DNA of 63,923 bases, the filler included, from Octopus bimaculoides (Eukaryota), in assembly GCF_001194135.2 (NCBI RefSeq). It is 4 parts of 4 records of this genome, joined end to end, with 100 filler letters (N's around TTAATTAATTAA, not from the genome) between each part and the next. Parts side by side here need not be neighbours in the genome. Positions count along the whole stretch, not along the records: positions 51,778 to 61,409 come from NC_068981.1; 3 more parts are not named here. One strand, 5' to 3'. Below the pieces are notes generated by a model, which saw only the letters and a list, made by a program, of their open reading frames with translations, was not told the DNA's origin and did no database searches. The first letter of the stretch is position 1. The number at the start of each line of letters is the position of its first letter. Positions 1 through 63,923 of the stretch are shown piece by piece. Both the position numbers and the translations under genes were made by a program.

Positions 1-40
1 ATCCAACTTGTACAAATGCAAAACAAAAGTCAAACATAAA

Positions 41-91
41 ATAATAATAATAATAATAACAACAATAATAATAATAATAATAATAATGATG

Positions 92-182
<91 letters not shown>

Positions 183-196
183 TAATAATAAATAAT
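41..196. repeat. (AAT)n microsatellite
   Basis: Near-pure aataataat run; source of the poly-Ile ORF 8..226. Confidence 0.97.
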
Positions 197-546
197 GCAT
201 CATTAGTAACGATGGTCACGAAGTGAGAACGTTTTGGAAATAAAAAAGAAAATAACGGAATACTGAATGTATACAGTTGGTTAAGGTTCTGGCATTGTTA
301 ATGAAACACGGAGCACTGTAGAATTTCAAACTGTCACTAATATGCACTGTAACTCTAAAAATGTAGAATATGAAAAGAAGGGAAATGCACTTATTCATGT
401 TTGACATGAAATATTATATAAAATATGCATTTACACAAAGTTTAATGATCAAACAGAAATAGAACGAACGAAAGAGAGAGAAAAATAAACGATAGAAAAA
501 AAATAATAAATGATGTAACTGAATGAAGTTAATAAATCGAGTGAAA

Positions 547-567
547 AGAATATATATATATACATAT

Positions 568-630
<63 letters not shown>

Positions 631-640
631 NNNNNNNNNN

Positions 641-719
<79 letters not shown>

Positions 720-733
720 GTATGTATGTATGT
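547..733. repeat. Compound (TA)n/(CA)n/(TG)n microsatellite with a 10-N gap
   Basis: Directly visible dinucleotide runs. Confidence 0.95.
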
Positions 734-1394
734 AAATTATCCCTTACGGCAATGGTAGTTCATAAAACTAAATAAACTTTTTCAACTGAAGGCAAGTGAA
801 AACTTTTTCAATGATGGAAGCGTATGTAAGCAATTTTGATTTTTAACAACTCGTGTCGTTTGAAATAATGTTACAGAAGAAAGTGAAATAAAACCAAAAT
901 CAAAAACAGAACCCCACCACAAAAAAGGATAAAAAAAAAAGAAATAAAAAAGAAAATGGAAAAAAAGAATACATTTTCTAAGAAAAGGAATGATGCCATG
1001 TCTCTTAGTTTGAGATGCAGAATTGTTACATTGTACGTACATAGCTTTAAGAAATTGTTTAACAATCCTTTCCTATACAGTAGTCATTAACAATGTGCAT
1101 ATAGAATTATATGGGATCAGAGAGTCGAAATAGGGAGAGTGAAAAAAGAGTGAGAGAAGGGAACAGAGAGTGAGAGAGAGAGGGAGAGAGAGAGGGAGAG
1201 AGAGAAAGAGGCAGAAAGGGGGGAAAGAGAAGGTGGTTGAGTGAGAGAAAGAGACGGAGATAGAAGGAGTACGAATCTATATATTTCTAACATATAAAGA
1301 TCTGACAATGAGTCATACGAGTGTATCTTGTCTCTACGTATGCGTTCGTGTGCGTATGTGTGTGTGTGCGTGTACGTGCGTGCGAGTAATACAA

Positions 1395-1575
1395 TAACTG
1401 CAGGATTGTCTTAAAAGTTAAGAAATTCTCTTCGCAGTGACAAGGTCTCAGGTTCGATCTTACTGCACGGTACCTCATGTAACTGCCGTCTACAACAGCC
1501 GTTAGTCGATCACAATCTTGTGAGTGAAATTAGACAGAAACTATGGAAAGAAGGGTCTTGCTTTTCAACGGGCCC
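1395..1575 (+). mobile_element. Decayed 5' half of CORE-like tRNA-SINE (family B)
   Basis: gttaagaaattc...ggttcgatc (B-box-like)...ttgtgagtgaaattagacagaaactatggaaagaag aligns by eye to family B heads at 39110 and 53925. Confidence 0.6.
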
Positions 1576-1745
1576 AGGTCTTATCGCACTCTGAGCTCAG
1601 AATTACATTATGGGTACAAGTGTGCCAGGAGTACTCAGCCACTTATATTATACTACAACGAGTAGGCAGTTCGGTTAACAGAACAACTAGAATACTCATG
1701 ATTAAAAAGCGACACCAGATCCATTTACTTTTTATACACATTGTG

Positions 1746-1777
<32 letters not shown>

Positions 1778-2396
1778 NNNNNNNNNNNNNNNNNNNNNNN
1801 NNNNNNNNNNNNNNNNNNNNNNNNNNNNNNNNNNNNNNNNNNNNNNNNNNNNNNNNNNNNNNNNNNNNNNNNNNNNNNNNNNNNNNNNNNNNNNNNNNNN
1901 NNNNNNNNNNNNNNNNNNNNNNNNNNNNNNNNNNNNNNNNNNNNNNNNNNNNNNNNNNNNNNNNNNNNNNNNNNNNNNNNNNNNNNNNNNNNNNNNNNNN
2001 NNNNNNNNNNNNNNNNNNNNNNNNNNNNNNNNNNNNNNNNNNNNNNNNNNNNNNNNNNNNNNNNNNNNNNNNNNNNNNNNNNNNNNNNNNNNNNNNNNNN
2101 NNNNNNNNNNNNNNNNNNNNNNNNNNNNNNNNNNNNNNNNNNNNNNNNNNNNNNNNNNNNNNNNNNNNNNNNNNNNNNNNNNNNNNNNNNNNNNNNNNNN
2201 NNNNNNNNNNNNNNNNNNNNNNNNNNNNNNNNNNNNNNNNNNNNNNNNNNNNNNNNNNNNNNNNNNNNNNNNNNNNNNNNNNNNNNNNNNNNNNNNNNNN
2301 NNNNNNNNNNNNNNNNNNNNNNNNNNNNNNNNNNNNNNNNNNNNNNNNNNNNNNNNNNNNNNNNNNNNNNNNNNNNNNATATATACATATATATAT

Positions 2397-2445
<49 letters not shown>

Positions 2446-2451
2446 TATATG

Positions 2452-2502
<51 letters not shown>

Positions 2503-2576
2503 GTATGTAATATGTGTCTGTGAGTTTGTGTGTGTGTTTGTGTATGTGTGTATATGTGTGTGTGATATTTTCATTG

Positions 2577-3475
2577 CGAGGATTGGCTGAAAAGTTCACA
2601 GGTTGAACAACATATTCTCATGGAATGTCACCAAATGAGGTCTATTTTTCAATATAGTCCCCCTTGCACGCTACACACTTCTTCCATCGGTGTTGTAGTG
2701 TCTTGGGTCTCATTGGTGGAGAAGCTTTCACTCTGTTGGTTAACAGCAGTTCTGACGTCATGTCATTGTGATACTAGTTCCCAGCCAAGTGTTTTTTTTT
2801 TTAATGTTGAGCAACAAATGATAGTCAGATGGGGCCAAATCAGGAGAATAATGATGATGACCAACCAGTTCAAAGCCACACTCATACACAGCAGCCATTG
2901 AAACCAAGGACTTGTGTGCATGCTGGAGCATTGCTCGGATGAAACAAGATCGCTTTCTTTAGTTTCCATGGGTGTTCGATCTTGATAGCTCTTCGTAAAT
3001 GCCTCAGTGAGCTGGCATGGTAGGCTCCATTGATGGTTTGACCCTTTTGAAGAAAATCGATACATACAGTGCCTTTTGTATCAAAAACTGAGGCCATAAC
3101 TCTTCCCTGCTGATGAAATGACCTTAGCCTTCTTTGAATCAGGTGAGGAGGGTTGTTTCCATTGCATGGATTGTCGCTTTGTCTCCGTCTCAAAGGGATG
3201 AAGCCAACACTCATCCTGACTTAGAAAACATTCAAGGATACCAGCTGGATCTGCCTCAAACAATGTCAGATTTTATGTCACCTTCAAGACATTTCCTTCT
3301 CCTAAATTCAATTTTCCACTTTTCAGTGTTGATAAAGCTGGAGTGTCATCCCTTCATATAGCAAGCATGAATGTCCTTGGGGGGCTAAACCCTTTTTATA
3401 CAGGTACTTGATAACACCACGGTGCCAAATTTTGTTCATTTTCAATAGAAGTCACTACTAGTTACTTTTTTCAAA
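2577..3475 (-). mobile_element. Mariner transposon remnant with frameshifted transposase
   Basis: Minus-strand peptides QDECWLHPFETETKRQSMQWK..SAGK, VMASVF..KGQTINGAYHA and YSPDLAPSDY (about 2819-2849); TIR-like cgaggattggctgaaaagt at 2577. Confidence 0.92.
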
Positions 3476-3479
3476 ATTA

Positions 3480-4176
3480 AGATACACAAAGTTCTTTTTT
3501 AATCTAAAATATACTCTCCTTCATTTTCTGCAATGCTCTTCGATCTATCTAGTAGACTTGCAAGGCCCATCTTCCAAAATTCACTTGTCCGTGGCGAAAA
3601 ATACTCCTCCATTACTATTCTGACATCGTCTACAGAATTCCTGGTTTTCCGTCCAAATGATTTTGAAGACTGCGGCAAAAATGATAATCAGACGGGGCAA
3701 TGTCCGGAGAATATGGTGCGTAGAAGAACACCTTTCGTTTTGAAACCAAAGATGGTCTTTTTATTTCCAGCGCTGGTGTCGATGACTGACAGAATGACCA
3801 AATCCAAACTTCTCTGCTAGTTCCTCAACGATGGAATTTTGTTCCACCAGGGTTTGGAGGACGCTCATCTTCTAGAGTAGTTTCCAGCTCGGAATTTCTG
3901 GAATCACTGTTGACACTGGCTTACACTTATTGTCCAATTTCCATATACAGTATTAATATTCCTTGCACTTTCCTTTGCAAAATATGCCAAATATGCTCCT
4001 TTGTCACTTTCATTATAGCTTTGAAAAAATAACTATTAAAATCGAACTGCACTCTTCAAAACTTGCACTAAGAATAAGGACAAGTAAAATTACTACCTGC
4101 ATTTATAGCAAGTTGATGCCTCCGACTTTAAATCATGCAATTGAATCAACCGCATTATTTATGGGACGACCCAATA
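3480..4176 (-). mobile_element. Internally deleted mariner (different subfamily from its neighbour)
   Basis: 5' TIR-like tattgggtcgtcccataaataat (4176-4154); start MKVTKEHIWHI at 4013; PYSPDIAPSDYHF.RSLQNHLDG; C-terminus ENEGEYILD* ending at 3499; only about 515 nt of coding remnant remain. Confidence 0.9.
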
Positions 4177-4183
4177 CATACAT

Positions 4184-4239
<56 letters not shown>

Positions 4240-4244
4240 TTAAC

Positions 4245-4277
<33 letters not shown>

Positions 4278-4446
4278 ACACACATACACACACACAAACA
4301 CCCGTATGAAATTTGATGGTGACTGCTGTTGTCACAATCTAAGCATCTGAGGTTGTTTTCAGAGTAAGAAACAGAGAAAAAGAGAGTTTACTAAGAAATA
4401 GAAGAGAGGGAGAAATTTCCTCAAGGGGAGAGAACCGCTGAGAGAT

Positions 4447-4481
<35 letters not shown>

Positions 4482-4714
4482 TTCATACACGTATTCACGC
4501 GCACAGCAATTAAGTATTTCTGCGAAAATGTCTAAGTGCTTCTACAATTAAGCTACCAGACCGTTCATCTCTTTCCTGTTTCTTTTATGGTCGTATATTC
4601 CTGCATAACGTGTTTCGACATAAACATTCATATAAGAATTTCTAATAAAGTATATAAACTACATCGCCCGAGTCATGTTCATCTCTGACACTATTTCGTG
4701 CTTCAACGCCCGCG

Positions 4715-4717
4715 TTA

Positions 4718-4748
<31 letters not shown>

Positions 4749-4876
4749 CATACATACATACATACATACATACATAGGTAGATACATACATACATAGGTA
4801 GGTAGGTAGATACATAAAAACATACATAAATACATACTTCCGTGCAAATCTACAAACGCGTAGTTATACGTGCGTG

Positions 4877-4924
<48 letters not shown>

Positions 4925-4940
4925 CATACATATATACATA

Positions 4941-5007
<67 letters not shown>

Positions 5008-5029
5008 GGTAGATGCATATATGCATATG

Positions 5030-5061
<32 letters not shown>

Positions 5062-5160
5062 TGCGTGTATGTATATGGCTACGTATATTCATGTATGCAT
5101 GCGCATAAGTATATATATATATATATATATTTACATATATTTGTATATATATATGTTTAT
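4715..5160. repeat. Compound microsatellite (ACAT)n/(AGGT)n/(TA)n/(CA)n/(ATGT)n
   Basis: Directly visible. Confidence 0.95.
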
Positions 5161-5619
5161 GTATGTAGAGCGAAGGAAAGGCAAAGAGTGAGAGACACAT
5201 AAAAGAATATGAGAACCACAGACAACGAAAAAGTGACTTGTTCTCTCTCTTTCTCTTTGTGTGTGTGTGTATGTGTGTGTGTGTGTGTGAGTGTGTGCGC
5301 GCGCGTGCATTTGCACGTATGCGCGCACACGCACACAGAATACTCACAATACACACACGAACATATGTATAAATAGAGTAAGTCTTACAGTAGGTGCTAT
5401 GGGTATTGCAGCACCGTTGTCCATGAATGATATAATTTTACGATATGTCGATGGAGATGGCCGCGCTCATGAGCCCCTGAGTATGATCTAGTATGAGCTA
5501 GTATGATCTGAGTATGATCTGAGTATCATCTAGTGTATAGTAAAAAAAAAAAAATGTTTTCCCCAATATCTATGGAAGTCTTTTGTATTGAAAGGAAATA
5601 TCACACCATCTCAGTGTGA

Positions 5620-6720
5620 AAATGTTTCATATACTAAAGACCCTTCTCATATTTACAGTATACTCAAAGAATAATATCAAATCTTCGTTCCTCGAATCAA
5701 ATATTTGAATACCCTGACGTATTCTTCCAAATTCTAACTGCAACCCAACGTATATGAACTTAACAGAAGAGTTCAAAATGAAATCAGTAAGCTATATCAG
5801 TGCAAAATTAAGTTCTGGATTAGATGGTTTGCCAACTCTACACTTAAATTACTACAAAGTCAGCTTTGCTGGTTCTATAAATATTATCTCTGTACTATTT
5901 GCATGTTGAAAAATTGCTGGAAATATTGAAAGGGGCAACATTCGTAAAAATGTAGTTGGACATAGAGAAACACTTTTGGCTTATGTGGCTTACACACCAC
6001 CTTTCAAAGGACTTGGAGGGAATAAGGTGTAGAAGGGTAATAAGTTATATAGACAAACAGAAGTGTTTTGATATAACATAGTATAGCTTTCTCTCTGCCA
6101 GAAATTGCCGATCAAACTCTGAGTTCTGTGCTTTGTGGATCAAGGGTTGATTCTGAATATTTTAACTTCGCGAAGGCTGTTCACAAAGTAGATCATGGAG
6201 CTGGCGTAATAAGAAGTGTGCTTGGATTTCTGATTACCTGAAAGATTGAAGTCGAATGGTGTTGGCAGAGTCCTCTATGCGAAGTCTGTGAGGATAAGTG
6301 GAGTAGAACAGGACACCCTTACGAGCTTTCCTCATAAGATTGTCACATGTATAGACAAACATATATAATCGGCCCAATTAGCAGTTATACAGACAACACT
6401 AAAGTGATTCTAGAGATCATGACAGAAAACGACATATATGTACTCCAACATAATCTGGATACCATATACAACCTTGGGAATGACAATAACAAGACCCAAC
6501 AAAATTCCATGACCACCACTAGGAAACGTTTTATTTTATTCTATATAGGCTAATGACACCAAGATTCCGAGTATGTTTGTGCAGATGTATGCTTCTCTAA
6601 ATATGTTCACAGACTGTGACCAAGGTGTCGAGAGGTCAGTAACCGCTCCTATTGTAATACCACACTAACAAGAAATGCATTGGGATATTTTAATATAAGA
6701 AACATCACTAACACAAGAGA
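5620..6720 (+). mobile_element. Decayed CR1-clade LINE reverse transcriptase
   Basis: Peptide remnants SSGLDGLP, VDSEYFNFAKAVHKVDHG (cf. YLDFAKAFDKVDH) and SSYTDNTKV..D.YVLQHNLD (cf. FADDTK..LQ.DL); many stops and frameshifts. Confidence 0.8.
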
Positions 6721-7689
6721 ACTTGGAAAAGGAAAATGACTCTATTTGATTTACTCTACAACATGAACTCAACTAATATGATGAGGAATTTCCTATCTTT
6801 ATTAATTTATCATTTCCGATCTTCACTAAAATATCACAAACTCTTCCATAGGAGCAAAACAGAGGTGAAGTATAGTTGCTTAGATATTATCGCTGCGCAG
6901 ATATTACATTAAAAACTAAGACACACATGAAGCTAACCATCTCAAAGTCATTCACATCAGTTGAACCACCTAGAATTGCCCATTTAAACAATTCTAATTC
7001 ATTAAAAATGTGGTATATAGAACAAGCATAACACTTGCCGATTTTATAGAGAGTTCTATGGGACTTAGGAAGAACACATTTAAGATCAATTCCAATTATT
7101 AAATGCATTTATTTAAGTCTAAAAATCTCAATATGTCTGAAAATTAAACAGCAAGGAAATAAGAAAGAAAGGTTCCCATAATTAGAGTCCCCTGGAACAT
7201 TCTACGGGGCAAGAAAATGTATTGCATGTTTATGAGAAATTTTAGATTCCGACAAAACAATAATTGAAAAAGAGATCCGAAACAGTCTTTTTGTTACCAT
7301 AGTTTAAACATTTTATAAATTATTTTGAGGTACTTCCTTTCGTCATAGTGAAATCGTCTGTTATATAGGTTCCTATATCCGTTCCAAATTACACTGAGTT
7401 ACCTCATAGTACCAAATGTACTTCCACGGGCACGATGAAGTCAGCCATTGACAATGAATGTCAATATGTGTTGTATATTAGCTCGCAGTGCCCCAACCTA
7501 TTCATGGTTTTTGTTGTCTGAACAACACAAGGGGAGATACTACATGTGTGGTATAGCTTTTCTCTCGTTGCTACTCCAAATACGTATGTATGAATGTATG
7601 TATGTATGTATTTATGTATGTATGTATGTATGCATATATATATATAAAAGACAGAAAACCAGCCAACTTATTACAGTCTGTTAAAGTCT

Positions 7690-7850
7690 GTCATACCGGC
7701 CATGACGAAGGGAAATAGCCCTGAAACTCGAGTAGCCTTTATATATATATATTTATATTTATATATTTATATATTTGATCCTTTATATTGAACACTCAAT
7801 ATTTCATCTACATTCAATACTTTCTTTCATGGTGCCATCCATTTTTATTT
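7690..7850 (+). mobile_element. Penelope-like terminal fragment
   Basis: Contains tgacga-aggg..ccct-gaaac motif typical of PLE terminal repeats; flanked by TA-rich runs. Confidence 0.55.
7698..7737 (+). ncRNA. Minimal type I hammerhead-ribozyme-like motif
   Basis: GGC / C(A)UGACGA / AGGG-aaauag-CCCU / GAAA / palindromic ACUCGAGU / GUA cleavage triplet / GCC; one extra A in the core. Confidence 0.6.
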
Positions 7851-8394
7851 TATTTTATTTTATATTGTATATTGTATATCATATTATATATTGTATATTC
7901 CATATTCTATACCCCACATTAGTTCTGCAGGAATATAAATAAAACATAAAANNNNNNNNNNNNNNNNNNNNNNNNNNNNNNNNNNNNNNNNNNNNNNNNN
8001 NNNNNNNNNNNNNNNNNNNNNNNNNNNNNNNNNNNNNNNNNNNNNNNNNNNNNNNNNNNNNNNNNNNNNNNNNNNNNNNNNNNNNNNNNNNNNNNNNNNN
8101 NNNNNNNNNNNNNNNNNNNNNNNNNNNNNNNNNNNNNNNNNNNNNNNNNNNNNNNNNNNNNNNNNNNNNNNNNNNNNNNNNNNNNNNNNNNNNNNNNNNN
8201 NNNNNNNNNNNNNNNNNNNNNNNNNNNNNNNNNNNNNNNNNNNNNNNNNNNNNNNNNNNNNNNNNNNNNNNNNNNNNNNNNNNNNNNNNNNNNNNNNNNN
8301 NNNNNNNNNNNNNNNNNNNNNNNNNNNNNNNNNNNNNNNNNNNNNNNNNNNNNNNNNNNNNNNNNNNNNNNNNNNNNNNTATGTATGTGTGTTT

Positions 8395-8603
8395 GTGTGT
8401 CTGTGTTTGTCCCCCCACCATCGCTTGACAACCGATGGTGGTGTGTTTACGTCCCCGTAACTTAGCGGTTCGGCAAAAAGAGACCGATAGAGTAAGTACT
8501 AGGCTTACAAAGAATAAGTCCTGGGTCGATTAGCTCGACTAAAGGCGGTGCTCCAGCATGGCCACAGTCAAATGACTGAAAGAAGTAAAAGAGTAAAAGA
8601 GTA
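8395..8603 (+). mobile_element. Family B SINE, 3' half (CpG intact)
   Basis: gtccccccaccatcgcttgacaaccgat...ggtgctccagcatggcc..agtcaaatgactgaaa and (aagagta)n tail; near-identical to other copies. Confidence 0.9.
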
Positions 8604-9042
8604 TATATACATGCATATATATATGCACACAGACATATTTATATATAGTTAAATGAAGAAAAGAAAATGGAGAGTTGAAAGTTAATAATCATTTATTATT
8701 ACCAACCTGGTAATCTTTACTTCTTATACCCGTTTCTTTTCATTTATTTGGATGTGTATAATATACTTAATATATACCAATCGTTTTAAAGCAATTTCGT
8801 TCCCCAATAATACTACGCTTTGGACCAGTATTCCCTTGGATGTAACCATCCCTTTATGCCGTTAACATATCCTATAAATCTGTGTATATATATATATATA
8901 TATATAAACATAATTAAGGGACCAGCAAACATTTGCTTCACCGATAATGGTGTTTACATACCGAAGGGCTTGGTAAAAATTATTAATTGTTGATTTATTA
9001 ATAAATTAATAAATTGATAAACCTTTACCCTTTTAATTGTAA

Positions 9043-9094
<52 letters not shown>

Positions 9095-9586
9095 TATGCA
9101 TATACATACATAATACACAGACATACATATGCCTGTATATATATGTATATACATAAGTATGTGTGTTGGGAATTAGATGTAATGAATATATGTGCTGTAG
9201 AAATCATTAAGTTGATAGACTCAAGCAGATAAACACTGTGATTCATGCACATTTGGAGTTAAAGTTCATTTAGGTGTTACACCAGAGTTTTCTGTTTCTT
9301 TTTTCCTTCCCGTTTTTACGCTGTGACAGTTTGAGTAAATTTTATTCAACTCACCGAACTGGACAAATTTCATTGTTATAGACTAGCGTATTATCCAGAG
9401 TCGAAGCTTCTCTCTTATAATTTTTAATGCCACAATATCTATACCATATGTAAGCAATTCTCTGCATTCCGATAGAATTGCGAATTGAAACATTATATTT
9501 TTTCACATATATATATATTTTTGGTAAATGTAATAATTTATAACAATTATTTGTTTATTTATTTCGGGAATAATAATAACAATAAC

Positions 9587-9645
<59 letters not shown>

Positions 9646-10417
9646 TAATAAAAAGCCAGCTTCATTCTTGCGCATATAATCATTTGCATTTACATTTACA
9701 CTTAATAGAACATTCGTATTTTATTTCCCAGTATACGAGTTATTTTTCCATTTACTTTCTGTTTATCTAAAGAAAATATGGAGCGTGGGGAGAAATCGCG
9801 GAGCACTGATGTATTTGGAAATATAAAAATTTTCGTTTCAATAAACAATTCCCAATTCGAAATTCATTAAACAATGCATATATGTCCAGCAAAGCGAAAC
9901 AAAGTCATTATAGTTTGTGTGCTCTCGATATTAAAGCCACCTGATACTCGAGGACATTTGTCGTGGAGAATGTTAACAGTCGAAAACTCATTTCTCTCCT
10001 CACCCCCTTCTCCTCTTTGCTTTCTCTCCCCCTCTCCCTGTATACATATATCCACACACAAACAGATATATANNNNNNNNNNNNNNNNNNNNNNNNNNNN
10101 NNNNNNNNNNNNNNNNNNNNNNNNNNNNNNNNNNNNNNNNNNNNNNNNNNNNNNNNNNNNNNNNNNNNNNNNNNNNNNNNNNNNNNNNNNNNNNNNNNNN
10201 NNNNNNNNNNNNNNNNNNNNNNNNNNNNNNNNNNNNNNNNNNNNNNNNNNNNNNNNNNNNNNNNNNNNNNNNNNNNNNNNNNNNNNNNNNNNNNNNNNNN
10301 NNNNNNNNNNNNNNNNNNNNNNNNNNNNNNNNNNNNNNNNNNNNNNNNNNNNNNNNNNNNNNNNNNNNNNNNNNNNNNNNNNNNNNNNNNNNNNNNNNNN
10401 NNNNNNNNNNNNNNNNN

Positions 10418-10448
<31 letters not shown>

Positions 10449-10672
10449 TGCGTGTGTGCGTGTGTGTTTGTGTGTGTGACTGTATGCGCATATATACATC
10501 CATACACATACATTCACACACACTCATATGCATACACACATCTATCTATCTATCTATCTATCTATCTACACATACAATTTACAAATATACATAAACACGT
10601 ACACGCACAAACACACACAGATCCACGTATTATACATTCATATGTGTATGAATATAAATGAGCGCGCGCACA

Positions 10673-10715
<43 letters not shown>

Positions 10716-10873
10716 CATACACACATACATTCATATGTATATGTTGCCATCATAGACATAAACGTTCTTCGCACACATATCTATATGTGCCTTGGTTTTA
10801 ATATCCCTTTGTGTCACGTAGCTTAGAGAGCAATTTATCCAACACAGCGTAAAGAAAAGCGAACGCACACATG

Positions 10874-10907
<34 letters not shown>

Positions 10908-10949
10908 CATAGACATATGTAAATATTTGGATAATTGTATGTATGCATG

Positions 10950-10989
<40 letters not shown>

Positions 10990-11099
10990 TTTACGCATAT
11001 ATACACACGTATGTTAAGATCTAACTGCCCTTGAAACACATTAATAACACAAAATAAACTGAAATAAGAGAAAAGAATCTTAGTGCAAACAAACCGATT

Positions 11100-11147
11100 A
11101 TGGCAGAATGTATTCTCTCCAGAATTGAATGTATTTATTTCACTCAG
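11100..11147 (+). CDS. Candidate exon MAECILSRIECIYFTQ, unknown gene
   Basis: Consensus donor CAG|gtaagt at 11148; in frame with the next candidate exon; 5' boundary uncertain. Confidence 0.35.
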
Positions 11148-11272
11148 GTAAGTCAGTAGTAGAAAGTTTATAGTAAATACATGAGTAAGTTATTAGAAAC
11201 GATAGCGTTATACATTGTTTGTTCTATCTTTTTAATTATTTTTAAAATCATTTTTTTTTATTGATTATGCAG

Positions 11273-11374
11273 CGGTACAATGATAGCGTCCATGACCTTT
11301 TAGGATATTTGAGACAAATGGAAAGATGTGGTGAAATTATTCGTCGACCGGAAATCTGGCCTGAATACTTGTGA
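11273..11374 (+). CDS. Candidate exon RYNDSVHDLLGYLRQMERCGEIIRRPEIWPEYL*
   Basis: T-rich tract ending tgcag|; 125-nt GT-AG intron from 11148; the only long frame is in phase with the upstream exon; CpG-rich relative to flanks. Confidence 0.4.
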   Translation, partial: RYNDSVHDLLGYLRQMERCGEIIRRPEIWPEYL

Positions 11375-11778
11375 AACAGATTGGATTCGACCCTCCCCAC
11401 TACTATCTCTCTGTGTGCATGTGTGATTAAATTGCAATCTAGTTGTTCACTGGTATTTCATTTAAATGGCACTCCTGTTCTTGAGCGGTGCTTCGTTTTA
11501 TCGAAGTACCGCTCGACCAAAGAAGAATGCAGGACTACGTGATCTGAGTCTATAAATAGACGTAGTTAATTATCGCGCAGTGTATTTATTCCGTTACTTT
11601 ACCAATTCCACCATTTTACCGTCATCGTTGTTTCTCCACGTTACTGCTGTGCTGACTATTGCCAAAGAAGAAGAAAGATTTTAGGAAATCAAAATCCATC
11701 CAATTTTGATTCTCCATTGATGATGCAAGTCTACCTTGTTACTATTGTTGGCTATTGTCGATATTGTTAAGAATCAAG

Positions 11779-11985
11779 CACGACGGACGAAATGCTTAGC
11801 GGTATTTCGTCTGCCACTACGTTCTAAGTTCAAATTCCGCCGAGGTCGACTTAGGCTTTCCTTCTTTTCGGGGTCGATTAAATAGGTCCCAGTTACGCAC
11901 TGGGGTCGATGTAATCGACCTAATCCCTTTGTCTGTCCTTGTTTTTCCCCTCTATGTTTAGCCCCCTGTGGGCAATAAAAATATA
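11779..11985 (+). mobile_element. Meta-domain-like tRNA-SINE (family A)
   Basis: gaaatgcttagcgg..gttcaaattccgccgaggtcgac..ggggtcgat.aaata.gt.ccag core, repeated many times in the window. Confidence 0.9.
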
Positions 11986-11994
11986 AAAAATAAG

Positions 11995-13010
11995 TGCCAG
12001 GAGTGAGCAGGTATTCGAGTCATAAACATTCCATCGGAAGAAATGTCGCAAAGCGTTTTTTTGCTACAGTAACAATTCTGCCAGCTCGCTGCCTTAACAG
12101 AAATAACAATAGCTCATTCTAATTAAGGCACAAGGCCAGCAATTTTGAGGGGATGGGGGAGTCGATTACATCGACTCCGATGCTCATCTGGTACTTAGTT
12201 TATAGACTCTCAAAAGGATAAAAAGGAAAACATTGACGTCGACGGTATTTCAACTCACAACGTAATGCCGGAAGAAATGCTACGAAGCATTTTGTACGAC
12301 GCGCTAAGGACTCCGCCAGCACGCCGCCTTCTTGACGACAACACTAAGAAGAGTTGTTTCTAACATTGATAATTACTTCAAAAATAGGACAAGCCCAGAA
12401 ACTTGGAAGTAAGGGGTTCTCGATTATATTGGTTTCAAATTTCTAAGACCAGTCATGTGACTATCCTCTACCAAGCAAATCCTATTCAAAACATATACTA
12501 ATTTGATCCATGAACTCCCTACAAAAATAGGGCAAGCATCAAACATTAGTCAGAAGCAACCCACATTGATGAGAGTTGCCTCGCAATTCTTGGGTGTTGG
12601 TGTTGACCCCGAAAAGATGAAAGGTAAAGTCGATCTTTGTGGAATTTGAACTCAGAACATAAAGACGGACGAATTACCACTAGGCATTTTGCCCAGCGTG
12701 CCAGAAATTGTGCGCGCTCGCCGCCTTAAGGTTGGGCGATTATATTGACCTCAGTACTCGACCGGTACTTTAACCTGTCGAACCTGCATTTAATATTGGA
12801 AATAATAATCCTTTCTACTGGAGGTACAAGCCCTGAAATTTTGGGTGAGGGGGCTTGTCGGTTACATTGATCCCAGTACTCAACTGGCACTTATTTCATC
12901 GACCTCGAAAGGAAGAAAATTAAAGTCGATCTCGCTGGAATTTGAACTCAGAACGTAGTGACGGCCGAAATACCGCGTGCTCACGATTCTGCCAGCTCGC
13001 CGCCTTGTTT
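11995..13010 (-). mobile_element. Cluster of at least four family A SINE copies or fragments
   Basis: Repeated reverse-complement motifs aaagtcga..tc..ggaatttgaactcagaac and ctgccagctcgccgcc. Confidence 0.85.
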
Positions 13011-13129
13011 ATTGGAAATAATAATAACAACAATATACAACTAACATATTAGGCACCTATTTCAATGTCTGTAATAAATAAGGAAACCTACACATACGCA
13101 TACAAATATGAATAATGAGATTCTGCACA

Positions 13130-13270
13130 GTTTCCGTTTAGTAATTCCCACTAACAACATATCAGTCAACTGGAAGAATATGATGAAATTATTTTCTAAC
13201 GATGCCACAGTGGGATCGAACTCGGAACCACACGTGCCTGAAGCGAATTTTTAACCACGTAGCTACACCA
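13130..13270 (-). mobile_element. Family B SINE head fragment
   Basis: cacagtgggatcgaactcggaaccac..aagcgaatttttaaccac matches the reverse complement of the family B head. Confidence 0.6.
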
Positions 13271-25255: not shown

Positions 25256-26214
25256 TTTGGAGCAGTAACTATTCAAATGATTCTAAAATCAATGAAAAAT
25301 TAAGAAACAAAAGATTATATACATACATNNNNNNNNNNNNNNNNNNNNNNNNNNNNNNNNNNNNNNNNNNNNNNNNNNNNNNNNNNNNNNNNNNNNNNNN
25401 NNNNNNNNNNNNNNNNNNNNNNNNNNNNNNNNNNNNNNNNNNNNNNNNNNNNNNNNNNNNNNNNNNNNNNNNNNNNNNNNNNNNNNNNNNNNNNNNNNNN
25501 NNNNNNNNNNNNNNNNNNNNNNNNNNNNNNNNNNNNNNNNNNNNNNNNNNNNNNNNNNNNNNNNNNNNNNNNNNNNNNNNNNNNNNNNNNNNNNNNNNNN
25601 NNNNNNNNNNNNNNNNNNNNNNNNNNNNNNNNNNNNNNNNNNNNNNNNNNNNNNNNNNNNNNNNNNNNNNNNNNNNNNNNNNNNNNNNNNNNNNNNNNNN
25701 NNNNNNNNNNNNNNNNNNNNNNNNNNNNNNNNNNNNNNNNNNNNNNNNNNNNNNNNNNNNNNNNNNNNNNNNNNNNNNNNNNNNNNNNNNNNNNNNNNNN
25801 NNNNNNNNNNNNNNNNNNNNNNNNNNNNNNNNNNNNNNNNNNNNNNNNNNNNNNNNNNNNNNNNNNNNNNNNNNNNNNNNNNNNNNNNNNNNNNNNNNNN
25901 NNNNNNNNNNNNNNNNNNNNNNNNNNNNNNNNNNNNNNNNNNNNNNNNNNNNNNNNNNNNNNNNNNNNNNNNNNNNNNNNNNNNNNNNNNNNNNNNNNNN
26001 NNNNNNNNNNNNNNNNNNNNNNNNNNNNNNNNNNNNNNNNNNNNNNNNNNNNNNNNNNNNNNNNNNNNNNNNNNNNNNNNNNNNNNNNNNNNNNNNNNNN
26101 NNNNNNNNNNNNNNNNNNNNNNNNNNNNNNNNNNNNNNNNNNNNNNNNNNNNNNNNNNNNNNNNNNNNNNATGGTGATTACTTGAATATCTTTCCTCAAT
26201 AGTTTACTCGGTCA

Positions 26215-26700
26215 GGAACGAAGGCTTCTGGGTGAATAACAGCATAGGAGCACTCCGTCGGTTACGACGACGAGGGTCCCAGCTGCTCTTGAAATTGACG
26301 TGCAAGCTTGCTCTTGAAATTAGCATGCAAGTGGCTGAGCACTCCACAGACACGTGTACCCTTAACGTAGTTCTCGGGGAGATTCAGCGTGACAGAGAGT
26401 GTGACAAGGCTGGCCCTTTGAAATACAGGTACTACTACTCATTTTTGCCAGCTGAGTGGACTGGAGCAACGTGAAATAAAGTCTTGCAATCATTGTCCAC
26501 GCCACCGATGTTACCCAAGGGAAAGGCAAAGGTCGATACAGCTTGGTACCAGTGACTTCGCAATTCATTTTTACAGCTGAGTGAACTGGAACAACATAAA
26601 ATAAAGTGTCTTGCTCAAGAACACAACACACACCTCAGTTCGGGAAGCGAAATTTTTTCCCACGACAGTTCCGGACCTCGCAAACTACTCATTTGCATAT
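26215..26700 (-). mobile_element. Two adjacent tRNA-SINEs sharing a central domain but with different 3' modules (families C/D)
   Basis: Shared tcattttt..cagctgagtg.actgga.caac.t.aaataaag..tcttg at about 26440 and 26565; first copy homologous to 60770-61010. Confidence 0.8.
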
Positions 26701-27026
26701 ATATAGCCAATTAGAACAGAGTCGCCATTAAAGTTTCTTCCTTTCTAGTCAGCACCTTGCATTCTTTACTCTTTCCCTCTCTTTTGGCAAACAACTTCTC
26801 CGTGTAGGTTAGTGTTTGTTTCTTTTTTCCATTGAGCATTGAGATGGCTGTGAGGTGTGCTAAAAATAACAGCTAAGTAAGATTTTTTGGATAAATCTTT
26901 TAAATTGAAGTTTATTTGCCAACATTGCGCTCAGAGATTTAAAACTAACTGTTTTTCTGTTTTAAATTAACATAAACATTTATTTACATGAAAGAAAATT
27001 ACCTTTCTGTTAAAAATTGTAATGTG

Positions 27027-27099
27027 TTTATCGCATGTAACGTGTGGTTTATCGCATGTAACGTGTGGTTTATCGCATGTAACGTGTGGCTTATCGCAT
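27027..27099. repeat. 21-bp tandem repeat, about 3.5 copies (tttatcgcatgtaacgtgtgg)
   Basis: Directly visible. Confidence 0.95.
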
Positions 27100-27828
27100 T
27101 TGCATTAAACACTGGTGGTTGTAAGCTGTGCTAAAAATTATTGCTAAATAAGATTTATTTACACGAAATAAAATTACCGGAGACATAACACGTTGTTTAC
27201 AAATACTCTTTTCTACTCGAGGCACAAGACCCGAAATTTTTGGGGATGGGACCAGTCGGTCAGATCGACCTCAGTACGATGATATTGGCATCGTGATTGT
27301 GAGCCCGTCACTCTAACCATTGAGCCATGTACTTTCACATGTATGCATATATACATACATACATACATACATACATACATACATACATACATACACACAC
27401 ATATGTACATATATATATATATATATACATATATATATTATAGATATTTATACATACATATATATATATATATAGTTTTAGGGAAAATAACCAATTTTCA
27501 AGAACTCATCGATGAAAATCCACTATCACATATAGAAAAATTAATAATTAAAAGCACAATAAATGAGTATAATATAAAGTAAATTATTCTAGTAGCTATA
27601 TTTTGTTTTTATTGGTAGGTTAATATTTTAGTAAGTTTAAGGTTTTATATTACAATGACACTACGATTTTGATAAGACTAAATCAATAGTAGTATTTTAG
27701 TTTATTTCATAATATTATTTAATTTACGACTATTAATATTTTTATTTATTTATTATATATTAGAATTTAATATTTATTAATATGTTTTATAAGATAACTA
27801 TAGTTTTTTGTTCTTTTTAAGTTGTTAG

Positions 27829-27928
27829 NNNNNNNNNNNNNNNNNNNNNNNNNNNNNNNNNNNNNNNNNNNNTTAATTAATTAANNNNNNNNNNNNNNNN
27901 NNNNNNNNNNNNNNNNNNNNNNNNNNNN
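27829..27928. other. Assembly spacer N44-TTAATTAATTAA-N44
   Basis: Exactly 100 bp; identical cassettes at 51678 and 61410; the 12-mer gives stops in all six frames. Confidence 0.95.
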
Positions 27929-27984
<56 letters not shown>

Positions 27985-28329
27985 CATATCTATATGTGTA
28001 TGTATGCATATTTTGGAAGTTACACGGATATTTTAATATCTCATATAGTAGGCACAGCACAATATACAACCGTACCAGTTATTTAAATATGGCGATGCTT
28101 TCCTAATTTCAAGGGAATTTCGAACTGGGTATTACTAATCTTTAATTGTCATACGTTTTACGCTTGAGACGTGACGCAAGCTTTATTGTGATATCGATAG
28201 GAGGAGAGATGATAACGCAATCTGGATTTGAACGCGAGACAAGTGGCGCCTGTATGGGGAAGGTGAGATAATAATTATCTCACTTGTAAACTATATTCCT
28301 AGTTAATCAGGTATTATTAAGCAGACAGG

Positions 28330-28800
28330 TATCTTTGTAACGACACTTGCACATTCTAGGAGTCACCAGCAAGTATGATCCGTATTATATAAACTTGGAG
28401 TAATTGAATGACTCGAAGATCCAATAACATTATTATGATGGCTTAACATTATTATTATTGCTAACAGTAGCAGGGTGGTTGCGGTCTATTTGGATGTGCT
28501 TTCAGGCATCATATTCAATTACATCAGACATAGAATATCAGCATCTTTTCAGGCACTAATGTTGAAAAATAGCCAACAGGCTTATCAAAAATGAATTATT
28601 AGCCGTATTAATACCAAAGCGTATTCGATATATCGTAACAGCAAGATTTGACTGGTATGCGGTGACCAGACGCCTACCACTGATGATTTCGAGTAGAGTG
28701 AAATCCCGTGATATGAGAATTCTGCTATGATCAATGTGTGTGATTTTATGCACCAAGCCACTTATATGAGAGATTCTTGCAAGGCTAATAATGCAGCATT
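28330..28800 (+). mobile_element. Heavily decayed LINE RT remnant, possibly CR1
   Basis: gtggttgcggtctatttggatgtg resembles the V.AVYLD..KAF motif; little else recognisable. Confidence 0.3.
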
Positions 28801-28880
28801 CGGTGTTCTAAAAGGACATCCATGTTAAGCTGGGTAGAAAGATTACCTTTTGGTATTAATACTGCTTCCCTCGCTGATAA

Positions 28881-28971
<91 letters not shown>

Positions 28972-30530
28972 TTCGGGTTACGCTAAGAAGCAGTCCATAA
29001 TACAGAATTTCGAAATCGAGTGAAATACGATAATAAACAACACCAAATCGTTGTTAGGGTATCCACGTAAGTAGAGTATGGGCCGGCTAGTTTGTACTGG
29101 CATCGAGTTGCAACAATGGAAGTTGGAATAATGGAGTCAAACAAAATAGCAATATTTCGAAATCATTTCACACGTACGTTTCAAGTCTACATGATAAATA
29201 ATAGAAAATGCATCCATTACGTAAGACCTTACTCAGTTAAAGCATTTGGAAAAAACATTTATAGAAGTGAGAGAGAAAATCATATATAAAGTAAGAGAGA
29301 AAATCGGATGACTAGTTTACTAGAATTGAACCTACCAGCATTTTTTCAAAATCATGCACTCAATAGACTGGAATTAACAAAATTTCTTAAGACACATTTT
29401 AGTTCTGGTTTATTGAGAAGAAAATGCATCAAGCATCCACTTCTTGCTTCTTGAATCTGAAGCTAACTACGGTATTTAATTCATACACACGTTTGATTAA
29501 TTGCAGTTATATATGTATATGAAAATAAAATAAAATAATTGCCATAATCTTTATCACAGTAAATTTTGCTCGCATTTACAATAATATATGAAGTTTATTG
29601 TTTGTTGAAAAGAAGTTCATGTATAGAAGATCTATAGGTTATTAAACGAGATGTACTCATTTCAAGAAAATATTTGTATATATGTACAATAGTGGGTTAT
29701 TTTCAAGTTTATATGTTTTAAATCTAAGAAAATTATGTAGTCCTATATTGGCTAAATGACTGTCTTATGATAAATTGTTATAGACAATCTTCTCAATTTT
29801 ATGCTATATTTTAATCTTAAATTCATATTTCATTTTCTGTTCATGTAATGAAATTTAACTTCGCAGTCAGACGTTTTTCTATTCAATTTCAGTCGTAGTT
29901 AAAGTTTACAGAAAAATACGGTAACATTCATGCATTGAAATCTATTTGTCTGCAACATGAATCCCATTGAGTGATATGTTAATTGAACTTTCTATCCACC
30001 CAAAGCAGCCCTCAAAAACTATTCCAGAACAGGTATGGAGCAGAGAAATTATAACACCAAAAAGAAAGTAATTTCCAGAAGGGAAAATATAAAAGATAAA
30101 AACATAAAATGAAATATAAAGAAATGTTTCCGTTCACAAATCTTCTTGAAATCTCTTTGATGTTCCCTACCTTTCTAGTCCGTCTCACTGGGATAAATCT
30201 TAATTAACTGATCATTGCCCCAAACGTTTCACATTGCTAAATCTTAATTAAATACAAACACATTGACAACGTCAACTCTGTCAGTTTTAATAATTACTAC
30301 AGGTGTCAGTTAATAAAACTGTAGGAGAAAGAGTTAAAAGCTGTGGAGATAGTAACAAGGGAAGGAATGGGAGGAAAGAGGAAAAAAGAAAAGAACAAAA
30401 GGACAGATAAACTATGAAAAAAGATGAGGAAGTGTAAAAGGGAGAGGGGGGGAGAGAAAGCGAAGGACATAAAAGAAGAGAAAGGAGGAAAAAGTGAAGT
30501 AACAAAAATAGATGAAACGAGAACAAGTGA

Positions 30531-30594
<64 letters not shown>

Positions 30595-31769
30595 CACCTA
30601 TTTATTTATTCATCTATCGATTGATGTATCTGTATAAACACACATACGCAGATATGGAAACAAAAAGGTACCCACAGACATACACACATAATAATCTTCA
30701 TGTGTATAAATACTTCGACTGAGAATATTTCTTCGTGCAAAGCAATTTAGCGAAAGGATTCAATAATAATAATAATAATAATAGTAATAAGCTATGCAAT
30801 TTACTGCAATGATTCTCATAGTCATGTTTAGATGCAGTTTAAACGAAAGAACGATTAAAAATAAACTCGAGACACATATTTAAAACATCTTCAATATTGT
30901 CCAGTGTCACATGATGTGTTTTTGGCATCAGGGCACAGCAGTGTATATGTTGATGAGTTTGTTAGTGATCCTAAACCTTTCAAAAGTTCTGGTGTTTTAT
31001 AACGACAGAAGATACAACAGATATACCACGAACAATTTGCCAAAGATATGCCGAGTAAATTCCTTTGTTAGGATGCTCAAATTTGCAGATGTCTAGATTA
31101 AGAAACTAAATTCAAGACTATCATGGAAGAATGAAATATAGAATAATGCAACATGATATAATATAATATAATATAATATAATATAATATAATATATTATA
31201 ATATAATATAATATATATATGATATAATATAATATAAAATCATGCGATATGAAATAATATAATACACACGTGCATGTATGAATCCACCCATACAGATATA
31301 CAGGTCAGATAATGTTGTTTGGGATAAACAAGAAAAAGTATGTGCAGTTGTGTTCGAAGTTCAAAGAGGATAATTACGAACAACTCCTTAGAAACCTACA
31401 ACTACTATAACTAGATTATGATTTCTTGTTTATACTAATGCCCTTGGTTTTGTTAGTAAATGTCAAAGGGCCAATCTGAGAAAGTTAGGGTTTTCAGGAA
31501 AAGAAATCAACCAGCATTATACATGCAATCTGTAAGCGGAACAGTTAAAATATGCAAAATTTTCTCAAGTTTGAAATGTAACATTGTGTTTCTTATCTAC
31601 GTTCCAACAATTGAGCTTCTTTCTAACAGGAAAGCCTCAAATAATCAGAAATATTGGAAAAAAAAACGTACATACACACATGCCGATATCCGTACACATA
31701 CATACACATATGTGTGTTTATACACATATGTACGAAGGTATACACATATAAACATACATACGTGCATGG

Positions 31770-31805
<36 letters not shown>

Positions 31806-31834
31806 GTTTCGCAAGGAAAAATATATGGAAATAT

Positions 31835-32025
31835 TGGCACAAGGCCAGCAATTTCGGGGGAGGGTACTTCACTACTCGATTACATCGACCCCAGTTCTCA
31901 AAACCGAAAGGATGAAAAGCAAAGTCAACCTCAGCGGAATTTGAACTCAGAACGTTAAGATGGACTAAATGCCGCTAAGCATCTTGCCAGGCATGCTAAC
32001 GTTTCTGCCAACTCTCCGCTTTAAT
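31835..32025 (-). mobile_element. Family A SINE
   Basis: ggcacaaggccagcaatttcgggg..aaagtcaacctcagcggaatttgaactcagaacg. Confidence 0.88.
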
Positions 32026-32696
32026 ATATGGAAATATTGATATATGTAACAATATAAATTTAAATTCCAAAACATTACAATCCGATTGCAGTGGTTCACA
32101 TGATTTGATTCGACGCCTTAAGCTCTGGGTTCAAATAAACCTTGCCCTACTTGGGCGGTAGACTTACTTCATCCTCTTACTTCACTACCTGGGACTTCGG
32201 GAGGTTTTAACGGAGTTCCCTTTATTGCAAGCCTCTCATTATTGCAGGCCTACCAGCTTGAGAATCCTTTCCTCCCTTCTTTACCCCTATTTTAAAAGTC
32301 CTCTAAGGAATCAAGAGAAGGACTTCCCTCGTTACCAAAAGATATATATATACACATACAATAACACAGACACACGTATATACATATATATACGCATACA
32401 AATACAGTGTACATTTAAACACATGAGGTAACCATCATAGGACACCTGGCACGCTAAAAAGAATAGCCAAAATCCACACCACTATTAGGGATAAATTTCG
32501 AAGGGAATGAAAAATAAAAACATTTACCATCTATCTCCTGGACCATGGTTTCTGACTATATATTAGCATATAAAATAATTTGCTAGGCGGAGTCTTCATC
32601 AACAGTTACGCCAAGATTAAACATATAAATACGAGGCAATCCAGCATGTGCCCCGTTCATACATACACACATACATATATATACATACGTACATAC

Positions 32697-32731
<35 letters not shown>

Positions 32732-32888
32732 TGTATATACATACATACATATATGTACGTACGTACGTATGTATGTATGTATGTATGTATGTATGTATTC
32801 TTTTATTCGTTTATATGTTTGAAGCGTGTGGCAGTGGTCACATCTATCTATCTACCTATCTATATATCTCTCTCTCTTTGTCTCTCTT

Positions 32889-32962
<74 letters not shown>

Positions 32963-33315
32963 AAAACTGTTCAGTAACACTCACCAGTTCTTGTTCACAC
33001 TGTCCATTCCTCATAGCTTACCAACGTAGTTCATAGAACAACCTCGTCCTCATTAGTTTGATATATATACCGGATTGCTTATCTATGTTCGAAAACCAGC
33101 TAAGCAACTGTAAACTTCAAAGATTAGTCACATGTTTTTATGACGATATATCATGTTTTTTTGTAATATAGAGGCAATAAATATACGGAAATTATATTTA
33201 GAATATATTGTAGTAGTAATATATCAAAATTGTGATGTATGTTTGGAAATATCGTAATCAAATGTCTCAAATAGGTAGATATAATATGAAATAACTTGTA
33301 AGTTTATCTTTGCAG

Positions 33316-33385
33316 ATTTTCCTCAGAATTTAGAGCGAGTACGGAAATTTACGAGATTTCGATGCGATCGAAGACAGAAAAATAG
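33316..33385 (+). CDS. Candidate 70-nt internal exon
   Basis: ttatctttgcag| acceptor, AG|gtaatg donor, CpG-rich island in AT-rich flanks; open phase 1 frame FPQNLERVRKFTRFRCDRRQKN. Confidence 0.3.
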
Positions 33386-34159
33386 GTAATGGGTATATAT
33401 ACATATTTCAAGAATTATTGCTCCTTCTTCGGCACCACATCCAACCCATTAACTATCCACGAATACATTACTTAAAATTTAAGCCTTAAATAACTACGTG
33501 CACATAGACAATAAATCATTATTTGCAGGATAAAGTGCTCATATATCTTTTACTTTGTTTCAATCATTGCACTGAAGTCATTCATTTCCTTGAATGAATA
33601 TTTACTATATATTTCATAGTTTGCTCTCCAAGCTTCATATATAGACATGTGGTTTAGAAAATTACTCTGCAAGCAGAGTATAGATATCAAAAGTAAGCTA
33701 TCCAGCTAGGTGTTAGCCGAATGTTATATGCTATCGATTTGGGAAAGAAACCGAGTAAGTCTTCTCTAAGGAACCGTCAACTAATCGTGAAAAATGAGAC
33801 TCAGTCGTTTTCTTCCGCACATCAACAGCATAAAAAGAATGTGCTTGCATTATTAATTCATACAAAGGTGCATACCCAATCAGTATTAATGCTTAGGTAA
33901 ATTTCTTTGTATGATTTTCTGAATATGTTACGCATGAAATAAATAAATACATACGTATGTGTGAGAGATGTCTTTGCATAATACTAGAGCTAACATAAAA
34001 ATAACCATTTCTTTTAACAATTGTTTTTAATTTAGACTATAAATTTGAGAAAAGTGGACTTGAGCTCAGAAACAACCGGCAGAAATATTACAAAGTATTT
34101 ACGGTGAGTGTCTAATGACTCTACCAATCCACCGTCCCCTGTCATTTCTTTCAATAATA

Positions 34160-34419
34160 TTAATAAAACAATATTAATAGAATAATAATTTTAACAACAG
34201 CTGGTACAATAGTAGCAGAGCTGGAAATGTTGGTGTAGCCACGATAGCAGTGAATTAAGAGAGATGATGGCGAGGAGGAGAAAGAGTTGGTCTTGATGAA
34301 TGACAGTATTTGTAAGTGGAAGGGTGTGATGGTGTTGGCGTCAATCATTAATAATTTGGACGTTGGGACGGGTGGATCGAGTATTTCCTGTTTGCAAATG
34401 TTGAGGCGATGCTGATGTA
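34160..34419 (-). CDS. Candidate terminal exon ending in a hydrophobic tail (..SSSATIVPAVVKIIILLILFY*)
   Basis: ctgtctctacag| acceptor, 85 open codons in phase 1, both other frames close early. Confidence 0.3.
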
Positions 34420-34881
34420 CTGTAGAGACAGGCTCAGGTTAACCAAGTTCCCCTGTAAACGCGGCTAAGGTGTTTTAAAGAACTTTTTGCCAGAACTAAT
34501 TAACCCCCAAGTAAACGGTGGCTGTTTGGTCAAACTTTACCTGTAGATCTAGCTTTTATAAAAAGTGTATTTCAGAACGACCTTCTCTTTACTTAGCCGT
34601 TAGATAGCTATACGAACGACAGACCACACAAATTTTGGTGGTATTAAAATTTAAACCAAATATATACACAGACACATACACACACACACTCTCACACATA
34701 CATACATACATACATACATACAAAAATACATACATACATACATACATGTACACACATATACATAGATACATACATATATGTATGTGTATGTATATATATA
34801 TATATATACACCTGCATACACATACGTGGAGCTGGCAAAGTAGTAAACACATTATATACTTAATCTAATTTATAAAATATG

Positions 34882-34882
34882 A

Positions 34883-34955
<73 letters not shown>

Positions 34956-34960
34956 CATCC

Positions 34961-35022
<62 letters not shown>
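34882..35022. repeat. (TATC)n microsatellite
   Basis: Directly visible; similar runs at 28881-28971, 30532-30590 and 51587-51677. Confidence 0.97.
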
Positions 35023-36779
35023 NNNNNNNNNNNNNNNNNNNNNNNNNNNNNNNNNNNNNNNNNNNNNNNNNNNNNNNNNNNNNNNNNNNNNNNNNNNNNN
35101 NNNNNNNNNNNNNNNNNNNNNNNNNNNNNNNNNNNNNNNNNNNNNNNNNNNNNNNNNNNNNNNNNNNNNNNNNNNNNNNNNNNNNNNNNNNNNNNNNNNN
35201 NNNNNNNNNNNNNNNNNNNNNNNNNNNNNNNNNNNNNNNNNNNNNNNNNNNNNNNNNNNNNNNNNNNNNNNNNNNNNNNNNNNNNNNNNNNNNNNNNNNN
35301 NNNNNNNNNNNNNNNNNNNNNNNNNNNNNNNNNNNNNNNNNNNNNNNNNNNNNNNNNNNNNNNNNNNNNNNNNNNNNNNNNNNNNNNNNNNNNNNNNNNN
35401 NNNNNNNNNNNNNNNNNNNNNNNNNNNNNNNNNNNNNNNNNNNNNNNNNNNNNNNNNNNNNNNNNNNNNNNNNNNNNNNNNNNNNNNNNNNNNNNNNNNN
35501 NNNNNNNNNNNNNNNNNNNNNNNNNNNNNNNNNNNNNNNNNNNNNNNNNNNNNNNNNNNNNNNNNNNNNNNNNNNNNNNNNNNNNNNNNNATATGTATGT
35601 ATGTATGTATGTATGTATATATGTGTGTGTGTGTGTGTAATGTCTGTTTGTCTGTCTGTCTCTCTCTGTCTCTTACACAAACACACATACATATTCACGC
35701 ACACAGATATTAACACGTTTATATACGCGCTCTAACACAAGCATATACATACACAGTTGGAAACCCCCGTATTTTAATGAAGACTTCTTAAGTACACATG
35801 TAAACACTGACATGAAATAAATGTACGGAAAAACTATCCCTGACTTAAAATAGACACACACACACACGCACACGCACATACACATACACGCACGGACACA
35901 CGCACACTCGCACATGCACACTAACAAGCAAACACACACACACGTACATGTATATATGCATGTATATATGAATATATATATATATATATANNNNNNNNNN
36001 NNNNNNNNNNNNNNNNNNNNNNNNNNNNNNNNNNNNNNNNNNNNNNNNNNNNNNNNNNNNNNNNNNNNNNNNNNNNNNNNNNNNNNNNNNNNNNNNNNNN
36101 NNNNNNNNNNNNNNNNNNNNNNNNNNNNNNNNNNNNNNNNNNNNNNNNNNNNNNNNNNNNNNNNNNNNNNNNNNNNNNNNNNNNNNNNNNNNNNNNNNNN
36201 NNNNNNNNNNNNNNNNNNNNNNNNNNNNNNNNNNNNNNNNNNNNNNNNNNNNNNNNNNNNNNNNNNNNNNNNNNNNNNNNNNNNNNNNNNNNNNNNNNNN
36301 NNNNNNNNNNNNNNNNNNNNNNNNNNNNNNNNNNNNNNNNNNNNNNNNNNNNNNNNNNNNNNNNNNNNNNNNNNNNNNNNNNNNNNNNNNNNNNNNNNNN
36401 NNNNNNNNNNNNNNNNNNNNNNNNNNNNNNNNNNNNNNNNNNNNNNNNNNNNNNNNNNNNNNNNNNNNNNNNNNNNNNNNNNNNNNNNNNNNNNNNNNNN
36501 NNNNNNNNNNNNNNNNNNNNNNNNNNNNNNNNNNNNNNNNNNNNNNNNNNNNNNNNNNNNNNNNNNNNNNNNNNNNNNNNNNNNNNNNNNNNNNNNNNNN
36601 NNNNNNNNNNNNNNNNNNNNNNNNNNNNNNNNNNNNNNNNNNNNNNNNNNNNNNNNNNNNNNNNNNNNNNNNNNNNNNNNNNNNNNNNNNNNNNNNNNNN
36701 NNNNNNNNNNNNNNNNNNNNNNNNNNNNNNNNNNNNNNNNNNNNNNNNNNNNNNNNNNATATATATATGCGCGCGTGTG

Positions 36780-37005
36780 TGTATGTGTTTGTGTGTCTGC
36801 GTTTGTCCTCCCAACATCGCTTGACAATCGATGCTGGTGTGTTTACGTTCCCGTATCGTAGCGGTTCGACAAAAGAACCCGATAGAATAAGTACTAGGTT
36901 AAGAAAGAATAAGTCCTGGGGTCGATTTACTCGCCTAAAGGCAGTGCTCCAACATGGCCACAATAAAATGACTGAGACAAATGAAAGAATAAAGGAATAA
37001 AAGAA
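36780..37005 (+). mobile_element. Family B SINE, 3' half
   Basis: catcgcttgacaa..gtagcggttcgacaaaaga..ccgatagaataagtactagg.. Confidence 0.88.
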
Positions 37006-37040
37006 CACACACACACACACACATAGGAAATAGTAGCAGA

Positions 37041-37327
37041 AAGTACCAATTATTGCTGGAAATAGCAGTCGATGACAGTTCGACGTTAGGTAAAGCTTCA
37101 CTGAATGTATAGAGGCAAAGATGTGTACAGGCGGTGAGTATAAACATTTTCGCCTTACCTCTAGGAAGAACGTCAGGTTGTCCATTTCTCTGTCGTTCTT
37201 TCTAAAGGATAGACTCAAATTTTTTATATTCACCGGCCGCACACATCTTTGTTTCGATACATTTAGTGAAGCAGTACCTAGCATCGAACGGTTATCGACT
37301 GCTATTTCCAGCAAAAATAGGTACCTT
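37041..37327. mobile_element. MITE-like element with long imperfect TIRs (about 108 bp)
   Basis: 37041-37149 vs reverse complement of 37218-37327, about 17 mismatches by manual alignment; 68-nt spacer; no TSD seen. Confidence 0.8.
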
Positions 37328-37475
37328 GTTGTGCCACAATTTCCTACTTATAATTCTACATTTACAGGGTTTTATTTCGCTGGAAAATAATATTATTGTA
37401 TTGTAATATATATATATATATATAAGCCCATGCGCGTGCACACACACGCACGCATGCACGGACACACGCACGCGC

Positions 37476-37539
<64 letters not shown>

Positions 37540-38539
37540 NNNNNNNNNNNNNNNNNNNNNNNNNNNNNNNNNNNNNNNNNNNNNNNNNNNNNNNNNNNNN
37601 NNNNNNNNNNNNNNNNNNNNNNNNNNNNNNNNNNNNNNNNNNNNNNNNNNNNNNNNNNNNNNNNNNNNNNNNNNNNNNNNNNNNNNNNNNNNNNNNNNNN
37701 NNNNNNNNNNNNNNNNNNNNNNNNNNNNNNNNNNNNNNNNNNNNNNNNNNNNNNNNNNNNNNNNNNNNNNNNNNNNNNNNNNNNNNNNNNNNNNNNNNNN
37801 NNNNNNNNNNNNNNNNNNNNNNNNNNNNNNNNNNNNNNNNNNNNNNNNNNNNNNNNNNNNNNNNNNNNNNNNNNNNNNNNNNNNNNNNNNNNNNNNNNNN
37901 NNNNNNNNNNNNNNNNNNNNNNNNNNNNNNNNNNNNNNNNNNNNNNNNNNNNNNNNNNNNNNNNNNNNNNNNNNNNNNNNNNNNNNNNNNNNNNNNNNNN
38001 NNNNNNNNNNNNNNNNNNNNNNNNNNNNNNNNNNNNNNNNNNNNNNNNNNNNNNNNNNNNNNNNNNNNNNNNNNNNNNNNNNNNNNNNNNNNNNNNNNNN
38101 NNNNNNNNNNNNNNNNNNNNNNNNNNNNNNNNNNNNNNNNNNNNNNNNNNNNNNNNNNNNNNNNNNNNNNNNNNNNNNNNNNNNNNNNNNNNNNNNNNNN
38201 NNNNNNNNNNNNNNNNNNNNNNNNNNNNNNNNNNNNNNNNNNNNNNNNNNNNNNNNNNNNNNNNNNNNNNNNNNNNNNNNNNNNNNNNNNNNNNNNNNNN
38301 NNNNNNNNNNNNNNNNNNNNNNNNNNNNNNNNNNNNNNNNNNNNNNNNNNNNNNNNNNNNNNNNNNNNNNNNNNNNNNNNNNNNNNNNNNNNNNNNNNNN
38401 NNNNNNNNNNNNNNNNNNNNNNNNNNNNNNNNNNNNNNNNNNNNNNNNNNNNNNNNNNNNNNNNNNNNNNNNNNNNNNNNNNNNNNNNNNNNNNNNNNNN
38501 NNNNNNNNNNNNNNNNNNNNNNNNNNNNNNNNNNNNNNN

Positions 38540-39045
38540 AGGATACTATGTCTTGGAAATCCGCCGGCCCAATGATTTCCCTTCATGGCAAAATCAATAG
38601 TCAAGATTATTTAAGCATTTTATCTGATCAAATTGATCCTATGCTTGCGGATCTGTTCTCGAAGGGAAACAATCTTTCAGGAGGATAATGCATCAATTCA
38701 CACAGCTAAAGTTGTTACTGAATGGTACGAGGAACATTCTAGTGACGTTGAACATCTTATCTGTCCACCACAGTCTCCAGATCTCAATATCATTGAACAT
38801 TTATGGTGCATTTTAGAATGACAAGTAAGGAGTCGATATCCTCCACCATCATCACTACAAGAACTGGAGACTGTTTTAACTGAATAATGGACAAAAATTA
38901 CTTTGGAAACAATTGAAAGTCTGTACGAGCCCATAGCTCGTACAATTCAAGCTGTAATTACAGCCAAAGGCACTCCTACCCCATATTAAAATAAATTTGT
39001 TTGAAATTTTAAGGTGCTTCCATTACTTTGTTCCACTCCTCTATA
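38540..39045 (+). mobile_element. Tc1-like transposon, 3' part, DD36E spacing
   Basis: FQEDNASIHTAK..PPQSPDLNIIEHLW, continuing with stops to AVITAKGTPTPY*; 5' part lost in the gap. Confidence 0.9.
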
Positions 39046-39109
39046 TGCATAAAAATTTATAAAACAAGCAGATGGAATGAACAGGATTTAATTACAAATC
39101 ACAACAATT

Positions 39110-39280
39110 ACTTTTGTGCAGTGTTAAGAAGCTTGCTTCCCAACCACATGGTTCTGGGTTCAGTCCCACTGCGTAGCACCTTGGGCAGTTGTCTCTTACT
39201 ATAGCCTCGGGCCGATCAAAGCGTTGTGAGTGGATTTGGTAAACGGAAACGGAAACCGTAAGTAGGCTGCCATATATATA
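39110..39280 (+). mobile_element. Family B SINE head running into (TA)n and a gap
   Basis: gttaagaagcttgcttcccaaccacatggttctgggttcagtcccactgcgtagcaccttgggcag. Confidence 0.9.
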
Positions 39281-39779
39281 NNNNNNNNNNNNNNNNNNNN
39301 NNNNNNNNNNNNNNNNNNNNNNNNNNNNNNNNNNNNNNNNNNNNNNNNNNNNNNNNNNNNNNNNNNNNNNNNNNNNNNNNNNNNNNNNNNNNNNNNNNNN
39401 NNNNNNNNNNNNNNNNNNNNNNNNNNNNNNNNNNNNNNNNNNNNNNNNNNNNNNNNNNNNNNNNNNNNNNNNNNNNNNNNNNNNNNNNNNNNNNNNNNNN
39501 NNNNNNNNNNNNNNNNNNNNNNNNNNNNNNNNNNNNNNNNNNNNNNNNNNNNNNNNNNNNNNNNNNNNNNNNNNNNNNNNNNNNNNNNNNNNNNNNNNNN
39601 NNNNNNNNNNNNNNNNNNNNNNNNNNNNNNNNNNNNNNNNNNNNNNNNNNNNNNNNNNNNNNNNNNNNNNNNNNNNNNNNNNNNNNNNNNNNNNNNNNNN
39701 NNNNNNNNNNNNNNNNNNNNNNNNNNNNNNNNNNNNNNNNNNNNNNNNNNNNNNNNNNNNNNNNNNNNNNNNNNNNNNN

Positions 39780-39849
<70 letters not shown>

Positions 39850-41371
39850 ACACACACACAATAAGATATGATGTGAGAAGCTCTAAGTATCCCCTCGGAA
39901 TAATCGATAACCGATGGGGAAATACAATGATGTTAATTTATATAATTGTTTCAGAACGGAAAAAATAACTGTGCTCCTCTTAGCTACTAAGATCTAAAAG
40001 ATGTTCCATGGCAATAGCAACATCTTCTATTGCACACTCTCACTTTCAAAGAGCAATCTAAGTCCTGACAGTATATGTATATTTTAAAGATTTGTGCATC
40101 ACCAATAGTTTTGTTTGACAGAAGGTGTAAAACCTCATTCAATACGCCCATCTCGGCAGTTCTGCAAATAATTAAATATGTATGCGAATCTTAATACTTG
40201 CCCGTATATAGGCAAACATATCTGCTACGTCTTAAAATCATATTGATGTGAAAGTACATGAGTGCATACAATAGAGCGGTCGTAGTCATGAATTGTCAGC
40301 TAAGCACTATCAATATATATATGTATAGATAGACAGACAGACAGACAGACAGATAGATATAAGAATAGATCTCATAAATAGTGATTTGTAACTTTGGCAC
40401 AAACTAAATGGTATGGGGAGGGAGAGGTATTCACAGTTTAATCGACCTCAGTACATTGAACACGTAACATTAAAATGATTATCATGCTATATTTTGGGTA
40501 TCTGAATTTCAACGTGAGGGAAAAAATTGAAATATTTGATATAGAGAAACAGTTTTGTTAGGATTTTGTTAGGATAGTCGTGTACTAGATACGGTCGGAA
40601 GCGTTCTACTGCCCATGGCAACTATATTACTTTCACAAAATTTTGCATTCACAAAGTGCGTCTTTATTAAAACTGTACTAGTGTCTGTAAGGCAACAGAT
40701 TCAAAATGATTGTTATTAATGGTTATCTTCAATATTTTTGAGGTGCTCGGTGTGAGCATCAAGGACGTGAGTTGGCAGGGTCAGGAGGGTTGATCTTCTT
40801 GGGCATGGGTTACGCTGCATCGAGACTGCAATATACACCTGAAGAAAAAGAGAAATATTTTGAAGTCCGATGGGTCACATTGCTTGGGAGTAATGGAAAG
40901 GATATTGTCAAGGCCGAAAATGGATACAAGTATTCTTTAGCGCTTGGCATTTCTGTGTGCGAAATGTGAACCTAACGGAGCGCAAAAAGGTCATTTTTGA
41001 AAATATTAACTAGTGTGTGCAGGTGCTGCGTAAGATGTGAAGCAACGCAGCAAAGCCAAGGTTCGCTATGTTGGACTACGGCTTTCAGAATCATCAATTC
41101 TGAGAAGTGGAGAAAAAGAGGGTCCTGCAAAGTTAGTATAAATCAGTCTGGCGAGTGACCAAAAGAACAGACTGCAGTTTGGAAGGTGAGAGAACTTGCG
41201 GATTGTGTGATGCACAGATCAACCATTATGATTCGGATTACGGGGGTTGCAACATACATACATACATACATACATACATGCACATATACACGCATATGCA
41301 CACATACACACACATGCACACATACACATACACATGCACACATATATGTACGTATATACTTACAAACCTGT

Positions 41372-42641
41372 ATGTGTGAAGGTAAGCAAAAGACTGTACG
41401 CTCGTTGCTTCAGTACTTTATTAAAACAAAAGAGGAGTTGAACAATTGCATCATTTTTCGATGCATTTCTTCCAGCGGTCCAGAAGCTTGCTTATTCCAT
41501 CAGAGAACAGAGTTTTCGACTAGTTACGCAGCCATTTATGCACTGCTTCCAGCACATGTTCGTCCGGTGTAAATCGACGACCTTGTAAAAAACTTTTGAG
41601 CGGTCTAAAAAGATAATAGTCGAAGGGGCGAGATTTGGATTGCATGCAGGTTGTTCCAGCAACTCGAATTCCAGTTTTTCAATGGTTTTCACGGTGTGAG
41701 CGGCCATATGTAGGTGTGAATTGTCGTACCACAATAACATTTGCTTTGCCAATAATCCTCGGCGTTTGGTGCAAATTGCTGATTTCAGTTTGTTGACCAG
41801 CATTTCACTGTAACCTACACTTAGTGACTTTAGACCCTTTTTCCAAGTAATGTTCCAGTATAGGCCCTTTCACGTCCCTCAAAACGATCAGAATCACTTT
41901 TTTCTGGAAGACTGAGTCATGAATTTCTTTTTCGCTGGCGATTCCGGGTGTTTCTATTACATACTCTACCTTTTGGATTCTGGCTTAAAGTGATGGACAC
42001 AGGTCTCATCTCTTGTGACTATTCTCTCTAAAAAAGGTTTCACCTTCATTGTTGTAGCAGTTGAGTAAGCTTTGTCTGAACGCCACACGATCGCGTTTAT
42101 GTGCCTCTGTAAACTCTCTTGGCACTCATCTCGCACAGACTTTACAGAAGCGAAGCTTGTCGTGGATGATTCGCATGTAGAACTACGACTAATTTGCAGA
42201 AAACATGCTATCTCATCAATGGTCATTTGACAATTCACCAGAAGCATTTATCGAGCTCGTTGCATCTTCAAGTCAGTGGTCGAAGTTGATGGACATCCTT
42301 CTACCACTTCGTGCTTCATGCTTGTCTGGCCATTTTTTAAACTTCTCGATCCACTCATATGCACTTCTTTGCAGTAGAGTACTATCCCCGTATTGCCCTG
42401 AAAGCCTGCAATGAATTTCAGTCCCTTACACCCTCACACCAGAGAAATCTTTCCTCTGGCACACTGCCAGCAAAGCAGCCAAGTTGGCTCTACAACACAA
42501 GGAAACTGAAGCAATTAAGGTCAGATCTCAGTTACGTAACCACAATAGTACCCCTTTTAGCATGTAAGCGCTGAAGGTAGTGCAGTCAACGCAAAGACAG
42601 GTTTGGCGGAAGTGCAGATCAGGTTTGAGCTCCCCTTGTAT
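41372..42641 (-). mobile_element. Near full-length decayed mariner (DD34D)
   Basis: FLERIVTRDETCVHHFKPESKR, WYDNSHLH and NPNLAPS(D) with 34 residues between the aspartates (last D frameshifted); about 1.27 kb; degenerate TIRs. Confidence 0.92.
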
Positions 42642-43728
42642 ATACGTATGTGTATATGTGTATTCATATTTAAGATAGTAGGTTATAATTTGAGGGAAGT
42701 TTCTCTGCTATCTCTAGTTGTCCAGTGAGTATGTAGAGTTTTCTACCCTGGCCCATGCATATATATATATATATATATANNNNNNNNNNNNNNNNNNNNN
42801 NNNNNNNNNNNNNNNNNNNNNNNNNNNNNNNNNNNNNNNNNNNNNNNNNNNNNNNNNNNNNNNNNNNNNNNNNNNNNNNNNNNNNNNNNNNNNNNNNNNN
42901 NNNNNNNNNNNNNNNNNNNNNNNNNNNNNNNNNNNNNNNNNNNNNNNNNNNNNNNNNNNNNNNNNNNNNNNNNNNNNNNNNNNNNNNNNNNNNNNNNNNN
43001 NNNNNNNNNNNNNNNNNNNNNNNNNNNNNNNNNNNNNNNNNNNNNNNNNNNNNNNNNNNNNNNNNNNNNNNNNNNNNNNNNNNNNNNNNNNNNNNNNNNN
43101 NNNNNNNNNNNNNNNNNNNNNNNNNNNNNNNNNNNNNNNNNNNNNNNNNNNNNNNNNNNNNNNNNNNNNNNNNNNNNNNNNNNNNNNNNNNNNNNNNNNN
43201 NNNNNNNNNNNNNNNNNNNNNNNNNNNNNNNNNNNNNNNNNNNNNNNNNNNNNNNNNNNNNNNNNNNNNNNNNNNNNNNNNNNNNNNNNNNNNNNNNNNN
43301 NNNNNNNNNNNNNNNNNNNNNNNNNNNNNNNNNNNNNNNNNNNNNNNNNNNNNNNNNNNNNNNNNNNNNNNNNNNNNNNNNNNNNNNNNNNNNNNNNNNN
43401 NNNNNNNNNNNNNNNNNNNNNNNNNNNNNNNNNNNNNNNNNNNNNNNNNNNNNNNNNNNNNNNNNNNNNNNNNNNNNNNNNNNNNNNNNNNNNNNNNNNN
43501 NNNNNNNNNNNNNNNNNNNNNNNNNNNNNNNNNNNNNNNNNNNNNNNNNNNNNNNNNNNNNNNNNNNNNNNNNNNNNNNNNNNNNNNNNNNNNNNNNNNN
43601 NNNNNNNNNNNNNNNNNNNNNNNNNNNNNNNNNNNNNNNNNNNNNNNNNNTAATTGTTATTTTTCTTGTCCGCCTTGTATCGTCTATCTATCGGAATGTT
43701 TTATTGTCCTCTATTGCGTTTTTGTTCA

Positions 43729-43779
<51 letters not shown>

Positions 43780-44974
43780 AGCTAGTAGGGGGTCATTAGA
43801 TGGAGATTTGACTACTGTTTCTACCGGGCTGATAAAGCATGGAGAGATTTGCTTTTTACATTTGATGTATACATATATATGCACACATTAGACAAATGAA
43901 CTGAATTTTAGGATGATTTTTGCCACTAATTCTCTCAGATCAGGCTGTCACATAGATGAGTTTCTCGTTGGTTTATACATACATGCAGACAAACACAAGA
44001 CACTATTGAGAAAAACGCTATTGAGTAGCTTCTTAAATTTGTCATTTTTAAGTAACGTCACTGGGGCAAATTTAATAGCTGACAATATTATGTGTAATTT
44101 AAAATGTCAAATTTGCTTAAGGAGACATCTGTATTTAATATAATGAATATATTTTATTTGAATACCTTACTTATGAGAGGTGGTAAGTACATTAAGGGCA
44201 GTCCAAAGTAACGTTATTAAAAAAGGGCGTCCATTCATGTGACACCATTTTAATATGTTTAGAACATAAATGTGCTCATCGGTTATTGTTGCTATATATA
44301 CAGTGTATTTAATGACTTTTCTATATTTGGAAACACGTTACAATTTATGTTCTTTGTTGATAAACTGTATTTGAATTCTTTTAATGTAATTTTTTACTGA
44401 TTTCATTGTTGTTACTGTTAATGTTGTTGCCTGGTCCGCAAAAAGTTCTTCCAGCCTTTTATACTTATATATTAAATTTTATACTTATATGAGAAACTAT
44501 GTTGCATTGTCTAATATATCCAGCATATTCAAGCTGGTGCAGTTTGATATGAGTGATTATTGAAGGAGTTTGAAAAACTTTTGTGAATTGACGAGTTTTT
44601 CAGTTTTTTAGCCACAACCATCACTCTCTTCTCCATGTCTCTCTCTTCATCCTGTCTCTCGATCTCTAGTTCTCTTCAGACGGAGAAAGAGAAATTCAGA
44701 GACGGGACAGCAAAAAAAAAAACAGAGTAAAAAGTTTGAGTTAAACGTTATAGAAAAGTATTTTAGAATGTTTCCTTAATTCACATCAAATTTTTCATGT
44801 TTCTGTTTTTAACGTTCTGTCTTTGTCTTTCTCTGTCTTTCTTGATAAGTAATGGAATGTGGTTTAAGGAGGGTTTGGTTATTATTTTGCAAAATAATGT
44901 TATGCAAGCTCTGAGTCGGCGAATAGTAATGATACTTATCATAATAATAAAATTAATAATAATGATTTTAGATT

Positions 44975-45175
44975 TTGGCACGAGGCCAGCAATTTCGTAG
45001 GAGGGAATCAGTCAATTATATCGACCCCAGTACTCAACTGGTACTTATTTTATCGACTCCGAAAGAATGAAAGTTAAAGTCGACCGCGGCGGAATTTGAA
45101 CTTCGAACATAAAGACGGACGAAATATCGCAAAGCACTTCGCCCGGCCTGTTAACGACTCTGCCAGCTCACCTTG
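44975..45175 (-). mobile_element. Family A SINE
   Basis: CpG-intact reverse-complement copy. Confidence 0.9.
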
Positions 45176-45204
45176 TTGTTGTTGTTGTTATTATTATTAT
45201 TATT

Positions 45205-45280
<76 letters not shown>

Positions 45281-45299
45281 TTTACTATAATAATAATAA

Positions 45300-46140
45300 G
45301 TTAGAAAACTATTACAAAATAACCTGCTCTATACAGCTAGAAAAATATTACAATATAACCTGCATTATACAGGTAGACAACTATTACAAAATAACCACCA
45401 TAGGATTACAGAAATACCTACTTCAGAGGCAAGGAAAAGTGATACATATGGCCACGAAACACGAACAAAATAAAAAAAACTGTTTTCCGTCGTTAAGGAA
45501 GCTGAAAAATACAAAAAATAAATCAACAAAAGCTGTAAAACAACTGAAATCCAAACTAAAACTGGAACAGCAGCGTATCATGATAAAGCGATGGCAAGAA
45601 AAGCCTCTTCATGGCAAATATTTGGTTAAACTAACCAGAAAAGAAATAGATAAAGCAAAATCTCAACAATAGCTGAGAAGCACAGGACTCAAAGCAGAGA
45701 CTCAAGGATTTTTAATTGCAGCACAAGATCAAAGCCACCAAGAGATCACCAAGAAACAATGCTTTCCAATCAATGTATCAATACCAACAGCTGACAATGT
45801 TTCTCTCAAAGAAACGGAGAAACTTTTAAAAAATACAAAGATTTGGAAATAGAGGTAACTTGAATGTGGAACTTAAAAACAGAAACCATTCTTATTATAG
45901 TAGGTGCATTAGAGATGATAAAAAAAACATTCAGACAAATACGTAACAAAAGTTCCAGGACTTACAAGTATACATAGCACACACAAAATAGCACTACTAG
46001 GTACAGCACACACCCTACGTAAAATACTTTCAATACAATGAAAATAGAATCGCCACAACAAACCACAGCACATACCCAAGGCACACAGAGCTGCGCTCAG
46101 TAGTGTAGCTAAAGCACGTGATAAGAATAAGACTACTGAA
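45300..46140 (+). mobile_element. R4/Dong-clade (RLE) LINE 3' remnant in an (AAT)n context
   Basis: KPLHGKY, LKAETQGFLIAAQDQ, then KETEKL.KYKDLEIEV..W....IIVGAL..IALLGTAHTLRKIL*; flanked by (AAT)n at 45189-45297 and taataatgatattatta at 46141. Confidence 0.85.
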
Positions 46141-46199
46141 TAATAATGATATTATTATTATTAATATAGAAAGGATTGAAGATATAGAGTCAAAATTAA

Positions 46200-48390
46200 A
46201 AGAAGAGTGCCTCTGAAAACGTGTCCAAAAACGGCTGCTGTAAGGACGGCTTCCAAGTAGCGATGATCTACTCTATCGAAAGATTTTGATTGATCTAAAT
46301 TGATCAGCCCCCCCCCCTCCGAAGTCAGCTTTAGTCCCTGTCCTCTCTACGATGTATCGTATAAGGTGGAACTTGCCGTTGATGGACATGCTCGGGATTG
46401 CCCACGTTTGTGCCTCTCGACAAGACTACCAACGACAAGCGCCAACCTTTTCGCTAATACCTTGGCCAAAATATTAAACTGAGTTTAGCAGTGTTGTGGG
46501 CCGAAAACTCTCTTCACGTCCCCATTGTCGGCGTCTTTTCTCTGCAGTGTTACCACACTCCGGCCAACAGCATTAAGAATTCTTCTGTTCTGCTGCCAGT
46601 TACCGTAGAAATCTGCCAAGAGGCTGCTAAACAAACCTGGGATGAAAACAGAATTCATAGGCAGGCCAAACCGGGCAATTTGCGACTTGTGCAATCGCTC
46701 ATCGCCTCTTGTATCTCAGAGCCTGTAATCGGCTTTTCAAAGAATCTTGCGTCCGTCAATGAGAGCCATGGTAGGCCTTCTAGGTTCGTTACCATCATCG
46801 ACCCATCACCCTCCCCAACCAGCCACGCAAAGTGCTGCTGGAAAACCGCGCACATCTGCTCAGAACCGAGTATCATTTGTCCGTCCTGATCCGTCAAAGA
46901 CTTGATCGTGGTTTTGTTTCCGCATCGCGTATCTACCGTTCGGACCCATCGTGTTTTAGCGCAAGGATCTTAGCTCTGACAACGCACCCTTAGTGTTTCG
47001 CCTCAAAAAAATGGTCAAGGGTTATTCCCGCTGCTAATACGTCGGTCGCGATGCCTTTACTAATAGCGTCTTCTGGTTTGCTAACTTGTTCTCCCTCTAA
47101 TCTATTTCTTTCTCTTGTTAAATCTTTGCTAAACGCTATCGATTCTACTCTAATCGCCCTCTTTAGAGTGATCTACCATCGGTTGTTGATGATAGACCCC
47201 GTCAACTGCCGCTTAACTAGTTCGCTAATTCGATCCATGTAATCTTTACAAGCCAGTAAGGACGCATTCATCTTCCAGTAACCGGGTCCCTGTCTACGGG
47301 TCGTATCTAAATCGACTGAGCATATCACAAATTTGTGATCCGTGTAGCCGACCAATTTAAATTTGTAGACAACCTATGCTATCACTATCCTCTGACCTAA
47401 CAAATACTCTATCTAAATACGTTATTGCAGTTGATGTTGGTTTGGGAAGAAGAGCATTCAGGAGAAACTTGCTTTTCCGGTGCATCCGGGGGTAGACGCC
47501 TTCCTTGTCTTGGTTTGGCAGTAGGTGTGAGCGTGTGTGTGTGTGTGTGGGGGGGGTGTAGGTGTAGGAGACTTGAGCACTTGTTTATGATTTTGCACTT
47601 GTATTTGTAATGTTAGTAGCAGTGGGACTTTATTTTTCTTTGTTTCGGGGCATAAAGCCTTTAAGTGATTTACAAATCCACATTTGTGGCATCTTGGCTT
47701 TCTACCTCTGCGAACACTGACAGGAAAGTGCCATCCAGGAGATCGATTTGATCGGGCAGCTGGTCGATATGGTCCTGCTTGAATTGCGAGATCAGTTCCA
47801 TACCTATACCTAAGCAGGTTTGCTTAGGAGGTAGTTTCTTGACTTCCAATATTATGACTTCGTCTTCTTCTAAGCCTGCCAAGGCGGCCTCCACTAGCCA
47901 GGTAATGGATATTTTCAACAGCACATTCAGCACCCTCATCTTGACAAGGCGTTGGCCACTATAGCTAGGAATTAAGAAAAAGTTGTCATTCTTCAAAGTG
48001 GTTGCGGAATTACATCTAGCTTCTTCTTCCGTCCCAAATCTCACCTCAATGGTTCCAAACTTCTTTCCTCAGGTGATGTGGGTCTTTTGTTCCCACACGT
48101 GCCCAAGGCATTTTTGTACTTCACTCTCAGGAGCATTTTACACCCGCCGAGACTTGACTCTGATGCAACGGTATGTTACCGCGCATCTTGCGATATTTTC
48201 TATCACGTCGGATGGAGGGCTTAGAGCTACCTTAATCCCATCTCTTTTTATAATTTTTCTTGCCAATTTCAAACAGTCTCAGAAATGTAATGGCAACAAT
48301 AGAAATGAAAAGACGGCGCTTTAGCAGGCCGAAAAGATTACAAACACATTTCAACTTACGGAGCACCAAATTTCCGTGACTTCACAGTAT
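46200..48390 (-). mobile_element. L1/Tx1-clade LINE remnant: 5' UTR, ORF1 with zinc knuckle, deletion, EN end and RT N-terminus
   Basis: CHKCGFVNHLKALC (CX2CX4HX4C) at 47690-47649; YLDRVFV, TDHKFV..GPGYWKMNASLL; KLPGL.CLPYE; ILAKVLAKRL; ends near the RT LDQSKAFDRVDH-like motif. Confidence 0.9.
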
Positions 48391-48454
48391 GGTGGCAATA
48401 ATAATAATAATAATAATAGTAATAATAATAATACTTACTACTACTACTATCGTG

Positions 48455-48650
48455 ACCAGGCCTAAAATTTGGGGGAGGGGGCTTGCAGCTTACATCGACG
48501 TCAGTGTTTGGCTGGTACTTATTTTATCGATCGCAAAAGTATGAAAGCAAAGTCGAACTCGGTGAGATTTGAACTCAGAACGTAATGACGGACGAAATGC
48601 TGCTATGCATTTTTCTCTAGCGTGCTAATGGTTCTGCCATCTCGCCACTT
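48455..48650 (-). mobile_element. Family A SINE
   Basis: CpG-intact reverse-complement copy. Confidence 0.88.
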
Positions 48651-48684
48651 TATAGTAATGACAGCGAGAAGAAAGAAAAGTTAA

Positions 48685-48845
48685 AACTGAAGTATTTGAG
48701 TAGGGTGAGAAGACTCTCGAAATTGAAATCGAATGGTTATTTCCGCGATTAACTCAAGGGTTGTAAGTATTATAAGGTATGGAGATCGTATAGTCAAATG
48801 GATGAAGGATGACCTAAAGATCTTGGAGAGAAAGACCAGAAAAAT
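48685..48845 (+). mobile_element. R4/Dong-clade RT C-terminal fragment
   Basis: AINSRVVSIIRYG..IVKW..DDLKILERKTRK. Confidence 0.75.
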
Positions 48846-50815
48846 TGCACACACTTATACATACAGTCACACACGTTCACATATATACTTACATACAAAT
48901 ACATTGGTTCTTAATGTGTATATGCATAAAGGCGCGTTTATATTTAGGTGTGTGTATGGATTTGTCCATTCGTTTTGATATTGTGACCGTTTACAGTGAT
49001 TTGCTTTTCTTTGCCTTCTCCCTGAAGTAACCAGAAATATTTAAATAAATTGCCCTGTATTTTACATTTAGTGTTTAGAAATTTTTGTCATTTATATTTG
49101 TCAGTGATACATTCGTGTAAGTATTCTTTTAATGGTTGGAAACTGTGTCGCTTCCTATAACATTTACTGCAGACCAGCGGATTTATGCTGGCATCGATAT
49201 TGTTTCAGGCTGTTATAACTCGACAGTTGCGACTCGTAAAACTTAGTTTAGTGTTTGGTCGAAATAAACGCTTAGAACACAAAATAAAATATTCTAAGGG
49301 AAAATAATAGAAAACATTTGGTCTAGTTTATGGACGCTTAGAAAGAAGGGACGTTCAGTAAATCACGAACATTTGTGCTCATTGTTTTTTTTTCTGCCAT
49401 TATATTAGAGAACATGTAGCAATTTACATAGATATAAGACATTGGTTGAGAAACAAGAACAAACATAAAAGTATACTTCCTTTCATAACACCCCCTATTA
49501 CAGAAATATTGTAGGTGATGTGAATGGCAAGTTACTGTTCTAATACCTTTATAAAAAATAAACGAAAAAACATTAGTGGTGGAAATGGAATGTTAAGTAT
49601 ATTTCCGAGAAACATGACGTAGCACTTATAGAGAGGCTTGCACTGAATAGTCAGAAGTTAGCCAGCTACTGAAACAGAATGGTAAGATACAAGAGCTAAA
49701 GAAACAACTACGACAAAATTATAATTTTGTACTAAAGTTCACCAATATTGATGATGTCTTTTCCAAGACCATTAGATATGTAGGAAAATTATGTTCAAAC
49801 AAAAATTAAAACTAGAAATCTGTTTTCCAGTAACTTACTCCGGAGCGCCCTTGTTCGGATAATCACTCTGATTTTTTAAGTGAATTAGTGACATTAGCCA
49901 TTGAAATAACGTCAACCAGCAATGGAAATCGGATCGCTGTCTTAGTTTAAGAAGAGTTTAATTCTACTACGCGTTTTTCCACTTCATACGATAATAATAA
50001 TGATTTCTGACATAGACATAACGGACAGAAAAATATGTGACCTTTCTGTCTGAAAATTTAAAAGGTAAGCTCAAACATGGAATCAAAACTAGGTTACATA
50101 CTAGACACGTCGAAGACTTACTCTACACTTATAAAAACGCAGCCATCAACATGAGTAGTGGTAATTTGGAAGTCAGTTATCATATAGGCTCTTTAATTGT
50201 AATAGCATAAACGATTTATTAAAATACGACAATGAGCGATAGTTAAAAAGTTGCTACATAGGAGTATCATTGCTAGGTTCTGATTACATGAAAGTAAAAC
50301 ATACATGATTACTTTGATCATACTGTCTAGGAACATAATTGAAATGAATGTCGTGATTATGGCAGAAGAGATAAGGGTCTCTCATTTGTCCAGACATTAC
50401 TGGCTTGAGCTAAATTAATGTCGACTTCTTGATAACCAGCGGCCTGCAATCGTCAACTATAAGCAAGCTTTCTGCGAGCTGAATATGCAACTAAGTTTTG
50501 ACTCTCAGTTGAAACCCTTTCACTTCACTTATGTCACTAACAGCTTTGAGAAAAACAATGTTCTATTTTTTCAACCCTTTTAAAGCTGAATACTTATGGC
50601 TGGATAAAGTACCAAATTCTGATCAATTATGTTCAATCGTTAACGAAAATCACATTCCTATATTCCTTAGTTTAAATGAAGAGATGCCGTATATTTCACA
50701 TATCCACGTAAGACTCAATGAGTTAGGTAACAGGGTAGTCGGGTGTGCGAGTAAGATTAAAGCTCCACTCTGTGTTTTAATTATGGTTTCATTGAAGAAA
50801 TTATACATAGAACAT

Positions 50816-50889
50816 CTAAATGAAATTAGCAACACACCAAGCGATACTTTGGATATACCAGTCCGTCTTGAACTTAACTTCAATAGCGT
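50816..50889 (-). CDS. Candidate short terminal exon (D)AIEVKFKTDWYIQSIAWCVANFI*
   Basis: Strong acceptor ctaatctttttctttttgtgtctacag|; the phase 1 frame would join the 53497-53766 exon; the phase 0 frame is also open. Confidence 0.25.
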
Positions 50890-51048
50890 CTGTAGACACA
50901 AAAAGAAAAAGATTAGAATAAAGTTATGAAATTCTGTTGACAATAACCTCTGCTTTGTCTCGTGTTTTAACTTTTGAATGCTGACACTCCGCTGGCTAGG
51001 CGATCAGGCCAACATTTCCTTTGAATGGAAGGCAACACCGTCGCAGGT

Positions 51049-51145
<97 letters not shown>

Positions 51146-51587
51146 GGAACACTGAAAAAGTAATTGCGAAGAAGATAAAAACTGGATAATAATGTGTGTT
51201 TGTTGGGGTCTATATATTCATATGATAAATATATTAAATATATAAATCTGACATCAAATGACAAAACCCGATGCCAAATAAAGAAGTCTAACTCCGCTGT
51301 AAAATTAATGGTATGCTAAATAAGACACCAGCTTTGATACTATAATTGTAAATCGGGTAGTTGTAACTTGAATTAAATGCTAGTCAAATTATGCAGTAGG
51401 CGGGGGTTTCACATTAGTGAGGTGGAGGACGTCGAGAGAATGCGTATTCCTTCCAAAATGCATATTCCTTCCAGATGAACCGTGAGATCTACTGGCGTCC
51501 AGTATGCGGAACTTTCCATTGACAATACTTGCACAAGCAAGTTGTTTCCACGTCTTTATATACATTATCTGTCTCTATATACAATGC

Positions 51588-51671
<84 letters not shown>

Positions 51672-51677
51672 TTATCT

Positions 51678-51777
51678 NNNNNNNNNNNNNNNNNNNNNNN
51701 NNNNNNNNNNNNNNNNNNNNNTTAATTAATTAANNNNNNNNNNNNNNNNNNNNNNNNNNNNNNNNNNNNNNNNNNNN
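51678..51777. other. Assembly spacer N44-TTAATTAATTAA-N44
   Basis: Same 100-bp cassette as at 27829. Confidence 0.95.
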
Positions 51778-51788
51778 ATTTTTATTAA

Positions 51789-52260
51789 GGCAGTGAGCTG
51801 GCAGAGTCATTAGCATGCCAGAATCTTTAGCATTAAGGCGGCGAGCTGGCAGAAATGTAAGCACGCCGGGCGAAATGCTTAGCGGTATTTCGTCTGCCGT
51901 TACGTTCTGAGTTCAAATTCCTCCGAGGTCGACTTTGCCTTTCATCCTTTCAGGGTCGATTAAATAAGTACCAGTTACGCACTGGGGTCGATATAATTGA
52001 CTTAATCCGTTTGGCTGTCCTTGTTTGTCCCCTCTGTGTGTAGCCCCTTGTGGGCAGTAAAGAAATAAGAATCATTAGCATGCCATACAAAATATTTAGC
52101 AACATTTCTTCTGTCTTTACTTTCTGAGTTCAAATATCATCAAGGTTGACTTAGCCTTTCCTCCTTTCGGGGTTGATTAAATAAGTACCTGTTGAGCACT
52201 GAGGCTGATGTAATCGACTAGCCCTCTTCCCCAATACTTGATGACTTGTGCCCATAGTAG
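51789..52260 (+). mobile_element. Young family A SINE (51837-52068) nested in an old CpG-decayed family A SINE
   Basis: Inner copy keeps its CpGs; flanking duplication gaatctttagcat (51821-51833) / gaatcattagcat (52069-52081). Confidence 0.85.
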
Positions 52261-52398
52261 AAAGGATCATCATCATCAGCAGCATCAATATTATTAATGC
52301 AATGAGCTGGCAGAATCATTGCTGTGCCGGGCAAAATGCTTAGCAGCATTTTAACTATCTACATGTTCTGAGTTCAAATTCAGATTACTATTATTATT

Positions 52399-52768
52399 AT
52401 TACCCCTGCTTTAGTAAAGGCAGAGGTATTGTTTTCAGTTGTGTTTGTTTGTTTGTCCAAGGACAAGATATCTCAAGAACTGCTCGATGGATTCAGATGA
52501 AATTTTCAGGTGTGTTTGTCCTTGTGACTGGCACGAACTGATTAGATTTTGGGATCGATTCAGTATGGGACAAGGATTCTGGATTATTTTTCCTGTTTTT
52601 TTACTTAATTTTTGAGAGTGGTTGGGTTCATCTTTAGTATTCTTGTTTGTGAGAGCAGTCGAGTTTATTTCAGACATTCTCATTTAAAAAATCATCTCTG
52701 GCTAATCGTTGAGAGGACATTGGTGTTGCCTTGGCGGAGGTTTGCACTCTCTGAGTGCTCTTGCTATT
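52399..52768 (+). mobile_element. Helentron-associated (HINE/DINE-like) non-autonomous element
   Basis: 3' end ccttggcggaggt followed by hairpin gcactc-tct-gagtgc (52744-52758); degenerate 5' counterpart acccctgctttag; T-rich flanks. Confidence 0.65.
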
Positions 52769-52777
52769 ATTATTATT

Positions 52778-52998
52778 AAGGTGGTGAGCTGACAGAATTG
52801 TTGGCATGCTAGGCAAAATGCTTAGCAGCATTTCGTTTGTCTTCATGTCCTGAGTTCAAATTCTGCCAAGGTTGACTTTGCTTTTCATCATTTTGGGGTC
52901 AATAAAATAAGTACCAGTTGAACCCTGGGGTTGATGTAATCAACTAATCCCCTCCCCCAAAATTGCTGCCTTTGTGGCAAAATTTGAAACCATGATCA

Positions 52999-53050
<52 letters not shown>

Positions 53051-53235
53051 GGTAGTGAGCTGGCAGAATTGTTAGCATGCCAGGAAAAATGCTTAGTGGC
53101 ATTTTGTCAGTCTTTATGATCTGAGTTCAAATCCTACTAAGGTTGAAATAAGTACCAGTTGCATACTGGGGTCCATATAATTGACTAGCCCTTCCCTCAA
53201 AATTTCAGGCCTTGTGCCTATAGTAGAAAGGATTA
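52778..53235 (+). mobile_element. Two CpG-decayed family A SINEs
   Basis: ggtggtgagctg..gccaaggttgact..ggggtcaat: CG to TG/CA changes throughout. Confidence 0.88.
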
Positions 53236-53496
53236 TTATTATTATTATTATTATTATGATTATTATTATTATTATTATTGTAGTTGTTGTTCTTGTTGTC
53301 GTTGTTTGCCATGTCTACTTGTGGAAGAACTCCACATACAAAGGATTTTTTTCCAGGATTATTTGATGAAAAAATTATTCTGTTCTTTCCTCCAACAATG
53401 AGCTTAACAATATATAAACAGAGCAGTAAGTGGCAGTAAACATTACTTCTCGGTATAGTTACTGCTTTCATCTCTTATAGAGATTTTCTAACTAAC

Positions 53497-53766
53497 CAGT
53501 TTGCTTTGTTGCAAGGTCAGTGACTGTGTCACTTGGTTTTCTAGATATTGTGAGCTGCAGTGAACTACTGCTATCTCTAGCAGATGAGTATCCACCACTG
53601 AGAATGACCACAAAGAGGTCGAAGCTGTACAGTCTGGTAGTCTCATGGCTGGAAGGTGGTAGGGGTTTACTCCCCTGCTTGCAATATATATCAGGTGCAG
53701 ATTGCATTAAGTAACAAGCTGGAGGAGGCATCATCCTAGGGTTAAAAATAGCAGTAATGTTGGTTC
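53497..53766 (-). CDS. Candidate symmetric phase 1-1 internal exon (270 nt), unknown protein
   Basis: ctgttctgtag| acceptor, G|gttagt donor; only one minus frame is open (GTNITAIFNPRMMPPPACY...RKPSDTVTDLATKQT); lies in the CpG-decayed block. Confidence 0.45.
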
Positions 53767-53924
53767 CTACAGAACAGCCAAGTTTAAGTGGTAGTCAACT
53801 TTACTTCTCAATATTTAAACGTCCATCCCATTAATACATGTTTAAATAATCCATATCACTTTGTTAGCGAAAATAATACCTGGATGGAAATAAAGGTTTG
53901 CTCTTTGACAGTTGGTGTACTATA

Positions 53925-54080
53925 CAGACATGGTCGTGTGGTTAAGAAGCTTGCTTTCCACCCAAGTGGTCTTGGGTTCAGTTCCTCTGTGTGGTACCTT
54001 GGGCAAGTGTTAGCACCCCAGGCTGAGCAAAGCTTTGTGAGTTGGTTTGGTAGATAGAAACTGAAAGAAGCCTATATCAT
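53925..54080 (+). mobile_element. Family B SINE head, CpG-decayed
   Basis: gtggttaagaagcttgctttcc..ggtaccttgggcaagtg.. Confidence 0.85.
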
Positions 54081-54129
54081 CATCATCATCATCATCATTA
54101 TCATCATCGTCATCATTATCATCATCATT

Positions 54130-54345
54130 GTTTAATGTCCTTCTTCCATGCTAGCATGGGTTGGACAGTTTAACATAAGCCAACCAGGTCTTCTACTACA
54201 CCAGGCTACTGTGTCTGTTTTGACATGGTTTTTATGGCTGGATGCCCTTCCTAACACCAACCACTCTGCAGAGTGGACTGAGTGCTTTTTATATGGCACC
54301 AGCACAGGCAAGGTCAGTTTTGACATGGTTTTTACAGCTGGATAC
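54130..54345 (-). mobile_element. RTE-type 3' tail element with (GAT)n tail
   Basis: Reverse complement reads ggttggtgttaggaagggcatccagccataaaaaccatg; adjacent (CAT)n run. Confidence 0.7.
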
Positions 54346-54349
54346 AAGC

Positions 54350-54600
54350 AGCTTTGTGGTTAGGATGTCTGCACTCATGATTGTGATGTCATGGTTTTGA
54401 TTCCCGGATCAGCTGTGTGTTGTGTTCATGAGCAAAACACTGCTGCAGTTCACTCAGCTATAAATGGACAACCCTGTGATGGACTGGTGTTCTGTTCAGG
54501 GGAAATGTTGGCTTGCCTACCTAGCCTGTAGGTAACATCATTTGAAAACTAAAGGATATTGTAACCAGTGGTGTATAGCAACGTTTGATAGTCTGATCAA
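54350..54600 (+). mobile_element. tRNA-SINE with the shared C/D domain and a V-domain-like 3' module
   Basis: gtgttgtgttcatgagcaaaacact..cactcagctataaatgg then ctgtgatggactgg..ctgttcagggg. Confidence 0.65.
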
Positions 54601-54619
54601 TACCATGATACCTTGGTAT

Positions 54620-54878
54620 ATATATTCTTTTATTCTTTTACTTGTTTCAGTCGTTTGACTGTGGCCATGCTGGAGCACTGCCATGAAGGGTTTTAGTGAA
54701 ACAAATCGATCCTAGGACTTATTTCTTAAGCCTAATATCTAATCTATCAGTCTGTTTTGCTGAACTGCTAAGTTACGGTAACATAACACACCAACACCAC
54801 TTGTCAAACTATGATGGCAGGAACAAACACAGACATAAAGACACAGACACACAGATATATATACATACACACACACAT

Positions 54879-54900
<22 letters not shown>
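54620..54900 (-). mobile_element. Family B SINE, 3' half, CpG-decayed
   Basis: ttactt gtttcagtc..tgactgtggccatgctggagcac..gctgaactgctaagttacgg. Confidence 0.85.
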
Positions 54901-54933
<33 letters not shown>

Positions 54934-55236
54934 NNNNNNNNNNNNNNNNNNNNNNNNNNNNNNNNNNNNNNNNNNNNNNNNNNNNNNNNNNNNNNNNNNN
55001 NNNNNNNNNNNNNNNNNNNNNNNNNNNNNNNNNNNNNNNNNNNNNNNNNNNNNNNNNNNNNNNNNNNNNNNNNNNNNNNNNNNNNNNNNNNNNNNNNNNN
55101 NNNNNNNNNNNNNNNNNNNNNNNNNNNNNNNNNNNNNNNNNNNNNNNNNNNNNNNNNNNNNNNNNNNNNNNNNNNNNNNNNNNNNNNNNNNNNNNNNNNN
55201 NNNNNNNNNNNNNNNNNNNNNNNNNNNNNNNNNNNN

Positions 55237-55288
<52 letters not shown>

Positions 55289-55309
55289 ATGACCAACCAG
55301 ACTATCAGA

Positions 55310-55775
55310 TGTTACACATCATTGGTCACAATGTGCTTTGCATTGTTTTAGCCTTTGAATTATGCTGCCCCAGTAGCTAAGTGAGCAGGCCAACATTCCT
55401 TCCTGATTGAAAGGGGGACTAAAGCGATGTAAAAGGAAGTGCTTTGCTCAAGAACTCAATGCACCACCCAGTCTGGAAATTGAACCTGGATCTAGTGATT
55501 ATGAGCGTAACAACCTAACCACTCAGCCACATGCATTCTTGGATGTGTGTGTGTCTGTGTCTGTGTTGTGTTTGTTCCCCAGTGCCACTTGACAACCAGT
55601 TTTAGTTTATGTCCCCATAACTTAGCAGTTTGGCAAAAAGGATCACTAGAATATGTAGCATCCTTAAAAAACAAAAACAAAAGAAGTATTGGGGAGTAAA
55701 TTTGTTCAGCTAAACCCTTCAAAGTAGTCTCCAGCATGGCTGCAGTTTAGAACTGAAACGAGTGAAAAGGAAAAA
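55310..55775. mobile_element. C/D-type SINE (minus, 55310-55535) abutting a family B 3' half (plus, 55545-55775), both CpG-decayed
   Basis: gtgctttgctcaagaactcaa and gtccccataacttagcagtttggcaaaa. Confidence 0.75.
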
Positions 55776-56679
55776 AAAATAGAAAGGAAATTATATTCCA
55801 GAAAATATCCAGTTACTTTGTTTGCGACTGATTCAATATCACTAAGTGCTAATCACAGTAGTGGTAACATCCTACCAGTTTTGCAAATACAAAAAACTGT
55901 GAACAATAGGAAAGCTGAAAAATATGGCAACTGAGCAAAAATACAGTTATAAATACAGTTACTGAGAAGCACAGAATGAAAATAAGCATTGACAATGAAA
56001 ACTTAAATGATAATAACAAAAGTACCATCATTGCTCCCACCGCCAACAACAATGCTACCAAGGAGTATTATTAGTTTGAAATAAATTCTACAGTCGGGGT
56101 AAATGCTGTTAGACAAGCCTATCCAATGAAACGATTCTGCATGTACTTTCTCAGTGGCTGGGTATTGCTAACTTTGTGAAGTTATATCAAGCAGCTGTTC
56201 ACCACATGTGGGATGAATCTGGCTATCAGTTGAATCTGTTGTAATGGTTGCCCCACTGTCTTCCATTAACATGGGCAAGAAAGGCAGTTTTCCTTTGTAT
56301 GGTGGCTATAGTGAAAGAGGTTGTGTGATGGAGAAAGTCGAAAGGTCTGATGACAGACAATCACCTCTTTGGTCAAGCCCTCATTGATATTTTCAAGTTT
56401 CACTTGAAAAGGAAGGTGATTGGGAGCGGGAGCTGCTGTCCTCAAGTGAATTTATTGAAAGGTGGATGTGAAAAAGACAAAAGTGGGTGAGACCCTTCTA
56501 AGTACATGTCTGTAGGTCAGGGAATATCAAATGAGACAGGCACCTATTCTTGATGTTCAGAGTGAACTTAGGTCTGTGGGTTTCCTCAATTGGCCTTAGG
56601 CGGAAGTCTGCCTGCACCAGGAGGTTTGCATCATCCTCATTTATTTGTATACCATGTTTACTTTATATTTCACATCTGT

Positions 56680-57260
56680 TGAGGTCAACTTTGTGTTTTG
56701 TCCTTTTGGGGTTGATAAAATAAGTAGCAGTTGAACACTGGGGTTATTATAATCGACTTACCTCCTGTCCTAAAATCGCTGTCCTTGTGCCAAAAGTTGA
56801 AACCATTATTATTCTTATAAATGCTTAGTGGCATTTCTTTTGTCTTTATGTTCTGAGTTCAAATTCCGCTGAGGTTGACTTTGCCTTTCATTCTTTTGGG
56901 AGTTGATGAAATAAGTACTAGTTGTGCACTGGAGTCAATGTAATCATCTAGCTTCCTCCCAAAATTTCAGGCCCTTGTGTCTATAGTAGAAAGGATTGTT
57001 GCTGTTGTTTCCAGTAGTAGTAGTAGCAATAGTAGTGCAGTAGTAGTAGTAATGGTGGTGGTGGTGGTGTGGCAGAACCATTGGATTGTGAGATTTAATG
57101 CTATATTGCATTTAATCTTGTTGTTCTACATTCTGAATTCAAATCTTGCCAAAGTTGAATTTCCTCAACTCTTCCTTCTTCAAGCATTGATAAAGTAAAT
57201 ATGAGTCATGTACTGAGGCCAATTCAGTCAACTAAAGCCTGCCCTAGAAATTTGTGATAG
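56680..57260 (+). mobile_element. Three CpG-decayed family A SINE copies
   Basis: gaggtcaactttg, gaggttgactttgcc and gccaaagttgaatttcc cores. Confidence 0.82.
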
Positions 57261-57279
57261 TCATTGTTGTCAGTGCAAG

Positions 57280-57342
<63 letters not shown>

Positions 57343-57344
57343 TT

Positions 57345-57860
57345 TGTATCTATTTTTCCATGCTTGCACAGGTCTCCTTCATTTCAGTTTCACACCATTT
57401 ATTGCAGTCCATTGTCATCTTCTTCACAAGGCTGAACCTCTTAAGATTATCTTTCAGTATGTCTTCCCATATTTTTCTTGGTCTTCCTCTCTTGCAGGTT
57501 TCATTCACCTATACTGCTCTGTACTTCTTTATCCAACTGCCATCTTCCTTACACACCACACATCTGTACCAACTCCTCTCCTGTACACTACATCTGATAT
57601 CTCTTACACCTAATTTTTCATTCAGCTTGTTTGTACTACATTCTTCCTGCAAACAAACATTATACATCTAGGGCAATATACTCTCCTCATTTCTTTCCAG
57701 CCTTTACTGGAATCTTCTACATTCACTGCCCATGTTTTGTTACTATGTAACAGTACACTTCATACACAAGTACCAGACAATCTGTCCTTTAATCATCACA
57801 GAATCCCTTTATAGCCAGCAAAAGTAAAAGCTCCCTGAACACCTTTCATCCCATTCTTAC
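57345..57860 (-). mobile_element. RTE-clade LINE 3' remnant with (GAT)n tail
   Basis: Minus peptide EKLGVRDIRCSVQER..WY followed by a degenerate GRP.KTW-like region; (CAT)n at 57280-57342. Confidence 0.75.
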
Positions 57861-57867
57861 TCTACTA

Positions 57868-58200
57868 AAGGGGTTCTCAATCATTTTTCTTATCTATGGA
57901 CCCCTTTGATTATTATTTTATTCTGGTGGACCCCCATAGCTGTTCAATGTTTAAAAACTAGTTTTATAGAAACTTCTTCCAAAATTCCTATTTCGTTTCT
58001 CACACATTAACTTGTGTAGGTTGAACCATGTAAAATGTTAGAGAAAAAAAACCTAGCTGTTTCTTGCAACATATACCAATACATACATCTAAAGTAAAAT
58101 CTTTTCAGGGGCCCTTAAAATACTACTGTGGATCCCCAATTTACTATTTTGTTGCATGGACTCCCAAAATTCTTATATGGACTCCAGTTGAGAACCATTG
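57868..58200 (+). mobile_element. hAT/Charlie-type MITE, about 333 bp
   Basis: TIRs (c)aggggttctcaa / ttgagaaccattg; 8-bp TSD ctctacta / ctcttcta (7 of 8); second copy at 23380-23700. Confidence 0.9.
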
Positions 58201-58469
58201 CTCTTCTATGTTTTTGGAACATTCTCATCCATCACTAATTAGTTCAATAAAGAACATTAACAGCTTATGTGAAATAAAACAGCAACACTGTTTTCCTAAT
58301 ATTTATTAAAAAAATACTTTTAAGCAGACACCATCACATTTTAGTTATCGAAGGGTAGGGGAGGCACTCCTCTTTGAGAAAAAAGCCTGTAATCTATACA
58401 CCTTATACAATAAGTATAATAATAGGAGAGTATTGTAGTTCGCTTGAAGCATTGTGTATTGTTTGTAAG

Positions 58470-58697
58470 GAATAAAAAGTTTAGAATGGTACAACAATGC
58501 ACTATAAAACAAAAAATGGACTATATACCTGTTGTAATTTGGTTATCTATAGTCCGATGATATTTCGGAATTACAATTCCTTAGAAGGAATTGTAATTCC
58601 GAAATATCATCGGACTATAGATAACCAAATCACAACAGGTATATAGTCCATTTTTTGTTCTATAGTGCATTGTTGTACCATTCTAAACTTTTTATTC
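58470..58697. repeat. Near-perfect palindrome, 113-bp arms, 2-4-nt loop
   Basis: 58470-58582 vs reverse complement of 58585-58697, 2 mismatches. Confidence 0.97.
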
Positions 58698-58799
58698 TTT
58701 ACAAGTATTATAATATTTTGTTTCGATAAATAAATAGGGTCTTTCATATTTTTTTGCTGTTCCATCATTAAGATATATTATCAAATATAATCATAGTCA

Positions 58800-59280
58800 T
58801 CATCATCATTATCATTTTGTATCTATTTTTCCATGCTTGCGCAGAAAATATCAAATATTACTAAGGAATTTTCTGAGAATTTTGGAAGAATTTATTTCAT
58901 AGGTGCTCTTACTGATAAATACTCCAATGCATCAGCTGCATATCAAGTCACTCTTCTCAATCAGCCTGCCTGTGATCCCTTTGCCCCTGTTTTGTTTACA
59001 TTAAGTTCATCACATGGAATTCCTACATACTCTCTTACTATATAGTGAACAAAGTCACTTTGTTGTAGAGTCCTGTCATCTCTCTTTTTGATTAAAACTA
59101 CTTTTTGCTAGGATTACTGTAAGACCTCTTGATTCCAGGTTTTTACTTCTACATTCTTTTATTCTTTTATTCTTTTATATGTTTCAGCCCTGAAATTATT
59201 CTCTGATTCATTGGTAGATTCAGCTAAAACTAAGTCATCGGCATACAGAAATTTTCACAGACATCCAATCTTAATAGTAG
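58800..59280 (-). mobile_element. RTE-clade LINE RT fragments
   Basis: Minus peptides FLYADDLVLAES (about 59250-59215) and NLESRGL.V.LAK. Confidence 0.75.
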
Positions 59281-59603
59281 TAGTAGTAGTAGTAATAGTT
59301 GTAGTAGTAGTTGTTGTAGTAGTAGTAGTTGTAATAATGTTGCTTAATATCAGCATATATTGTAGAGAGCCAAGTTAAATACTTTATAGTATTCAGTTTA
59401 GTACCATCTAGTGATTTCAAATTCTATCACATTTGATTCTGTCTTGCATTCCTCTGAGAATGAAGAAAATAAGTATCTCTTATACATTGTAATTGATTTA
59501 ATCAACTATGTCTTCATACACAAAAAACTGGTTTTGTTCTTCTTGGGAAAGAAATCTTCATTGTAACATTTAATTAAGCCTCTCTGTATATTGATTTTTC
59601 ATG

Positions 59604-59639
<36 letters not shown>

Positions 59640-59640
59640 T

Positions 59641-59673
<33 letters not shown>

Positions 59674-60769
59674 TTTTCTCTCTCTCTCACACACACACAA
59701 ATACACATGATCTGAGATAAAGAACATTAGCAGCTTATGTGAAATGAAACTACAAGATCTGATAATCAAAACTGGTTTGTTGAGTTGGCTTACAAGAATT
59801 TTGTCCGTTTTGCTCATAATTTAGAACATTTGATAATATATTAGGATATTTCAATGATGGAACAGCAAGAAAATATGAAAGACCCTATTTATTTATTGAA
59901 ACAAAATATTATAATACTTATTGTATATGGTGTATAGATTACAGGCTTTTTTTCTCAAAGAGGAGAGACCCCCCCTCCCCTTCGATAACTAAAATGTGAT
60001 GGTCTCTGCTTAAAAGTATTTTTTAATAAACATTAGGAAAACAGTGTTGCTGTTTTATTTCACATAAGCTGCTAATGTTCTTTATCTCAAACCTTATGTG
60101 TGTGTGCAAGAAAAATCAATATATAGACAGACTTAATTAAATGTTATAATGAAGATTTCTTTCATAGGAACTAGACCAATTTTTTTCTGTATGAGGACAT
60201 AGTTGATTAAATCAACTACAATGTATAAGAGATACTTATTTTGTTCATGCTCAGAGGAAAGCAAAACAAGATCAACTGTGATATAATTTGAAATCACCAT
60301 ATTATAAAGCATTTAAGTTGGCTCTCTATCAATTGTTAAGACTAGCTGTCTGTGAAAATTTCTGTATACTGTCTACAAGCAAATTTGCCTTGCATTCATC
60401 CACAGTTGATAAAATAAGTACCAGACATATGCTGGGGGATAAATTATATCAACTATACTTGTACTCTACAGATTAAGTAAGAAATCTATATTAACCTGCT
60501 TAGGAGTATTCCTGGCTCACTGGGAATTTCATATTTGACACATTGCCAAATTCCCAATATAGCAGGAATTGGCAAGCCCCATGTTAAAATCCGGTCAAAT
60601 TAAATATAGATTGGCTAGTCTGAATAAAGATAGATTGTCAGCCTAAAATTAGGATGTTTACAAATGTCGGCTCTTAAATTGTATTATTTTAGGTGTTTTT
60701 ATGTGTAGTGTTTCCAATTTTTCAACCATGAAGAATCACTACAGCCTAATACTTATTGTTTGGTTACAA

Positions 60770-61010
60770 CACACAAGCATACGTTGTTTCACATTGCCCC
60801 AGTTCTGTCAGTTGGCAAAAGTGATTTGTACCTGTAATTCAAAAGGGCCAGCCATGTCACATTCTGTGTCACACTGAATCTCCCTAAGAACTACGTTAAG
60901 GGTGTGTGTGTCTGTGGAGTGCTCAGCCACTTGTACGTTAATTTCTTGAGCAAGCTGTTCCATTGATTGAACCAACTGGAATCCTCGTTGTCATAACTGA
61001 CAGAGTGCCA
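60770..61010 (+). mobile_element. Family D SINE, CpG-decayed
   Basis: aagaactacgttaaggg..gtctgtggagtgctcagccactt; homologous to 26215-26487. Confidence 0.85.
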
Positions 61011-61229
61011 GTTATCATAATCTTCTTCCACGCTCAAATGGTGTTTTTTTACGTGCCACCTGCACAGGAGTCACACATATTTATAATAATGCATAAACTA
61101 TAGGAAAGGCGTGATCCAACAGGAACAGTAGTCCAACAGGAACAGTAATCCAATGTAACAAAAGATTCCGGCAGTTGGGTACTCCAAATCCAGTTGAAAG
61201 GCCAGGGTCTGTGTGAGCGTACGTCATAT

Positions 61230-61409
61230 AAGTTCAAAAAAACACAAAAAACAATAACAAAAAAGTGAGAACGTGATACGGATAGTGTTATTGGACGCTC
61301 GGGAAAGGAAAGAGAGAGAGTATGACGTTTCGGGTGGAGCCCTTCGTCGGAAAGATGGAAAGTTCAAAGAATGGAAAAACGGAGGAAGAGAAAATTGGCA
61401 CCGATGCCC
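61230..61409 (-). mobile_element. Penelope-like terminal fragment with hammerhead-like motif at 61321-61354
   Basis: Minus strand CCGACGA-A-GGG-cucca-CCC-GAAA-CGUC; truncated by the gap. Confidence 0.65.
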
Positions 61410-61509
61410 NNNNNNNNNNNNNNNNNNNNNNNNNNNNNNNNNNNNNNNNNNNNTTAATTAATTAANNNNNNNNNNNNNNNNNNNNNNNNNNNNNNNNNNN
61501 NNNNNNNNN
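61410..61509. other. Assembly spacer N44-TTAATTAATTAA-N44
   Basis: Same 100-bp cassette as at 27829. Confidence 0.95.
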
Positions 61510-61982
61510 CCACCACCACCACCACCACCACCACCACCATGACAACCACCATCACCACCATCGCCAACAACACATTCACCACAGTCACTATCACTACGAT
61601 GAGATATTGGTACATCAAGTAAGTGAAATGCAAGAAATCTGAGCACCCCCTCCGCCCTCCACCCATCCTCACTTTCTTCACACAAAACATTGTATCACAC
61701 TACAATAAACAGAGTTAAAGTAGACACAATGTTCTGTGATTCTCTTTGATCTCAGATTGCTGACACTCCAGTAAGAACTCTATGATGCATATAGATTGGT
61801 TTAACATTTCTCAGTTCTTCGGAACTATTCTTCAATACGATGTCAAGAGACTAGCAGACGTATAGTAGCAGACATATTCTTAACCACATCTATTGGATAG
61901 CGTAAGCATTTGAGCACAGCAAATGTATATTCGAAGATTGCCATCCTGACATACATGCATGCGAACATTCATATACAAACGC

Positions 61983-62056
<74 letters not shown>

Positions 62057-62309
62057 CGTGTGCGTATGTATCTGTCGGTTTATCTGTCTGTCTGTCTATC
62101 TGTCTATCTGTCTGTCTCTCGCGTACTCACGCATGTATGCGTACTCCTACACATATTCGGCAGATTATGTGTGCGCGTAAAAAGCACACATACGCACAGA
62201 GCTATGCACACACACACACACTCACACACACACACGCACACACACACACACACACAGACACACACGCGCACGCACACACACACACATGAAATATAGAAAT
62301 CAGAAGGTA

Positions 62310-62530
62310 TGTAAACCGATGGTTAGCATGTTGCGATCACGTTCCTAAGATCACGGGTTCAATTCCTAAAGTGAGCGGTGCTATGTGTCTTCGAGCGAAG
62401 AATGTGCTCTCACGCTGCTCTAGCTGAAAATGGGTAGCACCCTTCTGCCGGTGCAGCTCACTCTCCCTCCAGCTGGCAAAACCTCGATGTCCCACGCCGG
62501 ATCAAAAGCAGGATGGTCTTAAGGTTTTCT
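62310..62530 (+). mobile_element. tRNA-SINE with C/D-like domain and a distinct 3' module
   Basis: gggttcaattcc B-box-like motif, tgtgtcttcgagcgaag, ctagctgaaaatgggtagc. Confidence 0.55.
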
Positions 62531-62849
62531 ATAATTGTTTGCCACTGCATGAGTACCTAAAGCAACTGGCAAAAGCGTGTTACATTTGCCAGGTCATATT
62601 CGCTAGCGAGTGATGAATTAGCTTTGAATTTACGGATCTGATTATTTTATTCTGAAGACATGAAACTTGAATCGACCGAAGCACAGCCAATAATTTTCTT
62701 ATAAATGTATGTATGTATGTATATATAAATATCTATCTATCTATCTATATATATATATATATAACAATTATTATATATNNNNNNNNNNNNNNNNNNNNNN
62801 NNNNNNNNNNNNNNNNNNNNNNNNNNNNNNNNNNNNNNNNNNNNNNNNN

Positions 62850-62892
<43 letters not shown>

Positions 62893-62895
<3 letters not shown>

Positions 62896-63060
62896 AGAAT
62901 TCACAAAAAATAAAAAAAACAAGGACGAAGACAGGTGGTGTAGAAAACAAACAGAAGTATTAGTATAACGCTCGGGAAGTGAAAAAGTCTTTAATGATTC
63001 GAGCCTACGCTCTTCCACAGAAAGGAACACAGATACAAACAAAGAGAGAAGTTCGTGGGT
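62893..63060 (-). mobile_element. Penelope-like terminal fragment (same family as 16112-16290) next to (TA)n
   Basis: gagaattcacaaaaaa..acgctcggga..cgagcctacgctcttccacagaaaggaacacag; hammerhead core mutated (GAAAC to GAATC). Confidence 0.65.
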
Positions 63061-63129
63061 GATGAGAGGAGACAGGATCAACTGGTACGACCACGTGAGC
63101 GTGTAATATAAGGGTATATATATATATTC

Positions 63130-63367
63130 TTTTTTCTTTTACACGTTTCAATCATTTGACTGCAGTCATGCTAAAGAATCGCCTTAAAGGAATTTTTAGT
63201 CGAAGAAATCGACTTTAGAGCTTATTCTTTGCAAGCCTAGTACTTAACTTATTCTGTCGGGCTCCTTTACGGGGATTTAAACACACCAGTACTGGTTATC
63301 AAGCGATGATGGGGGCACAAACAGAGACATAGAGATACACACACAAATATATACATAGATACATGCA

Positions 63368-63418
<51 letters not shown>

Positions 63419-63562
63419 CGTCTGCCAAATCCACTCTCAAAGCTTTGGGTGGTCCAAAGCAATAGCAGAAGACACCCACGGTGCCACGCAGTGGGACTGA
63501 ACCCGGAACAATGTAATTGGAAAGCGAGCTTCTTACCACACAGCCACGTCCGTACCCATATT
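63130..63562 (-). mobile_element. Full-length family B SINE
   Basis: 3' half, (TA)n spacer and head gtgccacgcagtgggactgaacccgg. Confidence 0.9.
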
Positions 63563-63597
63563 TGTGTGTGTGTGTATGTGTGTGTGTGTGTGAGCAC

Positions 63598-63912
63598 ATC
63601 CAAAAGAGATATTTCGAGAACGGAACGGATTGAACGATGTGATCGTAGAGTACCGAAAGCACAAGATCCGCAAGGCCGGACATATCACAAGGTTTCACAG
63701 ACAACAGGTGGACCCGTGCAGTTGCCGAGTGGTATCTAAAATGTCGGAAAAGCCCATTTGGAAGGCCTCCACGACGGTAGGAAAACGATTTAGTTAAGCG
63801 ATTTGGGCCATGATGGAAAAGAATAGCGCAATCAAGTCAGAAATGAAAGTGCATTGTGACTAGCAGTGTATAACAGCTTTTGATGCCTGGTCGATACTGC
63901 GATACTGCGATA
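63598..63912 (+). mobile_element. RTE-clade LINE 3' end with (GATACTGC)n tail
   Basis: DVIVEYRKHKIRKAGHITR..DNRWTRAVAEWY..GRPPRR; tail gatactgc gatactgc gata. Confidence 0.85.
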
Positions 63913-63923
63913 TATATATATAT

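What the first reader, a model, noticed from the sequence alone, without database searches (positions are those of the whole stretch)
52070..61000. Sharply bounded CpG-decayed block: fossil of germline methylation, probably a gene body
Seen: SINE copies outside the block keep CpGs (ccgaggtcgac..ggggtcgat at 11838), whereas copies of the same families inside show CG to TG/CA changes (ccaaggttgac..ggggtcaat at 52866; gtccccataacttagcagtttgg at 55611 vs gtccccgtaacttagcggttcgg at 8451). Established: many invertebrates methylate gene bodies in a mosaic pattern. Inference: this block is intronic DNA of a methylated gene. Caveat: the block nearly coincides with one contig bounded by spacer gaps, so a misjoin is possible.
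Basis: partly seen in the sequence, partly recalled or inferred. Interest (0 to 1): 0.7.

Follow-up and report, generated by a model that had tools for sequence, protein, structure and literature searches.

The report
CpG-decayed repeat-rich noncoding tract
About 8.8 kb of old, transposon-filled non-coding animal DNA (probably octopus) has lost about four fifths of its CpG sites in the way germline methylation causes; this is real but an ordinary, already described feature, and its "sharp edges" are a young SINE insertion and the ends of a short scaffold.

Summary
The CpG depletion is real. Positions 52063-60900 have CpG o/e 0.19 (51 CpGs in 8535 nt). GpC is about 1.0, and TpG (1.26) and CpA (1.37) are in excess. 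Nine older copies of one SINE family keep 2 of 94 ancestral CpGs. About 55% retention is expected from their 26% non-CpG divergence. So the copies are older, but CpGs decayed 6-11 times faster than other sites, which is the methylation signature.

The "sharp boundary" is not a domain edge. The left edge at 52063 is the 3' end of a CpG-intact young SINE (51826-52062), and decayed DNA continues on its other side (51778-51825). Elsewhere the boundary is the scaffold end. The right-hand 400 nt (61011-61409, o/e 0.93) is unexplained.

No exon, ORF, Pfam domain or RNA gene was found, so "gene body" is plausible but untested. It rests on the published Octopus bimaculoides methylome. The gap sits in a TA microsatellite between convergent SINE tails.

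Verdict: an ordinary instance of a known phenomenon, of low interest.

The parts
51778..51825 (+). 5' fragment of an old SINE-A copy (A0), cut by the piece's edge. All 4 alignable ancestral CpG sites are decayed (2 TG, 2 CA).
51826..52062 (+). CpG-intact, presumably young SINE-A copy (A1): 15 CpGs, o/e 1.08. Its 3' end creates the apparent left boundary of the block.
52063..60900 (.). The CpG-decayed tract: 51 CpGs in 8535 nt, o/e 0.19, TpG 1.26, CpA 1.37.
52066..52395 (+). Old SINE-A copies A2 and A3 (5' half), head to tail. CpG retained 0/14 and 1/9; non-CpG divergence from A1 is 28-29%.
52396..52766 (.). Unclassified element between SINE copies, with intermediate CpG content (o/e 0.45, 6 CpGs).
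52767..53232 (+). Old SINE-A copies A4 and A5, separated and followed by (ATT)16 tails. CpG retained 1/14 and 0/13, at only 14-18% non-CpG divergence.
54342..54858 (+). tRNA-like SINE family D copy (54342-54595) followed by a family B copy (54623-54858) whose (CA)n(AT)n tail runs into the gap. CpG o/e 0.25.
54934..55236 (.). Assembly gap inside a TA microsatellite: (AT)21 at 54891-54933 and (TA)24 at 55237-55285.
55298..55781 (-). Family D copy (55298-55536, 71% to the left copy) and family B copy (55543-55781, 76%) on the minus strand. CpG o/e 0.11-0.17.
56640..57262 (+). Old SINE-A copies A6, A7 and A8, head to tail. CpG retained 0/8, 0/11 and 0/12.
57280..57830 (-). Decayed 3' end of a non-LTR retrotransposon with an (ATG)21 tail (CAT on +). 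The translation ends ...GRPRKIWEDILKDNLKRF... and is 48% identical over 82 aa to the unnamed protein P0003, with one internal stop. No CpGs in 57343-57830.
58247..58776 (.). Partial copy of an inverted-repeat element carrying a 291-nt insert (58412-58702). The insert includes a near-perfect 242-nt palindrome (58463-58704). CpG o/e is 0.78 over 58425-58702, most of the insert.
59406..60302 (.). Element with long inverted arms (88-90% identical) and an internal (CT)42. AT-rich and almost CpG-free.
60701..61010 (+). Decayed repeat (family C, which I recall as the 3' part of an octopus SINE). CpG o/e 0.29.
   Evidence: the family assignment is from memory, not tested
61011..61409 (.). CpG-normal right end (16 CpGs, o/e 0.93; last 210 nt 1.31) of unknown nature. 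It contains a 17-nt tandem repeat at 61114-61153, and the piece's edge cuts it.

Best explanation
The tract is old, transposon-dense non-coding DNA, probably from an octopus genome. It appears to have stayed methylated at CpG in the germline for tens of millions of years. Deamination of 5-methylcytosine then turned CpG into TpG or CpA several times faster than other sites changed, in the repeat copies and in the sequence between them. Elements that inserted later still hold most of their CpGs because they have had little time to decay: the SINE at 51826-52062, the palindromic insert at 58412-58702, and perhaps 61011-61409. The apparent sharp edges are the end of one such young insert and the ends of a short scaffold. 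They are not chromatin-domain borders. Short-read contigs tend to break at young high-copy repeats, which would explain why the decayed block nearly coincides with a contig.

Shown: the depletion, its direction, its excess over age, and the nature of the left edge. Inferred: that methylation is the cause. Also inferred, and only by analogy with the published octopus methylome, is that the methylated compartment is an intron of a broadly expressed gene.
For: CpG o/e is 0.19 against GpC of about 1.0, with TpG 1.26 and CpA 1.37. All sub-segments from 52063 to 61010 are depleted, on both sides of the gap.

In SINE-A, 2 of 94 ancestral CpGs are kept, against 55% expected from 25.8% non-CpG divergence (binomial P about 1e-29). 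At the 8 sites where both TG and CA occur among copies, which proves independent decay after insertion, 0 of 54 are kept. Copies with only 14-18% non-CpG divergence have already lost 26 of 27 CpGs. Against the family majority consensus, non-CpG change is about 15%, which gives roughly 11-fold hypermutability.

CpG content falls with apparent element age inside the piece: 1.08, 0.78, 0.45, then 0-0.29.

Published context (PMC9476566): O. bimaculoides has 80.66 million CpGs counted on both strands and fewer than 10% of them methylated. [quoted passage not shown] From that count and a 2.0-2.7 Gb genome at 36% GC, the genome-average CpG o/e is about 0.45-0.6. The tract is therefore 2-3 times more depleted than average.
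Against: There is no exon, ORF, Pfam domain or RNA gene in the piece. A 41-aa frame at the right end has no homologue. Complementary substitutions in the SINE copies show no significant strand asymmetry, so there is no sign of transcription.

The organism is identified only from my memory of the SINE sequences and a matching GC content; no database here holds the genome. No other locus could be sampled, so I could not show that equally old copies elsewhere keep their CpGs. The genome-average o/e uses an approximate genome size. The methylome data are from brain and hatchling, not germline.
Confidence: 0.6

Rival explanations
1. Age plus genome-wide CpG hypermutability. All sufficiently old DNA in this genome has lost its CpGs, through past or low-level global germline methylation. 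The tract is then simply an old stretch with few recent insertions, not a special compartment and not necessarily genic.
For: The decayed copies are 14-36% diverged at non-CpG sites from the intact copy. That is the typical age of O. bimaculoides TEs, whose Kimura peak is 16-17% (PMC6279123). Young inserts inside the tract keep their CpGs. No other locus could be examined, and published methylomes are somatic.
Against: The genome-average CpG o/e is estimated at 0.45-0.6, although most TEs are of similar age. TEs are reported as CpG-dense and essentially unmethylated (PMC9476566).
Confidence: 0.25
2. Repeat-targeted methylation. The tract was methylated because it is a dense TE cluster, as a heterochromatin or silencing target, and not because it lies in a transcribed gene.
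For: The tract is almost wholly repeat-derived. PMC9476566 reports somewhat higher methylation in intergenic repeats than in repeat-free intergenic DNA, and higher still in satellites.
Against: [quoted passage not shown] The CpG-intact SINE and the palindromic insert sit inside the cluster undecayed, although that may only reflect their youth.
Confidence: 0.1
3. Artefact. The block is a chimeric or misjoined scaffold, or the contrast only reflects pasting unrelated pieces together.
For: The scan program states the window was joined from unrelated pieces. The piece has an internal 303-N gap and is only 9.6 kb long.
Against: The depletion lies inside continuous sequence on both sides of the gap (0.21 and 0.13). 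The gap lies in a TA microsatellite with the same repeat families on both flanks. A misjoin would not create CpG-to-TpG/CpA decay. Only the 'boundary' part of the finding is artefactual.
Confidence: 0.03

Closest known systems
CpG depletion of historically germline-methylated gene bodies in mosaic-methylated invertebrates (Ciona, honeybee and oyster from my own knowledge; O. bimaculoides methylome, Macchi et al. 2022, PMC9476566)
   Same: Low CpG o/e with TpG/CpA excess over kilobases, in a genome whose average is much less depleted. Published octopus methylation is concentrated in the bodies of about 14,000 genes.
   Different: No gene, exon or transcript is shown for this tract, and no methylation data were available. 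The domain edges seen here are insertion and scaffold edges, not gene borders.
Age-dependent CpG decay of SINE copies in methylated genomes (for example Alu in primates, where CpG sites mutate roughly 6-10 times faster; from my own knowledge)
   Same: Young copies are CpG-rich, and old copies show independent CG to TG/CA changes. The 6-11 fold excess rate estimated here is of the same order.
   Different: In vertebrates this happens genome-wide. In an octopus-type genome it should be restricted to the methylated minority of the genome.
Octopus SINE/LINE repeat landscape (PMC6279123, PMC13282606)
   Same: There are dense SINE and LINE fragments with microsatellite tails. Divergence is typical of the 16-17% Kimura peak, and GC is 36.6% against 36.3% reported for O. 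minor.
   Different: The family assignments were made by eye and from memory. No repeat library or genome was available to confirm them.

Membership tests
Historically germline-methylated domain (CpG-decay signature) | CpG o/e strongly below the same-composition control and below the genome average | tested here: met
   CpG o/e is 0.19 against GpC 1.02. The genome average is estimated at 0.45-0.6 from PMC9476566 and an approximate genome size; that comparison assumes the piece is octopus.
Historically germline-methylated domain (CpG-decay signature) | Reciprocal excess of the deamination products TpG and CpA | tested here: met
   TpG is 1.26 and CpA 1.37 over 52063-60900. 66 of 94 ancestral SINE CpGs are now TG, CA or TA.
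Historically germline-methylated domain (CpG-decay signature) | CpG loss exceeds what overall sequence age predicts (CpG-specific hypermutability) | tested here: met
   2 of 94 CpGs are retained against 55% expected. 0 of 54 are retained at sites with proven independent decay. The rate ratio is about 6 against the young copy and about 11 against the majority consensus.
Historically germline-methylated domain (CpG-decay signature) | Cytosines actually methylated in germ cells | not testable with these tools
   No bisulfite or nanopore data were available, and the genome is not in any searchable collection.
Gene body (intron) of a methylated, transcribed gene | Lies between exons of an annotated or expressed gene | tested here: inconclusive
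   There is no ORF above 135 aa. Six-frame Pfam scans of about two thirds of the piece found nothing; the SINE clusters at 51778-53279 and 56701-57336, and the plus frames right of 57337, were not scanned. The right-end frame has no homologue. A 9.6-kb piece of a long intron would look the same.
Gene body (intron) of a methylated, transcribed gene | Transcription-associated strand asymmetry of substitutions | tested here: inconclusive
   A>G 13 against T>C 25, and C>T 33 against G>A 25, at non-CpG sites. TG 34 against CA 22 at CpG sites (p = 0.14). There are too few events, and all copies share one orientation.
Gene body (intron) of a methylated, transcribed gene | Edges of the depleted domain coincide with gene borders (TSS or TTS) | tested here: not met
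   The left edge is the end of a young SINE, with decayed DNA on both sides of it. The right edge is 400 nt from the scaffold end and uncharacterised.
SINE (family A of this piece) | Short, non-coding, multi-copy, with a simple-repeat tail | tested here: met
   There are 10 copies or fragments, the full-length ones about 190-240 nt. All are on the plus strand, have (ATT)n or (ATC)n tails, and contain no ORF.
SINE (family A of this piece) | Recognisable tRNA-, 5S- or 7SL-derived head | tested here: not met
   ARAGORN finds no tRNA-like gene, and Rfam gives no tRNA, 5S or 7SL hit at E up to 1. This may reflect decay, or a head that these tools do not model.

The most novel reading that the evidence does not exclude
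The step at about 61010, from CpG o/e of 0.29 or less to 0.93-1.31 in DNA that matches no other repeat in the piece, could be a true edge of a methylated domain. It might be an unmethylated promoter or TSS: an ATG at 61354 in a good initiation context is open to the piece's end. The scaffold would then capture a cephalopod methylation-domain boundary at base resolution. The age-graded inserts inside the tract could also date how long the domain has been methylated.
Probability: 0.12. Interest if true: 0.3.

Novelty: already known. Interest (0 to 1): 0.13.

Why it matters
It matters little on its own. CpG decay as a record of past germline methylation is textbook, and the octopus methylome (gene-body methylation, unmethylated CpG-dense TEs) is published.

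The useful points are methodological. First, in a scan of concatenated scaffolds, a "sharp" compositional boundary should be checked against insert and contig ends. Second, comparing CpG loss with non-CpG divergence in nested SINE copies separates "just older" from "methylated". Third, run genome-wide, that same comparison would give a cheap map of long-term germline methylation in cephalopods, for which no germline methylomes were found here.

Tried and rejected
1. Fetching the source genome or other copies for a background all failed. Exact-protein look-ups of two window ORFs found nothing on record. Word-indexed protein searches with a SINE frame, the LINE tail and the right-end frame gave no hits. 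Degenerate SINE patterns against metagenome, viral and prokaryote-genome contigs gave 0 matches. Searching SINE strings in the paper library gave 0 papers.

2. I tried a local in-situ mutation spectrum from inverted duplicate arms: the palindrome, 58247-58776 against 59846-60085, and 59406-59755 against 60047-60302. Only 1 of 44 arm differences touches a CpG, because these AT-rich elements hold almost no CpGs. The test is uninformative.

3. Strand asymmetry as a proxy for transcription was not significant.

4. Exon or domain search: the ORF list covered the whole piece, and six-frame Pfam scans covered about two thirds of it. Only low-complexity noise appeared.

5. Rfam gave only sub-gathering miRNA-model hits on the perfect palindrome (best 62.6 bits against a threshold of 135). 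I rejected these as generic hairpin matches.

6. I considered whether A0 plus A2 is one old SINE split by A1 with a target-site duplication. The flanks share about 30 nt but with too many differences for a young insertion, so this stays unresolved (by eye).

7. Non-methylation causes of CpG depletion (AT pressure, context bias) were rejected. GpC is normal, and the loss runs specifically to TG and CA.
Full report
**Material.** Only 51778-61409 (9632 nt, of which 303 are N) is real sequence; the rest of the window is masked. The piece is 36.6% GC. It has no ORF above 135 aa once frames that read across the N gap are set aside, and no tRNA gene. Six-frame Pfam scans of about two thirds of it found no domain; the SINE clusters at 51778-53279 and 56701-57336, and the plus frames right of 57337, were not scanned. 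It is a mosaic of interspersed repeats and microsatellites.

**The gap.** The gap at 54934-55236 is flanked by (AT)21 on the left and (TA)24 on the right. To the left lie a tRNA-like SINE (family D, 54342-54595) and a second family (B, 54623-54858), whose (CA)n(AT)n tail runs into the gap. To the right, on the minus strand, lie copies of the same two families (D 55298-55536, 71% identical; B 55543-55781, 76%), and the D copy's (TA)n tail abuts the gap. CpG o/e is equally low on both sides, 0.21 and 0.13. The gap is thus most simply an unspanned TA microsatellite within one locus, although continuity cannot be proven here. Nothing coding crosses it.

- Over 52063-60900 there are 51 CpGs in 8535 nt. 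That gives o/e 0.19, with TpG 1.26 and CpA 1.37. GpC, the same-composition control, is 1.02 over the whole piece.
- Every sub-segment I defined between 52063 and 61010 is depleted (o/e 0-0.45), including stretches with no repeat recognised within the piece.

**Simply older, or CpG-specific decay?** The piece holds one CpG-intact copy of SINE family A (A1, 51826-52062; 15 CpGs, o/e 1.08) and nine older copies or fragments, all on the plus strand. Results with A1 as proxy for the ancestral sequence:
- The older copies differ at 14-36% of non-CpG sites (pooled 25.8%, JC distance 0.32), so they really are much older.
- They retain only 2 of 94 ancestral CpGs, where (1-0.258)^2 = 55% is expected if CpG sites behaved like others (P about 1e-29). 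66 of the 94 are now TG, CA or TA.
- Some A1 CpGs may be subfamily differences; column 79 is CT in all old copies. I therefore restricted the count to the 8 sites where both TG and CA occur among copies, which proves independent decay after insertion. There, 0 of 54 cells keep CG.
- Copies A4 and A5, only 14-18% diverged, have already lost 26 of 27 CpGs.
- Against the family majority consensus, non-CpG change is about 15%.
- The CpG-specific rate excess is therefore about 6-fold to 11-fold, the order seen for methylated CpGs in vertebrate SINEs (my knowledge).

Age alone does not explain the loss. Methylation-type hypermutability does.

**Are the boundaries real?** No, or not shown.
- The step at about 52063 is the 3' end of A1.
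- The 48 nt on A1's other side (51778-51825) is a further decayed SINE-A fragment, with 4 of 4 sites lost. A CpG-intact element is thus sitting inside decayed DNA.
- Other CpG-richer islands in the tract are also discrete elements. The palindromic insert is absent from its sister copy (o/e 0.78 over 58425-58702). An unclassified element at 52396-52766 has o/e 0.45.
- CpG content therefore falls with apparent element age, as expected for ongoing decay in place.
- The right-hand 400 nt (61011-61409) has o/e 0.93, rising to 1.31 in the last 210 nt. It matches nothing else in the piece, and a 41-aa frame running off the edge has no homologue. It may be a young repeat or a truly unmethylated segment; I cannot tell.
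- Short-read contigs usually end in young high-copy repeats. This gives a simple reason (inference) why the decayed block nearly fills a contig.

**What is it?** I recognise the SINE families as octopus repeats from memory only. GC content matches published octopus genomes (36.3% in O. minor, PMC6279123). No collection available here contains the genome.

If it is octopus, the published methylome applies (PMC9476566):
- There are 80.66 million CpGs counted on both strands, and fewer than 10% are methylated.
- Methylation is concentrated in the bodies of about 14,000 mostly broadly expressed genes.
- TEs and intergenic DNA are largely unmethylated and CpG-dense.

From that count and a 2.0-2.7 Gb genome, the average CpG o/e is about 0.45-0.6, or 1.5-2.0 CpGs per 100 nt. 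The tract has 0.19 and 0.6 per 100 nt. Most O. bimaculoides TEs are 16-17% diverged, the same age class as the copies here, yet the genome keeps 2-3 times more CpG.

That makes a long-term methylated compartment, most likely an intron, the best reading. But it is an argument by analogy. No exon or transcript evidence exists in the piece, and substitution strand asymmetry is not significant. The main rival is that all old DNA in this genome decays alike. It could not be excluded because no second locus could be sampled.

**Other anatomy.** 57343-57830 on the minus strand is the decayed 3' end of a non-LTR retrotransposon with an (ATG)21 tail. Its last 52 codons gave four weak hits among 1.84 billion representatives (best E 8.7e-5), three of them at the C-terminal end of the hit protein. 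An 86-aa translation is 48% identical over 82 aa to one of them, with one internal stop. That the hits are retrotransposon ORF2 tails is my reading of their sequences; Pfam names none of them.

**Verdict.** The CpG decay is real and carries the methylation signature. The sharp bounding comes from a young insertion and from scaffold ends. The gene-body assignment is plausible but untested. The phenomenon is well known in general and published for octopus, so novelty and interest are low.

Noticed in passing
window 58412-58704: A near-perfect 242-nt palindrome (arms 58463-58582 and 58585-58704, 117/120 complementary; DNA fold -125.7 kcal/mol, z = -28.9) lies inside a 291-nt insert. The insert is absent from the inverted sister copy at 59846-60085 and is flanked by AAGTATAATAATA and AAGTATTATAATA, which look like a target-site duplication. 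It could be a foldback or MITE-type insertion, and it is CpG-richer than its surroundings. Rfam miRNA-model hits there are all below gathering.
   Followed up: partly
window 59406-60302 and 58247-58776: An approximately 900-nt element has long inverted arms (59406-59755 against 60047-60302, 88-90% identical), with a (CT)42 run inside the left arm. A 95-97% identical partial copy lies 1.1 kb upstream in the opposite orientation. It looks like a non-autonomous TIR transposon family or a local inverted duplication.
   Followed up: partly
window 51778-52395, 52767-53232, 56640-57262, 60340-60470: All ten SINE-A copies or fragments are on the plus strand. They sit in head-to-tail clusters joined by (ATT)n or (ATC)n microsatellites. 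This suggests repeated insertion into the tails of earlier copies rather than an orientation bias imposed by a host gene.
   Followed up: no
window 57280-57830 (minus strand) and 58787-58844: This is the decayed C-terminal coding end of a non-LTR retrotransposon (...GRPRKIWEDILKDNLKRF...) with an (ATG)21 tail. Its last 45 nt or so plus tail recur at 58787-58844 (91% identical). A related tail motif follows the (ATC)n run at 54076-54160.
   Followed up: partly
window 61011-61409: The CpG-normal end of the piece (o/e 0.93) holds a 17-nt tandem repeat (61114-61153, 2.4 copies) and an A-rich run (about 61236-61270). An ATG at 61354 in an A-at-minus-3, G-at-plus-4 context is open to the piece's edge. 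A protein search found no homologue. It could be a young repeat or an unmethylated segment.
   Followed up: partly
window 53920-54030, 54342-54595, 55298-55536: Three tRNA-like SINE heads (for example ...gtggttaag...gggttcagttcc...) are visible by eye, but ARAGORN and Rfam do not call them, presumably because of decay.
   Followed up: no
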